Shown here: piece after piece, positions 1 through 64,000 of the stretch | How positions within the stretch are numbered: position 1 is the first letter of the stretch | Layout: every line of letters begins with the position of its first letter | Source of the DNA: Methanothrix sp. | GTDB taxonomy: Archaea; Halobacteriota; Methanosarcinia; Methanotrichales; Methanotrichaceae | Length of the DNA stretch: 64,000 bases | Reading direction: 5' to 3' | NCBI GenBank assembly: GCA_037128175.1 | Contig: JBAXWY010000011.1 | Location: 1 to 64,000 of the forward strand | Position numbers and translations under genes: made by a program | The notes under the pieces: generated by a model | Database searches by the model: none | What the model was told of the DNA's origin: nothing | Seen by the model: only the letters and a program-made list of their open reading frames with translations

Positions 1-61
1 TACTATATATACTTTTGCATATTAATAATTGGGCAGGTTTATAGGAATCCTCTATGGAATA

Positions 62-875
62 ATGGATTGGAATGATAAGCTCGGAAAAATCCGGGCGAAA
101 ATAGCTGAGAAGGACAAGATCCTGGTGGCCTTTTCAGGAGGAGTAGACAGCAGCCTTCTGGCTAAGATTAGCCGGGATATTTTAGGAGAGAATGCATTCT
201 GCATCATCCTGGACTCGGAGACCCTGCCCAGGAGTGAGCTAAAGTATGCAGAAGAATTGGCAAGATCTCTTGGCTTAAAATATGAGGTCGTGAAATGTTC
301 GTCGCTGGCAGATGAAGAATTCCTGAAAAATCCACCTAATCGGTGCTATTACTGCAAAAGGTCATCCTTCAAGACGCTTAAATCCATGGCAGAAGAGAGG
401 GGAATAAACTGCATAGCTGACGGAATGAACCTTTCTGATTATGATGATTATAGGCCGGGTATCGCAGCCTGCGATGAAATGGGGATCTGGCATCCATTTG
501 TCGATGTTGGAATATCTAAGGAAGATATTCGAGAGATAGCCCGTAACATGGGGCTGTCTTTCTGGAACAAGCCCTCCTCTGCCTGCCTTTCCTCTAGAAT
601 ACCTTATGAGGAGAGGATTACTTGAGAATCTGAAGATAGTGGAACTGGCCGAGGATTTCCTGAAATGCCTCGGCTTCGGACAGCTCAGGGTGAGGGCTCA
701 TGGAAAACTGGCGAGGATTGAACTGCTAGGCAATGACATCGAAAGAGCTATGCATTGCAGGGAAGAGATCTCCAAAGAACTAAAGTCCATTGGATTCTTA
801 TATGTCGCATTGGACATGGAAGGGTTTAGAAGCAGTAGCATGAATGAGGTATTAGCGACGGCCGAAAGTGGATAA
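62..875 (+). pseudogene. larE: LarE-family PP-loop sulfur transferase split by a frameshift near 620 (pseudogene or sequencing error)
   Basis: AFSGGVDS PP-loop, RCYYCK, DYRPG and ACLSSRIPY in ORF 29..625; the LarE C-terminus (ENLKIVELAEDFL..QLRVRAHG..ARIEL..GFLYVALD) continues in the frame of ORF 606..875. Confidence 0.85.
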
Positions 876-878
876 TGA

Positions 879-1077
879 TCTTTCCTGCCACCTTGAGCCG
901 CCCTGTCTGGAGGAGCACCTGCAGAGCCCCAACAAGATCCCTTTTAGGAACTCTCGAGCTTTCGCCTTCGTGCGATGCCTTATCGCCTCCATGTATCAGC
1001 ACTCCCACCGGCTCAAGTCCCTCCTGCTGGAAGAGATCAATCACAGGCGCTCCCACTCCCGTCTGGTCCACCACGAA
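879..1077 (-). pseudogene. Fragment of a terminase large-subunit-like RNase H nuclease domain (virus remnant)
   Basis: VVDQTGVGAPVIDLF...VPKRDLVGALQVLLQTGRLKV resembles the D-x-TGVG nuclease region of terminases; no ATPase domain, truncated at both ends. Confidence 0.55.
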
Positions 1078-1167
1078 TATACCATCAAGACTTGAATGTC
1101 ATCGCAGAAATGTTATTGTTAACAGGATCAGATGATTGACTTCAAAGCAAAAATATACCTAAAAAAT

Positions 1168-1184
1168 TCACGCTGAGGGTGAGA
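1168..1184 (+). repeat. att-like direct repeat, left copy (TCACGCTGAGGGTGAGA)
   Basis: Identical 17-mer at 10353-10369, overlapping the tRNA-Ser 3' end. Confidence 0.85.
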
Positions 1185-1302
1185 CTTCAGCCTATTTTTA
1201 CCGGTAAAATGGCCATAATTTCGGCTTGCAAATTGAAGTCATCAACATGCCACGCGAGAGACCTTAGACAGGTTTTAAAGCTGAAACGATAGGTAAGATA
1301 TC

Positions 1303-3030
1303 ATGCGCAGCCTTGCTGATATCCGCCTGCTTCTTGATGAACTGAACTGCAAACCAGCCGACGAACTGGAGGACCAGGATCTTGACTTCAAGGAGTGGAA
1401 GGGCCGCAGCCAGAAGGATGCCCTGGAGCTGGTTGTTGAAACTGCGGTTTGCATGGCCAACGGTGGAGGTGGAACAGTCGTATTTGGAGTAAACGACAAA
1501 GCAATGAGTCGTAAGAGGGCCATTCCTGGCGTCCCTCTTGAGGTCGATGTCAACCGCTTGAAAAAAGCGGTATATGACTCCACTGACCCCAAAATCACCC
1601 CTGTCTTCGAAGAGCTGCTCGTGCCTGAGGGATCGGGCCGCTTGCTGGTCATGCAGATATATCCCGGCCTTCCGCCCTATACAGATACAAGCGGCAGAGG
1701 AAAGATACGAATTGGCAAGGACTGCCAGCCGCTAACTGGCACGCTCCGCAGGCGCATCATGGTGGAGACGGGCGAGACGGATTTTACTGCAACGGAAATT
1801 GCCGAAAAGCCTGCATCATGTCTATCCGCTTCGGCGATGGAACAGCTTCGAGAGGCCGCCCGCCGTGAAAAAGCCCCCGCTGAGCTCTTGCAGATGAGCG
1901 ACCTCGATCTCCTGGAAACTTTAGGCGTTATCCACAATAGAAAGCTCACGCTGGCCGGTCTCCTTTTGGCAGGAAAGGCGGAAAATATTCGCGAGCATTT
2001 GCCGGGCTACGGCTGGACTCATCTGCGCATGCGGGATGATACCCAGTATTCAGATCGAATGGATGGCCAGGAGGCCATTCCCTTGGCCATTGCCCGCGTG
2101 CTGGATCGCATTATGGCGAACAATCCCATAACCACCGTTGAACATGGCCCGTTTCATTTCGAATACCGCACTTACCCTGAGATAGCTCTTCGCGAAGCGA
2201 TCATGAATGCCTTCTGCCATGCGGACTTTCGCATGAGCAGTCCGATTCTTGTCAAGCAGTACCCCCGTAAGCTGGAAATCGGCAACCCCGGAGGATTCAT
2301 CGGAGGCATCTCCTCTGAAAATATCCTGCATCACCAGCCGGCCGCCAGGAATCTGCTTCTGGTCGATGCTCTAACTCGACTGCGTCTTGTCAACCGCAGC
2401 AACTTGGGCGTCTCTCGCATGTTCCAGGCCATGCTCATCGAGGGCAAAGAACCGCCCTTAATCCAGGAACAGGTTGATGCTGTGTTAGTCACCTTCCAGG
2501 GAGGAGAGCTATCGGTTCCATTCCGTGCATTTGTAGCGGAGGAGAGCCGACGCGGGAAGGGACTTCTTGTTGATCACTTGCTGATTTTGCAGTACCTTCT
2601 CCGCCACCCAGAGCTGGATACGGCATCTGCTTCACGTATCTGCCAACGATCTGAGGCAGACGCCAGGGAGATCTTGTGCGAGATGGAAATAAAGATGGAA
2701 TACCTGGAGAGAGGTGGGACTGGGCGGGGTACTTACTGGATGCTCAGGCCAGATCTGCATCGTCGATTGGTAGCAGATGGCAGCCCGGAAAGGGACCGCC
2801 GCATTGACTGGGAGGCGGCCAAAACAAGAGTGCTGAGCGTGCTAAAGCTTAGGGCAGAAAGAAAAGAAGCTGGATTATCGAATGCAGAGATCAGGAAGAT
2901 AACTCATCTAGACAGATATCAAGTAGTCCGTTTGATGCGAGAATTAATTTCAGAGGACCCGCTAATCGAACTTATTGGGAAAGGTCGCAAAGCGGCATAT
3001 GTCTATGTCAGCCAAAAGCAAAATGAATGA
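1303..3030 (+). CDS. Schlafen/AlbA_2 domain + RecG-C-like (HATPase_c_4) domain + winged-helix protein
   Basis: EDQDLDFKEW..VCMANGGGGTVVFGVND (AlbA_2); YPEIALREAIMNAFCHADF..IGNPGGF..GVSRMF; C-terminal HTH (LSNAEIRKITHLDRYQVVRLM). Confidence 0.8.
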   Translation: MRSLADIRLLLDELNCKPADELEDQDLDFKEWKGRSQKDALELVVETAVCMANGGGGTVVFGVNDKAMSRKRAIPGVPLEVDVNRLKKAVYDSTDPKITPVFEELLVPEGSGRLLVMQIYPGLPPYTDTSGRGKIRIGKDCQPLTGTLRRRIMVETGETDFTATEIAEKPASCLSASAMEQLREAARREKAPAELLQMSDLDLLETLGVIHNRKLTLAGLLLAGKAENIREHLPGYGWTHLRMRDDTQYSDRMDGQEAIPLAIARVLDRIMANNPITTVEHGPFHFEYRTYPEIALREAIMNAFCHADFRMSSPILVKQYPRKLEIGNPGGFIGGISSENILHHQPAARNLLLVDALTRLRLVNRSNLGVSRMFQAMLIEGKEPPLIQEQVDAVLVTFQGGELSVPFRAFVAEESRRGKGLLVDHLLILQYLLRHPELDTASASRICQRSEADAREILCEMEIKMEYLERGGTGRGTYWMLRPDLHRRLVADGSPERDRRIDWEAAKTRVLSVLKLRAERKEAGLSNAEIRKITHLDRYQVVRLMRELISEDPLIELIGKGRKAAYVYVSQKQNE

Positions 3031-3042
3031 TAAATGAGAGTT

Positions 3043-3089
3043 CACATTTAATATCACAATTATCCTACAAAAATGTGATATGAAATGTG
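3043..3089. promoter_or_regulatory. 18-bp imperfect inverted repeat (terminator or operator)
   Basis: cacatttaatatcacaat (3043-3060) pairs with aatgtgatatgaaatgtg (3072-3089), 16/18 matches, just after the 1303..3030 stop. Confidence 0.45.
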
Positions 3090-3136
3090 TTGTGCCTCAT
3101 TGTCTCACATAGAGCAAAGCATAGATACAATCTTCT

Positions 3137-3616
3137 TTGAGCAGCTTCGCAGTGGCCGTCCGGCACCTTTCTTACGAGCGTAGCTCTGAAACAGACGTTA
3201 TTCTGGTCCTGCAGGGAGGGAAAGCAAACCGGGATTTCGTGCGGCTGGTGGTGGAGGAGAACCAGGCAGGCCGGCCCTTCCGGCTGGATGATTTGCTCTT
3301 GCTTAACCAGTTATGGCGCGATGGCCATTTGGCTGTTTCAGAGGCCGCTTTTGTTCTCTGCTCACACCTACAAGAGACTGGGCCAGGAAGCTCGCATATG
3401 TGCGACAGCGAGGCTTTGAACCGGTTCAAGCAGAGCAGATGGTTGGCCAATGGGAAGATCACACGCAAGCAGGCAGCAGAGCTATGCAAGATCTCCTCAA
3501 CACAGGCATGCGATCTTCTGAGTCGGCTGGTGAAAAAAGGCATTCTGGAAATGCATGGCAGTAAGAAAGGAGACTATTACAAGGATGCATCCAAAAATAT
3601 GGATGAATCCAAATAG
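3137..3616 (+). pseudogene. Degraded C-terminal part of a second AlbA_2/RecG-C/wHTH-type gene
   Basis: FVRLVVEENQAGRPFRLDDLLLL parallels FRAFVAEESRRGKGLLVDHLLIL of the upstream gene; AYVRQRGFEPVQAEQMV lies in another frame; ends in the HTH GKITRKQAAELCKIS. Confidence 0.65.
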
Positions 3617-3921
3617 GATTTGGATGTATCCAAAAAAGGGACATATTTAGTGGATTATGGAATTCTTTTATCAACATCTTGTGTTTTTACCGAATTTTCA
3701 TCCCACTTACAAATGCCTTGGAATAGTTCTATGTCATTTTTAGAATTCTTCAGTAAAATGTAATAGAATAATGCAGGACTTCGTGTACAAGGGCTAAATG
3801 TATTCACTAACTTTAATTATTAATTCTATTATAATATGAATACAACCGCCAGCTTATTCATCCTGCCTTGAAATCCCGTAAGATGCAGGGGGAGACATTG
3901 CCCTGCATAGGTATGATTGAG

Positions 3922-5154
3922 ATGGCATCTTCCTTTACATGGCTTGATTACTCGGAAAAAGAACGGCAGAAGATGCTGGACATCTTGAGTGCCCTAAAAG
4001 AACACGAAACGAGAGACGTGCTGGGGATAGGTGTCATTAGGGATGCCTTCGCAGACATGTTCTTTCCTGGGACCAGTACTATCCAGACCAGAGCCAGGTA
4101 CTTTCTGTTTGTGCCGTGGATGTATAGAAGCATGGAGGAGAAAAAAGTCCTTTCGTCAAAGATAGAAAGGCGGGCAAGAGATGAAGAGGTCCGATTGATT
4201 CGCGCGCTCTTGGCCTCTGACGACACCGATGGCGTCATAGGAAAGGAGGCAAAAGAGAATCTACAACGTCTTCCCAGCAGCATCTACTGGCAGGGCCTTG
4301 AAGCCTGGGGTATCCGGCTCAGTCCCTACTCCATCTCCGATTACCACCGCACCCTAGATGCATTCTACAGATTTGGCAAGGATAGTTCGCACAGCTATGA
4401 AGAGGAGATTGATGGCTGCCAGCGGCGACGCAACTGGCACCCTGGCCTTCCACCGGCGCCTGATGACTTCCCAGGCAAAGCCTCTTTCAGCCTGACTTTT
4501 GAGGAGGCCTGCTATTTGAAGGAGAGAGTACTGACCAGATGGCCAAATACAATGCTTGCATACCTTCTGGACTCCGATATACCATCAGAATCTGTACGCT
4601 TCCCCTGGGAGCATCCCATTTGCTCTGATCTCCCAGAGTCGCTCCGTGAGAGAATTCACCATGCAAGAAACTTCTCAGAGGTCATCAATGGCGCGTCCCT
4701 TCTCTACAACCTCATGCTGGCGGAAAAGGCCAACATTTTAGATCTCCATGCAGATGACGACAAGGTAAGTTACTACGAATATGAGTTGGAGAAATGGGCC
4801 GATTACCTCCAGTCACGTATGGATGAACTTGATCGATGGGACTATAAAAGACGCTTCTGGGAGATCGTATCCCATCAAGGGACGAGGCCGACGGGGAGTA
4901 CGCAGCAGTTCATCAAAGAATGGCTCCAGATGGCTCTATCTCCCATACAGGCTCGGAAGATAGCAGAGAACGAATCCGCAAGGAAGCTTATTCACAAGAG
5001 GGAAAAGCAACTTAAAGGCAATCTCGCCAGACTTGACAATCCGGAAGCGCTTGCCAGGTGGAGTGGCGATGCAGGCACTGGAAGGCTCAGGTATAGATGG
5101 CGCCCTGCTGAGAAAATTATCTCAGATATATTCTCAGGCCTGAGGAGGTCATAA
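3922..5154 (+). CDS. DUF6361-like protein, first gene of a three-gene defence-type operon
   Basis: FTWLDYS..RDVLGIGVIRDAFADMFFPGTSTIQTRARYFLFVPW..LQRLPSSIYWQGL; stop overlaps the next start (TAATG); ATG at 3922 preferred. Confidence 0.7.
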   Translation: MASSFTWLDYSEKERQKMLDILSALKEHETRDVLGIGVIRDAFADMFFPGTSTIQTRARYFLFVPWMYRSMEEKKVLSSKIERRARDEEVRLIRALLASDDTDGVIGKEAKENLQRLPSSIYWQGLEAWGIRLSPYSISDYHRTLDAFYRFGKDSSHSYEEEIDGCQRRRNWHPGLPPAPDDFPGKASFSLTFEEACYLKERVLTRWPNTMLAYLLDSDIPSESVRFPWEHPICSDLPESLRERIHHARNFSEVINGASLLYNLMLAEKANILDLHADDDKVSYYEYELEKWADYLQSRMDELDRWDYKRRFWEIVSHQGTRPTGSTQQFIKEWLQMALSPIQARKIAENESARKLIHKREKQLKGNLARLDNPEALARWSGDAGTGRLRYRWRPAEKIISDIFSGLRRS

Positions 5155-7061
5155 TGCTCGATCCATATGATAGAAGACATCTTATGGAGATCCTCAGGCC
5201 ACCGGATGGATATTCCCTTGACTATGCCATAGGAACTACATTCTCACTTGATCTACTGGCACTTATGACGGCACCCCTTGCCTTCACTATCTTTGAGGCG
5301 GAGTGCGAATCCAGGACGCCCGACCCACTGGCTCTTCTTGAATCCCTCAGGAGATACGCGGGAAGAATCTGCATCTTATGCCATGCTGGTAGGATTCATA
5401 TTCCCAAAGAGGACGGCCAACCCCTCTACTCGTTCCTGGAAGGATCGGTTTTCCAGGCGCTGCCGCAGAGTGGAGAAGGTTCATTCCACCCAAAGGTCTG
5501 GACTTTGCGTTACACCTCAAGAGATAAGCCTGTAGCCTATCGTTTCCTCTGTTTAAGCAGAAATCTTACTTATGACAGATCATGGGACACAGTCCTGGTC
5601 TTCGATGGCATTCTGGCCGATAGGGAGAATGCCTTTTCCTCGAACCACCCAGTCGGTGAATTCATTGCAGCTCTTCCCGGATTGGTAGCGAAGGGTCTTC
5701 CGGAGGATGTGAAAAATAGGATAGAACAGATGCAATATGAGATTCGCAGGGTCGCCTTCGATCTGCCCCAGGGTTTCGAGAGCATGGCATTCCACCCCAT
5801 GGGAATTGATAACAAAAAAGCCAATCCCTTCTCGGGGAGAATAGACAAAATGCTCGTAGTCTCTCCTTTCCTTACGGAGGGCTGTCTTGATCGCCTCGCA
5901 TCCCTTGGAAAGGAATGTGCCCTGGTCTCACGACTTGATAGCCTGCAAAAGGTTTCAGTTGATTGCTTGAGGAGGTTCTCAGAGGTATTTTGCCTCAAAG
6001 AGGATGCTATTTCAGAGCAGGATGGATCTGATCCTGCAATTCCTGAGCAGGCGTTGACGCATATTGAAGACGACCAAGCCTTCCCTGAAGATAACCTCAA
6101 TGATCTGCATGCTAAACTTTACGTGGCTGATGCCGGAACCGAGGGCAGGATATGGACTGGCTCTGCCAATGCAACTGATGCAGCATTCAGCAAGAACGTA
6201 GAGTTTCTTGTGGAGCTGAGAGGAAAAAAGAAGTATTGCGGCATAGACGCGGTGTTGAATGGAGGCAAGGAAACTCAGGACGGAAAGTTGGCAGGTCTTA
6301 GAACTATTCTCGATGCCTTCAGCATTATTGATGGTCCCATTCCCAAAGATGAGAATGAGTCCCTAGAGCGTCTGGCAGAGTTGGCCAGGAGCGAGCTGGT
6401 GAAAGCAGGCCTATCAGCCCGCGTTTCCCAGGATGCTGATGAGCATTTTAGTATCTTCATAGAGGGCATGATCGCGTCCATCCCTGAAGAGGCCTTTATC
6501 ACGTGCAGGCCGATAACCCTGCAAAAGACGCGGGCCATTCCCATCTCGGCCGGACCTGGGGTGCATGCTGAGTTCAGACACATCTTGGATCGGGAGATAT
6601 CTGCCTTCTTTGCGTTTGATGTGACTGTGAGATCTAGCGGCAAGAGCCGGAAAGAGGGATTTGTTCTCAAGCTGCCTCTGGATGGAGCTCCTGCAGATAG
6701 AAATGAGCACATCCTCCGGGCTATGTTGAAGGACAAGAGCCAGGTGCTCAGACTGATGCTGCTTCTTCTTTCTCTTGAAAGAGGATCAAATCCGGCTGAT
6801 ATCATTAATGGGGAATCTGGCCTCGGGAAGTGGCGGCTGGGAGCCTCTGCCGGCATGGTGCCCCTCTTTGAGTGCATGGTAAGGGCAATGGCCGGGGGTC
6901 CGCAAAGGCTAGACGACCTCAACAACCTTATTCAGGACCTGAAGGGCCACTCTGAGACCAAGGATCTCCTTCCCGACGGGATCGATGAGATTTGGGGGCC
7001 AATTTGGGAAGCAAGGAAGATAATGGGAGGAAAAAGCCACGAAGCGACCGGATTGCGATGA
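5154..7061 (+). CDS. Phospholipase D-superfamily nuclease-like protein with two HxK motifs
   Basis: SFHPKVW..LSRNLT and LHAKLYVAD..WTGSANAT. Confidence 0.75.
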   Translation: MLDPYDRRHLMEILRPPDGYSLDYAIGTTFSLDLLALMTAPLAFTIFEAECESRTPDPLALLESLRRYAGRICILCHAGRIHIPKEDGQPLYSFLEGSVFQALPQSGEGSFHPKVWTLRYTSRDKPVAYRFLCLSRNLTYDRSWDTVLVFDGILADRENAFSSNHPVGEFIAALPGLVAKGLPEDVKNRIEQMQYEIRRVAFDLPQGFESMAFHPMGIDNKKANPFSGRIDKMLVVSPFLTEGCLDRLASLGKECALVSRLDSLQKVSVDCLRRFSEVFCLKEDAISEQDGSDPAIPEQALTHIEDDQAFPEDNLNDLHAKLYVADAGTEGRIWTGSANATDAAFSKNVEFLVELRGKKKYCGIDAVLNGGKETQDGKLAGLRTILDAFSIIDGPIPKDENESLERLAELARSELVKAGLSARVSQDADEHFSIFIEGMIASIPEEAFITCRPITLQKTRAIPISAGPGVHAEFRHILDREISAFFAFDVTVRSSGKSRKEGFVLKLPLDGAPADRNEHILRAMLKDKSQVLRLMLLLLSLERGSNPADIINGESGLGKWRLGASAGMVPLFECMVRAMAGGPQRLDDLNNLIQDLKGHSETKDLLPDGIDEIWGPIWEARKIMGGKSHEATGLR

Positions 7062-10000
7062 GATTCTCAAAAGCCTGAAGGATTTCCAAAAGGAAACGGT
7101 AGATTATGTCTTTCGTCGGCTCTATACTGATGATGACTGCACGAAGAGATTCCTGGTTGCCGATGAGGTAGGGCTTGGAAAGACCCTTGTAGCCCGCGGG
7201 GTCATAGCAAAGGCAATTGATCATCTCTGGAAGACAGTTCCCAGAATCGACATCATCTACATCTGCTCTAATTCAAACATCGCCCGCCAGAACATAACGA
7301 GGCTTAATGTTTTGGGAGATGAGCACGAACCACGGTCTTGTCGCATATCCCTGCTGCCGTCGGAGATCAAGGACCTCAAAATTCCAGATGATATGTCGAA
7401 GGATGAGAGCCAGGTCAACTTCATATCTCTCACACCTGGCACTTCCTTCGACATATCATCTGGAACTGGAATCGGGAATGAAAGGGCCCTACTGTATTTG
7501 ATGCTAAAAGACGAATGGAATCTCGATGATGGAATGTCGATGAATGTTTTCCGCGGGGGGATGGAGTTCATGAACTTCTGGAGGCTCGTTAGGGAGTACC
7601 CGAAGAGGCATAGCATCGACCCACATCTGAAGGCGTGTTTTCTGAGCATAGTGCAGGATAGTATGGATGAGGTAATCGGCAATTCCGGCATTAGCTTGAG
7701 AAATAGGGTATTGGAGCTTTCCAAAGTCTTCTCTGACCCTGCGCTTACCGCTGCCTGGAAGAAGGAGATTGAAAAAAAAAGCAATCGGTGCATATCAGAG
7801 CTACGTGCTCTGCTTGTGAGGTCATGTCTGAAGGCGCTCGAGCCGGACCTGATCATTTTGGACGAGTTCCAGAGATTCAAGCACCTCATGTACGGGGAGG
7901 AGGGCGAGGACGAGTCGGCACTGTCCGCCAGAGAGCTTGCCAGGGAACTCTTCTCCTATGCCGATGAAAACTCCGAGGCCAGGGTGCTACTGCTGTCTGC
8001 AACCCCTTACAAAATGTACACGACAGCGGATGAGGCAGGAGTCGAGGACCACTACCGAGACTTTCTAAAAACCTTCGAGTTCCTCGTCCAAAAGCCTGAT
8101 GCGGTGAGGAAGTGCGAGAGTACTATCAAAGAATACAGACAGGAGCTGTTTCGCATTGGTAATGGTGATGAGGCTCGGCCGGTGGATCTGAAGAAGGCTC
8201 TTGAGGCTCAGCTTCGTGGGGTTATGGTAAGGACCGAGAGGCTCGCAGCTTCGGAGGACCGAAATGGAATGCTTATGGAGGTTCACGATGGATCGGCCAA
8301 GCTTAAGCCGGGGGACCTGATAGCATACTGTGGCCTCCAGAATGTAGCCGAATGCCTGAGCAGCCGCGATTCCCTTGAGTACTGGAAATCCTCGCCATAT
8401 CCTCTAAACTTCATGGATAAGTACGAACTGAAGAATGCCTTTGAGAAAGCCTGTTCATATAATGATCGAGAGATTTGCGGCCACTTGTCGGAAGCAGAAG
8501 GACTGCTGCTTCCCTGGGATGATATCGAAGCCTATCGGGAGATAGATCCTGGGAATGCAAGGCTTCGGAGCCTTTTTTCGGGAACCATCGGTGCTAATGC
8601 CTGGAAGCTCCTGTGGCTTCCTCCATCTCTGCCATATTACGAACTGGGATGGCCTTTTGCAGATCCGGAGCTCAGGAAGTTCACAAAGAGATTGGTGTTC
8701 TCCTCATGGAGAATGGTCCCAAGGATGATTGCAAGCCTGACGAGCTATGAAGTCGAGAGAAATATGATTGGTCTCTTTGACACCTCGATTCGAAATACCC
8801 AGGATTCGAGGAAGAGGCTCAGGCCTCTGCTTAAGTTCGCTAGGAGTGATAAAGATGGAAGACTCACAGGATTGCCGATTCTGGGGATCATATACCCAAG
8901 CATAACGCTTGCCAAGGCATGCGATCCACTGAGGATGGCCTCTATGCAATTGCCTTCTGTTGCTGATTTAATTCAGAGAGCACAAATTGAGATTGAGAGA
9001 CTTCTACTGCCTATTGTGGGATCTTCTCCAGAATACGGACCTGAAGATGAGGACTGGTATTGGGCAGGGCCAATACTCCTGGATCTGTATTATCATAGGG
9101 GAAACGCTGAAAGGTTCTTACACAGTAAGGGGCTAGCTGATGTCTGGGGCGGCGAAGAGATCGAGGATGAAAGCGATGACGGTCCATCCCTTTGGAAAGA
9201 GGTAGTCGCAGAGGTCACAGCACTGGTCGATGGAAAGATACGGCTGAAGAGGCCACCGAGGGATCTTTCCCTCGTCCTTGCGAAGATGGCAATAGCAGGA
9301 CCTGGAACAACATGCTTAAGGGCTCTAGCCAGGGTTACGGGCGGACTGTCTACGGACGGTAAATGGGAACCCCTTGATGAGATAAGCATGAGTGCTATGC
9401 GAATGTCTCGACCTTTTATCCGTCTCTTCAACCTGCCCACATCCAATGCCTTACTGCGCGGCCTTTATGCATTGGATTCTCAAGGCGCTCCTGCCTACTG
9501 GCGACAAGTTCTGGATTATTGCCTCGATGGTGGGCTTCAAGCTGTTCTGGATGAGTATGTCCACTTCCTGAAAGAGTCAGAGGGGCTCTTTGGTTATGAA
9601 AGGGGTAAGGCCGCATGCAGGATCTCGGAGGCAGTAGCAGAGGCCTTGAGCCTGAGGACTGCGAGCCTTGATGTTGACAAGATAGACCTTGACGAGAGTT
9701 GCAGATCCATATCAAGGTCGATGAAGAAGATGAGGACTAATTTTGCAGTAATGCTATCAGATAAGAAGAGCGATGAGGGCCAGTCTGAGAACAGGATATC
9801 TCAGGTTAGGAAGGCCTTTAATTCCCCCTTCTGGCCTTTCGTCCTGGCAACCACGTCAATTGGTCAGGAAGGGCTGGACTTTCATGCCTACTGTCATGCA
9901 GTTGTTCACTGGAATCTGCCGTCCAATCCCGTAGACCTTGAGCAACGCGAAGGGAGGATTCACAGATTTAAAGGCCATGCCATACGAAAAAATCTGGCCG

Positions 10001-10344
10001 CAAGGTACGGGCTTTCAGAGATCGGGCCAAATGATGCCGATCCATGGGAGGCACTTTTCAAGGCAGGAAAAAGAGATCGGAAGGACGGATCGGGCGATCT
10101 GGTCCCGTTCTGGATATACCCTCTCGAAGGTGGGGCCAAGATCGAGAGGCACGTTCCAGCATTGCCTTTAAGCCGGGACAGGGAGCGAATGGAGCAGCTG
10201 CAAAAATCCCTGGTCGTCTACAGGATGGTATTCGGGCAATCCAGGCAGGAGGATCTGGCGGCATTCCTGATGAGCCGTTTGGATAAAGTGGACATGGATA
10301 AACTGAGGATAGATTTGAGCCCGCCGCACGATATAAAACAATAA
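7039..10344 (+). CDS. SF2 (SNF2-like) helicase; apparent true start is ACG at 7039, 91 codons upstream of the ORF-track start
   Basis: Walker A ADEVGLGKT lies in frame upstream of 7312; LDEFQ, LSATP, ATTSIGQEGLDF and EQREGRIHR; GGAGG lies 8 nt before the ACG. Confidence 0.8.
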   Translation, partial: TKRPDCDEILKSLKDFQKETVDYVFRRLYTDDDCTKRFLVADEVGLGKTLVARGVIAKAIDHLWKTVPRIDIIYICSNSNIARQNITRLNVLGDEHEPRSCRISLLPSEIKDLKIPDDMSKDESQVNFISLTPGTSFDISSGTGIGNERALLYLMLKDEWNLDDGMSMNVFRGGMEFMNFWRLVREYPKRHSIDPHLKACFLSIVQDSMDEVIGNSGISLRNRVLELSKVFSDPALTAAWKKEIEKKSNRCISELRALLVRSCLKALEPDLIILDEFQRFKHLMYGEEGEDESALSARELARELFSYADENSEARVLLLSATPYKMYTTADEAGVEDHYRDFLKTFEFLVQKPDAVRKCESTIKEYRQELFRIGNGDEARPVDLKKALEAQLRGVMVRTERLAASEDRNGMLMEVHDGSAKLKPGDLIAYCGLQNVAECLSSRDSLEYWKSSPYPLNFMDKYELKNAFEKACSYNDREICGHLSEAEGLLLPWDDIEAYREIDPGNARLRSLFSGTIGANAWKLLWLPPSLPYYELGWPFADPELRKFTKRLVFSSWRMVPRMIASLTSYEVERNMIGLFDTSIRNTQDSRKRLRPLLKFARSDKDGRLTGLPILGIIYPSITLAKACDPLRMASMQLPSVADLIQRAQIEIERLLLPIVGSSPEYGPEDEDWYWAGPILLDLYYHRGNAERFLHSKGLADVWGGEEIEDESDDGPSLWKEVVAEVTALVDGKIRLKRPPRDLSLVLAKMAIAGPGTTCLRALARVTGGLSTDGKWEPLDEISMSAMRMSRPFIRLFNLPTSNALLRGLYALDSQGAPAYWRQVLDYCLDGGLQAVLDEYVHFLKESEGLFGYERGKAACRISEAVAEALSLRTASLDVDKIDLDESCRSISRSMKKMRTNFAVMLSDKKSDEGQSENRISQVRKAFNSPFWPFVLATTSIGQEGLDFHAYCHAVVHWNLPSNPVDLEQREGRIHRFKGHAIRKNLAARYGLSEIGPNDADPWEALFKAGKRDRKDGSGDLVPFWIYPLEGGAKIERHVPALPLSRDRERMEQLQKSLVVYRMVFGQSRQEDLAAFLMSRLDKVDMDKLRIDLSPPHDIKQ

Positions 10345-10352
10345 TTATAAAA

Positions 10353-10369
10353 TCACGCTGAGGGTGAGA
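10353..10369 (+). repeat. att-like direct repeat, right copy (tRNA-Ser 3' end)
   Basis: Identical to 1168-1184. Confidence 0.85.
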
Positions 10370-10474
10370 TTTGAACTCACGAGGTGCGATGCACCACTGG
10401 TTTGCTTGTCCTTCTGCCCCCCGGGGAGCGTGTGACCTCAAGACCAGCGCCGTAGGCCGCTTGGCTACCTCAGC
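10356..10474 (-). tRNA. tRNA-Ser(TGA) with a 34-nt intron at 37/38 (10403-10436)
   Basis: Acceptor GCTGAGG/CCTCAGC with G73; anticodon stem CTGGT/ACCAG with CT-TGA-G|A; long variable arm GGTGC-ATC-GCACC; T arm GTGAG-TTCAAAT-CTCAC; bulge-helix-bulge AGG / CTTG:CAAG / CAA. Confidence 0.92.
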
Positions 10475-10565
10475 TCAGCCTTTCACCTTTGCATCAGTAG
10501 ATCTTAAGCCTGACGATCCCCTTCGCCTCGGCAATCTTTTTATCTCTCGCCGCTATTTTTCTCTG

Positions 10566-11807
10566 ATGCTGATTAAAAACGTCTCCATTCTAGAGTCCGG
10601 CCAACTGCTGCCTGGTCGGGACATTCTCATTGAAGAGGGCAAGATCGCGAAGATGGGCAGCGACCTTTGTAATGTTAGCGATGACGATGAAGTAATCGAC
10701 GGGCGGGGAAAGCTGGCCATCCCCGGTCTTATCAACGGCCACACCCACCTGGCCATGACCCTTCTGCGCGGCTATGCCGATGACATGGAGCTGATGCCCT
10801 GGCTGCAGGAGAAGATCTGGCCCCTGGAAGCTAAAATCACCGAAGAGGACGTGTCCTGGGGAGTCAAGCTGGGCTGCCTGGAGCAGATTCGCTTCGGCAT
10901 CACCTGCTACAATGACATGTACTACTTCCCGGATACCGCTGCAAAGGCCAGCAAGGAGATGGGTCTACGTGCCTTCATCTCCGGCGTGGTCTTTGATATG
11001 AAGCCCGAGCTTCTGGGACAGGTGGAGCCCTTCATCCGCCGCTGGCAGGGCGACGAGCTGATCACACCTGCCGTGGGCCCCCATGCCGCCTACACCTGCT
11101 CTGAGGAGACGCTGCTAAAGGCCAAGGAGATCGCCGACCGTCATGATGCCATGATTCACATCCACCTTTCCGAGACCAGCGAGGAGGTGGATGACTTTGT
11201 GCTTTCCAAGGGCAAGAGCCCGGTGGAGTACCTGGACAGCCTGGGCCTGCTTAACTCGCGTCTGGCAGCCGTGCACTGCGTCTGGCTCTCTTTGGAGGAC
11301 TGCCGCCTCCTGGCAGAAAGGAAAGCCAATGTGGTGAGCTGCACAGTTAGTAACCTCAAGCTGACCTCCGGAATCGCTCCGCTCAACACGATGATGAAGG
11401 CGAACGTAAACGTCTGCCTGGGCACGGATGGCGCTTCCAGCAACAACAACCTCAGCCTCTTCGAGGAGATGAAGACCACCGCCATTGTGCAAAAGAACGC
11501 CTACCACACTCCCGCCGCCTTCTCGGCAGAGCAGGTCTGGCGCTTAGCAACGGAGAACGCCGCTCGAGCCTTCCGCCTCAACATGGGCCTACGCCCGGGC
11601 TCTTTGGCCGACCTGGTCCTCATCGACCTGCAAAAGCCCTGGTTCTGTCCCCAGACCAACATCATCTCCCATCTGGTCTACAGCATGACCGGAGGCGTGG
11701 ACACAACCATAGTCAACGGAAAGGTGCTCATGCGCGAGGGGGTCATACCGGGCGAGGCGGAGATCATGGAGAAGGCCCAGGAGCGCTTCCTGCGCCTGAC
11801 TTCTTAG
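10566..11807 (+). CDS. Amidohydrolase, 5'-deoxyadenosine/MTA/SAH deaminase family
   Basis: PGLINGHTH, GPHAAYTCS, HIHLSET, LGTDGASSNN; ATG at 10566 (the longer ORF overlaps the tRNA). Confidence 0.85.
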   Translation: MLIKNVSILESGQLLPGRDILIEEGKIAKMGSDLCNVSDDDEVIDGRGKLAIPGLINGHTHLAMTLLRGYADDMELMPWLQEKIWPLEAKITEEDVSWGVKLGCLEQIRFGITCYNDMYYFPDTAAKASKEMGLRAFISGVVFDMKPELLGQVEPFIRRWQGDELITPAVGPHAAYTCSEETLLKAKEIADRHDAMIHIHLSETSEEVDDFVLSKGKSPVEYLDSLGLLNSRLAAVHCVWLSLEDCRLLAERKANVVSCTVSNLKLTSGIAPLNTMMKANVNVCLGTDGASSNNNLSLFEEMKTTAIVQKNAYHTPAAFSAEQVWRLATENAARAFRLNMGLRPGSLADLVLIDLQKPWFCPQTNIISHLVYSMTGGVDTTIVNGKVLMREGVIPGEAEIMEKAQERFLRLTS

Positions 11808-11859
11808 CTTCCTTTTTCGCCAACAATCGATAATTAGAACCCCTGGTTTACGAGATTAA

Positions 11860-11898
11860 ACCACAGAGTCGCAGAGCGCACAGAGGACGAACGGACGG
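11860..11898 (+). repeat. Dispersed 39-bp intergenic repeat, copy 1
   Basis: 35/39 identical to 39404-39442. Confidence 0.6.
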
Positions 11899-11943
11899 AG
11901 AACTACGATTATTCCGAAAGCAATTCTTTTGTCCCATAATCAC

Positions 11944-12894
11944 TCAGCTCTTTATTATGCGTAGCCTCCTCCGTCCGCTCATGAGTCTTCTCAGGCCCCA
12001 AAGGCCGCCCGCCAGAAGCAGCAGAATCAGCCCTGCCATCCCCAGATACAGCCACAAAGAGGGAGGTGCCTCGCCCACGTAAATCAGCACGGCGAGCTCC
12101 TGGCTTCTTCTCTCTTTGTCCTGCCCGTCCCGGTAGGATATCAAGCAGGGAAGGGCATAGTACCCTGATGTGGCATTTTCATCCGTGAATACCGAAAGGC
12201 TCAGTGAAGCGCCCTCGCCCGGAGCGAGGCTCGCCTGCTTCTCCTCATTTTCGACCATGAGAAAAGGGGGGCAGGGGCGGGCCTGCATCTGAAGATCCAG
12301 GGCGGGCTCGTCGCCCCGGTTGACTAAGAAAAGATGCAGGCTCGACTGTGCGCCGGGAAGTGTCTCGCCCTTCAAATCCTCCAGCTCTATCTTCGGTCCG
12401 AGTACCACTTCCACCTGCAAGGGCAACTTGATTGAGGCTTTCTCATAATCAAAAACAAAATTGGGTGCTCTTTCCCCACCTGAGGCCGTCACCTGGGATA
12501 ACCGGGAATAGTTGAGGCATAGCTGCAGAGGATAAATGCCTTGCATCGCGCCCTCCGCCTGAGCCATAAACTGCACAGTTGCATTCTCCCCAGCTTCCAG
12601 AAGGCCTGCATTCTGCCGCCCTGAGATGATCTCAATCCTGTCATCGGAACTCTGAAGCAGGGCTGCTATGCTGCGGGCAGTTTCTTTACTAAATCCGGGC
12701 TCATCCGGCACTCTTGGGGGCGAAGCATTGTTTTGCAGCACAACGAAAATGCTGGAGGGCCTGCCTACCTCCAGATTGCCATAGACCGATGAGATCTGCA
12801 AATGAGGCCCATCGGCGGGGCTATCGTCTGCCAGGGCAGAAAAACCGGCAGGCAGCAAAAGAAGGAAAAGCAAAAGGATTGATGCTTTCATCAA
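11944..12894 (-). CDS. Secreted, membrane-anchored COG1361/CARDB-like S-layer-domain protein
   Basis: Signal peptide, two Ig-like repeats (LQNN..LEAGENATVQF..GIYPLQL; LVNRGDEPA..LAPGE..GYYALP), C-terminal TM plus basic tail. Confidence 0.7.
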   Translation of the reverse strand: MMKASILLLFLLLLPAGFSALADDSPADGPHLQISSVYGNLEVGRPSSIFVVLQNNASPPRVPDEPGFSKETARSIAALLQSSDDRIEIISGRQNAGLLEAGENATVQFMAQAEGAMQGIYPLQLCLNYSRLSQVTASGGERAPNFVFDYEKASIKLPLQVEVVLGPKIELEDLKGETLPGAQSSLHLFLVNRGDEPALDLQMQARPCPPFLMVENEEKQASLAPGEGASLSLSVFTDENATSGYYALPCLISYRDGQDKERRSQELAVLIYVGEAPPSLWLYLGMAGLILLLLAGGLWGLRRLMSGRRRLRIIKS

Positions 12895-12993
12895 TCTCTG
12901 TAGAGCAACTGTACCTTTTTATCTCTGCTGCTTGAAGTCTTAAAAAGCCCAAAAAATTGTTTCCTTTGGTTTAATTATCGGAAAGAGCAGTTT

Positions 12994-13791
12994 TTATTCT
13001 GCAGAGGTAATTTCCAGAGCCTCCCTGGCAGAAAGGCCCTTGTGCACCACCCCGCAAATGCGGCGGGTGATGAGCGCGGGATTTTCATGCTGGAAGACGT
13101 TCCTGCCGATGGCCACTCCTCGCGCCCCTGCCGATATCGCTCCCTCGACCATCGTGAGCAGGTCCAGCTCCGACTCCACTCTCGGCCCACCGGCAATGAC
13201 CACGGGAATGGGGCAGCACTCCACCACGCGGGCAAAGCTGTCCGGGTCTCCGGTGTAGTTGGTCTTGACAATATCTGCGCCCAATTCCGCTCCCACCCGC
13301 GCCGCATGAGCTATGTACTCCTCCGAGTATTCATCTTTGATCTTCTTTCCCCGCGGATACATCATGGCCAGGAGCGGCATGCCCCATTCCTGACAGTTCC
13401 TGGAGACCTCGCCTAAAGTAAAGAGCATGTGGCTCTCGTCCTCTGCGCCCACATTAACGTGAATGCTCACGCCGTCCGCGCCGATCTTGAGAGCCTCCTC
13501 AACCGTCGCCACCAGCACCTTGTTGTTGGGGTCAGGCCCCAGGGCCGTGGAGGCGGAGAGATGGATGATCAGGCCCAGATCCCGGCCATAGCCGCGATGG
13601 CCGAATACGGCTGCACCCTTGTGCACTATGGCGGCGTCCGCCCCGCCGGAGGCCACGGCATCGGCGATGGCCTTGACGCTTTTTATGCCCTTGATGGGAC
13701 CGACACTCACCCCGTGGTCCATGGGAATAATGACTGCGTTTCCTGTTTTGCGATTGAATATCCTCTCCATGCGAATCGATGTTCCTCTCAA
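12994..13791 (-). CDS. aroA': 2-amino-3,7-dideoxy-D-threo-hept-6-ulosonate (ADH) synthase, class I aldolase
   Basis: [45 protein letters not shown]; TTG start after GGAGAG. Confidence 0.85.
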
Positions 13792-13963
13792 ATCGGCCCT
13801 CTCCTTTTCGTGTATGAAATACGCTCTGATATCTGTTTTTGACTCTAATGTATCATTTAGTACATTAAAGTACTTTTTAATACTACAATGAACAAATTGT
13901 GTGTATTTATAGTTTCCCTTCCTCAGCAAGCCTGAAATAGAGGCAGGATGCGCTATCTCGGGA

Positions 13964-15013
13964 GTGAATTCAATTATGGGTGGCAACATATCACGATTTA
14001 TTCGGCTGAGAGAGGCGAGCGCAGTAGCATCGATAATCTGCTTGCTGGCAGTTTTTTTCCTGAGCTTCCTGACAATCTCGGCAATGGCCGGCACGGAGAC
14101 CGGCGAGTTCTGTCCTACCTGTCCGGACTGGACCAACCTGGACGGCTGGCTGGCCAAAAAAGATGCCTATGAGCGGGCCCAGCTAAACAGCCAGCAAAGT
14201 GCAGGCGGGACGGCTGGCCAGCTAAATGGGCAGGCAAGCAATACCCCAATCACTGCCAAAGCAAATCCGCAGGAAAAGGGTTATGCAATGCCCGAGCTTT
14301 TCACCAGCGCTGCATCTATCAAGAGTGATCAGGTTATTCTGGATGTGAGGTCCGGGCCGGATTACCTCTCCGGGCATATTCCCCAAGCGAGAAACCTGTA
14401 CTGGAAGGATCTGCAAAGGAACAACATTCTTGATCAGGCTCAAGCTAAAGGGGCCTTGGGCCGCGCTGATGTAAACGAAAGCGACCGGCTCCTCGTCTAC
14501 GGAGATTCCGGAGAGGGAGCTTATTTCGTCTTCTGGGCCCTTTGCTATTTGGGGCATAAAAACGTTAGCCTGCTTGACGGGGGGATAGAAGCGATCCAAG
14601 ATGCGGGAGTTGCCCTCACCACAAACGCATCGGCTCTCAAGCCTACCAACTACACCACCCATATCGTTCCCTGGCTCCTGGTGACGCCCGACAACCTGGA
14701 GAGCATGCTTGAGCTATCTGATGTCCGAGTGCTGGATGCAAGAGACTTTTTCGAATATGGCCAGAACAGGCTTCGCAAAGAGTCGATCTGTCTAAGTCAA
14801 GATAAGCTCTACGAAAATTCCAAAATTATGGATGCCAGCACGCTGGAAGATCTTTTTGGCAGGCGTCTGGAGAAGTCTGGGACGGCCATCGTCTACGGCA
14901 CACCGCAGGCCTACTCTCTCTTCTACAGTCTCCGTCTCATGGGCTACAATGCCACCCTGCTGGAAGGCGACTGGTGGAAAGAGACGAAATGGGCAGTGAG
15001 CAATGTAAAATAG
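13964..15013 (+). CDS. Secreted tandem rhodanese-fold protein with N-terminal CxxC
   Basis: Signal peptide, [40 protein letters not shown]. Confidence 0.7.
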
Positions 15014-15052
15014 ACTCATTCCACACATTTTTTTTGGGTTAAAAAGTGTTCC

Positions 15053-16012
15053 TTAAACATCCTTAAGCAACGCCTTCACCGCCGTCTCAATCGCCTTCGC
15101 GGAGCCGCTTTGAGGCGTCCAGCCCAGCTTTTTTATCTTCTCGATGGAGAGCTGCATAACCTTGACGTCGCCCTTCCAGCCCCGGCCATCCACGCCGCCC
15201 GTGTAGCGATACCGAACATCAGTGAGGCCCATCTGCAGGGCCACGATATCAGCGATCTTTGTCACATCTACAGAGTCCTCGGAGCCGATATTGAAGACAT
15301 TGATCTGCTCGTCCGAATGCTGCACACAGTGCTGCATAGCTCGCACGCAGTCTTTGACCTCCAGGTAGGACTTTTTCTGCTGGCCGGATCCCAGGATCTC
15401 CAGCTCGCCGGGATTTTCTCGCAGCTTTCTAATGAAGTCCACCAGCACGCCGTGCGTGCCCCGCTCTCCCACGATATTGGCAAAACGATAGATCCAGGAC
15501 TGCATCTCAAAGGTATGGCAGTAGGAGGAGATGAGCGCCTCAGAGGCCAGCTTGGAGGCACCGTAGAGCGATATGGGCAGGAGCGGTCCAAAGTTCTCCG
15601 GAGTGGGAACCTCTGTAGCTTCGCCGTAAATGGTGGACGTGGAGGTGAAGGCGATTTTTTTGACGCCGCATTTTCTCATGGCCTCTAAAAGGTTGTAGGT
15701 GGCCAGCACATTTTGCTCCAGGTGCACGCGGGTGTTTTCTGCGCCCAGCTTCACATCCGGATTGGCGGCCAGGTGAAAGACCATATCCACTCCATTCAGG
15801 GCCTTTTCCAGAGTATTGGAAAGAAGCAGGTCCGCTTCAATGAGGTGGAAATTTGGATTATTGTGGTGCAAGGTGAGAAACTCTCTCTTTCCAGAGCTGA
15901 AGTTGTCGAGGACGGTGACCTCATTTTCCGCCAGCAGGGCCTCTACGAGATGGCTGCCGATGAAACCGGCACCGCCGGTAACGAGGATTGATTTGTCTTT
16001 GAGCTTTAGCAT
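15053..16012 (-). CDS. NAD-dependent epimerase/dehydratase (UDP-glucose 4-epimerase-like)
   Basis: [21 protein letters not shown]. Confidence 0.88.
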
Positions 16013-16144
16013 CAGTTCTTGGTTTTTTGGAGTCAGGGAAGATATAACTTACCGTTGGGGATGAAAGCAGCTCATATAAGTAATTCAATTAGCTAACATA
16101 AACTTTTTATGGTAAGCGATTATGCTTTAGAACAGGGATTGAAA

Positions 16145-17065
16145 ATGGTAAGAAATTTTCTGAAAATGGCCCTTGTGCTGATGACGTTATCCGTTTTATG
16201 CAGCGCTGTCGGGGCGACAGAGGGAGAGAGGCTGAAGCTGGCTACTACTACCAGCCTGCAAGATACCGGTCTTTTGGACGTGATCAAAGACAAGTTTGAT
16301 GAGAAGTACAATGTATCATTGGACGTGGTATCCGGCGGAACCGGCATCGCCATCCAGTATGGTGAGCGCGGCGACGTGGATGTCCTAGTCGTTCATGACA
16401 AGGAGAGGGAGCTGAAATTCATCAAGGACGGACAGGGCCTGGAGAGAAGGTGCATTGCCTACAACTACTTCTTCCTGGTCGGACCCAAGGATGATCCCGC
16501 AGGCGTAAAGGGTATGAATGCCTCCCAGGCTCTGGCCGGCATCATGGCGAAAGGCAAAATCGATCCGGCTAAGGTGATGTTCATCTCTCGGGGCGACAAC
16601 TCCGGCACACATGCCCGCGAGAAGCTGCTCTGGAAGAAGGCCGGCTACAACTACTCTGCCGTCAACTCCTCCGGTCCCTGGTATATCGAGGCCGGGCAGG
16701 GCATGGGCGCAACCTTAAACATTGCCAATGAAAAGCAGGCCTACACCATCTCAGATATGTCCACTTTTATGGCATACCAGGGAAATCTGACGCTCGTCCC
16801 CATCATCGAGGGCGGAAGCGAGCTGCTCAATGTTTATGTGGCTATGGCAGTGAACCCCAAGAAGCATCCGAACGTGAACTGTGAGCTGGCCAATGAGTTC
16901 ATAAACTACCTGGTCTCCAGTGAGGGTCAGGATCTGATTGCAAGCTATGGCACAGAGAAATTCGGCAAGCCCCTCTTTTCGCCAGCCCGAGGAAACTGCG
17001 ATTTGATCGGCTGCTCGGTTGCTGAGTGCGCCGTGCCCAGCAGCGCTTCTTGTGCTGCGGCCTGA
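16145..17065 (+). CDS. tupA: Tungstate ABC transporter substrate-binding protein
   Basis: ATTTSLQDTGLL, FISRGDNSGTH, GQGMGATL. Confidence 0.9.
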   Translation: MVRNFLKMALVLMTLSVLCSAVGATEGERLKLATTTSLQDTGLLDVIKDKFDEKYNVSLDVVSGGTGIAIQYGERGDVDVLVVHDKERELKFIKDGQGLERRCIAYNYFFLVGPKDDPAGVKGMNASQALAGIMAKGKIDPAKVMFISRGDNSGTHAREKLLWKKAGYNYSAVNSSGPWYIEAGQGMGATLNIANEKQAYTISDMSTFMAYQGNLTLVPIIEGGSELLNVYVAMAVNPKKHPNVNCELANEFINYLVSSEGQDLIASYGTEKFGKPLFSPARGNCDLIGCSVAECAVPSSASCAAA

Positions 17066-17094
17066 TGAGCCAATAACAGATAAGGTGAAATTGG

Positions 17095-17781
17095 TTGGAA
17101 GAGATCTACAGCGGCCTCTTGCGGGCCTTTGAACTGATTGCAGCGAGAGACCCCCAGGTGGTCGAGATCACCATAAGGTCCATCTTTATCTCGCTCTCTT
17201 CCGCAGCATTAGCCGGCATCATCTGCATACCTCTGGGAGGCATCATAGAGTTTCGCCAATTTTGGGGCAAAAGGGCATTGATAAATTTAATTCAGACCTT
17301 CTACAGCTTGCCAACGGTGACCGTTGGCCTGCTGGTCTTTTTGCTCATCTCTCGCTCCGGGCCGCTGGGAGGACTTAACCTGCTCTTCAGCCCGAGCGGC
17401 ATGATCTTCGGTCAGGCCATTCTCGTCAGCCCCATCATGATTGGCCTGACCATTACCGCTCTGGCGGGCGTCAGCCCCCAGATCAGGGACACGGCTAAAT
17501 CATTAGGCGCAACGGAGATGCAGATAATAATAACAGTAATAAAAGAGGCCCGCGTGGCGGTCATGGCTGCCGTGCTCCTGGGATTTGGCCGGGCGCTCTC
17601 CGAGGTGGGTGTGGCCATGATGATAGGAGGGAACATCCGGGGCTACACACGGGTTCTCACCACGGCTATAGCGTTAGAGACCTCCATGGGCAATCTGGAG
17701 CTGTCCATGGCTCTGGGAATTATCCTCATATCCATCTCTCTGGCCATCAATCTATTACTTAATCGATTTCAGGGGAGATAA
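17095..17781 (+). CDS. tupB: Tungstate ABC transporter permease
   Basis: TM helices, LGFGRALSEVG..GGNIRGYTRVLTTAI. Confidence 0.9.
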   Translation: MEEIYSGLLRAFELIAARDPQVVEITIRSIFISLSSAALAGIICIPLGGIIEFRQFWGKRALINLIQTFYSLPTVTVGLLVFLLISRSGPLGGLNLLFSPSGMIFGQAILVSPIMIGLTITALAGVSPQIRDTAKSLGATEMQIIITVIKEARVAVMAAVLLGFGRALSEVGVAMMIGGNIRGYTRVLTTAIALETSMGNLELSMALGIILISISLAINLLLNRFQGR

Positions 17782-17783
17782 GA

Positions 17784-18494
17784 ATGGCTCTCCTGGAAGT
17801 ACGCTCTCTAAGCAAAAGCATTGGCCCGGCAAAGATTCTCAAGGGAATCGACCTGACGGTAGAACGGGGAGAGATCCTGGGGCTGATTGGGCCCACCGGC
17901 TCGGGAAAGACGACACTGCTGCGCCTCATTAATTTGCTCGATGAACCCTCCAGGGGCTCCATTCTCTTCGACGGCAGAATGGTTTCCGGAAGGCCGGAGA
18001 GAGAGATGCTTTCTGCGCGGCGCAAAATGGCCATGGTCTTTCAAAAGCCGGTCATGTTCAAAGCCAGCGTGGAGGCGAATGTCTCCTATGGCCTGAGGAT
18101 GCGGGGCAGAGCTGATGTAACTGATGCAGCTGGTGGGAAAATGAGTATGAGTGACAGGGTAAAAGAAGCCCTGGCAGCAGTGGGGCTCTCGGGCTATGAG
18201 AGACGCGACGCCAATACCCTATCCGGAGGGGAGACGCAGAGAATTGCCCTGGCCAGAGCTCTGGTCCTGCAGCCGGAACTTCTCCTGCTGGACGAGCCGA
18301 CCGCCAATCTGGACCCCGGGAGCGCCGCCTCCATCGACAGCCTCTTGCAGAGCCTGGCCGGGAGCAGGACGGCTGTGATTTTAGCCACGCATAACATGCA
18401 GCAGTGTCGCAAGCTGGCCGGCAGGGTATCTGTGCTGCAAGCGGGCAGGCTGGTGGCTGTGGGCAAGAGCGAGGAGATAACTTTGCCCTGGTAA
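17784..18494 (+). CDS. tupC: Tungstate ABC transporter ATPase
   Basis: GPTGSGKT, LSGGE, LLLDEPT; follows tupAB. Confidence 0.85.
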   Translation: MALLEVRSLSKSIGPAKILKGIDLTVERGEILGLIGPTGSGKTTLLRLINLLDEPSRGSILFDGRMVSGRPEREMLSARRKMAMVFQKPVMFKASVEANVSYGLRMRGRADVTDAAGGKMSMSDRVKEALAAVGLSGYERRDANTLSGGETQRIALARALVLQPELLLLDEPTANLDPGSAASIDSLLQSLAGSRTAVILATHNMQQCRKLAGRVSVLQAGRLVAVGKSEEITLPW

Positions 18495-18552
18495 TGGGGG
18501 TGAAAGGATGCTTTTATCATCTCATAAGACCTTTTTGACCTTGCGAATGATG

Positions 18553-18969
18553 ATGCCAGAAACATTTCTCACAGAAAGGCAGATCGAGGTGTTGCAGATG
18601 CGTCTTTGCGGCCGGTCCCAGCAGGAGGTAGCAGACAGCCTGGGCACCACCCGCTCCAACATCAGCATCCTGGAGAAGCGAGCCCATCAGAACATCGCCC
18701 GAGCAGAGCGAACGCTGCAGCAATGGATGATGCTGCGTGCTCCCATATCCTTATTGGCCAAGGCTGGAACGGATGTCTTTGAGCTGCCCAAGATGATCTT
18801 TGCAGCAGCGGACGAAAAACAGATGCGCTTGCCCATCACATCCCTCGATATTGTGGTGCAACTGCGACGCATTGCCCCCCGGCTCTTCAAGAAGAGGGCG
18901 CTGGAGAGAGACGCCCGGATCTTTGTAACGGAAGAGGGGGAGGTGCTGGTGGAAGGATTGGGGGAGTGA
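18553..18969 (+). CDS. tfx: Tfx-family DNA-binding regulator
   Basis: TFLTERQIEVLQMR..SQQEVADSLGTTRSNISILEKRAHQNIARA..GTDVFELPKMIF. Confidence 0.8.
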   Translation: MPETFLTERQIEVLQMRLCGRSQQEVADSLGTTRSNISILEKRAHQNIARAERTLQQWMMLRAPISLLAKAGTDVFELPKMIFAAADEKQMRLPITSLDIVVQLRRIAPRLFKKRALERDARIFVTEEGEVLVEGLGE

Positions 18970-19027
18970 TGAGATGCTTTCAGAACCGCTTCCAGTACTG
19001 CCACCAAACTAGTCCTTAAAAGGCATT

Positions 19028-19960
19028 TCACGAGCTCTTCTCAAGTGTATCTCGAATTTCGTCTATCATCTTTTCAAGTTTTTCGTATCTATCGATCACT
19101 TTAGCTTTAAATAGTGTTCTTTTGGCTTCTAAAACGTTATCCTCATCTATTAAATTTACAAATTCTCCAATAAGACTGAAGGAATAGCTATCTGCATCTA
19201 ACTGGTCTGTTAAATCTTTAATTTTCTGTTTCCGCTCGGCTCTATCGTTGCTCGCAGGCAAATTCATAAACCTATAGTCAAAAAAACCCAAACTGAGTCG
19301 TTCTTTAGGTGCTTCTTCACAGAGATCTATTTTACTCTCTCTTGTTAAACCTTCTTTTATTCTGTTTGCTAATTCGTCGTGCTTATGATGCCATTCTTTG
19401 TTGGTTTGCGAATAGTCTTTTATCAGATCTCGTAAATCTTTTGAAGCTAGATATTCGCTGGTTTCGAGCCGATCCCAGAAATCACGTGCTTCATCTTTCC
19501 ATTCTTGAAAATACCTTGTTTCATAATAGTATGGATTATGCACAAATTCTAAATATTCAAACTTGTCTCTTTTTAGATATATCGGTTTGATTAATTCGTT
19601 CATCTCTCTTACTAGATGATCTTCTAACAAATTATTTTTAGAAATTTCGATATTTTTGCTAGAATCTTTTACCAAAGCAAAAGTTGCTGTCGCTAGTATG
19701 ATTGTAGCAACGGCAACCGGATCTAAAACCTCCATGAAGGAATCGAATCCAAAAGGTAGGGTGGCGTTTGGATCGTGTAACTTCACATACAAGCGAGGAA
19801 CAAAGGTGATTAAAACAAAAATTAAATAAATCGAATATATTAAAAATTTCTTTACAGTTCCTACGTGCATGGCACACTCCTTATTCAATTTACACTTCCA
19901 GAACTGCCACCAATTCTTAGTCCTGGCTTCTTCCTGGCTTTGTAGTGATTCATTGGGCAT
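19028..19960 (-). CDS. AT-rich hypothetical membrane protein (two N-terminal TMs, soluble helical C-terminus)
   Basis: 310-aa ORF, visibly lower GC than its neighbours. Confidence 0.6.
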   Translation of the reverse strand: MPNESLQSQEEARTKNWWQFWKCKLNKECAMHVGTVKKFLIYSIYLIFVLITFVPRLYVKLHDPNATLPFGFDSFMEVLDPVAVATIILATATFALVKDSSKNIEISKNNLLEDHLVREMNELIKPIYLKRDKFEYLEFVHNPYYYETRYFQEWKDEARDFWDRLETSEYLASKDLRDLIKDYSQTNKEWHHKHDELANRIKEGLTRESKIDLCEEAPKERLSLGFFDYRFMNLPASNDRAERKQKIKDLTDQLDADSYSFSLIGEFVNLIDEDNVLEAKRTLFKAKVIDRYEKLEKMIDEIRDTLEKSS

Positions 19961-19971
19961 ATCTCATGCTC

Positions 19972-20128
19972 CTAAATATCTGCCTTGTAACCTTTTGGTT
20001 CATCCACGGTTTCTATCGGCAATGGTCTCTGTAACTGGCTGACCTCCTGAGACTAGGCGGATAATGATCTTTTTGTCCTTGAGCTTGGGGATGAATTGCA
20101 GTGAGCATTGCTTAACTTCGTCGGTCAC
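19972..20128 (-). pseudogene. Internally deleted small gene, possibly Sm/Hfq-like
   Basis: AGGAG + GTG start gives MTDEVKQCSLQFIPKLKDKKIIIRLVSGGQPVT; a second frame gives IETVDEPKGYKADI-stop. Confidence 0.3.
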
Positions 20129-20173
20129 GCTTTAACTTCTCCTAGCGTCTCAGGTGTGAATCTGTGGTAATCA

Positions 20174-20887
20174 TCAAAGAACATCCGAGAGCATATGCCG
20201 TCGCGGGCCTTCCGAGTCCCGCAGGAAGAATCTGGGTTTCAGCCTTCCCCTGACCCGAACTCTTGCGTAGACGAGGATTTTATCATTCCGTCCGGACTTT
20301 TCCGCCAGCAGTGCCTCCAGCGTCTCCTTTTCCCTTTCCGACAATTCGATCTCGCTCTCTTTGCCCGTCGACCAATCAAAGATCCTTGCCCGGTACTGGG
20401 TTTTGATATGCAAGAGAGTGCCTTTCTCTCGATCCTCAATCGATCGTATGCGGCAGGCATACTCCACAGGGCTCTCGAACTCCTGGCATGCCTCATCCGG
20501 CAGGCACAGTCCCAGGTCGGCTACACCCAGATCGGGGTAGCCTTTGCTCTGCCGCTGCATAACCCGGCATTTGGGGCAGTTCATCTTCATGAACCACTCC
20601 TCAAAGATCCGTTCCTCTACAGCGGCTACACCCGACCAGAGCTGCATTGCCTCCTCACGGCTGTAGCCTGCCTGTCCCAGGAATGCGGCCAGGATGGCAG
20701 CGATCCTGTGCTTGCCGCTCTCGCCTGCCGCTCCGGCCATTATGCCCTTGATGCAGGGCGGAAAAGCCTTCGCTTCTGCCGGATCATGGGCCGTCCAGAG
20801 CATCTCCTCCCGTCGTTCGACAGCCTGAACGGAAATTGGAATCTCCTTTCCCTCCGCAGGTAGAGGGCTGCGCTTTTTCGAGGGCAT
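20174..20887 (-). CDS. Protein with a primase large-subunit C-terminal-like Cys (Fe-S) domain
   Basis: FPPCIKGI..KHRIAAILAAFL..CPKC..LGLCLPDEAC. Confidence 0.55.
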   Translation of the reverse strand: MPSKKRSPLPAEGKEIPISVQAVERREEMLWTAHDPAEAKAFPPCIKGIMAGAAGESGKHRIAAILAAFLGQAGYSREEAMQLWSGVAAVEERIFEEWFMKMNCPKCRVMQRQSKGYPDLGVADLGLCLPDEACQEFESPVEYACRIRSIEDREKGTLLHIKTQYRARIFDWSTGKESEIELSEREKETLEALLAEKSGRNDKILVYARVRVRGRLKPRFFLRDSEGPRRHMLSDVL

Positions 20888-20889
20888 CC

Positions 20890-22410
20890 TTATGCTCTCT
20901 TGTGGCCTCCCATGAAATAGGCCTGTGTGTCCCTGTCCCCTCGCGCCTGCTGGGGCACGGGTGCAGCACCTTTGCGTGACTCATACTCCATTCTCTCTTT
21001 GAGGATGCATTTGCCGCCCCTCATGCCTCCCAGCGGGTTTTTGGGAGTGCCCATGGAGTTCATGCAGCGGGCCATGACAGCCGCGCCCCGCGCCAGGCCA
21101 TCGTCCACGAAGACCACGTTCTTCTCCACCTGCTCATATAGCCCCAGCTTCTCTATCTCCTCCAAAATAAGGGCCGGTTTGCCGCCGCTGATTCCCGCCC
21201 GCCCGGTCACTCCCAGGGCCGTATCCTTGGTGACGACTCCCTCCTCGACTCCCACCTGCACCAGCCGGCGGGCCACGCGAGCCATGGCCATGTCCAGTGT
21301 GCCGAAAAGTATCCTCAAATTTTTGGATTTGTAAAGATCTTCTCCTATTTTGGAGAGCTTTGGGAGGTCGCTGCCATTCACTCCCACATCGCAGCCGATG
21401 AGAACGACGTTATTCAAGGCCGCAGCCTGCGGGCACACGGGCACGAGACCGTATTTGGTGCGGCTGGCCGGAACCTTCTCTATTACTACCAGCTCGTCGA
21501 TCTGATCCGCGTACTGCTGCGCCTCTTTGCCGTAATCAGGCTTGGTATTGCCGTCAAAGATATCCAGTGTGGCTCCGGTCATCTTGTCCACCAGTCCCGT
21601 TCCCTGGACAACGGCATCGGGAATGGCTCCGGCCAGGCCGAGAAGATTGCCGATGGTATAGGCATAGGGAAGATCTCCACTGGTCACTCTACCGTCCAGT
21701 GTGGTGCCGAAGTCCATGGAGAGGCAGGGATTTCTAAAGTCCACATCCGTCCAGCGGCTGCCTTCCTTTATGCCGGCGGTAGCCAGCTCCCCCTCCATCT
21801 CGTTGGCTACGACTTCCACGCCGGTAGAACCCTGCGGCGGAAAACAAGAGGCCACGGCCCCCATGAAGATCACCTTCTCAATCATGGTGTAGCGCTTGAA
21901 CTTATCCAAGATGTTATGGATGCTCATGGCCGGTGTCATTAGCCGGGGCGGAACGCCGGCATCGAGACAGCCCTTGGCCAGGGCCTGGATGAAGGCGCCC
22001 ACCTGGTCTGGGGAATCCAGCTCGGCCACTACCCCGGTGGAGCGCACCACGAAGTGCAGATCGGTCTTGATGTCCAGACGTGCCCTATCATGGCTCTCAA
22101 TGAGGGTGTTTTTCACCAGTTCGGTAATAGACTCTCTGGTGAGGGGCGTCCCGTTGATGGTATGGGCAAATACCTCTTCACCAGCTTTTGGTCTACGCAC
22201 ATCTCTGGTCATCTTCACCGTCTTATTGACGATGTAGGTCTTGCCGGTGTTCATGTCCGTGGCGGTGAGTATGCATTTGGTCGTGGTATTGCCCACTTCT
22301 ACCGAGGCCACGATGTAAAATGGTTTGCTGTGAAGATCAAGGTAGTTGAAGGGCGGGCTACTAGCAATGCGTGGTGTGGGTTTGGACTTAAAGAGGCGAC
22401 CGAAGTTCAT
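20890..22410 (-). CDS. mmp14: Methanogenesis marker protein 14
   Basis: VASVEVGNTTTKCIL, FVVRSTGV, NEMEGEL, MDFGTTL, DDGLARGAAVMARCMNS. Confidence 0.88.
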   Translation of the reverse strand: MNFGRLFKSKPTPRIASSPPFNYLDLHSKPFYIVASVEVGNTTTKCILTATDMNTGKTYIVNKTVKMTRDVRRPKAGEEVFAHTINGTPLTRESITELVKNTLIESHDRARLDIKTDLHFVVRSTGVVAELDSPDQVGAFIQALAKGCLDAGVPPRLMTPAMSIHNILDKFKRYTMIEKVIFMGAVASCFPPQGSTGVEVVANEMEGELATAGIKEGSRWTDVDFRNPCLSMDFGTTLDGRVTSGDLPYAYTIGNLLGLAGAIPDAVVQGTGLVDKMTGATLDIFDGNTKPDYGKEAQQYADQIDELVVIEKVPASRTKYGLVPVCPQAAALNNVVLIGCDVGVNGSDLPKLSKIGEDLYKSKNLRILFGTLDMAMARVARRLVQVGVEEGVVTKDTALGVTGRAGISGGKPALILEEIEKLGLYEQVEKNVVFVDDGLARGAAVMARCMNSMGTPKNPLGGMRGGKCILKERMEYESRKGAAPVPQQARGDRDTQAYFMGGHKRA

Positions 22411-22625
22411 GGTGAGAGGAAATAGGAGGAGGTGAGATTAAAGCTTTGGGTGGGACGATTCCAGTAAAAAAGGTCACCTAAATAAACTGAGAGATAATTC
22501 GTGCAACCCAACAATAGCCTTTAAATAGAATCATCTCCATTTAAAGTCCAAGTACTTTCTGTTCGCGCGATCTCCTCTCAACAGAAATTCATCCACTATT
22601 TAGTGAGAAACGTAAATCAGGTGAA

Positions 22626-22847
22626 ATGAGCATGGATCAATCAAGTATAGATCAATCAAGTATAGATCAACCAAGTATAGATCAACCAAGTGCAGATCAA
22701 CCGATTATAGATCAAGCCGAGAAGAAAAAGAATGAATCGGTGAATAAGTCAGGGCGCATGGCCATACTAGAGGAAGACAAAGCAAGAGAGGCCCGCAGGT
22801 GGCAGCGCAAAAGGGAGACTATTAAACGGTTCGCCGGGACGAAATGA
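22626..22847 (+). CDS. Small hypothetical protein with DQ(S/P)xx repeats and a basic C-terminus
   Basis: GGTGA RBS before ATG; 73 aa. Confidence 0.5.
   Translation: MSMDQSSIDQSSIDQPSIDQPSADQPIIDQAEKKKNESVNKSGRMAILEEDKAREARRWQRKRETIKRFAGTK
22635..22715 (+). repeat. 15-bp tandem repeat, about 5.4 copies (gatcaa(t/c)caagtata)
   Basis: Directly visible; in frame within 22626..22847. Confidence 0.9.
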
Positions 22848-23162
22848 GAAATCATTAGCTTTTACTCATTGGATTAGATTATCGCAATCGTCTATATCTA
22901 TTGAGAATAGAACGGGAAGGCGGCGATCCGCGGCAAATACTGTTTTATTTCTCCCTCCTTTACCCGGATCTCCCAACTACTCGCAAGTGCAGATTCCAAT
23001 GCCTGGCACTCCTGGCCGGCCATCATGCTGCAATATGTCGCGACGCCCTACATAACAAAAGAAATATATATCTGAAGTAACTATGTGGTAATTGGTGAGG
23101 GGGCTTCCTGTATCGAGCAAGACTGTAATCCCTTCTAAGATGCCCTTATCACCATTTACCCT

Positions 23163-24140
23163 TTAATCTTTTATCCCTTCCATGGTCACTGTGAAGACCG
23201 CTTCGCCGTCCGGCAGGTTGGGCGAATCCACCAGTTTAGCAATGCGTTTTTCGCCCTTGGACTTGCGTAGGTACAGTCGGAAAGTGGACGTATGCCCCAG
23301 CACGTGCCCGCCCACAGGCTTGGTCGGATCGCCAAAGAAGGTGTCCGGCTTGCTCATGACCTGATTGGTCACCAGAATCAGGGCATTGTTCAGATCGCCA
23401 AAACGCATCAGGTCGTGCAGGTGCTTGTTCAGCTTCTGCTGCCTGTTGGCAAGAGTGCCGCGCCCTACGTACTCCGCCCGGAAGTGGGCCGTCACGGAAT
23501 CTACGATGATCAGGCGCACAGGATATTCCGATTCCCTGGCCTTATCCGCCAGGTCCATGGCGCTCTCCGCCAGGAGGATCTGGTGATTGGAGTTGAAGGC
23601 TCTGGCCACGCTGATGTTTTTTAAAAAATCAGCCGGATCGCGCTCCTGGCCGTCCGGCGCGGGTGGCAGGCCCTTCACCATCTGAGCGATGCGCTCCGGC
23701 CGGAAGGTGTTCTCCGTGTCGATAATGATAGCAGAACCGTTCAGGCCGCCCATTTCCGTTGGCAGTTGCACGTTTATGGCCAGCTGGTGGGCCACCTGCG
23801 TCTTGCCCGAGCCGAATTCACCGTAGAGCTCCACTATGGACTGAGTCTCCATCCCCCCGCCCAAAAGTTCATTGAAGCCCTTGCTACCGGTAGTGATCTT
23901 GCCCACCAGCTTTCTGCGCTCTAGTATTCGGTCTCCCGTCTCAAAGCCGCCCACATCCGCAGCTTCTCTGGCCCCGGCAATGATCTTGGCCGCTGTGGCT
24001 TCCCCCACCTCTGCCGCGGCCACCAGTTCGCCTGGAGAGGCAACAGCTATAGCTTCCACGGAACTAAAGCCAGCCTCGCGCAGCTTTTCCGCAGTGGCCG
24101 GACCCACACCCGGCAGATCTTCCAGTAATTTTGTCGGCAT
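23163..24140 (-). CDS. radA: DNA repair and recombination protein RadA
   Basis: [45 protein letters not shown]. Confidence 0.97.
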
Positions 24141-24199
24141 CTTCCCAGTTCCTTAGAATATTTCTCAAATGAGAGTAAAGCAGATCATCTTTAACAAGG

Positions 24200-25315
24200 T
24201 TATCCAGGCGGGGCGAAAGTAATCCTGGTGCGCCATCCGCAAGACAATTCCAGCTCCTCGTTCCAGCCGCTCTTGGCCAGGGCATCGATCAGCACCGCTT
24301 TGCAGCCCAGATCCAGGGTCCGCAAGAGATCAACATGCTCTGCCCAAAGAGCCACTTTGATGCGGCCCGTCTCATCGGAGATGTAGATATTGGCCACCCG
24401 TCCGGCTTTTCCGTCATCTCTTTGAAACTCCCGCACCTCTCCCAGACCCGTCACAAAGCCAGAGACGCTGCAGAGCATGCCCGGCTTGAGGTCGGATATG
24501 GGCGTCATTATCTCTGTGAACTGCACATTTTTGCTGCTCTTCAAAACGGTGCTGTAGCTTCCCGTCTGAATCTCCAGCGATCCATATCTCTCCCGGCATG
24601 AGCCGTTCCTAACTTCAATTGTCTCGCCCTTCTCCAAAGCCATCGCTGCCTGCTCATCCCAGAGGGTAAGCCTGATCTTGCCCGTCTCGTCTCCCAAAAG
24701 CACGGTACGAACCTGTCCTTTGCCTCCGTCTTTACGCAGGAACTCCCTGATCTCGCCTGCGTCCACAACGACGCCTAGAAGGCTGACCTCGCCCATATCG
24801 CCCTTTATCTCCGCAATTTTATAGGGCGTTGTCCTTGGCACGATGTCTAAATCTATCTCCTCGATGCCCCCGCTTCTGCCTAAGGTAACCTCAGTTCCCG
24901 CGTAGCCCTCTTTGGCCAGACCCCTTATCTTGAGGCACTGGTCGATCTTCAGATCTCCGGAGCGGACCAACTCTACCGTCTCATCCCAGAGAGCCACGCG
25001 CACAGATCCCGTCTCATCGGCCAGCGTCAGGTTGGCGACCCTTCCAAGGGATCCGTCCGAGCGGGGAAACTCGCGGATCTCGGAGACACTGAGCACTTTC
25101 CCCGTGAAGGTGACATTTCCCGTCTCCGGCCTGATGCTGCCAATCTTGGTGAGAACCTCAGATGCACCCAGGTCACGGGCCACGAGCAATGCCGCCGTCC
25201 TGCTGTCGCACAGACCGGCCATGAGGGCTACCTTCTCCTCTACTCTCGCCTGGAAATCCTCCGGTGTTATCTGATCGGCCAGCTGCCGGTAAATCTCCTC
25301 TACTTGCTCGTCCAT
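24200..25315 (-). CDS. rpa: Replication protein A-type OB-fold ssDNA-binding protein
   Basis: Three repeats of REF.R.DG..G.V....DETG.I...LW; upstream of radA. Confidence 0.85.
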   Translation of the reverse strand: MDEQVEEIYRQLADQITPEDFQARVEEKVALMAGLCDSRTAALLVARDLGASEVLTKIGSIRPETGNVTFTGKVLSVSEIREFPRSDGSLGRVANLTLADETGSVRVALWDETVELVRSGDLKIDQCLKIRGLAKEGYAGTEVTLGRSGGIEEIDLDIVPRTTPYKIAEIKGDMGEVSLLGVVVDAGEIREFLRKDGGKGQVRTVLLGDETGKIRLTLWDEQAAMALEKGETIEVRNGSCRERYGSLEIQTGSYSTVLKSSKNVQFTEIMTPISDLKPGMLCSVSGFVTGLGEVREFQRDDGKAGRVANIYISDETGRIKVALWAEHVDLLRTLDLGCKAVLIDALAKSGWNEELELSCGWRTRITFAPPG

Positions 25316-25321
25316 CCCCTA

Positions 25322-27058
25322 TCATCCATGAATTGCATAACGCTCTTCCAGGTACTTCAGATAGGGGGCATGGCAGGAGGCCAGGAAGGCGTTGCAGACC
25401 GTTGCCGGATCTCCGTCCGCTGCAATGGCTCCATTTTCAATGAGCATGGCCCGGTGGGAGATCTCCTTGACGAAATCAACATGGTGGCTGACCAGGATTA
25501 TGGTGGTGCCAAACTCAGCATTGATCTTCTTAATGGCGTTGGAGACCTCACGCATGGTGATGGGGTCGATATCGCCGAAGGGCTCATCCAGAATCAGGAT
25601 CTTGGGACGGGCGGCCAGGATAATGGCCAAAGATGCTCTCACCAACTCTCCGCCGCTCAGCTGCTCGGGCAGCTTCCACATCGCCTCTCGATCAAGGTTT
25701 ATCAGATCAAAGATCGGCTCTGCATACTCGCGGGCCACAGTCGTCGGAAATCTGGGAAACAGATCTTTGAATATGTCTCTGGTCAGTCCCAGTGACTCAA
25801 GGGCGGCTTTGGCGTCCTCTTCCGACATATCCGTCATGGCATAGATGACATCAAGCACCTTGTCGCTTATGCCCAGCTCCTCTGCCACATCCCTTGCATG
25901 GTCAATCACATCATTGCCCTTGATGCCCATTTTATAGGCAATCTGATCGAGAATGGTTTCACCAGCATAAAGAGCGAACTCCTGATACATGATGCCTAAA
26001 GAGCGGCGCACATTCATTCTATCGGGCGAGTAGTTCATCATGTCTACCCATTTATCGCCGTACCGAAAAGACACGACTCCTTCGTCCGGCATCCGAACGC
26101 CCTGCATGATCTTGAGAAGAGTGGTCTTTCCCCCACCGCTGTTGCCGATGATTGATGTGATCTCGCCCTCTAATATGTCAAAGTTGAGGTTCTCCATTCT
26201 GAGGACATTCAGGACCTCTCCTGTGCAAATCTGGCAGCCTCTCTTTGATAGACCTCTCACTTTAATAAGAGGCAAGGCACCGGGCCAGGATGCCAGAGGC
26301 TCCATTTTGCCAATTCCTGCCATGAACTGGTCCAGGACCTCTCTAGGCTTCCCATCGGCGACGATCTTGCCCTTCTCCAGCCAGATCAGTCTATGTGCCA
26401 GATACTCATGAATCTCAGGCAGATGTGATACTACGATTATGGTCAGATCCAGCTCCTTGTTCACGTTCTTGATGGCATCCAGCACTTCTTGTTTGGTGGC
26501 CGGACAGGCCATGGTGGCCGGCTCATCCAGCAGCAATATTTTGGGCTTCTTGGCCAGTTGCCTGGCAATAAGAAGCCTCTGCTTCTCGCCGCCGCTCAGG
26601 ATGGTGGCCAGATGGCGCGCCTTGTCTCCCAGGCCCACCAGCCGCAGGTAGTACATGGCCTCCAGGTACATCTCATCATAGTCCCCGTCCTCGGGAATAG
26701 GCAGAAGCTCATAACCGGTTTTCCTGGCATGAATCCTTCGCACTACGTTTTTAAGGGCACTCTCTGTCCAGAGTGCGAAATCCCTTTGCAGATGTATGGC
26801 TGTAACGGCCATTTGCGCCCTTTTCACCTCGTCGCTGGAATCAGGTGTGATGGTCATGCCATCCAGGAATATCTTGCCGGAATCAAAACTCTCCATGCCT
26901 CTCAGGATCTTCATGAGAGTGCTTTTGCCTCCCCCGCTCTTTCCCACCAATCCTAAAATCTCACCCGGCCTGGTGGTGAAGCTGACATTTTCAAGAGCCA
27001 CAACATCTCTGTCCTTCACCCTGTATGTCTTGGACAGATTCTCGATCTGAAGCAGAAT
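25322..27058 (-). CDS. Dual-ABC-domain ATPase, paralog of MCR component A2; probable non-AUG start (ATT 27058 or CTG 27055)
   Basis: [35 protein letters not shown]; similar to 53065..54675; GGAGG precedes ATT-CTG-CTT-CAG-ATC-GAG-AAT-CTG-TCC-AAG. Confidence 0.75.
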
Positions 27059-27067
27059 AAAAACCTC

Positions 27068-29095
27068 CTATCTTACTTTAGTTCCCGTTTCCACAATTTC
27101 ACGCGGCCGGAGCAGCACGGCCTTGCCGGCTGCATCTGCCGCTAGGAGCATGGCTTGCGACTCGACGCCAAAGAGCTTGGTCGATTTAAGATTGGCCAAA
27201 ACGACCACCTGCGTGCCTACCAGCTCCTCAGCTCTGTAGGCCTCTGCAATGCCTGCCACCACCTGACGAGTCTCGCCACCGATATCGACCAGGAGCTTGA
27301 GCAGCTTTTTTGAGCCCTTAATGGGGCCGGCCTCCTTAATTTCACCTATACGTAAGTCTAATGATCCAAAATTTTCAAAAGAGATTTCACCCTTTTTTTC
27401 AGCCGTTTTTTCTGCTATCTTCCCCTTGACTTCGGCTTTTTCTACCCTTTCTTTAAAGATCCTGTCCAGCTCTTTGACGAAAGCCTCTTCCATGCGTGAG
27501 AAGAGGATCTCGGGAGTGCCGAGCGCTGCCCCTTCCGCCATGGGTTGCAAAGCCTCTTGGAAGTGTTTTTCCGCCACGGATCCTCCCTGGCCCAGTTGCT
27601 TCCAGGCATTTTGCATTTTTAAGGGCATGATCGGCTCCATGAAAATGACCAGCGCCTTGGCGATCTGCAGACAGCTTCTCAGCACGACACCGGCTGCTGC
27701 TTTATCGCTCTTGACCAGTTTCCAGGGTTCGTGGCTCTGGAAGTAGATATTGCCGTAGTCCGCCAGAGTCATCACGCTATCTGCGGCCTTCTTGAACTCA
27801 TACTCTTCCAGGCCGGATACAACCTCATTTAAGGTCTGCTTTATCCTGGCCATGACCTCCTGGTCGATCTCGCCCTGCGGAACAGAGCCCTCGAAGTTCT
27901 TCACGCTGAAGGTCAGGGCGCGGTTGAGGAAGTTTCCAAACGCTCCCACCAGCTCGGTGTTTACCTTATCTGCGAAGATCTTCCAGGCGAAGTTGACCTC
28001 TTTGTTGTGAGCGGTGTAACTGGCCAGATAGTAGCGCAGCAGATCGGGATGAAGTCCCTTTTCCAGGTAATCGTCTTTGACCCAGATGACATTGCCCCGC
28101 GATTTGGAAAACTTCTTGTCATCGATCTTGAGCATGCCGCTGGCCACTACTGCCGAAGGTAGGTTGTACCCGGCTCCTTTGAGCATGGCCGGCCAGAAGA
28201 TACAGTGATGGTAGACGATGTCCCCGCCGATGAAGTGTATGATCTTGGCATCATTCTTCCAATAGGTCTGCCAGTCCCGGCCGTTCTTGGCACACCACTC
28301 CTCGGTGAAGGCGATGTAGCCGATGGGCGCATCCACCCAGACATAGACCACCAGATCGTCGTGTCCGGGAAACTTGACGCCCCAGGCCATATTGCGGGTT
28401 ATGCACCAGTCCTTCAGCTCCTGGCGGACCCATTCCATAGCGTAATTGCGGGCGGAAGAGGTCCCTCCTAAAGTCTCAAGATACGAGAGGAGAAAATCCT
28501 TGAATTCGGAGAGTTTAAAGAAATAATGGATTTGCCTCCGATACTCGGCCTTTCCGCCGCAGACCTTGCAGACTGCGTTTTTGATCTCCCCCGGTTCCAG
28601 ATGACGACCGCAGCCCATGTCGCACTCATCGCCGCGAGCGGGTTTTCCGCAGTAGGGACACTCTCCCTCCACATATCTGTCCGGCAAGAAGCGCTCGCAT
28701 TTGGGACAGAAGGCCAGCTCGATCTCCTTGGAATAAACGTGGCCGCCGTCCATGAGGGCACTGACCATTTCTTGCGTGCGATTGTGGCAGGCGGTTTCGT
28801 CGGTGTCGCCGAAGTAGTCGAAGTCGACGCCCATTCCTTTGAAGACCTCGTCAAAGTGCTGGTGATATTTGGCCACGAGCGCTTTGGGCGTCGTTCCCTG
28901 GGCCTCGGCATTGACCACGATGGGAGTTCCGTGGGCGTCCGTGCCGCAGACGAAGAGCACCTCTTTGCCCATCTTTTTCAACCCTCGAACGAAGATGTCC
29001 GCAGGTACATAAGTTCTTAAATGGCCTAGATGACATGGCCCATTGGCATAGGGTAGGCCGCAGGTTACAAGGATAGGCGATGACAATGAGAACAC
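27068..29095 (-). CDS. metG: Methionyl-tRNA synthetase
   Basis: [12 protein letters not shown], zinc knuckles, KFSKS, C-terminal tRNA-binding OB domain. Confidence 0.97.
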
Positions 29096-29242
29096 CGCCT
29101 CTGCTTATGATGAAACAGGCAGATATAGGTTTCCCAGCCTGGGCAGTCTCGCCGGTTCCTATGAATTAGGTTCTTGGATAAAATGTATATATAACATTAG
29201 AGAAAATAGAATTAGAGACAATAGATCTAACGGGGGTATCAG

Positions 29243-30241
29243 ATGAGATTAATTGTTCTAACCCTTTTACTGGCTTTGGCCTTGGGCATGGCCCAGGCCG
29301 CGCCGCTGCAGGGCAGCGATGGAAACGCTACAGTCACGTTCTTCGGATCGAGCCGGACGCCTCTGGATGACGAGAATGCTACTCAGGAAATCTTAAATGT
29401 CGATGTCGGCCTAATGGGGACTGAGAATGCCTCATACCAATTGGTGGATGATAAAAATAATATCTACCTGCCCGGCCTGTACAAGCCGCTGTCTTCCGGA
29501 AAGCAGCTTGTTTTATTCCTGGTTCCCAAAGACAGCCTTTTTAAGCTCATAAATGCGACTACTGAGGGCGGAAATCCCATTTACATCAATTGGTGGGCGA
29601 CGCCCAAGGGCAGCAACGAGAACCTGGTGTTAAGGTACTATGGGATCGTTGATTGGCTGATCAATCCGGATGAGCAAGGAATAGTAATTCAGGTCCGCGT
29701 ACAGAATAACGGCACCAAAAACCTCATAGTCAATCCGCAAAATTTCACCCTGCTGGATCAGTGGGGCTGGCCCTACAGTCCCACGGCAGGATTTGATCCA
29801 GTGACGATCGGGCCGCAAGCTGCTACCGACCGTGTCCCGCTAGGTTTTGACGGCGTCTCGCTTATTAGCCGTCCTGCTGCCCTGGCATATGATTATGGGG
29901 CATCAAACCAGATCATCATAATGTTTGAGAGAGACTACGTGCCGCTTTCTGATGTAGCGGTCTATGGCGCCAATGCCACGAAGAGCGCGGCCAGCGTAGT
30001 GCCGGCACCTGCGGCCGTCCTGCCTACCTCGAATCCGGTCGCACAGAACGTGGCCGTGCCGGCTCCGGCTAACGAGACGAAAGAGACCAAGAAACTCTCG
30101 ATCAAGGATAAGTTAGCAGCCAGCAAGGCGCGGCTCGCGGCCACGAAAGTGAGTCTGGATAAAAAGACACCGGATACAAATGGCACAGCGAATAGTACAT
30201 CAAGCAACGCCTCGAATAGCTCATCGAGCATTTCCGCCTAA
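29243..30241 (+). CDS. Secreted hypothetical protein (DUF4352-like Ig domain), paralog of the next gene
   Basis: Signal peptide; VQNNGTKNL...NFTLLDQWGW; many NxT sequons. Confidence 0.65.
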   Translation: MRLIVLTLLLALALGMAQAAPLQGSDGNATVTFFGSSRTPLDDENATQEILNVDVGLMGTENASYQLVDDKNNIYLPGLYKPLSSGKQLVLFLVPKDSLFKLINATTEGGNPIYINWWATPKGSNENLVLRYYGIVDWLINPDEQGIVIQVRVQNNGTKNLIVNPQNFTLLDQWGWPYSPTAGFDPVTIGPQAATDRVPLGFDGVSLISRPAALAYDYGASNQIIIMFERDYVPLSDVAVYGANATKSAASVVPAPAAVLPTSNPVAQNVAVPAPANETKETKKLSIKDKLAASKARLAATKVSLDKKTPDTNGTANSTSSNASNSSSSISA

Positions 30242-30366
30242 GCCTTGACGGGTGGCTCTTCGAGCCGGTGCTCAGGCCTGGGAATCTCCCAGGCATTTAT
30301 CTATTCGAGGCAAAGATCCAAGAAGCACCCAAAAGAATATATCATAACATTGAAGGTATGTTATAG

Positions 30367-31299
30367 ATGAGATGGCTGGCTCTGGCACTGTTCATGATCC
30401 TATTACCAGGAATTGCCCAAGATTATCCACTGCAAATGAGCAATGGTGTCGTAAACTGCACTATCTTCGGCTCCTTCAAGGACCCCGGGTTTTCTGGATC
30501 CTCTTATTCCGACTCGTATTCCGTCCTGGTTATAGACACTCGCCTGGCCAGAATAAACGAAAGCGATAACGCACCAATTCGGGCTGCCTACAGCCTCACC
30601 GATGGAAACGACCGGGTTTTTCAAACCAGCGCTCAAAATATAAAAGAATTACAGCCAGGTCGCCGGCTGATTGGTTTTGTCGTCCCCAAGGAGACTATTG
30701 CCAAGAGCCTGACTATAGATTTGTCCCAGGACAAAGCAGGTGGGGAACAGTTCTCGCTTCGTTTTCCCGAGCTTGTCAACTCCAGCAACGAAAATGTGAC
30801 CTTGCTCTATTATGGAGTGCTCAGGTCCAGCACAAACTCCTACAAGAAGACAATTGAATTAGATGTGGCGATAACCAATAACGGCACAAAAAAGCTGGCC
30901 ATTGACGCCAATAACTTCACATTGTTGGACCAGTGGGACTGGAAGTACGACAGCAAAGAGTATGACAACTACGGAAAGAAGGGCATATCTGCCATGGTGC
31001 TTGAGAAAAATGAGACCATTAGATCCGGCCTGATCTTCAACTCCGTCTCGCCGCTCAGCCGACCGGTGGAGCTGGTCTACAGGTATTCCAATAACAGCTC
31101 CCTGACAATGAATATAGATGCCGAGGCTGGCCTTGTTTCTGCCCTACCGGATACGAAGAGCTGCGTTGAATGTGAAAGCCCAAAGGACGCCGCCTCCAGT
31201 CTGGCCGGCTCCATCAAGGCCACCAAAGCTAGGCTTGCCAAAGTCAAGAAGATAAACAGCACAGCAGAGAGCGCTCCCAAAGGGCGGGATGAGCTTTGA
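30367..31299 (+). CDS. Secreted hypothetical protein (DUF4352-like Ig domain)
   Basis: ITNNGTKKL...NFTLLDQWDW; shares SRP..L.Y.Y and KA(S/T)KARLA with the previous gene. Confidence 0.65.
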   Translation: MRWLALALFMILLPGIAQDYPLQMSNGVVNCTIFGSFKDPGFSGSSYSDSYSVLVIDTRLARINESDNAPIRAAYSLTDGNDRVFQTSAQNIKELQPGRRLIGFVVPKETIAKSLTIDLSQDKAGGEQFSLRFPELVNSSNENVTLLYYGVLRSSTNSYKKTIELDVAITNNGTKKLAIDANNFTLLDQWDWKYDSKEYDNYGKKGISAMVLEKNETIRSGLIFNSVSPLSRPVELVYRYSNNSSLTMNIDAEAGLVSALPDTKSCVECESPKDAASSLAGSIKATKARLAKVKKINSTAESAPKGRDEL

Positions 31300-31321
31300 G
31301 TCTTCAGGAAAACGCCATGGA

Positions 31322-32773
31322 TCATCGCACCCTATTTCTGATCATCAAGGAAATGACCAGGGCCATCAGAGAGGCCACAATTCCCAGCAAAACTGCATGG
31401 TGAAAGCCCAAGGCGATTATCTGGGAAGATGCGTGATGTACAGAGGCATCGCCCTGGGTCGTAGCGCTGAAAACGGTCTCGAATAGGGCAATCCCTAATA
31501 CTACTCCCATGTCCCGAGAGGTCATCATAATGCTTGAAGCCAGTCCTTGCTCTTTGGGACACTGGCCCAGTACTATGCTGAGTGTGGGTGGTGCATACAT
31601 ACCGTAGCCTATTCCCATCAGTACCAGGGCAAGGGGAAGCATTATTCTTTGGGAACCGCTCGTGTCCAGGAGGAAGAATAGAAGGAAGGCCAGGAGGGTG
31701 CTGGCGGAGGCGGCCAGGCAGGCAAGTCCTGGACCCAGTCGGTCATAGATGGCTCCTCCAATTGGCGCCGATACTGCAGCAGCAATTGATGCGATCATCA
31801 AGAATAAGCTAGCGACAACTGTCGGGAATCCCAGACCCAGCTCCATATAAAAAGGCAGAACGAATAGGGCTCCCGCAAAGGCCAGCAGCATTAGCAGAGC
31901 CCCTATGTTAGGCAGGACGAAGTTTGGATTTTTGAAAAGATTCAGGTCAACTAAAGGTTGTGGATATCGCCTCTCTCTTATGAGAAATCCAATGGCGCAA
32001 AGAACGGCGAGAGAGAAGGCTCCTACTATCTGGTTAGATCCCCAACCAAGCTGTGTTCCCTGATTCAGACCGTAGATAACCAGGGCCAGACAAGCGAAGA
32101 TCAGGCTTGCCCCGATAAGGTCGAAGCTACCTTTGGTGCGGGGTAGATCACGGGGTAATACCTTATAGCCGATGAGTGCAGCCACAATACCTATTGGAGC
32201 GTTCACCAAAAAAATCCACCGCCATCCAAGGTAGACTGTGAGGAAACCGCCAATAACGGGACCTAGCGCCAGGCCAATGGAGGCGGAGGTTATTACGTAT
32301 CCCAGGGCTCTGCCTCTAATTGCCGTGGGAAGAAATGCTGAAATCATAGCCGGACCTACGGCTACTATTATTCCCCCACCTATTCCCTGAAGGATGCGAA
32401 AGAGGATTATCTCAGCAATCCCAGGGGCCAGGGCACAGAGAAATGAGCCGGTAGCGAAGATCAAGATCCCCCACAGGAAGATCTTTCTAAATCCCAGCAG
32501 GTCTCCCAGCCTGCCGAAGGCCAGAAGAAGGCTGGTTACAGTAAGAAAATAGGAGAGTATTATCCAGGATACCTCTCCCGTACCTACATCGAAGTACCGG
32601 GAGATGGTAGGCAAGGAGATATTGACTATTGTTGTGTCCAGGGTGGCCATAAACATTGATACACAGACGACTAACAGGATGAACGGGAAGGATTTCTCCT
32701 GGGTACGGGTATCGATGATCATGGCACTGTTTTCAATCCCAGCCGTGGCCGGCTCCTCAATTAAGCCGGCCAT
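31322..32773 (-). CDS. MFS DHA2 (EmrB/QacA-like) 14-TM exporter
   Basis: LDTTIVNISLP, GRLGDLLGFRK, GPVIGGFL..WRWIFLVNAPIG. Confidence 0.9.
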   Translation of the reverse strand: MAGLIEEPATAGIENSAMIIDTRTQEKSFPFILLVVCVSMFMATLDTTIVNISLPTISRYFDVGTGEVSWIILSYFLTVTSLLLAFGRLGDLLGFRKIFLWGILIFATGSFLCALAPGIAEIILFRILQGIGGGIIVAVGPAMISAFLPTAIRGRALGYVITSASIGLALGPVIGGFLTVYLGWRWIFLVNAPIGIVAALIGYKVLPRDLPRTKGSFDLIGASLIFACLALVIYGLNQGTQLGWGSNQIVGAFSLAVLCAIGFLIRERRYPQPLVDLNLFKNPNFVLPNIGALLMLLAFAGALFVLPFYMELGLGFPTVVASLFLMIASIAAAVSAPIGGAIYDRLGPGLACLAASASTLLAFLLFFLLDTSGSQRIMLPLALVLMGIGYGMYAPPTLSIVLGQCPKEQGLASSIMMTSRDMGVVLGIALFETVFSATTQGDASVHHASSQIIALGFHHAVLLGIVASLMALVISLMIRNRVR

Positions 32774-32805
32774 GGCCTTATAGATGATTGCGAATGCGTT
32801 CAGAC

Positions 32806-33390
32806 TTATATCGGTCCTTTAGGTCCTATATTTTGGTACGGGTAATAAGGGTAATCATCGATTACCAATAAGACAGCTCCGAATGTTTCAGGAATAGAAT
32901 TGTCGGCCCTGGAGAGCAGGTCCTTTGCCCATTCGGATTTAAATTCGTAATCATTTAGGATCGACGCCGTGTAAATCAGTGTGCCCTTTGTCTCATCATA
33001 CAGGGGCATGGTCAGCTCCACCACAATCATGTCACTATCTTCTTCTCCATCTCTGAGCATCACCGCGGCATTGGGTGGGTCTCTTGCATCAAAGTTGAAT
33101 CCATTAATGAACTGCTTCATCTCTGCAAACCCGGCATCCCTAGCAGGACGATCTGAGAAGTAAACGGTATACGGAATTACTCCTGTTATTGTCAGCGTGT
33201 AGTTGCCCGACCCGTCCTTCACAAAACTACCGTTTGTCCCTTCCTGTAGGAAGATATAGGTGGTTGTTTCGTTCTCAATAGCATTCTCTGCGGCTGCAAC
33301 ACCGGTATCATTCACACCCGCCTCAGTGCCGGATACTATTCCTGCCAATGCCAAATAGCATAGCATCGAGATCAAAATTGCGCATTTCAT
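32806..33390 (-). CDS. Secreted FSDRP-motif protein, paralog C (Cys-free tail)
   Basis: Signal peptide, FLQEGTNGSF..YFSDRPARDAG..PPNAA..VIDD, then YPYYPYQNIGPKGPI; GGAGG RBS. Confidence 0.8.
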   Translation of the reverse strand: MKCAILISMLCYLALAGIVSGTEAGVNDTGVAAAENAIENETTTYIFLQEGTNGSFVKDGSGNYTLTITGVIPYTVYFSDRPARDAGFAEMKQFINGFNFDARDPPNAAVMLRDGEEDSDMIVVELTMPLYDETKGTLIYTASILNDYEFKSEWAKDLLSRADNSIPETFGAVLLVIDDYPYYPYQNIGPKGPI

Positions 33391-33608
33391 ATGACACGCC
33401 TCCGTCCAACTCATTTAAGGTTACTACTATTTTAATCGTTGATAATTATGAACATATATGTCTTATGCTGTGCAAGGTAGGAGCAAGAAGGAGTTTCAGG
33501 AGCTGCTGAAATGCCGGAAGCGTCTCGACTACTGCTCGGGGTAAAGCGGCAGGACTCGGTAGCTTGCACCGGCTGGGGGCAAGGAAAAAAAAGAATTATA
33601 GGTGAATT

Positions 33609-34235
33609 TCAGTTGCCACAACAACCGCCACAAGGTCTACAGAAATATTCATGCCAGCAGCTATCACTCCATTTTGAGTCACACGTTCCATAGGGTATAC
33701 AGGGACAGTCATCAATCACAAGGAGCACCTTTCCGAACGTCTCTGGAATAGACTTATCAGCCCGGATGAGCAGGTCTTTTGGCCACTCGGATTCAAACGC
33801 ATAATCGTCGAGGAGCTTCGCCGTATATGTCAGCTTATGGTTTGTCTCATCATACTGGGGCATGGTCAGCTCCACCACGACCATATCGTTCGTTTCATCA
33901 CCCTCTTCGATCATTATCGCAGCATTGGGCGGGTTATTGGGATCAAAGCTGAATCCATCGAGGAACTGCTTCATCTGTGCAAACCCGGCATCCCTTGCAG
34001 GACGGTCTGAGAAGAATACGGTATACGGAATCATTCCTGTGATGGTCAAAGTATAGTTTCCCGACTCGTCTTTCACAAAACTACCGTTAGTTCCTTCCTG
34101 GAGAAAGATGTGGGTTGATGTCTCATTCAAAATAGCTTCCGCGGCACCGGTCTGATTCGCAGATGTCTCAGTGCCGGATACAGCTCCGATCCAAGCCAAA
34201 CAACACAATATCGAAATTGATACAATCCATTTCAT
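33609..34235 (-). CDS. Secreted FSDRP-motif protein, paralog B (8-Cys tail)
   Basis: Same body; tail CPCIPYGTCDSKWSDSCWHEYFCRPCGGCCGN. Confidence 0.8.
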   Translation of the reverse strand: MKWIVSISILCCLAWIGAVSGTETSANQTGAAEAILNETSTHIFLQEGTNGSFVKDESGNYTLTITGMIPYTVFFSDRPARDAGFAQMKQFLDGFSFDPNNPPNAAIMIEEGDETNDMVVVELTMPQYDETNHKLTYTAKLLDDYAFESEWPKDLLIRADKSIPETFGKVLLVIDDCPCIPYGTCDSKWSDSCWHEYFCRPCGGCCGN

Positions 34236-34280
34236 ACCATTCACCTCTCCTTCTTACGTGCTCAGGATTATACAGAGCCC

Positions 34281-34910
34281 TTAGCAGCAGCTACCACACT
34301 TACGACAGCCAACTTCTTTCGCATTCCAGCAGCTGTTTTGCCACCACGAATTGCAGTAATGCAATGCGGGCACACAGGGACAGTCGTCAATTACGAGCAA
34401 GACCTTTCCAAAAGTCTCCGGAATCGCTTTATCAGCCCTGATGAGCAGGTCCTTTGCCCATTCGGATTCAAACGCATAATCATCGAGTTTCTTTGCCTTG
34501 TATGTCAGCTTGTGGTTTGTCTCATCGTACTGGGGCATGGTCAACTCCACCACGACCATATCGTTCTCTTCGTTGCCCTCTTGGAGCATTACCGCAGCAT
34601 TGGGCGGGTTATTGGGATCAAAGCTGAATCCGTCGAGGAACTGCTTCATCTGTGCAAAGCCAGCATCCCTAGCAGGACGGTCCGAGAAGTAAACAGTATA
34701 CGGAATCACTCCTGTGATGGTCAGCGTGTAATTGCCCGACTCGTCCTTCACAAAACTGCCGTTCGTTCCCTCCTGGAGAAAAATGTGGGTTGATGTCTCA
34801 TTCTCAATAGCTTCCAAGGTACCGGTCTGATTAGCATCTGCCTCTGCACCAGACACGGCCCCAATCCAAGCTAAACAACATAGCATTAAGATTGAAATAG
34901 CCCATTTCAT
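34281..34910 (-). CDS. Secreted FSDRP-motif protein, paralog A (8-Cys tail)
   Basis: Same body; tail CPCVPALHYCNSWWQNSCWNAKEVGCRKCGSCC. Confidence 0.8.
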   Translation of the reverse strand: MKWAISILMLCCLAWIGAVSGAEADANQTGTLEAIENETSTHIFLQEGTNGSFVKDESGNYTLTITGVIPYTVYFSDRPARDAGFAQMKQFLDGFSFDPNNPPNAAVMLQEGNEENDMVVVELTMPQYDETNHKLTYKAKKLDDYAFESEWAKDLLIRADKAIPETFGKVLLVIDDCPCVPALHYCNSWWQNSCWNAKEVGCRKCGSCC

Positions 34911-35127
34911 ACGACACACCTCTGTCAACCTTACACAAGGTTACTCCTATGAGTAATATAAGGTTTCATCATTCTATACCTATATATATTGTGCTGTGTG
35001 AAATGTGGCGGTGCCGGGCATCAAGACCAAAAAGGATACAGTCGTTAAAGGAGAATCTGAATGAGTCAAATCGATTCTCGAAATTAGCAGTTGTGTTCAC
35101 CAATATTTAATAATACTATTAGGACCA

Positions 35128-37251
35128 GTGTCAATTATCCAGAGCGAAAAAATGAAAATAACTGGCTATACCCCATATGCAAATATGATCATAATGGCAT
35201 TAATAGTATGCCTCCTAATCCATTATAACTTGCTATCCCCTGCTGTTTATGGTTTAGATGCAGATGATAATTCAAGTATCAATTATGAGAGAGAAAATCT
35301 GAAATTTGATGCAATCGAGAGCGTGAATGGAACTGGATTCACAAACGTAAGACAGAGTATGGATAATTCAGAGAGCGCAATATTATACATCCGAAAGATG
35401 GGCAGCGGTTCCTATTCGAGCAGCGGCATATCCGAATACAATTCCGTAAACGAGAGCGAAGAGAACGATGACCAGGATAGCGAGATTAGTGAGGATGATT
35501 TCTTCGATGGCTATCCTGATTACAACTTAATATCTTTGAAAAATGCAAATCATTCGGCGGCCTATACTAGAACCTCCCTGTCTCTGCCTCACCAGCGAAC
35601 TCTGCATTTTGATGCCAGATGGTCTGATGTCACAATTGGCTCCAGCATTGAGTCGGATACGTCTTTTCTGGACTGCATCAGGTATGCCACAAAAATAAAC
35701 AAGACTGCAAATCTGATTATTGACGATACCGATGCGCATTTCGAATCTGCTGCAAAATTTCGGGGAACGGCAGATATTCGGTATCAATCGCAGATCAGCA
35801 ATTATCATGAAATATATAGCGGGACGGTGGAGGTCTCTCATGATATCTCTTCTAATGAGTCTGTTTCTTCAGCTACGGGATTAGGTTTCGCTGATATCGA
35901 CAAAAAGATAAGCCGTAACGGAGTTCTGAGGACCTACGAGAAAGGCAGCGGCAATTTTTCCCTTGATGAGATTATAAATCCGGAAGAAGACTATATCGCC
36001 ATGAACCTCAAAGTAGCATATTTGCCCGCAAATCTCGATGTTAATGCAAAGAATTCCCTGAATATATCGGCAAAATGGAGAGCGGGATTAATCACCAAAG
36101 AGAAGGATGTAGGACAGATAAGCGAGAGATTTACAAACCTGGTGGCGATGAAGAAGAATACGACCATTCCTCGACTCGTCAGTGTCCAAACAGAGGCTGA
36201 TTTCTCAGGCAAGGGCGAATTCATGATGTCAGCAGAGAATCTTACAAGCATCGAGGAATACACAGGTAATTACACTATTCGAAGGAATGCGACCATCGAG
36301 ATATTCCCGATATACAGAAAACCGCATATTTCAGTAACCGAGATTGCGCATCTCGATTCCATTGGCTGCAGAATCGCTACCTATAACATAACAGTTCTGA
36401 ACGATGGAAATAAAGAAGTTGGGCCGATCTATGTTCATGATACATTTCCGGTAGGCACCTCCTTCATAGAGTCCTCAGCTATGCCCATCGCAAAGACCTC
36501 GCGCCACGCAAACTGGTCCATCGATCACCTACTATCCGGCGAGTCAACCAGCATCGAACTGGTTTTGGGAATTGAAAGTCGTGTCGAGAAGCTCACCAAC
36601 CGGGTAAAGGCCACCGGTTACTATCTGGACGAAGAGGATGAGCTGCTTAGTACTAAATCGCAATACAATTCAACAATCCGTGTTAATCCGAGTGCATGCA
36701 ATTATAGCGCAGTATCCGTCTTGATGAGGGCCACCAAGGATCCTGCCTATCCCAGCCGAATAAACTACAGCGTTACCATCCAGAACAACAGAGCAAGCCG
36801 CTTGAATCTTGATCTCACCTGCATGCTACCCTCGGGCGCAATGCTATTGGATACGCCGGAAAAGCCGGAGAAAATCGAGGCGAATAATCTAACCTGGTCC
36901 TTTTACTTGGAATCAGGAAAGAGGAAAACGATAAGCTACAAAGTGGACGCCAAGGGATGCGGAATAATCCTGAGCAGGGCAATTATTCAGGCAAAGTCGG
37001 AAGATGGGAAGGTGCAATTTGCCGGGGGGAGTAACATAACTGTATTTGTGCGAAATTCCAAGGACATATTTGTCGAAAGGGTCATTGACGACTGGCTGCC
37101 TGGAGGTTTGATTGAACTGCCGGGAACGATTTATGGAAACACTCCATGTCCATGCGCCTTGAATCCGAATGAGACGAGAATTGCGCCTCTGCCGAAAGTC
37201 GAATTGGTTCATGCAAATCGTGGATACGATCCAGACCTATCTTGTTGCTGA
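35128..37251 (+). CDS. Secreted DUF11-domain surface protein
   Basis: N-terminal TM/signal, repeated GSG.(Y/F)S units, YNITVLNDGNK..VHDTFPVGTSFIES, C-terminal CPC..CC. Confidence 0.65.
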   Translation: MSIIQSEKMKITGYTPYANMIIMALIVCLLIHYNLLSPAVYGLDADDNSSINYERENLKFDAIESVNGTGFTNVRQSMDNSESAILYIRKMGSGSYSSSGISEYNSVNESEENDDQDSEISEDDFFDGYPDYNLISLKNANHSAAYTRTSLSLPHQRTLHFDARWSDVTIGSSIESDTSFLDCIRYATKINKTANLIIDDTDAHFESAAKFRGTADIRYQSQISNYHEIYSGTVEVSHDISSNESVSSATGLGFADIDKKISRNGVLRTYEKGSGNFSLDEIINPEEDYIAMNLKVAYLPANLDVNAKNSLNISAKWRAGLITKEKDVGQISERFTNLVAMKKNTTIPRLVSVQTEADFSGKGEFMMSAENLTSIEEYTGNYTIRRNATIEIFPIYRKPHISVTEIAHLDSIGCRIATYNITVLNDGNKEVGPIYVHDTFPVGTSFIESSAMPIAKTSRHANWSIDHLLSGESTSIELVLGIESRVEKLTNRVKATGYYLDEEDELLSTKSQYNSTIRVNPSACNYSAVSVLMRATKDPAYPSRINYSVTIQNNRASRLNLDLTCMLPSGAMLLDTPEKPEKIEANNLTWSFYLESGKRKTISYKVDAKGCGIILSRAIIQAKSEDGKVQFAGGSNITVFVRNSKDIFVERVIDDWLPGGLIELPGTIYGNTPCPCALNPNETRIAPLPKVELVHANRGYDPDLSCC

Positions 37252-37369
37252 TTGCGTGACTTCCTATTCATCTTGTATCTTCGTTCGAAATCCTCTAATA
37301 GTAACAGACGATAATTATGATAGATCTATTTAAAAAAAAGGAGGGTTTGATATCAAACAATCTACTATT

Positions 37370-39166
37370 ATGATTAGAACAGTTTGTGCCATCTGCATCA
37401 TTTTGGCTCTTTCTATTCCGGTGTTAGGATGCACGACATTTGGCATAACCAAATCTGCTTCAGCCGATGGATCTGTTTTTGTGGGGCACAGCAACGATGG
37501 CTTTGGACCGGCGGATATTGCCGGCATCATCAAAGAGGATGTGGTGACGTTCTCCTATGTCCCTGCTCAGAATTTCACGCCAGGGTCAAAGCGTCCCATT
37601 CCCTATGATCCAAACAGCGGCGGAGAATTCCGGGGAAGCGGCGCGACATCGGATGTTGATGAGATTATCATTGGCAATATCAGTCAGGTGAATCATACCT
37701 ATGGCTACCTTACCGGCTCGTATGGGATGATCAACGAACATCAGCTTATGTCTGGAGAATGTACGGATTACGCGAAAATCCACCCGGATGCAGAGCAAGG
37801 CAAACGGATCTTTTACAGTTCGGAACTGTCAAACATTGCATTGGAGCGATGCAAGACTGCCAGAGAAGCAGTTGAATTAATAGGATCACTAATCGATGAG
37901 TACGGATACTACGGGACGGGGGAGACACTGATCTTTGGAGATACAACCGATGTCTGGGTTATAGAGATGTGCGGAGGGACACCATCAGGCACTGGTGGAT
38001 ACTGGGTAGCACAGCGCGTTCCAGACGGCCAGGTTTTCGTTGCCGCTAACGAGTTTCGAATCAGGGAAATCGAGGCCAATAATCCCGACCAGATATTTTC
38101 TAAGAATCTATTTAGCGATGCTGAGAAGATGGGATGGTGGAATCCTGACAACGGCTCCCTTGACTGGACGATAACCTTTAGCGCCGGCGAGTATTCTCAT
38201 CCATATTATTCCCTTGGCCGGGTATGGCGCATCTTCGACAAAATCGCACCCTCGCAAAATCTGTCTCCCTATGTGGAAGGACCTTTCACCACTACCTATC
38301 CCTTCTCTATAGTCCCGGACAGGCTGATCAATATCACGGAGGCGTTAAATCTCTACCGGGATCATTATGAGAGTACCGAATTTGATCTGACAATGCCGCC
38401 TGCCGGAGGGCCATTTGGCAATCCGTACCGAAGCTGGGGACCCTACGATTCGCATGACCGGTTAAATCCGGGTGAACTCAAGCCTGGAGCCTGGCCAAGG
38501 CCCATCTCCACCGATCCATGCGGCTACTCGTATGTAGCTCAGGCGAGAGATTGGATGCCGGACTGTATTGGCGGAATATGCTGGCTTGGGCTCTCTTCAC
38601 CTGCGGAGACCTGCTACGCGCCATTTTATGCTGGAATCACAAAGCTTCCTGCTCCATATCTGAATGGATCGCATTGGGATTTTGACTTAGATACTGCATT
38701 CTGGCCTTTTGAGATGGTGCAGAATTGGGCCAGACTGATGTATGTGGAGATGATTCCAGTCATCAAGGCAGAACAGGTGCGTCTCGAGGGCGGTGCACTT
38801 GCTCGGCAAGCAGACATTGAGCTGCAGGCTGGGGATCTATACAAGAAAGACGAGTTCTTAGCTCGTGCATTTCTGACAAATTATACGAATTCCACGTCGA
38901 TAGAGAACCTCGAGAGCTGGAAGGTGCTCTTTGAAAAACTGGTTGTCACCTATCGCAATGGGCAGTATAACGATGTTCAGAATCAGACGATAACGAATAT
39001 AGGTTATCCCGATTGGTGGCTTGAGTATGCAGAGTACCAGTATGGTCCGAGAGTATATGATGTCCAATCCCTGCGGGAGATTCCAGGAGTCAAGTATTCC
39101 GGCAAAACCGTAAATATCACCTCAATGGATCCCATCGCCTATATTAGGGAGAACCAAACCAAATAA
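37370..39166 (+). CDS. Secreted C69-family (Ntn-hydrolase) dipeptidase
   Basis: Signal peptide followed by CTTFGITKSASADGS..HSND; MINEHQLMSGECT; ALERCKTAREAV; WVAQRVPDG. Confidence 0.85.
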   Translation: MIRTVCAICIILALSIPVLGCTTFGITKSASADGSVFVGHSNDGFGPADIAGIIKEDVVTFSYVPAQNFTPGSKRPIPYDPNSGGEFRGSGATSDVDEIIIGNISQVNHTYGYLTGSYGMINEHQLMSGECTDYAKIHPDAEQGKRIFYSSELSNIALERCKTAREAVELIGSLIDEYGYYGTGETLIFGDTTDVWVIEMCGGTPSGTGGYWVAQRVPDGQVFVAANEFRIREIEANNPDQIFSKNLFSDAEKMGWWNPDNGSLDWTITFSAGEYSHPYYSLGRVWRIFDKIAPSQNLSPYVEGPFTTTYPFSIVPDRLINITEALNLYRDHYESTEFDLTMPPAGGPFGNPYRSWGPYDSHDRLNPGELKPGAWPRPISTDPCGYSYVAQARDWMPDCIGGICWLGLSSPAETCYAPFYAGITKLPAPYLNGSHWDFDLDTAFWPFEMVQNWARLMYVEMIPVIKAEQVRLEGGALARQADIELQAGDLYKKDEFLARAFLTNYTNSTSIENLESWKVLFEKLVVTYRNGQYNDVQNQTITNIGYPDWWLEYAEYQYGPRVYDVQSLREIPGVKYSGKTVNITSMDPIAYIRENQTK

Positions 39167-39229
39167 ATTTTTTTAATCGAAGATCTTTGAGTTATGTGAT
39201 CGATCGTAAAAGTCCCGGGTGATCTGCCA

Positions 39230-39281
39230 CGCGGACACGCGCGCGTGCGGGCTCCCGCCGGGACGTGCGCGTGTGTCCGCG
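39230..39281. other. GC-rich long hairpin between the C69 peptidase and tgt
   Basis: 39230-39247 pairs with 39264-39281 (18 bp including three G-U pairs). Confidence 0.5.
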
Positions 39282-39403
39282 CGGCCCTGATCTCGGGAAG
39301 AGCCGGGCCGGAGTAAACAGCTTTTCGGGCGCTGGATTTTGGTAACGGCGGCATTTCGTTTTTACTATTGGCGGATAATTATAACCATACAACTAACGAT
39401 TTC

Positions 39404-39442
39404 ACCACAGAGGCGCAGAGCACTCGGAGGACGAACGGACGG
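39404..39442 (+). repeat. Dispersed 39-bp intergenic repeat, copy 2
   Basis: 35/39 identical to 11860-11898. Confidence 0.6.
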
Positions 39443-39599
39443 GGACGACTATTGCTAAGAGACAGTGCGCTTTTTTCAAGCTTGGCATATTTCGCTCATC
39501 TAGCTTTTTCGGATGCATGTCAAAATGGTCCTGTGCAAGTCATGCAAAAGCTTTTTCCGCCCGCTGGCTGCAAAGGAGGCCTCGGCAGGATAACAATAA

Positions 39600-40841
39600 A
39601 TGAGCGCAATATCTTTTGAGATCTTAAGGCAGGATAAAGAGACACATGCCAGGCTGGGGCTGATTAAAACCAGACGAGGAGATATAGAAACGCCCTACCT
39701 GGTTCCTGTGGCAACAATGGGCAGCGTGAGAGCTTTGGGCTCCGACGATCTGCAGAGTTTAGGCGTGCAGTGCACCCTTGCCAATACCTACCATCTTCAC
39801 CTGAATCCGGGCGATGAGCTGATCGCAAGGTTCGGTGGGCTGCACCGGTTCATGGGGTTTGACCGGCCCCTGTTCACCGATTCCGGCGGCTTTCAGGCAT
39901 TTTCCTTAGGCTTTGCCAGAGAGCATAACATCAGCAAGATCGGCAACATCTTCCCGCAAGATTACAGAAAAAAATATGATGATAGGGAAAACGAAACCGA
40001 GGGGCCTAAGGCGGCGAAGAAGGAGAATTTGACCAAGATCACAGATGAGGGCATCTCCTTCAAGTCCCTTGCCGACGGAGCCTGGCATTTTTTGAACGCA
40101 GAAAAGTCGATGAAGATTCAGTCCAATCTTGGAACAGATATCATCATGGCATTTGATGAATGCACTTCCCCCCTCTCGGATTACGATTACACCAAGAAAG
40201 CAATGCATAGGACCCATAATTGGGCGGAAGAGTCCATTCGATACCACGATAAAAATCAAGCTCTTTATGGCATAATTCAGGGAGGATGGTTTGATGACTT
40301 AAGAAAGGAAAGCACACAGGCCATCTCTGAAAAGCCTTTTGACGGCATCGCCATTGGAGGCTCGCTGGGGAACAGCAAGCAGGATATGCATCAGGTCCTG
40401 GACTGGACCATTCCCAGACTGGATGACGACCGGCCGCGCCATCTCTTAGGCATAGGCGAAATCGACGACATATTTGAATGCGTGGCGCGAGGAATCGATA
40501 CCTTCGACTGCGTCTCTCCCACCAGAATCGCTCGTCGAGGAAGCCTCTTGCTCTCGCCGCAGGCGGGTGGATCGCAGGAGAACAAGTTCCACATAAATAT
40601 CAAAAATTTGCAATTCAAAGAGGACTGCCGGCCCGTCGATCCCAACTGCTCCTGCTCGACCTGCCGCACCTACTCCCGAGCCTACCTTCGCCATCTTTAT
40701 GTCTCCCGGGAGCTGTCCTACTTCCGGTTGGCCACGCTTCACAATCTCCATTTTATGCTCCGCTTCATGGAAGATATCAGGGAAAGCTTAAGAACAGGGA
40801 CATTTGCGCAGCTGAAAGAAAAATGGCTGACAAAGATTTAA
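39600..40841 (+). CDS. tgt: Bacterial-type tRNA-guanine(34) transglycosylase
   Basis: LANTYHL, FTDSGGFQ, MAFDEC, GIIQGG, RPRHLLGIG, DTFDCVSPTR, CSCSTC..LATLHNL zinc site; no archaeal C-terminal PUA extension. Confidence 0.9.
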   Translation: MSAISFEILRQDKETHARLGLIKTRRGDIETPYLVPVATMGSVRALGSDDLQSLGVQCTLANTYHLHLNPGDELIARFGGLHRFMGFDRPLFTDSGGFQAFSLGFAREHNISKIGNIFPQDYRKKYDDRENETEGPKAAKKENLTKITDEGISFKSLADGAWHFLNAEKSMKIQSNLGTDIIMAFDECTSPLSDYDYTKKAMHRTHNWAEESIRYHDKNQALYGIIQGGWFDDLRKESTQAISEKPFDGIAIGGSLGNSKQDMHQVLDWTIPRLDDDRPRHLLGIGEIDDIFECVARGIDTFDCVSPTRIARRGSLLLSPQAGGSQENKFHINIKNLQFKEDCRPVDPNCSCSTCRTYSRAYLRHLYVSRELSYFRLATLHNLHFMLRFMEDIRESLRTGTFAQLKEKWLTKI

Positions 40842-40842
40842 A

Positions 40843-41562
40843 ATGCAGATAAAGACCGAGGGCCAGGACGAATGTGAGGGCCAGAAGACGTTGAGAGCCA
40901 ATGCCAGCAGGCAGAAGGGCGGCAAATTAGGGATTGATCGGACTCAGGCCACCATAATTCTCTCCGGCCTTTACCTATTCTTCTCCCTGGCAGGCAACAT
41001 CGCTGCCACCAAGGTCACCTACTTCGGCGGCCTGGTCATGGATGCCGGATTCATTTACTCTCTAACCTTCACCTGGCGCGACCTGATCCATAAGCAGCTC
41101 GGAGAGAAGGCGGCAGTCACCACCATCTGGCTGTCGGCAGCCGTCAACCTGCTCGCGGCACTTTATTTTCAGCTGGTGGTCCTGATGCCGGCGCAGACGG
41201 ATTGGGCGAATGGCGGAGGGCAGATTGCCTGGGAATTTCTCTTTTCCCTGCAGATGAGGATTGTACTGGCATCCATCCTCACGGCACTAATTGCCGAGCT
41301 GATTGACACGAAAGTCTATCAACTCTGGACGCGGGGCGGCAGGGAAAAATGGCCGCAATGGACGCGGGTCTTCGCCTCCAATTCCGTCTCCATTCCCGTG
41401 GACAGTCTGCTCTTTCCCATCATCGCTTTTGCCGGGGTTGTGGGTGCACAGGGCTTGCAGCAGATGGTCTGGACCAACATCATCGTTAAAGCGCTGGTCA
41501 CCGCGCTGGTCTTCTGGACGATCTATCTGGTGCCGGAAAAGCCGATCTATGGAGATGAGTAA
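40843..41562 (+). CDS. yhhQ: YhhQ/VUT-family queuosine-precursor transporter
   Basis: GNIAATK, IYSLTFTWRDLIHKQLGEKAA, RIVLASILT..IAELIDT, RVFASNSVSIPVDSLLF; 1 nt after tgt. Confidence 0.85.
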   Translation: MQIKTEGQDECEGQKTLRANASRQKGGKLGIDRTQATIILSGLYLFFSLAGNIAATKVTYFGGLVMDAGFIYSLTFTWRDLIHKQLGEKAAVTTIWLSAAVNLLAALYFQLVVLMPAQTDWANGGGQIAWEFLFSLQMRIVLASILTALIAELIDTKVYQLWTRGGREKWPQWTRVFASNSVSIPVDSLLFPIIAFAGVVGAQGLQQMVWTNIIVKALVTALVFWTIYLVPEKPIYGDE

Positions 41563-41629
41563 TCATAATCCTTTTGGGCAAGATTCGTTTTCATTTTTTA
41601 AGAGAAAAAAAATTCTAAAGCGTTCCGCT

Positions 41630-42432
41630 TCACCATACAAAGATCGGCAGAGTATTACTGAAGCCGGAAACGCTACCCCAAATTGCGCACATGTGCCATC
41701 CTTTTGTATCCGCATAGAATGTAGATGGAATGAATCCTGGCCCCATATATCCCCAGAATGTCCATTGTGGGAAGCTGTTGGAGTCGTATCCCCATAGATT
41801 TTGCCATTGGTTATTTTTTACAATAAGATTCATCTGTTGGAATTGTGAGACGCCTGAAGGCCCCATGGTCCACATTCCATTGTAAAGGGCCCACATCCTG
41901 ATCCCGCTGGGTTTTGGTGGTGATAAGAGTTGTCGAGAATAAATATAATATGGATTGGAGGAAAGGCCATTTGCATATTCGGATTGGCCTGATGCACCAT
42001 TAGATTCGGATTGTGGCTCAGAACCGAAAGAAGAAATTATGTCCTGCTTTCTAGGACTTGCTTTTCCCCCGTAGTGGCTACTATGTTCCCCGTATTTGCG
42101 GATGGCTCAAATGCAGGAATTTCGGCCTGTGGTCCTTGTGCGGGATGGTCTAGACCAGCCGATGTCCCTGCTTCATTATATGGACTTTCAGTTGGCGTTT
42201 GGACCGGAGGCCAACTTCCAAATATTGAATTCATGTCGGGTATGCCGCTCGTGGGACTATTTGGATCGGCACTGGACGATGTACTGCCGGGATTACTCGG
42301 CCAGATAACCGGTGGTATGTTTGGCATACCTCCCGGATCATATGTGGGTATGCTCGGAAATGCCGTGCCTATTGCCACGATTAATACCATGGTAGCAATT
42401 ATTAAAAAAATTTTCTTCAATTGGTTTGCCAT
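41630..42432 (-). pseudogene. Secreted Pro/Ser-rich protein with Trp-rich C-terminal domain, split by a frameshift
   Basis: Signal peptide from ATG 42432 stops at 42037; another frame is open from about the G5A4 run (42061-42070) through QDIISSFG..MWALYNG to 41630. Confidence 0.6.
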
Positions 42433-42611
42433 ATCGATTCTCTTCGAAATCTTCGACGCAACTTTTGTTCGAATTATTCTCTGCACGTGAATCACGCCAT
42501 GAGACATACGCTCGAAAGGACATGATTTGCCATAGAAAAAAAGGATATTCTTTATGCGACACATGGATGAATTTCATATGAATTATCCTTTTTCCCTAAA
42601 TGATGTTAATA

Positions 42612-43301
42612 TCACACTGGGCCCGAGAGTCGAATGTTATTTACAGATACTTCTGCTGGAAATCCTGATGGAACATTCATATAAACATCGTCCCAATAGT
42701 CATATACACCATTGCCATTTACATCGAAGAAGCAAAGGCCTGGACCCGGAAATGTCACTGAGATGGGGGCCCCAAATACTAGGTTTAAGTCAGGCTCAAA
42801 ATCGTGCACTTTGGTTCCCGGCTTCAATCCTGTTCCTACAGTTGCATTTAACCTTACATCATTAACAACACTATTTGGACCGGCTTGGCTGAAATAAACC
42901 GGATCCATTAAATCATAGAGCGGACTTCCGAAAAGGTTAAGAAAACGAATTGCTTTGGTTGGCGGAAAAAAAGCCAATGGCATTCCAATATCATTATCTA
43001 CAGGAGTTACCTTTGATCCTGCCGGAAGATTCCCAAAAGGAGTCAGCCTCAGGTCATTAGCTGTAGAAAAAAATCCAGGTAGCACTTTAATATAAACAAC
43101 ATCAGTATCATCATATCCGGGTACAACTCCCGTATCCCAGAAGCGGATGTCTGTAGTAGCAGGCATCGCGAATAGCGGTCTTCCAATATCCTTATCTACT
43201 GCAAGTACTTTTGTTCCGAATTGATATTCTGAAGCCCCAACCAAGCCCAAAATCAAATATAGGCTAATAACCATGGCCACAGTCTTTGTGCTCAATCTCA
43301 T
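42612..43301 (-). CDS. Secreted protein with three (D/N)xxGxYD..D.VY..N(D/N).RL repeats (putative Ca-binding)
   Basis: FWDTGVVPGYDDTDVVY, FLNLFGSPLYDLMDPVY, FFDVNGNGVYDYWDDVY. Confidence 0.7.
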   Translation of the reverse strand: MRLSTKTVAMVISLYLILGLVGASEYQFGTKVLAVDKDIGRPLFAMPATTDIRFWDTGVVPGYDDTDVVYIKVLPGFFSTANDLRLTPFGNLPAGSKVTPVDNDIGMPLAFFPPTKAIRFLNLFGSPLYDLMDPVYFSQAGPNSVVNDVRLNATVGTGLKPGTKVHDFEPDLNLVFGAPISVTFPGPGLCFFDVNGNGVYDYWDDVYMNVPSGFPAEVSVNNIRLSGPV

Positions 43302-43450
43302 ACACTTTCCTCCTCAAGATATTACTACGAATACTACGGTTATTGAGGTATTAATAGATTTTTAAATTTATATAGTTAATATTATCTAAGAAGTATTCTC
43401 AAATAAGCTTAACATTGCTAAATTAAAAAGAGAAGTATATCCCGTCTATT

Positions 43451-44512
43451 TTACAGGATTGGCCCAGAGAGGCGCACATTATTTACCGTCACAAGGCCCT
43501 TCGACACGCCAGCAGGCACATTCAAGTATACATCGTCTTCGTAGTCATAGACTCCGTTGCCGTTTACATCGAAGAAGCCCATCTTTGTAGTATCTGTGGC
43601 AGGTCCAAGGAAGCTCGCTAAGGGTGGCCAAGATACCAATTTATTTTGATCTGCGTGAAAATTCGTAACCTTTGTCCCTGCGATCAGATTTCCCATTGAG
43701 CTCAATCTAACATCATTGGTTTGGATAAACTGAGCAGAAGGATCTTTCCACCTACTACCAGTAGATCCATCATCCTGGCTAGAGTCATCAGCTACCATTT
43801 TTGGGATTTGAATCTTTATGAGCCAGGTTCCAAGAACGTGATAATAGTCTGCCTTTAAGCCGCGAACCACTTCAATGGCCAGTCCCCGCATTTCGCCAAC
43901 TTTCCTTGGCCTTTTATCGAGGATTTTATCCGAAATGAACAATTTATAATTATCTGTAAATAGGGCATAACTTAAACCATGCGAATAGATCTCTCTGCCT
44001 CTGTAGGGAAGGCGCTCGCTAAAGCCTGTCATCATATTGGCAGAATTTTCAGAATCGTCAAGATAAGAATAATCATCATTGGGAAAATGGTGCAGGTAAA
44101 CAGGATCATCGAGATCGTATGCGCGGCTGCCATGCAGATCCAGAAAGCTGATTATCGAAGGCAGCTGCTTTATCGGCTTATTCATATCATAATCATGAAA
44201 TGTCACCTTTGATCCGGGAGACGCATTAGCAAAAAAAGTCAGTCTTACGTCGTTGGCGTTGGTTGTGCCGCTGGCAGAAGGCCCGATGTGCAGATAAACC
44301 GGGTCTCCTTCATCATATCCGGGAGTTCCGATATCCCAAAAGGCCATAGTTGTCTCAGCCGAAAGAGGAAAAAGGGGTCTGCCTATATCAGATTGATTCG
44401 GCAAGACTTTGCTGCCGAAAGGATAACCCGAACTGCTTGCTGGACTTAGCATCACGATTATGCTTGCCAATAAAAGTGTCCATATCAAGCTCTTCCTTTC
44501 CTGCACAAACAT
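43451..44512 (-). CDS. Paralog of the previous gene with an inserted domain of about 120 aa
   Basis: Same three repeats plus an insert containing FTDNY..KRPRKVG..ADYYHVLGT. Confidence 0.7.
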   Translation of the reverse strand: MFVQERKSLIWTLLLASIIVMLSPASSSGYPFGSKVLPNQSDIGRPLFPLSAETTMAFWDIGTPGYDEGDPVYLHIGPSASGTTNANDVRLTFFANASPGSKVTFHDYDMNKPIKQLPSIISFLDLHGSRAYDLDDPVYLHHFPNDDYSYLDDSENSANMMTGFSERLPYRGREIYSHGLSYALFTDNYKLFISDKILDKRPRKVGEMRGLAIEVVRGLKADYYHVLGTWLIKIQIPKMVADDSSQDDGSTGSRWKDPSAQFIQTNDVRLSSMGNLIAGTKVTNFHADQNKLVSWPPLASFLGPATDTTKMGFFDVNGNGVYDYEDDVYLNVPAGVSKGLVTVNNVRLSGPIL

Positions 44513-44820
44513 CCGCTCACTCCTCCCATTTCATTCCATTAACAATTATTGAGCTTTAACTATTAATATTTTATTATATTTTTTATCAAATATACATTAA
44601 TTATAATTCGGATGTTGCGGTTCTATTCAGGGAGATTGATGGAAATTATGGCCACATAAACAATCTGGCCGCTGAAAAGGCCACTGCCATAGCTCGTGCC
44701 AATTGAGGGAATCGTCCCCGAAAATTTGGCTTTCACCTATGAGTGGAACAGCAACGTCGCACCCGCACAGTTCTGCTCTGGGCCATGCAAGGGGCCGCCA
44801 CTGTTTCACCGAATAATTTT

Positions 44821-44963
44821 TTTACCGTAACAATGTTTTTCGACACACCAGCAGGCATATTCAAGTATACATCGTCTTCGTAGTCATAGACTCTGTTGCC
44901 GTTTACATCAAAGTAGCCCATCTTTGCGCTACCTGTTGCCTGTCCAAGGAAGCTCGCTAAGGG
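44821..44963 (-). repeat. Orphan 143-bp copy of the 3' end of 43451..44512
   Basis: 17 mismatches over 143 bp versus 43482-43624 (manual count). Confidence 0.8.
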
Positions 44964-45066
44964 AGGCACATTAGCAATTAATAAAATATCTATAATAATA
45001 TAATAGATAAGTATTTATACTATGGGTTCATTATATTAAAGAGACATATCGAAAGGTGATGGGAAT

Positions 45067-45564
45067 ATGGACGGGCAAGTCATTATTATTGTATTAATCG
45101 CGTCTAGTCTTTTGCTAGTGTCAAGCTTGTCTTTAGCTCAAGACTATTATCCGGAAGCTACAGATTCCATATACGATCCGGAAGCTACAGATTCCATATA
45201 CGAAAATAGTTTTGAAAATAGTTATGATGGACAATTCTGTCAATCATACGACGGAAGCTGCTCAAATACAAAGAGAATGTTTCATGAAAGACCGTCTTAT
45301 ACTGGAGATACTGATTGGCTGCCCAAAAGTTCAATTTGTTTAATCTATTCAGATAACTATAGATGGATCGTTCACGATTACAGGATTGATCGTCGTCCCC
45401 TTCGCGTTGGAACAAGTAGTTGCAAACCTATCGAATTGATTCGTTGTTATTACGCAGATTATTATCACATACTAGGAACATCATTAGTAATGTCTACTCC
45501 GAACCCTGAAAAAATTTGTCTCAAAGATGCTCCATTAAAATGCAGGAACTGTAGTCCTTCTTGA
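45067..45564 (+). CDS. Secreted Cys-rich protein homologous to the insert domain of 43451..44512; contains a 27-bp tandem duplication (45149-45202)
   Basis: YSDNY..RRPLRVG..IELIRCYYADYYHILGT; PEATDSIY occurs twice. Confidence 0.65.
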   Translation: MDGQVIIIVLIASSLLLVSSLSLAQDYYPEATDSIYDPEATDSIYENSFENSYDGQFCQSYDGSCSNTKRMFHERPSYTGDTDWLPKSSICLIYSDNYRWIVHDYRIDRRPLRVGTSSCKPIELIRCYYADYYHILGTSLVMSTPNPEKICLKDAPLKCRNCSPS

Positions 45565-45612
45565 TCTTTTTATAAGCATTACATAGGTTGAAGTCTGAAT
45601 AGGTGCGGTATT

Positions 45613-45870
45613 TCAGGCTGGCAGGCCGCTCGCCGGCGTGGGCATGCACCCGCACGTGGGCCAGGCGCTCTGGCGCTCCTGGCTAGTGTCCGCTGCGCCC
45701 GCGTACCCGCGGTCCCGAAACTCCAACACCATGCGACGCAACGCCGGCACCAACGGCGGCATGAGCTTCTCCATGCTGCTTTCCCGCAGCGACTCATCGG
45801 CGGGAAACCAGCGGATGCCCGGATCGAGAATCGCGTGCGGTGATTGGGGAAAATCTTTATGCAGTGCCAT
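45613..45870 (-). pseudogene. 5' fragment of a Type III restriction (Res) subunit, copy 1
   Basis: MALHKDFPQSPHAILDPGIRWFPADESLRESSMEKLMPPLV..FRDRGYAGAADTS, then breaks off. Confidence 0.65.
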
Positions 45871-45875
45871 ACCGG

Positions 45876-46554
45876 TCACTCGATTTTCTTTCTTTTGGGC
45901 GTCTCAGCCTTCTCAAGTTCTTCTTGCTTTTTGGCCTGGATCTTCTTGATGCTTTCCGCCTTCGGTAAATCTTCGGGCATTGTGCCTCCCAATTCCTGGA
46001 TGGTTTGTCGTACTTTTTGGCCGACTTTACGATGTGTCAGGTTCGCCGCGTCTTTCCCCAACACCCCATCCCTGCGCAGTTTTTCCTCAGCCTGGGTTGC
46101 ACGAAACAGGTTTGCCGCCAATTCCGTGCTGCCTATGTGATCTAGAATCTTCTGGCTCTTTTTCAAGCATTTTCGCCGGTGGATGTCTTCCTGTTTCAGT
46201 CCGCCGTAAAGCCCCACCATGCGCTACGATTTCCTTTTTGGGATCGGCGTTCTGGATAGCCAGGTAGCAGGCATAACGAGAAAGCAACGTAACCTTAATT
46301 TCCCGGCTTGCGCCACTCCCAATCTCGACCATTTTGCTAATGTCAGCAAAATGGTCCTCAATGCGATGCCCACTGTTAAAACACGCCAGCTTGGCCTTCT
46401 CGATCACGGCCTCGAAATTGCGGTATTGCGTGTATTCCAGAACCTCGGCCAGATCGCGGCTTTCCCAATACTCGTTATTCGCATCATTCGTCCGCTTTAT
46501 CCGCTCGAAAGGCGACAGAAGGCCCCCGGGGGCTTTCTTTATTTCTTTGCTCAT
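45876..46554 (-). pseudogene. dinD: DNA damage-inducible protein D with internal deletion and frameshift
   Basis: EYWESRDLAEVLEY..LSRYACYLAIQNADPKKEIVAHG joined out of frame to GLYGGL..ILDHIGSTELAANLFRATQ. Confidence 0.85.
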
Positions 46555-46570
46555 GGCGAAAAATCTCCTC

Positions 46571-46633
46571 TTACCTCAGCCATTTTTCATCCCCCACGCT
46601 CACGTCCACAATCTTCATCGTGTCGTTGCCGAA
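46571..46633 (-). pseudogene. 3' tip of a Type III modification (Mod) methyltransferase
   Basis: FGNDTMKIVDVSVG..stop, resembling the KV(I/V)DIFGND C-terminus of this Mod type; directly upstream of dinD and res. Confidence 0.5.
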
Positions 46634-46643
46634 AGATGATTTC

Positions 46644-49600
46644 CTAGACAAACTCAGGCGGCAAGTTGTTGCTCATCGTCAAATCCAGCCAACTGGCGAG
46701 CATTTCCGCCAGTTCCCTTTGCTGGACCGGCTTGGCGATGAAATCGTTCATTCCGGCCTGAATGCACTTCTCCCTATCGCCTTGCATGGCTAGAGCCGTC
46801 ATGGCAATGATGGGAATGCCTGGATTGAGTGCCTTCGATCCTTCCTGGCGGATGCCGCGAGTGGCCTCAAAACCGTCCATCTCAGGCATCTGGCAGTCCA
46901 TCAGCACCAGGTCGTAAGGAATGGTCTGGAGTGCATTGACGGCCTCCAGACCATTGGCCACAACATCTGCTTGCAGCCCCATCCTTCTCAGCATGGCCTG
47001 TGAGACTTTCTGGTTTACGGGATTGTCCTCCGCTATCAGGATGCGCAATTTGCGTTTGACTGTTTGGGAAAAAATAGGCCCGCCCATACTGCCGTATATC
47101 GCTCTTCTTCCCTCAATTCCAGAAAGCTCTTCGGCAGATCCAGGATTGGCAAGCTGTTTCTCTAACACGGCGGTGAACCAGAATGTAGAGCCATTACCAT
47201 CCTCACTTTGCACGCCGATCTCGCCCCCCATCAGCTCGGCGAGCTGCCGGGATATGGCCAGACCAAGACCAGTTCCGCCGTATTTGCGTGTTGTCGAACC
47301 GTCCACCTGAGAGAATGGTGAGAAGAGAATATCTTGCCGATTTACCGGGATGCCGATGCCTGTATCTCGGACAGAGAAGCGAATTGTGACTTTTCGTTCG
47401 TCTTCGCTCTCCAGGCAGGCGCGAATCACTATCTTGCCAGCGTTTGTGAACTTCACTGCATTGCCACCCAGATTGACCAGAATCTGACGCAGCCTTCCCG
47501 GATCACCTCTCAACCACGACGGCACCTTGGGGTCCACCATAGAGACCAACTCCAGTCCTTTCTCGTGAGCACCGACTGCCAGGAGGTCCGTCATATCATC
47601 AAGCATAGAGCGCAGATCGAAGTCCAGCGTTTCCAGCTCCAGTTTGCGCGCTTCGATCTTGGAGAAATCCAGGATGTCGTTGATGAGAGACAATAGAATT
47701 TCACCGCTGAAACGAGCGATTTGTGCATATTCAAGCTGCTCGGCATTCAAATCCATATCCAGCAGCAATCCGATCATGCCGATGACGCCGTTCAAGGGGG
47801 TGCGAATCTCGTGGCTCATATTGGCCAAAAATTCGCTCTTAGCGCGGGCGGCATCTTCTGCGGCATCCCTGGCCCTTTTAAGTTCTTCTTCTGCATGTTT
47901 GCGATCTGTAATATCTCGAGCGATCCCGCACAGCCCAGTGATCTCTCCATCGCTTTCACGCATGGGAGATTTGATGACATGGAAGGTATGGAAAACGCCA
48001 TTTACCGGCTTTGTGTGCTCCTCTTCAATGATCTCGCCCGCCAGAACCCGAAGATCCATCTCCCGGATATGCGCTCCTGCTTCTTTGCCGAATAAATCAT
48101 CATCTGTTTTGCCGATCATCTCTGACGAAGGAAGTCCAAAAAGCCTTTCCATAGCGGCATTGGCTTGAATGTACCTTAAGAGGGCATCCTTTATGAAGAT
48201 GGAATCTATAGCGGTCTCAAAGACGGCTCTGAATCTCTTTTCGCTCTCCAGTCGCGCCTCCTCCACAAGCTTGCGCTCGGTGATATCGGTGAGAAAATTC
48301 AACGTGGCTGGTCTGCCTTGCCATTCAATCAAGGCCGCATTGATTTCCACCCACTTGACAATGCCATCACGCGCTGCCACCCGGAAGGCATACCTGGGCA
48401 ACACGGCCTTTCCTGCAATCCTTAGCCGATAATTTTCAACCACCATTTTCCGATCATCTGGATGGATGAATTCGGGAAATGGATGTTCAATGATTTCCTG
48501 CTCCGAATAAACCCCCAAAAGATTGAGCGCCGTGGGATTGACAAACTTGAGCAGACCGTCTTGCGCCACGATGATTGATTCGCTGGCGTTGTTTACCAGC
48601 AGTCGGTATTTTTCCTCGCTCTCCCGCAGCGCTTCCTCGGCCTGTTTACGCTCTGTGATATCCGCAACAGCGGCCAATGCGCCGACGAACTTGCCATCTT
48701 CGTCCAAGAGCGGGACCGTCTCCAAACTGGCATAGATGCAGGTGCCGTCTTTCTTTTGGAACTCAAAATCGTGCTTTTCCTTGATCCCCAGACGCCGCCG
48801 CTCAAAATTCCGCTCCGCCGTCTTCCGGAAGGGTTCATCCATTAAGTCGAACAGATGCTTACCCGTCATCTCCTCGACTGTATAGCCTAGCATCTCTGCC
48901 ATGCTCGGATTGACGAAAGTGGTACGCATCTGGTCATCGAGGACCCAAATTCCCTCCTGCAAGGTGGTGACGAGAACGCGATACTTGTGCTCACTTGCTT
49001 TCAGTGCTGCTTGCGCCAGCTTGCGGGAAGTGATGTCCAGGCCGACTCCCTGGTAGCGGATGGGACGGCCCATAGCATCGAAAAAGGCCCGGTTGGTCCA
49101 CTCGTGGTATAAAACTCTGCCGTCCGGCCTCAGATAGCGTTGCTCATGGGTTTCAATGGGCTGCTGCGGTGTCAGCGCGCTAAGCCGTGCTCTGGTTATC
49201 TCCTGCTCGTCTGGGGAGAGGAAATCGTAGAAGCTTTTCTCGATTATCTCGGAGGGGTTCACGTCGTCCCATGCCCCCAGCATCTCGTTAAAGTAAGTTA
49301 TTGTGCCGTCAGGAAGAAAGGTCGAGACGAAGACCGGCATGTCCTCAGACAACCGCCGGTAGCGCTCCTCGCTCTCCCTTAGAGCATCCATCGTCCGCTT
49401 GCGCTCGGTGATGTCGGTAATACTGGTGAGTACACATTTTTCATTTTGAATAATGATTATCTCAGCCGAGAACAATCCATAAACGATATCGCCTGATTTT
49501 TTTCGGAAGGATAATTCCATTCCCTCTATTCTTTTCCCTTTCAATAATTCTGATAGGATAAAATTTCTCTCACTTTCATTCTCCCAAAGATTTAGCTCAA

Positions 49601-50597
49601 CGGTAGTCTTGCCTGCTACATCATGGAAAGAATATCCGGTGATGGCAAAAAACCCATCATTGACTTCGATGATTCTTCCGTCTGATGCTTTGGTAATGGT
49701 GATGGCATAAGATGCAGAGCGAAATGCGGATGAGAATTTTTCCTCGCTTATCTTGAGTGCTTCTTCCATCCGTTTGCGCTCAGTTATGTCGCTAAGATAG
49801 TTCAAAATGGCCGGTTTTCCGTTCCAGTCAATCAAGACCGCATCGATCTCCACCCACCGGATGCTTCCCGTTTTGGTTATCAACCGGAACGAAAATCTGG
49901 ATTTGTAAAGATCACCCTTCAAGCCCGAAAGATAGCGCTGTACCACCATATCCCGGTCTTCCGGGTGGATGAATTCGATAAAAGGCCTTGATGTGAGTTC
50001 CTGCTCCGAATAGCCGGTTATCCTGCCACTCGTGCGATTAACGAACTTGAGCATGCCCTCTTGAGCAACGAAGATGGTTTCGTTAGCGTTTTCCACAAGC
50101 AGTCGGTATATCTCCTCAGAGTTTCGCTGCGCTTCTTCGGTTAGCTTGCGTTCAGTGATATCGCTTGTAGTGCCAAAGATGCCGACCCGTCCCTCAGGCT
50201 GGGAATAAGCCGTGCCCTTGGAACGAACCCAAAGCGTCGTGCCGTCAGCCTTTCGCATCCGGTATTCTGCGGTTTTATCTTTGCCAATCGTTCCTAAACC
50301 TTCGGAAATTATCTTCTGCACATCAGGCAAGTCATCGGGATGGACATAGGAAAAATATTTGTCAAAGCTGTTTCCGATGGTGCCGTCCGGCAACCCCAGC
50401 ATTCTGTCCGCAACCGGTGAGATGTAGGAGCCGACTGGCTCGCCTTTGCCATTGACATCATAGCGCCAGACTATATCGGATATCATCGATACGACCTGCT
50501 CGTACTGGGCCTGGCTGTTCTCGGCAGCCTGCTTGGCTTCTCGCAAAGCTTCCAGAACCACTCTCTGGTTGATGATGTCATTGCCCATGATTTGCAC
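46644..50597 (-). CDS. Hybrid sensor histidine kinase: about 7 PAS/PAC domains, HisKA, HATPase, receiver
   Basis: Seven DIT(E/S/D)RK PAC ends; [15 protein letters not shown]; [10 protein letters not shown]; DTGIGI; GGTGLGLAI; [13 protein letters not shown]. Confidence 0.93.
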
Positions 50598-50656
50598 TTA
50601 TGAATTGTTCTGATTGATAGATCTGTTGGAGGATCGAATCTTTCAAAATTAGTGCA

Positions 50657-50810
50657 GAAACACCAACACCTTGCGACCGAGCATAGGTACCAACGGCGAT
50701 ATGAGCTTCTCCATGCTGCGTTCCCGCAGCGACTCATCGGCGGGAAACCAGCTAATGCCCAGATCGAGAATCGCATGCGGTGATTGGGGAAGATATTTAT
50801 GCAGTGCCAT
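50657..50810 (-). pseudogene. 5' fragment of a Type III Res subunit, copy 2 (direct repeat of 45717-45870)
   Basis: Offset exactly 4940 bp; 18 mismatches in 150 bp (manual count). Confidence 0.75.
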
Positions 50811-50962
50811 TAATTTTCCTTTCGTACCTTAACATCTCGAATTCGAGAGGTTTAAATCCGGTTTGCGCAACGTTTCCACGTGAGCTGTACAGTTGAAACT
50901 TCTTTAGCCTTAATCTTCCTAAATAGTTATATAAATAGTAATAGCAACAGTAATCATTGGTT

Positions 50963-52336
50963 ATGCCCGTCAATCCCCAAAGGGTAAGAGCCTTGACGAA
51001 AGAGAGCCAAAAGAAAGGCCCTGTGATCTACTGGATGAGCCGCGACCAGCGTGTTAACGACAACTGGGCTCTGCTTTATGCCAAAGAACTGGCTCAAAAG
51101 CAGGACTCATATCTGGCGGTGGCCTTTTGCCTGGTTCCCGAGTTTTTGGGTGCGACCGGCAGGCAGTACCGTTTTCTGCTGCAAGGGCTAAAAGAGGTGG
51201 AAAAGGACCTGCAGGCCCTGAATATCCCCTTTTACCTTCTCCTGGGCGATCCCGGCAAAGAGATCCCGCATCTGCTTAGTGAGATGCGAGGAGCGGCCCT
51301 GGTCTCTGACTTTTCCCCTCTCTGCATAAGCCGTGAATGGAAGGCTGCACTCGCCGTCGAGACGGAAATTCCCTTTTACGAGGTAGATGCCCACAATATC
51401 ATTCCTTGCTGGTTTGCCTCCCCAAAACAGGAGTGGGCCGCCTACAGCTTCCGTCCCAAAGTGAACCGTCTTCTATTTGTTTTTCTCGATGAATTCCCTA
51501 CCTTGCAAAAGAGCTGGGAAATAAATTCGCCCACCTGGAAAGACGCTATCGAGAACGATTGGGCGGCAGCAGAAAGAAGCCTCAGAGCAGATGCAGATTC
51601 TGATGCAGGTGCTGCGCCAAAAGCAAAATGGCTCGTGCCGGGAGAGGGGGCAGCGGCGAAGTTGCTGGGCCATTTTCTGGAGCATAAGCTGACCGGTTAT
51701 GAACGGGATAGAAATGATCCTAATATTGATGGCCAGTCCGGCCTTTCTCCTTATCTGCACTTTGGCCAGATCTCAACTCAGCGTATCGCCCTTGAGGTTT
51801 TGAAGAGCATGAAAGATGCGGGCGCATTTTTAGAGGAGCTGATAGTGCGAAGGGAATTGTCTGACAACTACTGCTACTACAACCAGCATTATGATGATAT
51901 GCGGGGCTTTCCGGCCTGGGCAATAAAGAGCTTAGCTGAGCATGAAAAGGACCGAAGAGAATACCTCTATACTCTGCAAGAACTGGAGAAGGCCCGCACC
52001 CACGACGACCTTTGGAATGCGGCCCAAAATGAGATGCTCCAAACAGGAAAGATGCACGGCTACATGAGGATGTACTGGGCCAAAAAGATCCTGGAGTGGA
52101 CGGCGTCACCCGGGGCGGCGCTGCGGGCCGCCATCTACCTGAACGACCGGTATGAACTGGATGGCAGAGATGCAAACGGCTATGCGGGAATTGCCTGGAG
52201 CCTGGGCGGCGTTCACGATCGAGCCTGGAAGGAAAGGGCAATCTTTGGCAAGGTGCGCTACATGAACTACAAGGGCGCAAAGAGCAAATTCGATGTGCAG
52301 TCTTACATAAACAAATGGAGTCTCTCTCATGAATAA
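50963..52336 (+). CDS. phr: Class II CPD DNA photolyase
   Basis: YWMSRDQRVNDNWAL, EVDAHNIIP, SGLSPYLHFGQIS, GKMHGYMRMYWAKKILEW, DGRDANGY. Confidence 0.93.
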   Translation: MPVNPQRVRALTKESQKKGPVIYWMSRDQRVNDNWALLYAKELAQKQDSYLAVAFCLVPEFLGATGRQYRFLLQGLKEVEKDLQALNIPFYLLLGDPGKEIPHLLSEMRGAALVSDFSPLCISREWKAALAVETEIPFYEVDAHNIIPCWFASPKQEWAAYSFRPKVNRLLFVFLDEFPTLQKSWEINSPTWKDAIENDWAAAERSLRADADSDAGAAPKAKWLVPGEGAAAKLLGHFLEHKLTGYERDRNDPNIDGQSGLSPYLHFGQISTQRIALEVLKSMKDAGAFLEELIVRRELSDNYCYYNQHYDDMRGFPAWAIKSLAEHEKDRREYLYTLQELEKARTHDDLWNAAQNEMLQTGKMHGYMRMYWAKKILEWTASPGAALRAAIYLNDRYELDGRDANGYAGIAWSLGGVHDRAWKERAIFGKVRYMNYKGAKSKFDVQSYINKWSLSHE

Positions 52337-52943
52337 TAGCAATAATGTTCAGCCAGGCATTTGGTATTATGGCATGGCCGTGCTGGTAATAGTATTAGGA
52401 TTTGCCGCATTTGCCGGATCCATCTACTCCGGCATAACTGACGCAGAAAGTGGCCTCTTGCAGATTGCAGCACCCGGAGGTGCGGACCTGTTTCTCAGAG
52501 AGCCGGGCGAATATATCATTTTCTACGAGAACAATAGCTACATGAACGGCACGCTCTACAGCACGAGCGAGCAAATATCGGGCCTGAAGATCCTTGTAAA
52601 AGAAAAAGCCACCGGCATTGATTTGGCCACCTATCCGGCAAAGAGCAGCTTCACCTACAGTCTGGGCAGTCGGAGCGGGCGGTCCATCATGGCCTTTACC
52701 ACTCCGCGCGCCGGCATCTATCAGGTCAATGCGTCGTATTCGGAAAGAGCAGGGCCAAGAATCGTACTGGCTATAGGAAAAGGCATCGTTGAAGGCGTAT
52801 TCTCATCAATTATGATCTCTCTGGCGGCCCTATTCGGCTCTATCGTGATTGCGGCAGTAATTACCTTTGTTACTTATCGCAGAAGAAAAAAAGCATTTCT
52901 GAAGTTGGAAGAAGAAGAGCGATTAATAAGGGGAACTCCTTGA
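52329..52943 (+). CDS. Hypothetical membrane protein (two TMs flanking an extracellular domain)
   Basis: Hydrophobic N- and C-terminal segments, RRRKK stop-transfer. Confidence 0.65.
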   Translation: MNNSNNVQPGIWYYGMAVLVIVLGFAAFAGSIYSGITDAESGLLQIAAPGGADLFLREPGEYIIFYENNSYMNGTLYSTSEQISGLKILVKEKATGIDLATYPAKSSFTYSLGSRSGRSIMAFTTPRAGIYQVNASYSERAGPRIVLAIGKGIVEGVFSSIMISLAALFGSIVIAAVITFVTYRRRKKAFLKLEEEERLIRGTP

Positions 52944-53064
52944 ATGAGAATCTTATAACAATCGTTATCGGTAAGACCCATTCAAAGTATCGGATAAACT
53001 TAAGTAGCATTATGCCTGGATTAGGTAGCGGATCAACCTTACATTAAAGTGAGAATTATGGGGC

Positions 53065-54675
53065 ATGATAGATTTGGCACCTTTTATCGAGATACGGGAT
53101 CTGACAGTTCGATTCGGTGATGTTGTAGCTCTTCGCAATATAAATCTGGTTATAGAGGAGGGCGAATCGGTAGGAATCTTAGGCAGGAGCGGCTGCGGCA
53201 AGAGCGTCCTGATGCATGTCTTGCGCGGGGTGGAGTCATTTCCCGGCATGAGCGGAAGCGTGATCTTCCACGTGGCCAGATGTGAGAAATGCCGCCACGT
53301 AGAGCAGCCCAGCCATGCCGGAGAGAAATGCAAGTGCGGCGGAGTTCTGAGCCCAATAGAAGCCGATTTTGTGACACTGGATATAAACGATCCTCTTCGG
53401 CGCGACATTGTGAACAGAATCGCTATCATGCTGCAAAGAACCTTTGCCCTTTATGGTGATGAACGTGTGATAACAAACGTCATGCGGGCCGTGGAGGAGA
53501 AGGGAGACACCATGAGCATTCACCGCGCAGCGGACCTTTTAGATGAGGTAAACCTGTCCCACAGACTGATGCACGTGGCCAGAGAGCTGTCCGGTGGAGA
53601 AAAGCAGCGCGTCGTCCTGGCCCGCCAGCTCGCCAAGTCGCCCATGGTTCTCCTGGCCGACGAGCCGACAGGAACCCTCGATCCGGCTACGGCCAAAGTT
53701 GTGCATGAATCCATAAAACGTGCCGTCAAGGACTTCAATATGACCCTGGTCATCACCAGCCACTGGGAAGATGTCATGGTCGAGCTGACCGATAGAGCCA
53801 TATTGCTGGATAACGGAGAGATAAGAGCAGAAGGCAAGCCCAAAGATATCGCGGCTCAGTTCCTGGCCATGGCTGGAACGCTTGGTAAGCGTGAAGATGT
53901 TGAAATGGGAGCGCCTATAATCAAGGCTAACGGCCTGGCAAAGAGATATATCAGCATCGACCGGGGCGTGGTGAAGGCCGTTGACAATGTCAGCCTGGAA
54001 GTAAAAGAGGGTGAGATCTTTGGCCTGGTCGGCGTTTCCGGAGGCGGCAAGACCACTCTTTCCAAGATGGTAAGCGGCATTATCACACCTACCGACGGCA
54101 GCATATTCGTACGGGTAGGAGACGACTGGGTGGACATGACCGTGCTAGGATCTAATGGTCGCGGGCGGGCCACCAAATACATCGGCATTCTCCACCAGGA
54201 GTATACCCTTTACCCCTCTCGAAGCGTCATCGAGAACCTTACCGAGGCTATTGGCCTCTCCCTGCCCTTCGAGCTGGCGGAGAGAAAGGCCATTCACACC
54301 CTGGAAACGGTAGGATTCACGGAGGATCAGGCTGAGGCGGTCCTGGCCAAGATGCCGGACGAGCTTTCAGAGGGAGAGAGACATCGCGTGGCCATGGCAC
54401 AGGTATTGATAAAAGAGCCGAGAATAGTAATCCTGGATGAGCCCACGGGAACTATGGATGCTATTACCAAGATTGAGGTTACGAGGTCCATCCTCAATGC
54501 CCGTCAGGAGCTGGGAGAGACATTCGTCATCGTCAGCCACGACATGGACTTCGTGAAAAATATCTGCGACCGAGCCATGCTTATGCGTGACGGGAAGGCG
54601 ATTTTCATGGGTCTTCCCAGCGAAGTCTTAGCCAAGATCACAGAAGAGGAAGAGAAGGAGCTGCTGGGGAGTTAA
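53065..54675 (+). CDS. atwA: Methyl-coenzyme M reductase system component A2
   Basis: GRSGCGKS, CEKC..CKC zinc motif, IAIMLQRTFALYG, second ABC domain; heads the mmp cluster. Confidence 0.93.
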   Translation: MIDLAPFIEIRDLTVRFGDVVALRNINLVIEEGESVGILGRSGCGKSVLMHVLRGVESFPGMSGSVIFHVARCEKCRHVEQPSHAGEKCKCGGVLSPIEADFVTLDINDPLRRDIVNRIAIMLQRTFALYGDERVITNVMRAVEEKGDTMSIHRAADLLDEVNLSHRLMHVARELSGGEKQRVVLARQLAKSPMVLLADEPTGTLDPATAKVVHESIKRAVKDFNMTLVITSHWEDVMVELTDRAILLDNGEIRAEGKPKDIAAQFLAMAGTLGKREDVEMGAPIIKANGLAKRYISIDRGVVKAVDNVSLEVKEGEIFGLVGVSGGGKTTLSKMVSGIITPTDGSIFVRVGDDWVDMTVLGSNGRGRATKYIGILHQEYTLYPSRSVIENLTEAIGLSLPFELAERKAIHTLETVGFTEDQAEAVLAKMPDELSEGERHRVAMAQVLIKEPRIVILDEPTGTMDAITKIEVTRSILNARQELGETFVIVSHDMDFVKNICDRAMLMRDGKAIFMGLPSEVLAKITEEEEKELLGS

Positions 54676-54676
54676 T

Positions 54677-56200
54677 TTGAGAGTATTCGTCGATGGCAGA
54701 GAGATCGAGCTATTGCCCGGAGCAGTGCTTTTGGATGCCCTGGGCAAAGCCGGCGCAAATCCTGCGAATGGCGCAATAGTAGGAGTAGTGAAAGGTCGAG
54801 GCGAGAAGAGCCGCCTGACCAATTCCTATTGGCTTAACACCAGCAAGGGCAAACTGAGAATAGAGCTAATTGATGGCGATCTGCAGAGGATCTGGCACGA
54901 GAACCTAGACAAAATATCGGGATCAACAGTTAGATGGGTCTCGCCGGACGGCATAGCCTTCGGGCCATTTGCTTCCACCCTCTCTTTTGAACGCGATGCC
55001 CAGGAATACAGCCGCTGGGAGGTTGTGCTTGGTGCAGCCGGATTTGACAGAAAGAATACTCAGATCATATTCATAAAGAGGAGGCATACGGCAGCCTATG
55101 GCACACCCAAGAATGGTGGGGTTCTCGGCCACGTGGTGGGCGGCAAGAATACTCTGGACCGGCTGCAATCAGGCGACGAAATACAGAGCATCGAGCCCAT
55201 TGTGGAATGGCAGGACATAACATCGAAACAGGCCACAATTGATCTGACTTTACCTTTAGATGAGGGAATGGAGATATTCACTAAAGTTGAGGCAGAGCTG
55301 ATCGAAGATGCACCAATAGGCGCGGAATTTTTCCTGGCCCTGACTCGGGACGGCTGCTTCAAGGTTGATTCCGTCTCCAGCTCATATATTTCATCCGATC
55401 AGTTGCTCACCGTGCCCATAGTCTTCGAGCATCGTGAGCCTCGTCTGGAAGGAATTGTGACGGTAAGGACGGGCGGGCGAGGTTTAGGCAGGATCTTCGT
55501 CTACAAGCAGGACCGAACCTCGAATCCAGGCCACTCGGCGGTGGCAAGGATCACCTCCGGAATGGATATGATAAAGCTGGCAGGTCCCGGCCAGTTGATA
55601 ACAATCAGTGTGTTGCCGGAGCGTGTCATGCTCATGGGCAGCAGCCTCAAAGACGCTCTTGTTCAGATGCAAGAACGAGGCGTCGAGACAGAAGTGGAAG
55701 GATACGAAGGGTTAGATGCCGTCGTGGTGAAGCAGGAGCCGGGAGAGACGATGGCGATTTTAAAGCACAAAAAGGTGCGCATTTTTTCGATCCCGCTCGC
55801 CCGTCTGGTCTCTGTCCAGCTTTACGATGATCTGGCACCAAAGACTCTGGACTACTTCCGGCACGTGACCGGCCTTAAGGAGAGGCCTGTGGGCCCCTTG
55901 CCGGTCTATTTTGTCTATGAGAATACTCTGCTCTTCAAACCGGAGATTGATGCCGTCAACTTAAAGGAACTGCTGCCTGAAAACAAGCCGACTGGGCCCG
56001 TACCGGCTGGATCAATTGCTGTTTCCAACCAGGTTTCCAAGAAGATCGGCCTGGTGGGAATGAAGCTCGTGGATGATAAGCGCTACGGCCCGTCCGGCGA
56101 GAAATTCGAGGCGACGAACATCATCGGCCGGGTACTGGAGCCGGAGAAGCTGAAAGATGTGTCGGAAGGGGAGACGATTTACATTAAGGAGGTGCGATGA
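54677..56200 (+). CDS. mmp3: Methanogenesis marker protein 3
   Basis: TSKGKLRIEL, TVRTGGRGLGRIFVYK, APKTLDYFR, YGPSGEKFEATNIIG. Confidence 0.88.
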   Translation: MRVFVDGREIELLPGAVLLDALGKAGANPANGAIVGVVKGRGEKSRLTNSYWLNTSKGKLRIELIDGDLQRIWHENLDKISGSTVRWVSPDGIAFGPFASTLSFERDAQEYSRWEVVLGAAGFDRKNTQIIFIKRRHTAAYGTPKNGGVLGHVVGGKNTLDRLQSGDEIQSIEPIVEWQDITSKQATIDLTLPLDEGMEIFTKVEAELIEDAPIGAEFFLALTRDGCFKVDSVSSSYISSDQLLTVPIVFEHREPRLEGIVTVRTGGRGLGRIFVYKQDRTSNPGHSAVARITSGMDMIKLAGPGQLITISVLPERVMLMGSSLKDALVQMQERGVETEVEGYEGLDAVVVKQEPGETMAILKHKKVRIFSIPLARLVSVQLYDDLAPKTLDYFRHVTGLKERPVGPLPVYFVYENTLLFKPEIDAVNLKELLPENKPTGPVPAGSIAVSNQVSKKIGLVGMKLVDDKRYGPSGEKFEATNIIGRVLEPEKLKDVSEGETIYIKEVR

Positions 56201-56616
56201 TGTTGGTCACCAAATATGTGATAACATCCTCTGAGTCGAATATTCTTCCCTCAGATATCGCCATGAAGATTTACGGTTCGAAATATGATGTCACAGTCAA
56301 GGAGACCTGCTTTGGAGTCGTCATAAATGGCGAAGAAGAAGTGATAAATGCACTCGTAAAAGAGATTCGGGCTCTTGACCCTGCCGGCATATTCATCAAG
56401 GACCGGGGTTTTCCACCAGGTGATCCCCGGCGCTGCCGAGGTCGCAGAGGCGGAGGAGCAAGGCCCGGCTTTTATATGATCGAGTCCGAGTCCAAGATGT
56501 TGCCCATGATCTCCAGGGCACTGGCCTTTGAGGGCATAGTTCCGGTCATTCCTGAAAAGAAGAAACCTCTTCCTATCAAGAGGCTGGAAGAGATAGTAAG
56601 AAATGGTTTATCCTGA
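56197..56616 (+). CDS. mmp6: Methanogenesis marker protein 6
   Basis: VKETCFG, IFIKDRGFPPGDPRRCR..GGARPGF. Confidence 0.9.
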   Translation: MMLVTKYVITSSESNILPSDIAMKIYGSKYDVTVKETCFGVVINGEEEVINALVKEIRALDPAGIFIKDRGFPPGDPRRCRGRRGGGARPGFYMIESESKMLPMISRALAFEGIVPVIPEKKKPLPIKRLEEIVRNGLS

Positions 56617-56625
56617 GGTAAATCA

Positions 56626-57063
56626 ATGGCAAAAGTTATAGTTTATCCTCCCACCAGCATGATACTCTACGACCTTGTGGAGCGGATGGGCCACAAGGCG
56701 CTTGTGGTTTCGGAAGCGGTGCGTAACCTCGTTACAGCAAGTGGGATCGAATCGCCGCCTTTGAATCTCACTCCCGAGGAGCCGAAGAAGGGGCTACGTT
56801 ATGCGGCTGTGGATGTCCCTTCCGGCGTGCGGGGCCGGATGGCTCTGATTGGACCTATCATTGAGGAGGCTGAGGCTGCGATCATTGTAGAAGATCCGGG
56901 GTGGCTCACGGGCTGTTCGGGCTGCTCTCGAACCAATGAACTGGTGAGGTTGCTCATCAGGACCAAAGGAATTCCCGTGCTCGATTTATCCTATCCAACG
57001 AACGATGATGAGGCCAAGCACTTTGTGCAGAAGATCAAGACCTTTTTGGAGGGTTTAAAGTGA
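56626..57063 (+). CDS. mmp5: Methanogenesis marker protein 5
   Basis: [45 protein letters not shown]. Confidence 0.9.
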
Positions 57064-58286
57064 TTCGCATTGCCCAGCTCTCCTGCGGTTCGGAGTACAG
57101 CGGCATTCAAAAAGAGATCGATCGCGCCGCGGAAACGGTAGGTGCAAAGATCATCTATCCGGAGGTGTCTTTAGAGGATATCCTCAACGTGGAGAACACT
57201 TTTGGCGTTTCCGTCTCCTCCGGGGACCTCAACTTAGCCATGGCTCGTGCGGTTCGAATCGTGCAAAATCCCGATCTCGCTGATGCCGTAATTGTCATGA
57301 CCTGCTTTCGCTGCGCCGAGGCTGCCATCATCCGGTCGGAGATTAGAAAATTCATTCATGAGCACTCCAAGATTCCCGTCTTGAGCTACTCCTTCACGGA
57401 GAGAACGACGGCAGAGACGCTCCTTACTCGGATGGAAGCACTGGTTACCACCGTCAAGTACCGTGGCCTCCTGGCTCGTGAGAAGCAGACGGGCCTAACA
57501 GCAGGAATAGACTCCGGGTCCACTACCACTAAGTCGGTAGTGATGAGAGACAATGAGGTGATAGGCACCGGCTGGGTTCCCACTAACGAGGTCTTGAAGA
57601 GTGCCGAGGATGCTCTGCAAGCTGCCCTGAAAATGGCAAACGTGGCTAAAGAAGATATCGCCGCCATTGGCGTGACCGGCTACGGACGCTTTTTGGTGGG
57701 CAAGCACATCAACGCCAGGCTGATCCAGGAGGAGATAACCGTCAACTCCAAGGGAGCAGTCTTTTTGGCTGACGCCCAGAAGGGCACCGCCACAGTTATT
57801 GATATCGGCGGCATGGACAACAAGGCCATATCCGTGCAGGACGGCATTCCCGGTGGCTTTACCATGGGCGGAATATGTGCGGGAGCCTCGGGCAGGTTCC
57901 TGGAGCTGACCGCGAAGCGGCTTGGTGTCGATATCACACAGCTCGGTAAGCTGGCTCTCAAAGGAGACTATAAAAATGTGGCCATGAACAGCTACTGCAT
58001 AGTCTTCGGCACGCAAAGCCTGGTCAACAGCCTTGCCCTGGGCTGCAAACCGGAAGACGTGGCCATGGCTGCCTGCCATTCTGTGGCCGAGCAGGTCTAC
58101 GAGCAGCAGTTGCAAGAGGTTGAGGTTAAGGAGCCGGTGATCATGGTAGGTGGAACCTCTCTCATTGAAGGACTGCCCAAAGCCATGGAAGAGCTTCTCC
58201 ATGTTATGGTGACGGTTCCCAAGTATGCTCAGTACATCGGGGCAGTAGGTGCTGCGTTGCTCGTTTCGGGGCTGCTGGAGGACTGA
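57060..58286 (+). CDS. mmp15: Methanogenesis marker protein 15
   Basis: [48 protein letters not shown]. Confidence 0.92.
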
Positions 58287-58287
58287 G

Positions 58288-58860
58288 ATGGACCCCATGG
58301 AGGTCTTCAAGATTGAGGTCACTGGCCAGGAGGAGTTCGGGGCTAAGAAGTACCGGGAGCTCATCATGGACATTTTGCAGGGCCTCGGCCTCATCCGGTC
58401 CATCGGCAGGCTTTATGTTTACGTGGACATACTTAAGCCGTACTTCGCGGTATACGGGCTTCTTCGCTCCGGAATTCCGCCGCTCACCGTCAAGGATGTG
58501 GGCGATGTTATGAAGGTGCAGGGCGGTTATCAGATCAAGATCAATGATGAGGAGCATATGGCTGATCTACTCCGGGTACTGGGGGAGCGCTACGGAAGGG
58601 AGAGGATAGAGCAACCGGCAAGGGACATTGTGATCATAGCCTCGGATACGTCACCTTCCGAGCTAATGGTCGCGGACCTGGAGGCAGAGTTCCTGCAAGA
58701 TCTGACCGATGCCCTGGTGAGAGTGGCACCGGAAGGCTTTCGCAACCGTCGTAACGTTATGACCAAAGACAGCTTCTTTTTCATCGCCGCCGAGGAGAGC
58801 TTGACGCCGGAAATGGTATCTGAGATCAAAGAAAAGATCCGGGAGATGGAGAATGCTTGA
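58288..58860 (+). CDS. mmp17: Methanogenesis marker protein 17
   Basis: GAKKYRELI, YGRERIEQPAR, RVAPEGFR; position between mmp15 and mmp7. Confidence 0.85.
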   Translation: MDPMEVFKIEVTGQEEFGAKKYRELIMDILQGLGLIRSIGRLYVYVDILKPYFAVYGLLRSGIPPLTVKDVGDVMKVQGGYQIKINDEEHMADLLRVLGERYGRERIEQPARDIVIIASDTSPSELMVADLEAEFLQDLTDALVRVAPEGFRNRRNVMTKDSFFFIAAEESLTPEMVSEIKEKIREMENA

Positions 58861-59776
58861 ACCTGTGATGTTCACGGGAGGGTTGTACAAGCACGACCTG
58901 GTCGTGGAGCTGGTAGAGGACCTGGGAGGCTACGTCCTGCAAAAGAATGTAACGCAGACCGAGATCATTCTTTTGATATTGGTTCCAACGGAAGATATGG
59001 CTATCTTGCAGGCACTTGCCAAGGAGCTACGCGGAGAACTGGTGCGTGCGCCGCTGGCCGGAACCGAGGTGGCGGTGGTAACGCCGACATTGGCCATTCA
59101 CCATCTGCCTCATTCCGCTTGCGACATAGCCGAGTACCTGCGCCGCCATGGCTCCAAGACCAACATGCTGGGACTGGCCAGAGGCGTTGGTCGCGAGATC
59201 GCCCAGATCAATGAATATGAAACCGCTCTGATAAACGAGCATGATGCTGCCGTATTCATCTTCGGCAACTTCCAGGAGTGCATCAAGAAAAAAGAGAGCT
59301 TATACCGGAACATCAGCGTGCCGGTGGTGGTCACGGGCGGGCCACAGATCGAGGCCAAAGACCTTCCCTATGCCTTTGAGTATGTTTCGTCCATAGGAAG
59401 AGTGGCCCACCGGGCCCGCAAGGCTACGGAGATTGGAACTTTAGACCGGATCGTTGAATCCGTAGGCAGAGCCCTGGACAAGACGCGCTCCTCCATTGCC
59501 AAGGATCCGCTCACCACCTCGCCGCCTCGAGTCATGGACAGCATACGCGAGCAGGTGCCGGATGTGGAGTTCTCCTATTCGCCGCTTCCCATAGCCCTCA
59601 ATCTGACCGGTGTGCGAGTGAAGCTGCCCTATGATGCGTACAAGGATGCCGTAAAAGATGTAACCTTCGATGAGGGAGTGTCGCTAGGCGAGATTGCCAC
59701 CATCAAGCCGTCCCGTATGAAAGACTATATACTTGTGAGGATACTGTCCGCATCTGAAACCGGGTTTGTCTTCTAA
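58853..59776 (+). CDS. mmp7: Methanogenesis marker protein 7
   Basis: FTGGLYKHDLVVELVEDLGG, HHLPHSACDIAEYLRR, GLARGVG. Confidence 0.9.
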   Translation: MLEPVMFTGGLYKHDLVVELVEDLGGYVLQKNVTQTEIILLILVPTEDMAILQALAKELRGELVRAPLAGTEVAVVTPTLAIHHLPHSACDIAEYLRRHGSKTNMLGLARGVGREIAQINEYETALINEHDAAVFIFGNFQECIKKKESLYRNISVPVVVTGGPQIEAKDLPYAFEYVSSIGRVAHRARKATEIGTLDRIVESVGRALDKTRSSIAKDPLTTSPPRVMDSIREQVPDVEFSYSPLPIALNLTGVRVKLPYDAYKDAVKDVTFDEGVSLGEIATIKPSRMKDYILVRILSASETGFVF

Positions 59777-59796
59777 GGCCCGGGAAAGGAGAGGTC

Positions 59797-60246
59797 ATGA
59801 GCTTCGAGGATGATCTGGACGCCATTTTGGTCAAGGGGAAGGAGAAAGCAGCAGCGGATATCTTAAAAGCAGTGGAGATCACTTACGGCGAGATCCCCTA
59901 TGTTTTTCAGTTCATGCAGGACAATCCCGAGATTCTCATCACCAAGGTGATGCACAACAATGCCATCCAAAGAAGCTCTACTCTGGATGCCAAGACCACC
60001 GAACTGATCTCGGTTGCCGTGTCGGCGGCCATGAGATGCAGCCACTGCCTGAAACTGCATATTCGCATCGCCTCCAATCTGGGCATTCCGGATGACCAGA
60101 TTGCCGCCGCCGTATTTCTGGCAGGAAACCTGGCCTCATCCAGTGTGCTGGCCACGGCCACCCGCCATCTGGATAACGAACGGGATGTCTGCCGGGTCTG
60201 CGAGATCGGAAGCAGTGCCTGTGAGATACATGGAGATAATAAGTAA
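59797..60246 (+). CDS. Carboxymuconolactone decarboxylase/AhpD-family protein
   Basis: LDAKTTELISVAVSAAMRCSHCLKLHI; Cys-rich tail CRVC..C. Confidence 0.8.
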   Translation: MSFEDDLDAILVKGKEKAAADILKAVEITYGEIPYVFQFMQDNPEILITKVMHNNAIQRSSTLDAKTTELISVAVSAAMRCSHCLKLHIRIASNLGIPDDQIAAAVFLAGNLASSSVLATATRHLDNERDVCRVCEIGSSACEIHGDNK

Positions 60247-60310
60247 ATGGATCTTCACTTAAATATTTTTTTATGGGCATCAGGTATAATAAAATAATAT
60301 TTCTTCTAAT

Positions 60311-60625
60311 ATGACGATTACTATTAATATTCAGGATGCTAATTCCAATTCTGCAGAAGCTGCAAATTGGTGGGAGAGCGCCGAAGATCACCGCTTCGCC
60401 CTGGAAGTCCTGCAGCTCCCGTTGCGGCGAAAGATGCTCAGCTTCATTGCCGGCGAAGTGAGGAGCAATGAGCAGATGGCAAAGGAGTTGGATCTTGGCG
60501 TGGCTCTGGCCGAGTATCACTTGCAGATGTTGGAAAAGGCTTTGGTGATCGAGCGGACAGAAGGCGGCTGGAGAGCTACGACCACTGGCCTGCTCTATAT
60601 GAAGAATGGGGAGGCTAGAAGCTGA
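60311..60625 (+). CDS. ArsR-like winged-helix protein
   Basis: LRRKMLSFI..EQMAKELDL..AEYHLQMLEKALVI. Confidence 0.7.
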   Translation: MTITINIQDANSNSAEAANWWESAEDHRFALEVLQLPLRRKMLSFIAGEVRSNEQMAKELDLGVALAEYHLQMLEKALVIERTEGGWRATTTGLLYMKNGEARS

Positions 60626-61104
60626 TTCTTCGCATCATCGCCGTAGGGCGACTTCGGGAGAAGTACTGGCAGGATGCGGCTGCAGATTTCGCTCGCCGCC
60701 TTCGTACCTATACCCGTCTGGAGATGGTAGAGGTGCCTGAGGCGCATATTAAAGAGACGGCCTCCCTGGCCGAGGGGAAGTTAGCCATGCAAGAAGAGGC
60801 ACTGGCCATTCTCGAAAAGCTGAAGCGGCATTGCGGCCCGGTGATCGCGCTGGACAGAATGGGAAAAGCCCTCGACTCGCCCGGGCTAGCCGCAGGGCTG
60901 CACAAGAATATTCTGGAAGGCAAGAGTGAGATAGCTTTTGTGATAGGCGGGCCCCTCGGCCTCGCGCCGGAGGTTACAGAGAGGGCGGACATTATTCTCT
61001 CCTTTTCCAGGATGACCTTCCCACATCAGATGATGAGAATAATTCTTCTGGAGCAGATCTATCGAAGCTTTCGCATAATGCATCGCGAGCCGTATCACAA
61101 ATAA
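60622..61104 (+). CDS. rlmH: 23S rRNA pseudouridine-N3 methyltransferase (SPOUT); CTG start overlapping the upstream stop
   Basis: (M)ILRIIAVGRLREKYW, IALDRMGK, FVIGGPLG, MTFPHQMMRIILLEQIYR..EPYHK. Confidence 0.9.
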   Translation: MILRIIAVGRLREKYWQDAAADFARRLRTYTRLEMVEVPEAHIKETASLAEGKLAMQEEALAILEKLKRHCGPVIALDRMGKALDSPGLAAGLHKNILEGKSEIAFVIGGPLGLAPEVTERADIILSFSRMTFPHQMMRIILLEQIYRSFRIMHREPYHK

Positions 61105-61110
61105 TAATGC

Positions 61111-61704
61111 TCAGGATTTGGAGCGGCTGGCGGTTGCGTTGCCGTTTTCCTCCAGGTTCTCCATCGCATAAAGCTCGTAGCTGCCTAAAAGCTCGCTCTT
61201 GACGAGAGCCATATCCAGCCTGTAATCCTTCTTCTGCTGGACCAATTTTACATCCAGGCTTATGCCTTCATCAGATATGGAGCCTGTGGCGGTGGCTGGA
61301 CTATCCAAGCCCCCTTCAAGAAGGTTGCCGTAACCCTGCAACCGGTCGCCGGTCTGGATCAATATCAAATCAATGGCTTTTCCTGCATTCAGCTCTGTAG
61401 AACTCTTTTCCAGCAAGACTCTCCACTTTCCTGCCAGGTCAATGGTGGGGGTCTTTATCTCAACTACAACGTTGTCGTTTGCCGTTTTTTCGCTAGTCTC
61501 TACACTCTCGTTCTTAGCAATTGGAGTGCCATCAGAATTTAAGGTGGCACTACCCCCGGTAGAGGACGCCACTGCATCGTCGAACATCGGATCTATCAGA
61601 AAATCGGTATTATCTCGAATTACCCATTTTCCGCAGCCTGCATAGGCCGGACTGGTGAGCATAGCTAAGATCAATACCATGCATACAATTAACTGGCTCT
61701 TCAA
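61111..61704 (-). CDS. Secreted hypothetical protein (beta-rich C-terminal domain)
   Basis: Signal peptide, AGCGKW, GKWRV..LIQTG..GNATASR shared with the next ORF. Confidence 0.65.
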   Translation of the reverse strand: MKSQLIVCMVLILAMLTSPAYAGCGKWVIRDNTDFLIDPMFDDAVASSTGGSATLNSDGTPIAKNESVETSEKTANDNVVVEIKTPTIDLAGKWRVLLEKSSTELNAGKAIDLILIQTGDRLQGYGNLLEGGLDSPATATGSISDEGISLDVKLVQQKKDYRLDMALVKSELLGSYELYAMENLEENGNATASRSKS

Positions 61705-61740
61705 TTATGATCCTCCTTTGGTGAGATTGACGGCATTTGT

Positions 61741-62910
61741 TTAAGAGGCAAATCTGCTGGCGGTGGCATTTCCTTTGCCGATCAGTTCTTCGCCTGAGTA
61801 CATTTCATAGCTTCCAGAGATGACTCTGTCTACCTTGACCAGATCGAGCTCGATTCGCTTGTCTATCTTGTTACCGAATTTTGCAACTACTGTCTGTACA
61901 TCGAGACTCATGCTATTCTTGGAAACAGAACCTTTGACGAGGACCTGAAGCTTGGTGTTCTGCTCATTGAGAGTCCCCATGCCCATGATGCTCTCTCCGG
62001 TCTGAATGATGCGCAGGGGGTTCAGGGTAGCGCCATCGTTCTCCATTTTTACCGTCCACTTGCCATCCACTTCCATAAACTCGGGCTCCACAGGCTCGAC
62101 CTGTACCGGCATAGTCGTGGCTGTTTCTACTATCGCCTGTGTGGCGGCCTGAGGTAGAAGCGTAGGTTTTGTTTCGGGCATCTTCATATTGGGCCCGCTG
62201 ACGGTTGGGTTTATGCGCGACCTCTCGTCGGGCGCAAGTCTCGGCCTGTCCAAAATAGGGTCGGAAGTTTTTGATTCCGGATGACCATTCACCGCGGAAG
62301 ATGCTACACTGGAAACGGAGGTTGATGAAGCATTGGACGATGTAACAGCGGCAACTGCTGGTGATGCAATAACGTAGCTTTGCACTTTGCTGTCCTCAAT
62401 TCCAGCCGATCCGGCACGCATTACCTGCACTTCAATCTGGTTTTCTCCTGCATCTTTGTCTGTAGTATTCCAGGTCCAGAAGCTTTCGGCTATCCAGCCC
62501 GTCTCATCTGTTAGCTGTCCAATGGTCGCAGGTCCCATAAGCCGAAAATTGTAGAGCATCTTTTCATTACCAGGATTGGACGCCACAACCTTCCAGACTA
62601 TGACAGATCCCGGGCTTTGGGGACTGGGCTTGTCCGGATTTATGCTCTGGATCGTGGCATTTTTGTTCGCCTTGGCAACATCTCCTAGAGCCACAACGGC
62701 CTTTGCCGGACTGGATTGTGTCATCGACGATACGCTGGAACCACCTTGGTTTTGGTTCTTGCTTACATAAAAGTCAGTATCCCCAGAGGTGTCACCCAGT
62801 GGGTTTGTGCCGCATCCCACCCCTGCAAATGCCGTATTGCTGAGCAAAAAGGGCATTGTCATCAGGCAAATGAGCACAGCTATGGAAAGAGACAATCTTT
62901 TGCACTTCAT
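61741..62910 (-). CDS. Secreted hypothetical protein, paralog with an extra Ig-like domain and Ser/Thr/Pro linker
   Basis: GVGCG, GKWTV..IIQTG..GNATASR. Confidence 0.65.
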   Translation of the reverse strand: MKCKRLSLSIAVLICLMTMPFLLSNTAFAGVGCGTNPLGDTSGDTDFYVSKNQNQGGSSVSSMTQSSPAKAVVALGDVAKANKNATIQSINPDKPSPQSPGSVIVWKVVASNPGNEKMLYNFRLMGPATIGQLTDETGWIAESFWTWNTTDKDAGENQIEVQVMRAGSAGIEDSKVQSYVIASPAVAAVTSSNASSTSVSSVASSAVNGHPESKTSDPILDRPRLAPDERSRINPTVSGPNMKMPETKPTLLPQAATQAIVETATTMPVQVEPVEPEFMEVDGKWTVKMENDGATLNPLRIIQTGESIMGMGTLNEQNTKLQVLVKGSVSKNSMSLDVQTVVAKFGNKIDKRIELDLVKVDRVISGSYEMYSGEELIGKGNATASRFAS

Positions 62911-63083
62911 CTATCCTAAACCTCCACCATTCTCAGAGTGGATCTGATTGCAACGGTTTAAAGCTTCCCCTTGGAACGTCATTCAACGAAATATCTTCTC
63001 ATGCCTGTCCCTCGTTAGCTTTATCAATCATTAAAGACCTCAGCATTAGAACGGCCTGAGAGGCCGAGGGTGATTGAGCATGA

Positions 63084-64000
63084 ATGCGTGGGATCGATTT
63101 ATTTGGTAAAATACGTTTTCTAGACACTACATTACGTGACGGTGAACAGACGCCAGGTGTATCACTCGGCATGGACGAGAAGCTCGCCATCGCCCAGGGG
63201 CTTGATTCTCTGGGTGTGGATGTGATTGAAGCTGGCTCTGCCATGACCTCAGAGGGAGAACGCCTATCGATAAAAGCAGTTGCTGGTTTTGGCCTTAAAG
63301 CGGAGATATGCAGCTACGTTCGAGCTTTGACCGCCGATATTGATACGGCATTAGCATGCGATGTAGATTCCGTCCATCTTGTGGTACCGGTATCGGATCT
63401 TCATATAGAGTGCAAGCTCAAATCCGACCGAAAATCGGTGATAAATAAGGCTGTGCAGGTGACAGAGTATGCTAAAGACCACGGCCTCATTGTGGAGCTC
63501 TCTGGGGAGGACGCCAGCCGCGCCGATCAGGATTACCTGGTCAGCCTTTACATGGCAGGAATTGAGGCAGGAGCCGATAGACTGGCTTTTTGTGATACAG
63601 TAGGCGTGCTGGTTCCCGAGGTGACGGGGGATATATTTTCCCGGTTATCTCAATTAGGCGTGCCGGTCAGCGTCCACTGCCACAACGACTTCGGCATGGC
63701 TACCGCCAACACCATTGCGGCTCTTCGTGCCGGAGCTGCCCAGGCGCACGTGACAGTGAACGGCATAGGCGAGCGAGCCGGCAATGCCAGCCTGGAAGAA
63801 GTGGTCATGACCCTGGAATCTCTTTACAAAATCAACACCGGGATCAAATGCCAGGATATATACCAGCTCTCCCGCCTGGTCTCGCGAATGACCGGCCTTC
63901 CTATGGCCCCCAACAAATCAATTGTGGGGGAGAATGCCTTTACCCATGAGGCGGGCATTCATGTGCACGGGCTCTTGGCTGATACAAGGACCTACGAGCC
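63084..64000 (+). CDS. cimA: (R)-citramalate synthase (runs off the window end)
   Basis: [59 protein letters not shown]. Confidence 0.8.

Follow-up and report, generated by a model that had tools for sequence, protein, structure and literature searches.

What do three tandem genes of a Methanothrix sp. encode, when their products are closely similar up to one point and abruptly different beyond it? The stretch of contig JBAXWY010000011.1 analysed here (64,000 nucleotides, hereafter the window) carries such an array, which the initial annotation read as a candidate undescribed archaeal system made of a secreted carrier and a cleavable, defensin-like peptide, with a neighbouring MFS transporter as partner. 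From that reading, the architecture of a body with polymorphic tails, the disulfides, the duplication of the 5' region and the absence of a described family are retained in our analysis, whereas the restriction to archaea, the MFS partner and the likeness to defensins are not. The most likely interpretation would be that of a conserved carrier domain displaying or delivering a variable knot with a binding or antagonistic function, and we give the whole two-module model of a carrier and a variable knot a probability of about one half.

The three paralogs, named A, B and C, were recovered at the coordinates given earlier from the ORF list and by alignment, and lie on the minus strand (Table 1). 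The open reading frames extend over 34928..34281 (A), 34244..33609 (B) and 33414..32806 (C), with the true starts lying at in-frame ATG codons (34910, 34235 and 33390), each of which is preceded by a GGAGG-like site and opens an MKW/MKC... N-terminus. Database relatives start at the same ATGs, among them P0001, which is 97% identical to A, and this fits the end coordinate of 34910 given earlier. Over the full length, the identity to A is 83% for B and 70% for C. The common signal peptide and the similar domain ending at VIDD that had been described are both present, the latter corresponding to a body of 134 aa in A, B and C; the block from IFLQEG to VIDD is almost unchanged among the three proteins and a sudden divergence follows it. 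The N-termini (MKWAISILMLCCLAWIGAVSGA followed by EA) are Sec-like, the signal being judged by eye, and the linker after the signal peptide of A contains the sequons NQT and NET. The stop codon of A and the ATG of B are separated by 45 nt. Upstream of A and C, a common 14-nt motif, AAGGTTACTMCTAT, occurs in two copies in the window (33417 and 34937) for about 0.02 expected, a number of copies reached in 0 of 100 shuffles; on the gene strand, the sharing extends through to the ATG, which supports the proposed duplication of A and C together with their 5' region. A fourth paralog, located outside the window on contig C15 (49743-50612), has a distinct 12-Cys tail.

Table 1. Position of the paralogs, of their modules and of neighbouring features in the window.
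Feature	Coordinates	Strand	Remarks
DHA2/EmrB-type MFS transporter gene	31322..32773	-	32 nt downstream of the C stop
Paralog C	32806..33390	-	194 aa, ATG 33390
C tail	32809-32853	-	no Cys
C body	32854-33255	-	
5' motif of C	33417..33430	-	gene strand ATAGTAGTAACCTT; upstream of the C ATG
Paralog B	33609..34235	-	208 aa, ATG 34235
B tail	33612..33707	-	32 aa, 8 Cys, type 1
B body	33708-34109	-	
Paralog A	34281..34910	-	209 aa, ATG 34910, stop 34283-34281
A tail	34284..34382	-	33 aa, 8 Cys, type 1
A body	34383-34784	-	aa 43-176, Cys-free
A signal peptide	34845-34910	-	about aa 1-22
5' motif of A	34937..34950	-	gene strand ATAGGAGTAACCTT; 27-40 nt upstream of the A ATG
Divergent secreted protein, DUF11 repeat	35128..37251	+	707 aa; recurrent neighbour

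Judged from the sequence searches, A, B and C are members of a very large and unnamed family of bacteria and archaea. An HMM of the family collected 3,588 protein clusters at E<=1e-3, 1,563 at <=1e-10 and 165 at <=1e-30. The sequence search returned 154 matches at E<=0.01, the few with an organism name being Methanothrix or Methanocrinis, and a search started from a bacterial member added 296 matches, the single named one of which belongs to Thermomicrobiales and bears a Tat signal. Twin-arginine (Tat) N-termini are found on many bacterial members, the body is present on 11 Rhizobium or Ensifer megaplasmids, and tandem arrays with unlike tails also occur on bacterial contigs (L031 and L034), so that the idea of an archaeal-specific system had to be abandoned. 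The family was detected in 22 of 105 Methanotrichaceae genomes; in a wider sample of 401 genomes from the whole phylum, 9 have it. On the other hand, the view that it is undescribed is supported by all the catalogues searched: A, B and C had no match in Pfam or NCBIfam, Pfam searches with 95 family members (E<=1) and 26 distant members gave no name to the body, the best hit of a PDB sequence profile search had E=1.8, and no paper on the family was found among titles and abstract openings. The ESM Atlas returned 'hypothetical' clusters only, apart from one label, TAT_signal, and a lead to DUF6916 that was weak (0.76), and no match came from phage records.

The body is conserved across archaea and bacteria, with invariant polar residues. 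It is free of cysteine in 88 of 97, 113 of 125 and 101 of 103 parsed members of three sets, and the median tail has 10 Cys. Natural members in which the body occurs without a tail or with other tails indicate that it is autonomous; rare fusions associate it with PI-PLC-X or pentapeptide repeats and, in one distant member, PI-PLC-X replaces the Cys tail. In the full-length AF2 model of A (pLDDT 83), the body is β-rich. Foldseek found nothing in the PDB at E<=1e-3 with this model, and a wide VIA-align search gave a best Z of 6.7 (4qxz_B, a generic β barrel) followed by other generic barrels, the aligned rows covering mostly residues 40-181 and barely the tail. The tail itself has a pLDDT of about 88-93 in the full-length model and of 58 when modelled alone with only 15 sequences, a difference suggesting that it may lean on the body rather than be independent. 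The complex prediction combining the body (residues 37-170) with a 39-aa tail alignment gave 0.39, 0.22 and 0.15, to be compared with a mark of 0.32, and so weighs neither for nor against a contact of the two.

The description of two tails sharing one 8-Cys frame was confirmed for A (CPCVPALHYCNSWWQNSCWNAKEVGCRKCGSCC) and B (CPCIPYGTCDSKWSDSCWHEYFCRPCGGCCGN), as was that of a Cys-free YPYYPY tail on the third paralog (YPYYPYQNIGPKGPI, 15 aa), whose class is also present in relatives, in P0146 and, in a related form, in Rhizobium. The framework of the type-1 tails is C-x-C ... C ... C-W ... C-x-x-C-x-x-C-C, with eight invariant Cys columns among 15 aligned tails, and the IDD-C junction that precedes it shows no variation in the Methanotrichaceae set and almost none in the bacterial set. 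Aromatic residues account for about 11% of the tails. The net charge of the tails has a median of +1 and extremes of -3 and +5. Pfam searches with 14 tails gave a best E of 0.12, all hits being far below the cut-off, and no toxin, defensin or knottin model was recognised; the term 'defensin-like' is, with such charges and no Pfam match, an analogy only. Six-frame motif scans of the genome detected no orphan cassette or free-standing tail.

The body and the tail have separate histories, a result that supports the polymorphism of the tails proposed earlier. Over 3,240 pairs from 81 proteins, body identity and tail identity are almost independent of each other (r=0.29). The 59 pairs with bodies at least 90% identical have a median tail identity of 0.46; conversely, some tail types are 76-84% identical though their bodies are only 59-72% identical, and the tail type of B keeps 81-84% identity on bodies that are 66-72% identical. 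In one tandem pair (L003), 519 nt are 100% identical and the divergence begins after ..GAT GAC TGC CC, the codons of IDD-Cys-Pro, an identity which, in a metagenome-assembled genome, could in principle be an assembly effect; a similar pattern is offered by two independent proteins, P0017 and P0020, whose bodies are 94% and tails 61% identical. The values of synonymous divergence (pS) are 0.39-0.86 in tails versus 0.00-0.44 in bodies and the tail is higher in 17 of 17 within-array pairs, values that alignment error may partly inflate in such short and divergent tails. The dN/dS ratios are 0.07-0.24 for bodies and 0.09-0.69 for tails, neither exceeding 1. The tails appear to be swapped in the manner of cassettes.

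The initial annotation had left the choice between disulfides and a metal as the staple of the tail. An even number of Cys was counted in 95% of the type-1 tails (n=90) and in 88% of the type-2 tails (n=102). In an alignment of 88 type-1 tails, columns 30 and 71 agree in all but 3: Cys occupies both columns in 56 tails and neither column in 29. Columns 35 and 57 agree throughout, with Cys at both positions in 80 tails and at neither position in 8. A strict Cys frame is fitted by 54 of 93 tails; in these, every tail with an extra Cys inside the frame has an odd number of further Cys beyond CC (35/35), and every tail without one inside the frame has none beyond CC either (19/19). Because cysteines come and go two at a time and the body itself lacks them, the tails have the look of disulfide-knotted rather than metal-binding modules, and the first term of the former alternative is the one we keep; the second is disfavoured by the pairwise changes and by a His that is not conserved. 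A c-type haem site at the CxxCH of type-2 tails was considered separately and rejected, the residue following CxxC being H, R, S, K, G, T or N.

Could the Cys-rich tails nevertheless bind Ni, Co, Zn, Cu or an Fe-S centre outside the cell, the MFS transporter moving the metal or its chelate? The CPC and CxxC motifs and the CNVCH of the fourth paralog's tail speak for such a role. So do the Tat signals of many bacterial relatives: Tat exports folded, often cofactor-loaded proteins, whereas Sec exports unfolded chains, and the Tat route would also suit a cofactor-binding tail. Furthermore, the genome, which is 99.8% complete, contains no match for VKOR, DsbA or Thioredoxin_4 and only CcdA/DsbD-type membrane proteins, so that the formation of disulfides outside an obligate anaerobe is a difficulty for the disulfide model. 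Against these points, the changes of Cys strictly by twos (8, 10, 12) fit disulfides better than four-ligand sites, relatives have R, S, K, G, T or N instead of the His of CxxCH, aromatic residues make up about 11% of the tails, the linkage to the MFS gene is not conserved, and the window paralogs carry Sec-type signals, that is, signals for the export of unfolded chains. We consider metal binding very unlikely.

Contigs from four metatranscriptome runs, which represent one study and at most two samples, match positions 33614-34944 with 0-1 differences. Both A and B are represented, one contig (33927-34622) bridges the A/B spacer and others end at 34939-34944, within the region of the 5' motif of A. 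The MFS gene has little or no cover over 31202-32669 and most of the DUF11 gene has none; the cover of such RNA-library contigs cannot rank genes, is not taken here to bear on co-transcription and does not prove transcription, strand or operon structure.

The gene that follows the array on the same strand, at about the distance reported earlier, encodes a DHA2 transporter, with 258.8 bits for TIGR00711 (cut-off 230.2) and 2e-58 for Pfam MFS_1. The role of export or immunity partner that had been attributed to it is not supported by the comparison of loci. Of 13 genome loci, only L002 and L010 have a homolog next to the family, as L080 probably does too; in the closest relative, L001, the same flanking genes enclose four family copies without any MFS gene, and in L008 the MFS gene is of an unrelated sugar type and lies on the other strand. 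An MFS exporter is not needed for a protein exported by Sec, and the transporter is a local neighbour, not a component of the system. The neighbours of the 13 genome loci differ, no recurrent partner, maturase, protease or immunity gene being found among them, and among 78 metagenome loci each neighbour cluster is confined to at most 3.

These results bear on the possibility that the proteins are precursors, the body being a pro-domain or folding carrier and a cut after IDD liberating a knotted antimicrobial or signal peptide of 30-45 aa. Indeed, the order of signal, conserved region and hypervariable Cys-frame end is that of conotoxin-type precursors, the IDD/C boundary is sharp and invariant, every Cys lies beyond it, so that the released peptide would be self-contained, and several tail types coexist and show up in the RNA libraries. 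However, the loci just described provide no recurring protease, maturase or immunity gene, the IDD/C boundary bears neither a dibasic nor another known processing site, the conservation of the body from archaea to bacteria and its tail-less occurrence would be unusual for a mere pro-region, and the charges of the tails are not those of defensin-like cations. A precursor function is in our opinion unlikely.

The other neighbours are secreted proteins of surface type: the divergently encoded DUF11 protein and two DUF4352-like proteins. The DUF11 protein also neighbours the family in L001 and L005, as a weaker form of it does in L013, and its conserved C-terminus reads ..VIDDW..CPC..SCC. In Rhizobium, an OmpA-family gene and an LssY-type gene flank the homolog. 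This environment, together with the recurrence of a neighbour that ends in CPC...SCC, suggests another explanation, in which the tails would cross-link the protein to the envelope (the sheath of Methanothrix) by disulfides or aromatic contacts and their variety would result from the pressure of viruses or epibionts on a component exposed at the surface. The Pro/Lys-rich extensions ending in KYPY on some family tails point in the same direction, as does the density of N-x-S/T sequons in archaeal members (median 5, versus 0 in the bacterial sets). The pairwise covariation of Cys argues, however, for bonds that are internal to the tail and not intermolecular, A, B and C lack a membrane anchor and any of the known sorting signals of archaeal C-termini, and the patchy distribution of the family among Methanotrichaceae genomes is ill-suited to an essential part of the envelope. 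Anchoring is, for these reasons, rather improbable.

The model that we favour combines a common carrier and a variable knot. A, B, C and the C15 copy are Sec-secreted proteins of two modules, probably N-glycosylated in view of the sequons of archaeal members, and the signal peptide of each would be sufficient for its export. The first module is the conserved, Cys-free and β-rich body of about 134 aa; the second starts right after ..IDD-C and would be a self-contained mini-domain with 4-6 internal disulfides, in which the Cys frame is fixed and the loops are hypervariable. Several full-length tandem copies are kept per genome, each with a different tail. Either gene conversion would homogenise the bodies within an array or the tails would move as cassettes, the edge of recombination lying at the junction in both cases, and purifying selection would then maintain each tail type. 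The body, shared by all copies, would carry or present the tail, and the tail would be the specificity end directed to a variable extracellular target. Another cell's surface or a ligand could serve as this target, whether for binding or for antagonism, and the tail may remain attached or be released.

The comparison with known systems delimits the proposal. Like the precursors of conotoxins and defensins, the members of the family associate a signal, a conserved region and a short Cys-frame end with hypervariable loops, and they form tandem multigene families with many tail variants; the combination of a fixed Cys frame, variable loops and apparently paired Cys by which defensins, knottins and conotoxins are recognised is found in the family tails. 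In contrast to those precursors, the conserved region is a folded domain of bacteria and archaea, about 134 aa long, that can stand alone, no processing site is seen at the junction, the Pfam models of defensins, knottins and toxins do not recognise the tails, which are not uniformly cationic, and the variety of the tails would be due mainly to recombination, which gives them a genealogy apart from that of the body, a dN/dS above 1 not being seen. The polymorphic toxins CdiA-CT and Rhs have VENN or PxxxxDPxGL demarcation motifs. The family resembles them by a conserved N-terminal part that joins a variable C-terminal module at a short motif, IDD-C, where recombination would exchange the modules; it differs from them by the lack of an immunity gene after the tails, the gaps being only those of 45 nt (A/B) and 32 nt (C/MFS), of orphan tail cassettes in the genome and of a dedicated secretion system, the signals being of Sec or Tat type, and by tails that are Cys knots of 30-80 aa with no recognisable toxin domain. 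The long conserved N-terminal part and the many unlike Cys-rich cores per genome are also features of prochlorosin-type RiPPs with NHLP or Nif11 leaders. Unlike RiPP precursors, A, B and C match neither NHLP nor Nif11, no LanM, radical-SAM or YcaO maturase was found around the window or in related loci, and a Sec or Tat signal with a folded body does not fit a leader-guided modification in the cytoplasm. The likeness to DHA2 efflux transporters of the EmrB/QacA type concerns the neighbouring MFS gene only.

In conclusion, if the model is true, a family of several thousand clusters that has neither a name nor a model would become a defined pair of modules, in which a carrier body bears a disulfide knot of cassette type. 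The cysteines that behave as disulfide pairs in an obligate anaerobe with no recognisable DsbA or VKOR constitute a biochemical puzzle, and such small, stable and naturally diversified knots on a shared carrier would be of interest as binding scaffolds. Could the family be a prokaryotic counterpart of the venom and defensin superfamilies, in which an ancient carrier folds, exports and presents or releases libraries of knots shuffled at the IDD/Cys junction, for interspecies antagonism or for the recognition of partners such as syntrophs, epibionts and viruses, in methanogens as in soil bacteria, and with an oxidation route in Methanothrix that dispenses with DsbA and VKOR? Such an extension is speculative and, as a whole, unlikely. 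Methanothrix is a globally important acetate-using methanogen whose interactions with partners, epibionts and viruses are little known, and variable secreted knots represented in environmental RNA libraries would, if the model holds, give a concrete handle on these interactions.

The arrangement we describe, whose features are collected in the table, consists of three head-to-tail minus-strand ORFs followed by an MFS gene, so that the tandem paralogs with a common body, divergent tails and a downstream MFS gene reported in the initial annotation are confirmed. Paralogs A, B and C begin with a Sec-type signal, assigned by eye (MKWAISILMLCCLAWIGAVSGA in A), and continue with a short linker containing two conserved N-x-T sequons and with the body, which the alignment finds almost identical among the three from IFLQEG through VIDD. 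Beyond VIDD they diverge abruptly into the tails CPCVPALHYCNSWWQNSCWNAKEVGCRKCGSCC in A, CPCIPYGTCDSKWSDSCWHEYFCRPCGGCCGN in B and YPYYPYQNIGPKGPI in C. The stop of A lies 45 nt from the start of B, and C possesses a 194-nt upstream region of its own; a 14-nt motif, pointed out initially, has two matches, upstream of A and C only (0.02 expected), and the similarity of these two regions extends from the motif up to the ATG. The genome (98 contigs, 99.8% complete) encodes a fourth copy on another contig, whose tail is unlike those of A, B and C and whose Pro/Lys-rich extension ends in EKANEIKYPYKPPTTS. Ends of the type ..EKTNE(V/I)KYPY.. and HPIK/GPIK repeats similar to this copy occur in the database proteins P0042, P0060, P0095, P0096 and P0098. 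Four metatranscriptome runs, all of a single study and representing no more than two samples, yield contigs that align to 33614-34944 with 0-1 differences; a contig of 696 nt bridges the A/B spacer, and contig ends fall at 34939-34944, some 30 nt before the start codon of A. A and B are present in RNA libraries, the contigs saying nothing of strand, transcript level or operon structure. The two DUF4352-like paralogs are covered by contigs of the same libraries.

Features of the array, its surroundings and the source genome
Feature	Position	Strand	Remarks
Paralog A, start	ATG 34910	-	GGAGG-like site upstream; database relatives share start
Paralog B, start	ATG 34235	-	GGAGG-like site upstream; database relatives share start
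Paralog C, start	ATG 33390	-	GGAGG-like site upstream; database relatives share start
Fourth copy	G000:C15:49743-50612 = L106:3744-4613	-	12-Cys type-2 tail containing CNVCH
DUF11-repeat secreted protein, 707 aa	35128-37251	+	adjoins array
Two paralogous secreted proteins	29243-30241, 30367-31299	+	weak DUF4352 matches
Peptidase C69 family protein	37370-39166	+	1.2e-51; hydrophobic N-terminus
Small BRO-N-domain ORF	46087-46554	-	2.6e-10
CcdA/DsbD_TM-type loci of the source genome (G000)	C21:31528-32070, C8:28474-29019, C47:11144-11869, C21:39391-40122		

The body and the tail are modules with separate histories. A comparison of 81 Methanotrichaceae proteins whose tails are of the CxC type, 3,240 pairs in all, shows only a weak correlation (r=0.29) between the identity of the body and that of the tail: where two bodies share 90% identity or more (59 pairs), median tail identity is 0.46, and the B-type tail is 81-84% identical across bodies of 66-72% identity. 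The tandem pair of a Methanocrinis genome (L003) shares 519 identical nt, which begin within the signal peptide and run to ..GAT GAC TGC CC, after which the two copies diverge; the independent database proteins P0017 and P0020, with bodies 94% and tails 61% identical, display the same pattern. In the 17 computable within-array pairs, one further pair being left out, the proportion of synonymous differences is 0.39-0.86 in the tail versus 0.00-0.44 in the body and is higher in the tail in 17/17; pairwise dN/dS stays below 1 in both parts (bodies 0.07-0.24, tails 0.09-0.69). Rapid amino-acid change is thus not a sufficient account of the abrupt divergence. The correlation, the L003 breakpoint and the 17 pairs uphold the earlier proposal of a conserved body with variable tails on a Cys frame. 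By these comparisons the tail genealogy is older than, or separate from, that of the body, which would follow if gene conversion homogenised the bodies or if the tails were swapped at the junction; a tail type that has become established is then subject to purifying selection. On two bacterial contigs (L031 and L034), too, copies in tandem bear dissimilar tails. On a related metagenome contig (L080:5482-5733), a B-like copy has shrunk to an 83-aa ORF with Arg in place of one Cys of the frame (..GSRWHQ..), implying that arrays also lose copies.

The body is an autonomous domain, since some members stop a few residues past IDD and others bear Tyr/Pro tails or, rarely, PI-PLC-X or pentapeptide repeats. 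The AF2 model of A (pLDDT 83, pTM 0.77) has a beta-rich body and, as modelled, is without a clear structural relative: no Foldseek match reaches E<=1e-3, and the top match of VIA-align (Z 6.7, 90 aligned residues, rmsd 2.9) falls among generic barrels. Body cysteines are absent from 88/97, 113/125 and 101/103 members of three sets, counting those parsed by the motif rule, and the median tail in these sets has 10 Cys. Even Cys counts characterize 95% of 90 type-1 and 88% of 102 type-2 tails. In 88 type-1 tails aligned without any pairing assumption, columns 30 and 71 are both Cys in 56, neither in 29 and discordant in 3, and columns 35 and 57 are both Cys in 80, neither in 8 and discordant in none. 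In the 54 of 93 tails that fitted a stricter frame, the other 39 not being counted, those with an additional Cys within the frame all have an odd number of further cysteines beyond the terminal CC (35/35), and those without one all have no further Cys there (19/19). This paired behaviour and the Cys-free body point to 4-6 disulfides inside the tail. With this reading the lack of matches to VKOR, DsbA and Thioredoxin_4 in the source genome, where only CcdA/DsbD-type membrane proteins were detected, and the Tat signals of many bacterial relatives sit uneasily. That the tails would serve to bind metal is very unlikely in our estimation. A haem site at the CxxCH of some type-2 tails is also unlikely because this motif is not conserved. 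As none of 14 tails is matched by a Cys-rich family of Pfam and net tail charge runs from -3 to +5, the term 'defensin-like' applied initially is an analogy only.

Large and for the most part non-archaeal, the family lacks a name. A, B and C are without a match among the Pfam and NCBIfam models, and no name came from Pfam on 26 distant members or on all 95 members of alignment A2 (E<=1), from the PDB sequence profile or from the ESM Atlas. A word-indexed search yields 154 relatives at E<=0.01, the few organism-named ones being Methanothrix or Methanocrinis; a profile of 95 of them (A2), searched against 1.84 billion cluster representatives, retrieves 3,588 proteins at E<=1e-3, 1,563 at <=1e-10 and 165 at <=1e-30. 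Among the best 150 matches, twin-arginine or lipoprotein-like N-termini are frequent, followed by the body motifs F-x-Q, FSDRP, NPPNAA and LFIDD and then by a Cys-rich tail; one such member used as query gives 296 more matches, of which the sole named one is an uncultured Thermomicrobiales bacterium. A diverged body, annotated 'hypothetical protein', is carried by 11 Rhizobium or Ensifer megaplasmids. The distant homolog on plasmid pR132502 of Rhizobium leguminosarum WSM1325 (L107:4815-5501) comprises the body, a Gly/Ala-rich hydrophobic stretch and the end PYYYHPPCGYYPYPPCY, a Tyr/Pro end resembling the YPYYPY tail of C; it is flanked by genes for an OmpA-family protein and for a protein with an LssY C-terminal domain, with a 'cysteine rich repeat' protein gene upstream. 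Within Methanotrichaceae the distribution is patchy, with 1-5 matches per genome in 22/105 genomes (16/64 of the high-quality ones) and 5/16 genera; an even sample of the phylum gives 9/401 genomes.

The MFS gene, which starts 32 nt past C and scores 258.8 bits on the DHA2/EmrB model (cut-off 230.2), had been proposed as an export or immunity partner, a role that the other loci do not bear out. In L001, the closest related locus, where protein identity reaches 90%, the same DUF11 and DUF4352-like genes enclose four copies, and an MFS gene is absent; homologs of the MFS next to C adjoin the family in only two (L002 and L010) of 13 genome loci. On the L080 contig, of similar layout, a 470-aa ORF, placed by position, occupies the MFS place, and L008 has, besides its five copies, a sugar-type MFS that is unrelated and is encoded on the opposite strand. 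The DUF11 protein is a neighbour of the family at L001 and L005 as well, with a weaker instance at L013; its C-terminus, ..ERVIDDWLPGG..(about 20 aa)..CPCALNP..SCC, is conserved in the L001 and L005 orthologs. Its VIDD and CPC elements resemble what stands at the junction in the paralogs, and G+C over its gene (35000-37500) is 0.39-0.44 versus 0.50-0.57 in the housekeeping flank 28000-29000. The two DUF4352-like paralogs flank the array in the window, L001 and L010, and the peptidase C69 gene, just past the DUF11 gene here, also adjoins a family copy in L002. The BRO-N ORF and the ORFs around it (42037-45564), which are without any family match, may be the remnant of a virus or mobile element. 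The remaining neighbours are housekeeping genes and vary among the loci, and among 78 bacterial metagenome loci (45 of at least 4 kb) no neighbour cluster recurs in more than three. Neither maturase, protease, immunity gene nor dedicated exporter was found among the neighbours at genome and metagenome loci; a Sec-exported protein requires no such exporter. The release of the tail from the body as from a precursor, in keeping with the cleavable peptide first suggested, we regard as unlikely, and a role in anchoring to the envelope as quite unlikely.

The evidence best supports a secreted protein of two modules, combining a conserved carrier body with a cassette-like, disulfide-knotted tail. It follows the logic of polymorphic toxins and of venom or defensin precursors, in which a fixed motif marks where a variable module follows a conserved part, but differs from them in its domain family, its tail type, its methanogen host and the absence of immunity or maturase genes, features that are undescribed in the libraries and literature searched. 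The carrier body would bear the tail and the tail would provide the specificity, several tails being kept side by side in a single genome.

Follow-up and report, generated by a model that had tools for sequence, protein, structure and literature searches.

We analyzed a 64,000-nucleotide stretch of Methanothrix DNA, referred to below as the window. ORF calling places two adjacent genes on its forward strand, one for a TGT and one for a YhhQ-type transporter, with a spacer of 1 nt between them; both lie at the positions given in the earlier note. The features discussed in the text are as follows.

39167..39599, no strand assigned: intergenic region upstream of tgt-yhhQ, with a hairpin and a dispersed repeat copy; fold energy -61.2 kcal/mol
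about 39213-39298: G+C-rich hairpin upstream of tgt
about 39264-39480: dispersed repeat copy upstream of tgt, from blastn
39600..40841, + strand: tgt, 413 aa, ATG start, from ORF calling
39912..40025, + strand: subgroup-specific TGT insert, aa ~105-142, after TDSGGFQAFSLG, from the split of a HMMER match
40350..40379, + strand: substrate-pocket loop AIGGSLGNSK, where canonical enzymes have GGL[AS]VGE, from alignments
40843..41562, + strand: yhhQ, 239 aa, ATG start, from ORF calling

The pair sits on a 69-kb contig with archaeal core genes on either side (RadA, RPA, the primase large subunit, DUF2114, DUF2113, and MCR_C). Its local G+C content, 0.505-0.508, lies within the range of the window (0.42-0.575), and the identical TGT protein was found on 6 contigs. 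The source contig is archaeal (Methanothrix); a bacterial mis-assembly, which the earlier note on this DNA had named as a possible source of error, is excluded because of these flanks, the in-range G+C, and the recurrence of the exact protein. Other genes near tgt encode a C69 peptidase and secreted proteins of unknown function.

The repeat in the upstream region recurs elsewhere in this genome, with 36 further blastn matches spread over 20 contigs. A riboswitch, including the preQ1 type, was sought upstream of tgt and not found; Rfam gave 0 matches at the gathering score over the whole window. Ten RNA runs were listed for the stretch, each holding a 0.05-0.19 share of the sampled words. Metatranscriptome contigs matched parts of tgt in 4/4 runs (4 studies), and in one run yhhQ was matched too, with one contig crossing the gene junction, all with possible DNA carry-over. 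These matches weakly support the salvage reading proposed below, and stretches left uncovered in the 4 runs carry no evidential weight.

A bacterial-family TGT with a divergent pocket

The 413-aa protein scores 477.4 bits against the NCBIfam model TIGR00430, "tRNA guanosine(34) transglycosylase" (cut-off, 306.75), and 433.5 bits against the Pfam TGT family (PF01702). It falls far below the cut-offs of its superfamily relatives of the same chemistry, namely, arcTGT, which makes archaeosine at G15 (TIGR00432; 130.5 bits against 350), and the DNA-modifying DpdA (NF041059; 32.7 bits against 200). Neither a PUA nor a C1/C2 or other C-terminal extension was found on it, and none of the window ORFs has a Dpd-type domain. 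According to these profiles, the enzyme falls in the bacterial (position-34) TGT family and is neither arcTGT nor DpdA, and the description in the earlier note of a bacterial-type enzyme lacking a PUA extension holds.

An AlphaFold2 model (pLDDT, 88.2; pTM, 0.87) shows a TIM barrel with a C-terminal zinc subdomain, and Foldseek superposes it on Zymomonas mobilis TGT with a TM score of 0.93, an rmsd of 1.5-2.0 A, and 39% identity. The catalytic Asp segments TDSGG, AFDECT, and TFDCV are kept, and the alignment pairs Z. mobilis Asp102, Asp156, Gln203, Gly230, and Asp280 with D94, D186, Q227, G254, and D303 of the window protein. The zinc site CxCxxC...H is intact as C350/C352/C355/H381, and the PTRxAR segment is among the residues invariant in both TGT types. 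Fold, catalytic residues, zinc site, and lack of a PUA domain are therefore those of canonical bacterial TGTs (Z. mobilis and E. coli; PDB 1PUD and 1Q2R), whereas the pocket differs. Alignments uphold the claim that the loop reads AIGGSLG rather than the preQ1 type: the residues that form the GGL[AS]VGE specificity loop (Leu231, Ala232, Val233, and Glu235) are replaced, and the window sequence is FDGIAIGGSLGNSKQDM. Glu235, which supports preQ1 recognition, is absent from GGSLGNSK. This residue is present in both known loop types, preQ1 and queuine. Elsewhere in the alignment, Met260 is replaced by Leu and Tyr258 by His.

The queuine signature has been given as GG[LS][AS]G, as opposed to the preQ1-type GGLAVG (PMC11570991). 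GGSLG agrees with it at 4/5 positions in an ungapped alignment only (Val233 to Gly); in the MAFFT alignment and in one from HMMER, the loop has a one-residue deletion and Val233 stands opposite Leu. Eukaryotic queuine TGTs are described as having Val at Cys158 (PMC5699537), a trait that the window enzyme lacks, with Cys158 kept within AFDECT.

Two inserts further set the protein apart. The first, of about 38 residues, follows the Asp102 strand; it interrupts the HMMER alignment with Z. mobilis TGT over residues 104-142 of the query, and residues 108-140 have a pLDDT below 50. Its start, GFAREHNISKIGNIFPQ, is conserved, and its tail is charged and of variable length. Canonical TGTs have about 13 residues at this site, compared with 30-80 in the subgroup, and the 12 Methanothrix copies span 413 to about 455 aa as the insert varies in length. 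The second, of about 10 residues, follows PTRxARxG. Judged by its sequence, the window TGT belongs to a distinct non-canonical ("type B") subgroup of bacterial-type TGT (bTGT).

Distribution of the gene pair and its genomic partners

The transporter scores 112.6 bits against Vut_1 (PF02592; cut-off, 27.2) and 75.7 bits against TIGR00697, "queuosine precursor transporter" (cut-off, 50.95), in agreement with its first description as YhhQ/VUT, and it is the sole Vut_1 (COG1738) gene of its genome. Its identity to the tgt-linked copies of M. thermoacetophila and ANME-1 is 64-74%, as opposed to just 21-32% for other archaeal Vut_1 paralogues, including the second copies in those same genomes. The tgt-linked YhhQ is, by these identities, a separate Vut_1 paralogue. 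Archaeal COG1738 proteins have been proposed to salvage preQ0, and E. coli YhhQ is a preQ0 transporter (PMC5372724). Since M. thermoacetophila and ANME-1 encode the common archaeal Vut_1 as well as the tgt-linked protein, a substrate other than preQ0 is suggested for the latter.

The two genes are adjacent in 12/12 Methanothrix loci, in 5/5 loci of three further Methanotrichaceae genera, and in all four ANME-1 loci. They are under purifying selection, with dN/dS of 0.11-0.24 for tgt and 0.09-0.30 for yhhQ (6 pairs each). A TGT above the cut-off occurs in 30 of the 36 congeneric genomes; tgt is dispensable, given that it is broken or fragmentary in some of them (G015, G017, G021, and G031). A "1 TAG inside" flag on three Methanothrix copies does not reflect recoding, as each of these TAGs is simply the stop that ends the gene. 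Every one of the 12 Methanothrix copies has the loop GGSLGN[SC]K, and GGSLG[NKQ][SC]K is seen in the other Methanotrichaceae genera, ANME-1, and Archaeoglobaceae.

The nearest named relatives of the window TGT are archaeal (ANME-1, 67-70% identity; Archaeoglobaceae, 51-57%), and its subgroup is common to Archaeoglobaceae, DPANN archaea, CPR bacteria, and some Actinomycetota. In the IQ-TREE reconstruction, the branch that separates this subgroup from canonical bTGT has 98% SH-aLRT support. Within it, FastTree places Archaeoglobaceae as sister to the Methanotrichaceae/ANME-1 clade (86), whereas IQ-TREE groups them with DPANN instead (92). The position of the root, set with the genome's own arcTGT, also differs between the two programs because the outgroup branch is long. 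The earlier note had proposed a horizontally acquired module. As stated, this is not supported: with the pair found family-wide in Methanotrichaceae and its nearest named relatives archaeal, the sequences point to neither a recent nor an isolated acquisition. To assume that archaea seldom have such genes is likewise too strong, as 64 of the 401 sampled Halobacteriota genomes have a bTGT above the cut-off.

These archaeal enzymes fall into two types, to which we assigned genomes via the protein families found to carry each loop. Families with the GGSLG loop occur in 57/401 genomes, with queA in 0/57; families with a canonical loop (GGL[SC]IGE) occur in 7/401, which are exactly the 7 with queA. 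In all five loci examined, queA adjoins the canonical-loop archaeal tgt. GGSLG-type TGT and queA thus anti-correlate among the 401 Halobacteriota genomes. Among the bacterial matches listed, queA lies within 3 kb in 0/13 loci whose loop is of the Glu-less form GG[STVC][LF], compared with 42/67 others.

The Methanothrix genome itself is 99.81% complete. The earlier note had seen no queA or queG in the window, and the absence extends to the whole genome: queA, queH, and queF gave 0 matches, and the best queG match, at 44.7 bits, is below the cut-off of 200. A tgt-only genotype (no QueA, QueF, QueG, or QueH) is thus combined with a COG1738 transporter. PF10343 (DUF2419/Q_salvage) has no match in this genome, but the model also gave no match in any of 14 control genomes, so this negative carries no weight. 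The search did find arcTGT (601.7 bits, contig C50) with an ArcS-like gene, as well as QueC (227.7 bits) and QueD (110.5 bits). Archaeosine is therefore served separately, and the presence of QueC and QueD means that the cell makes preQ0 and has an endogenous substrate available. The genome also encodes tRNA-Asn(GTT), tRNA-Asp(GTC), tRNA-Tyr(GTA), and tRNA-His(GTG), and all four genes read T-G-T at positions 33-35.

Candidate substrates and related systems

We tentatively propose, with somewhat less than even confidence, that tgt and yhhQ form one operon through which a 7-deazaguanine base, probably queuine, is salvaged and placed at G34. We infer as follows which tRNAs are targeted, in which direction the transporter works, and which base is involved. 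The YhhQ-type permease would import free base released by neighboring bacteria, and the TGT would put it in place of the wobble guanine of the U33-G34-U35 sequence in tRNA-Asp, -Asn, -His, and -Tyr. With QueF (preQ0 to preQ1), QueA, and QueG or QueH (preQ1-tRNA to Q-tRNA) all missing from the genome, the inserted base would have to be the final product, likeliest queuine, which would yield Q34 without further steps, as happens in eukaryotes and Chlamydia. Salvage is a sensible reading because no enzyme is present to make preQ1 or mature it to queuosine, and bacteria that have bTGT while lacking both the precursor pathway and QueA are predicted to obtain queuine by salvage (PMC5699537). Also in its favor are the family and fold of the enzyme, the four GUN tRNA genes, the adjacency of the two genes and their purifying selection, the anti-correlation with queA in Halobacteriota and its bacterial counterpart, and the separate transporter paralogue. 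The salvage module envisaged in the earlier note is partly supported, by a position-34-family TGT, a conserved operon with yhhQ, and the missing preQ1-making and maturation enzymes; its queuine substrate stays a prediction, and its horizontal origin is not supported as stated. Several observations count against queuine: the loop is neither of the preQ1 type nor a clean queuine type, Glu235 is missing, Cys158 is kept, and endogenous preQ0 is available. Against salvage more generally counts the presence of the same TGT subtype in hyperthermophilic Archaeoglobaceae, where a Vut_1 neighbor is found in only some loci, and so does the dispensability of tgt in Methanothrix.

Alternatively, the TGT might insert preQ0 at position 34, either made by the cell (QueD/QueE/QueC) or imported by YhhQ, so that the tRNAs would carry preQ0-34 or a further archaeal derivative. 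We regard this as unlikely, even though QueC and QueD are encoded, the subtype also occurs in preQ0-making Archaeoglobaceae, and preQ0 transport by E. coli YhhQ and proposed preQ0 salvage by archaeal COG1738 proteins offer a route. The Leu231/Ala232 specificity pair has been replaced, and preQ0-using arcTGT also departs from it in its own way, but the window loop does not resemble the Val-Val pair of that enzyme (PMC5699537). A second Vut_1 tied to tgt beside the common archaeal one would be hard to explain if both carried preQ0. Related enzymes also occur in CPR bacteria and DPANN archaea, which usually lack preQ0 synthesis.

A somewhat less probable scenario is that the pair salvages preQ1, which would be inserted without maturation and leave the tRNAs with preQ1-34, the state suggested for Bartonella and Pelagibacter. 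There is precedent in preQ1-using genomes with only tgt and a transporter (PMC11570991), and the enzyme retains Cys158, which belongs to the small pocket of bacterial TGTs. Yet the preQ1 users described in that source have the canonical GGLAVG loop, which the window TGT does not, and Glu235 is absent. It is more doubtful still that the enzyme acts on another tRNA position, rRNA, or DNA in the manner of DpdA or uses an unknown 7-deazaguanine derivative. The two private inserts, the reshaped pocket, and the well-supported branch that divides the subgroup from canonical bTGT would fit such a change, in a family known to be plastic (PMC5699537); the very low DpdA score, the lack of Dpd-type domains, the arcTGT score far below its cut-off in a genome with a full arcTGT elsewhere, and the PTRxAR and other residues shared by both TGT types argue against it. 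Finally, despite the split or fragmentary copies in four congeneric genomes, contamination, mis-assembly, or a decaying, functionless relic is refuted for this genome and as a general account barely credible, given the archaeal core genes on both sides, the recurrence of the protein on other contigs and in most congeneric genomes, dN/dS well below 1, and intact frames.

Queuosine is treated as bacterial and eukaryotic, and archaeosine as archaeal, in textbooks and the specialist literature alike. To our knowledge, a 7-deazaguanine at position 34 has yet to be demonstrated in an archaeal tRNA. The Glu235-less TGT clade comprises enzymes of Methanotrichaceae, ANME-1, Archaeoglobaceae, DPANN archaea, and CPR bacteria. 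That this clade, with a transporter paralogue of its own, puts a scavenged queuosine-family base on the archaeal wobble position is a possibility to which we would give some weight, short of favoring it. The question is testable because the TGT subtype is conserved and under selection, never occurs with queA, and has its own transporter in Methanotrichaceae and ANME-1; cultivable hosts are Methanothrix soehngenii, M. thermoacetophila, and Archaeoglobus fulgidus. If true, queuosine or a close relative would occur in the third domain of life, and Methanothrix, a globally important methanogen, would rely on bacterial neighbors for a translational micronutrient, adding a cross-domain dependency to syntrophic methanogenic communities. 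Surveys of tRNA from pure cultures would then have overlooked a queuosine-type base in Methanothrix, and substrate rules would be defined for a large uncharacterized TGT clade that extends to CPR bacteria and DPANN archaea.

The closest parallel in gene content is direct queuine salvage of the Chlamydia trachomatis type, by bTGT with QPTR/YhhQ (Yuan et al. 2019, as cited in PMC11570991 and PMC5699537). Both systems combine tgt with a COG1738 transporter and lack QueA, QueG, QueH, and QueF, and in both the loop, compared by published description only, departs from GGLAVGE and begins with GG[LS]. In contrast to Chlamydia, the Methanothrix host is archaeal and also makes preQ0 and archaeosine; its loop, GGSLGNSK, carries Leu in fourth place, lacks Glu235, and may be one residue shorter; its TGT has two subgroup-specific inserts; and its transporter is a separate paralogue. 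The inserts and the replaced loop likewise distinguish it from canonical bTGT, as does the lack of a QueA partner.

Bacterial queuosine genes in archaea have been known since 2021, and the window type is a further variant. Castelle et al. described queA-tgt-queH clusters in DPANN and "some Methanosarcinales," with a TGT of about 366-371 aa beside queA and queH (PMC8204110, in the part drawn on here). Like the window gene, theirs encode a bacterial-family TGT in archaea, read as a sign of queuosine; unlike them, the window TGT has neither queA nor queH, a different loop, and a transporter as partner. The queA-linked type, with loop GGL[SC]IGE, is also present in Methanoperedens, ANME-2, and Methanocellales-like genomes, and its TGT groups with canonical bacterial sequences in FastTree but is placed differently in IQ-TREE.

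Within the window subgroup, A. fulgidus AAB89762.1 (403 aa; loop GGSLGKSK) shares 54-55% identity with the Methanothrix enzyme, and no queA occurs in Archaeoglobaceae. A limited literature search found no functional study of this protein. Unlike in Methanothrix, only some Archaeoglobaceae have Vut_1 beside tgt (5/12 loci of one set and 1/5 of another), and it belongs to a different subtype, 27-30% identical. AAB89762.1 has been annotated as a "putative queuine tRNA-ribosyltransferase" since the genome sequence.

The tgt–yhhQ pair in Methanothrix

Both reading frames of the bacterial-type tgt plus yhhQ module claimed in the earlier note are exactly as described, including their coordinates and the 1-base gap between them.

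39600..40841, plus strand: tgt, 413 aa; Pfam TGT, 433.5 bits; TIGR00430 (NCBIfam equivalog, tRNA guanosine(34) transglycosylase), 477.4 bits (cut-off, 306.75)
40843..41562, plus strand: yhhQ, 239 aa; Vut_1, 112.6 bits; TIGR00697 (“queuosine precursor transporter”), 75.7 bits (cut-off, 50.95)

Among solved structures, the Tgt protein best matches the Zymomonas mobilis TGT (about 305 bits), followed by human QTRT1 (~234 bits), with Pyrococcus arcTGT at 58 bits. The TDSGG aspartate, AFDECT (Asp156 and Cys158, Z. mobilis numbering), TFDCV (Asp280), and the zinc motif CxCxxC...H are all kept in this alignment, and GGSLGNS occupies the position of the Z. mobilis GGLAVGE loop. An AlphaFold2 model built from a 22-sequence alignment (pLDDT, 88.2; pTM, 0.87; residues 108 to 140 are the exception, with pLDDT of <50) superposes on the Z. 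mobilis enzyme with a TM score of 0.93 and an rmsd of 1.5 to 2.0 Å.

The host genome (2.96 Mb in 98 contigs) is 99.81% complete and 0.91% contaminated, and the window is its contig C11. Mis-assembly or contamination is excluded: on either side of the pair lie archaeal or methanogen genes (RadA, RPA, primase large subunit, DUF2114, DUF2113, MCR operon protein C, and MetRS), the G+C content of the pair (0.505 to 0.508) is inside the range of the window, and near-identical proteins carry the NCBI name Methanothrix.

The pair is also conserved. We found tgt above the cut-off in 30 of 36 congeneric genomes; in the other six, the assembly is incomplete or the gene is present as a broken copy or fragment (G013, G017, G021, and G031). 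The gene is split in two in one complete genome (G015:C43:10380-11622; 99% complete) and is split or fragmentary at G017:C2:23204-24525 (82% complete) and G021:C1:95584-95874 (93% complete); tgt is occasionally lost within the genus. All 24 genomes searched in two other families of the same class lack it. In all 12 fetched Methanothrix loci, yhhQ lies immediately behind tgt and the loop reads GGSLGN[SC]K, while the insert after GFAREHNISKIGNIFPQ differs in length and composition across the 12 copies. Pairwise dN/dS against six congeners is 0.11 to 0.24 for tgt and 0.09 to 0.30 for yhhQ, so both genes are under purifying selection. Parts of tgt are matched at 92 to 100% identity by metatranscriptome contigs of four runs (four studies); one of the runs also has contigs matching yhhQ and one contig that crosses the junction. 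This is weak evidence of transcription, since DNA carry-over is possible. Overall, the pair is real, conserved, and probably functional.

Two types of archaeal TGT

The nearest full-length representatives in a library clustered at 50% identity are just 51 to 54% identical to the window TGT, with a few short fragments scoring higher. Many of them share a Glu-less loop and an insert of 30 to 80 residues where canonical enzymes have ~13. Aligned with canonical TGTs, this subgroup lacks one residue of the loop and has the insert following TDSGGFQxFSLG, a second insert of ~10 residues (SPxxGGxxxNKF), and the replacements Tyr258 to His and Met260 to Leu. A phylogeny, which the earlier note had proposed, placed the window TGT in a non-canonical group of 47 sequences, whose separation from the canonical TGTs has an SH-aLRT support of 98% (IQ-TREE, 62 sequences). 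Two other identities for the protein are rejected, as both models score below their cut-offs: arcTGT, the archaeosine enzyme (TIGR00432, 130.5 bits; cut-off, 350), and the DNA-acting relative DpdA (32.7 bits; cut-off, 200).

Methanotrichaceae and ANME-1 were recovered together at 99%, and a FastTree reconstruction of 137 sequences agrees on both this grouping and the non-canonical split. Near the window clade, the named members are archaeal (Archaeoglobus fulgidus AAB89762.1, Geoglobus, A. sulfaticallidus, an Aenigmatarchaeota MAG, and a Nanoarchaeota MAG), and CPR bacteria belong to this large group as well. The two trees disagree on the sister of Archaeoglobaceae, and their rooting is not reliable. 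Judging from its presence in four of five sampled genera, tgt is old within Methanotrichaceae. In both trees, the ANME-1 TGT lies among the Methanotrichaceae genera, and the ANME-1 proteins are 67 to 70% (TGT) and 65 to 68% (YhhQ) identical to those of the window (L042-L045; genomes G108, G124, G168, and G331). Together, placement and identity suggest that the whole pair was transferred between these lineages, from archaeon to archaeon.

To relate TGT type to pathway content, we surveyed a sample of 401 Halobacteriota genomes. A TGT exceeds the TIGR00430 cut-off in 64 of them, and queA occurs in seven, which make up exactly three families (by exact-match look-up, Methanoperedens, ANME-2, and a Methanocellales-labelled group). 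The TGTs of these families are of canonical type, with 371 to 381 aa, 32 to 35% identity to the window protein, and, in the three that were inspected, the loop GGL[SC]IGEPK; queA directly adjoins tgt in five of five loci. They group with canonical bacterial sequences in FastTree and lie outside the split defining the non-canonical group in IQ-TREE, with a different exact placement. The window type (397 to 470 aa; GGSLG[NKQ][SC]K wherever examined) accounts for the other 57 genomes: the host itself, 10/12 Methanotrichaceae, 37/64 Archaeoglobaceae, 8/54 ANME-1, and one further family. None of these 57 has queA. Among the loci listed for named bacterial genomes, queA lies within 3 kb in 0/13 with a Glu-less GG[STVC][LF] loop (Saccharibacteria and other CPR, Solirubrobacterales, and one alphaproteobacterial MAG) and in 42/67 of the remainder.

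The canonical, queA-linked archaeal type corresponds to the gene set published by Castelle et al. in 2021 (PMC8204110), who pointed out bacterial queuosine genes in archaea and reported co-localisation of QueA, QueH, and Tgt in 34 archaeal genomes, “some Methanosarcinales” among them; in supplement rows, queA-tgt-queH includes a TGT of ~366 aa. Annotation as Tgt or “putative queuine tRNA-ribosyltransferase” is years old in Methanothrix and A. fulgidus. In the portions of the literature covered, we found no account of two archaeal TGT types, the Glu-less subgroup, the strict separation from queA, or a dedicated transporter paralogue, though the Castelle supplement may already list Methanothrix rows. 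Searches for queuosine with Methanothrix or Methanosaeta returned nothing, and those for Archaeoglobus, queuosine, and transglycosylase nothing on topic by title and abstract.

Substrate of the pair

The host encodes arcTGT (601.7 bits), an ArcS-like paralogue on contig C50, QueC (227.7 bits), and QueD (110.5 bits). The absence of queA and queG, noted earlier for the window, extends to the whole genome: QueA, QueH, and QueF have no match, and QueG reaches 44.7 bits at best (cut-off, 200), with a model whose control search matched genomes including M. jannaschii and M. acetivorans. Given this gene content, the cell can make preQ0 for archaeosine but neither preQ1 nor queuosine from preQ1-tRNA. 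Its tRNA genes for Asn(GTT), Asp(GTC), Tyr(GTA, with an intron), and His(GTG) all have T-G-T at positions 33 to 35.

The salvage-and-insert module of the earlier note is the best reading. The permease would import a free 7-deazaguanine base, and TGT would exchange G34 of the four GUN tRNAs for it; as QueF, QueA, QueG, and QueH are all missing, the inserted base would be the end product. This would be queuosine-base salvage by TGT and QPTR, a known type, in an unexpected domain and with an uncharacterised pocket. Queuine, the base named earlier, is a good candidate at slightly less than an even chance: organisms with a bTGT but with neither QueA nor the precursor pathway are expected to salvage queuine (PMC5699537), and queuine-salvaging enzymes are described as having GG[LS][AS]G, versus GGLAVG in preQ1 users (PMC11570991), yet GGSLG fits that pattern partially, in one of two possible alignments only, with Glu235 absent and Cys158 kept. 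Insertion of preQ0, which the cell makes, is unlikely. Unmatured preQ1, used as in Bartonella, is somewhat less probable still, and another target or base is improbable.

The transporter bears on this question. Vut_1 occurs in 180/401 Halobacteriota genomes, including haloarchaea and Methanosarcina without bTGT; the gene by itself is uninformative about queuosine. Copies linked to tgt in Methanotrichaceae and ANME-1 form a paralogue of their own, with 64 to 74% mutual identity versus 21 to 32% to all other archaeal copies tested and Pfam scores of about 105 to 113 bits versus 150 to 197. The tgt-linked copy is the only Vut_1 gene of the host; M. thermoacetophila and an ANME-1 genome hold both kinds. 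Each of the eight TGT-positive ANME-1 genomes has either two Vut_1 matches or one match with a low score, and the linked copy adjoins tgt in four of four fetched; a low-scoring copy occurs in just 2 of 46 TGT-negative ANME-1 genomes, both fragmented assemblies. Two paralogues per cell suggest two substrates, and since preQ0 for archaeosine has been proposed as the cargo of the common one (PMC5372724), the tgt-linked one plausibly carries the TGT's own substrate.

In some Archaeoglobaceae and a related family (L030-L034, L046, and L056), a different Vut_1 paralogue adjoins the same TGT subtype. It is 25 to 30% identical to the window copy and divergent or convergent to tgt, and many of these genomes have two high-scoring copies.

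Other features of the window

The intergenic region separating tgt from the C69 peptidase gene holds, at 39264-39480, one member of a dispersed repeat family. This member contains an AT-rich TATA-like stretch and matched no Rfam family; blastn with the intergenic region gave 36 further matches (74 to 92% identity, 42 to 166 nt) spread over 20 of the genome's contigs; several are close to contig ends, and four are consecutive on C44. A G+C-rich, near-perfect hairpin immediately downstream of the peptidase gene (39213-39298; predicted, -61.2 kcal/mol) may be a terminator or a piece of the repeat element.

Elsewhere, the stretch 1303-10344 resembles an island of defence or mobile genes; clustered there are a Schlafen/AlbA_2 and HATPase_c_4 protein, a DUF6361 protein, an unannotated 635-aa ORF, and a 1010-aa helicase-C protein. 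Three paralogous predicted secreted proteins on the minus strand (42612-43301, 43451-44512, and 44733-44969, the third a fragment) have no Pfam match and share the C-terminal motif FFDVNGNGVYDYxDDVY(L/M)NVP...VNN(I/V)RLSGP. Finally, a BRO-N domain protein (46087-46554, minus strand), whose family is frequent in viruses and mobile elements, lies beside a 1317-aa multi-PAS hybrid histidine kinase.
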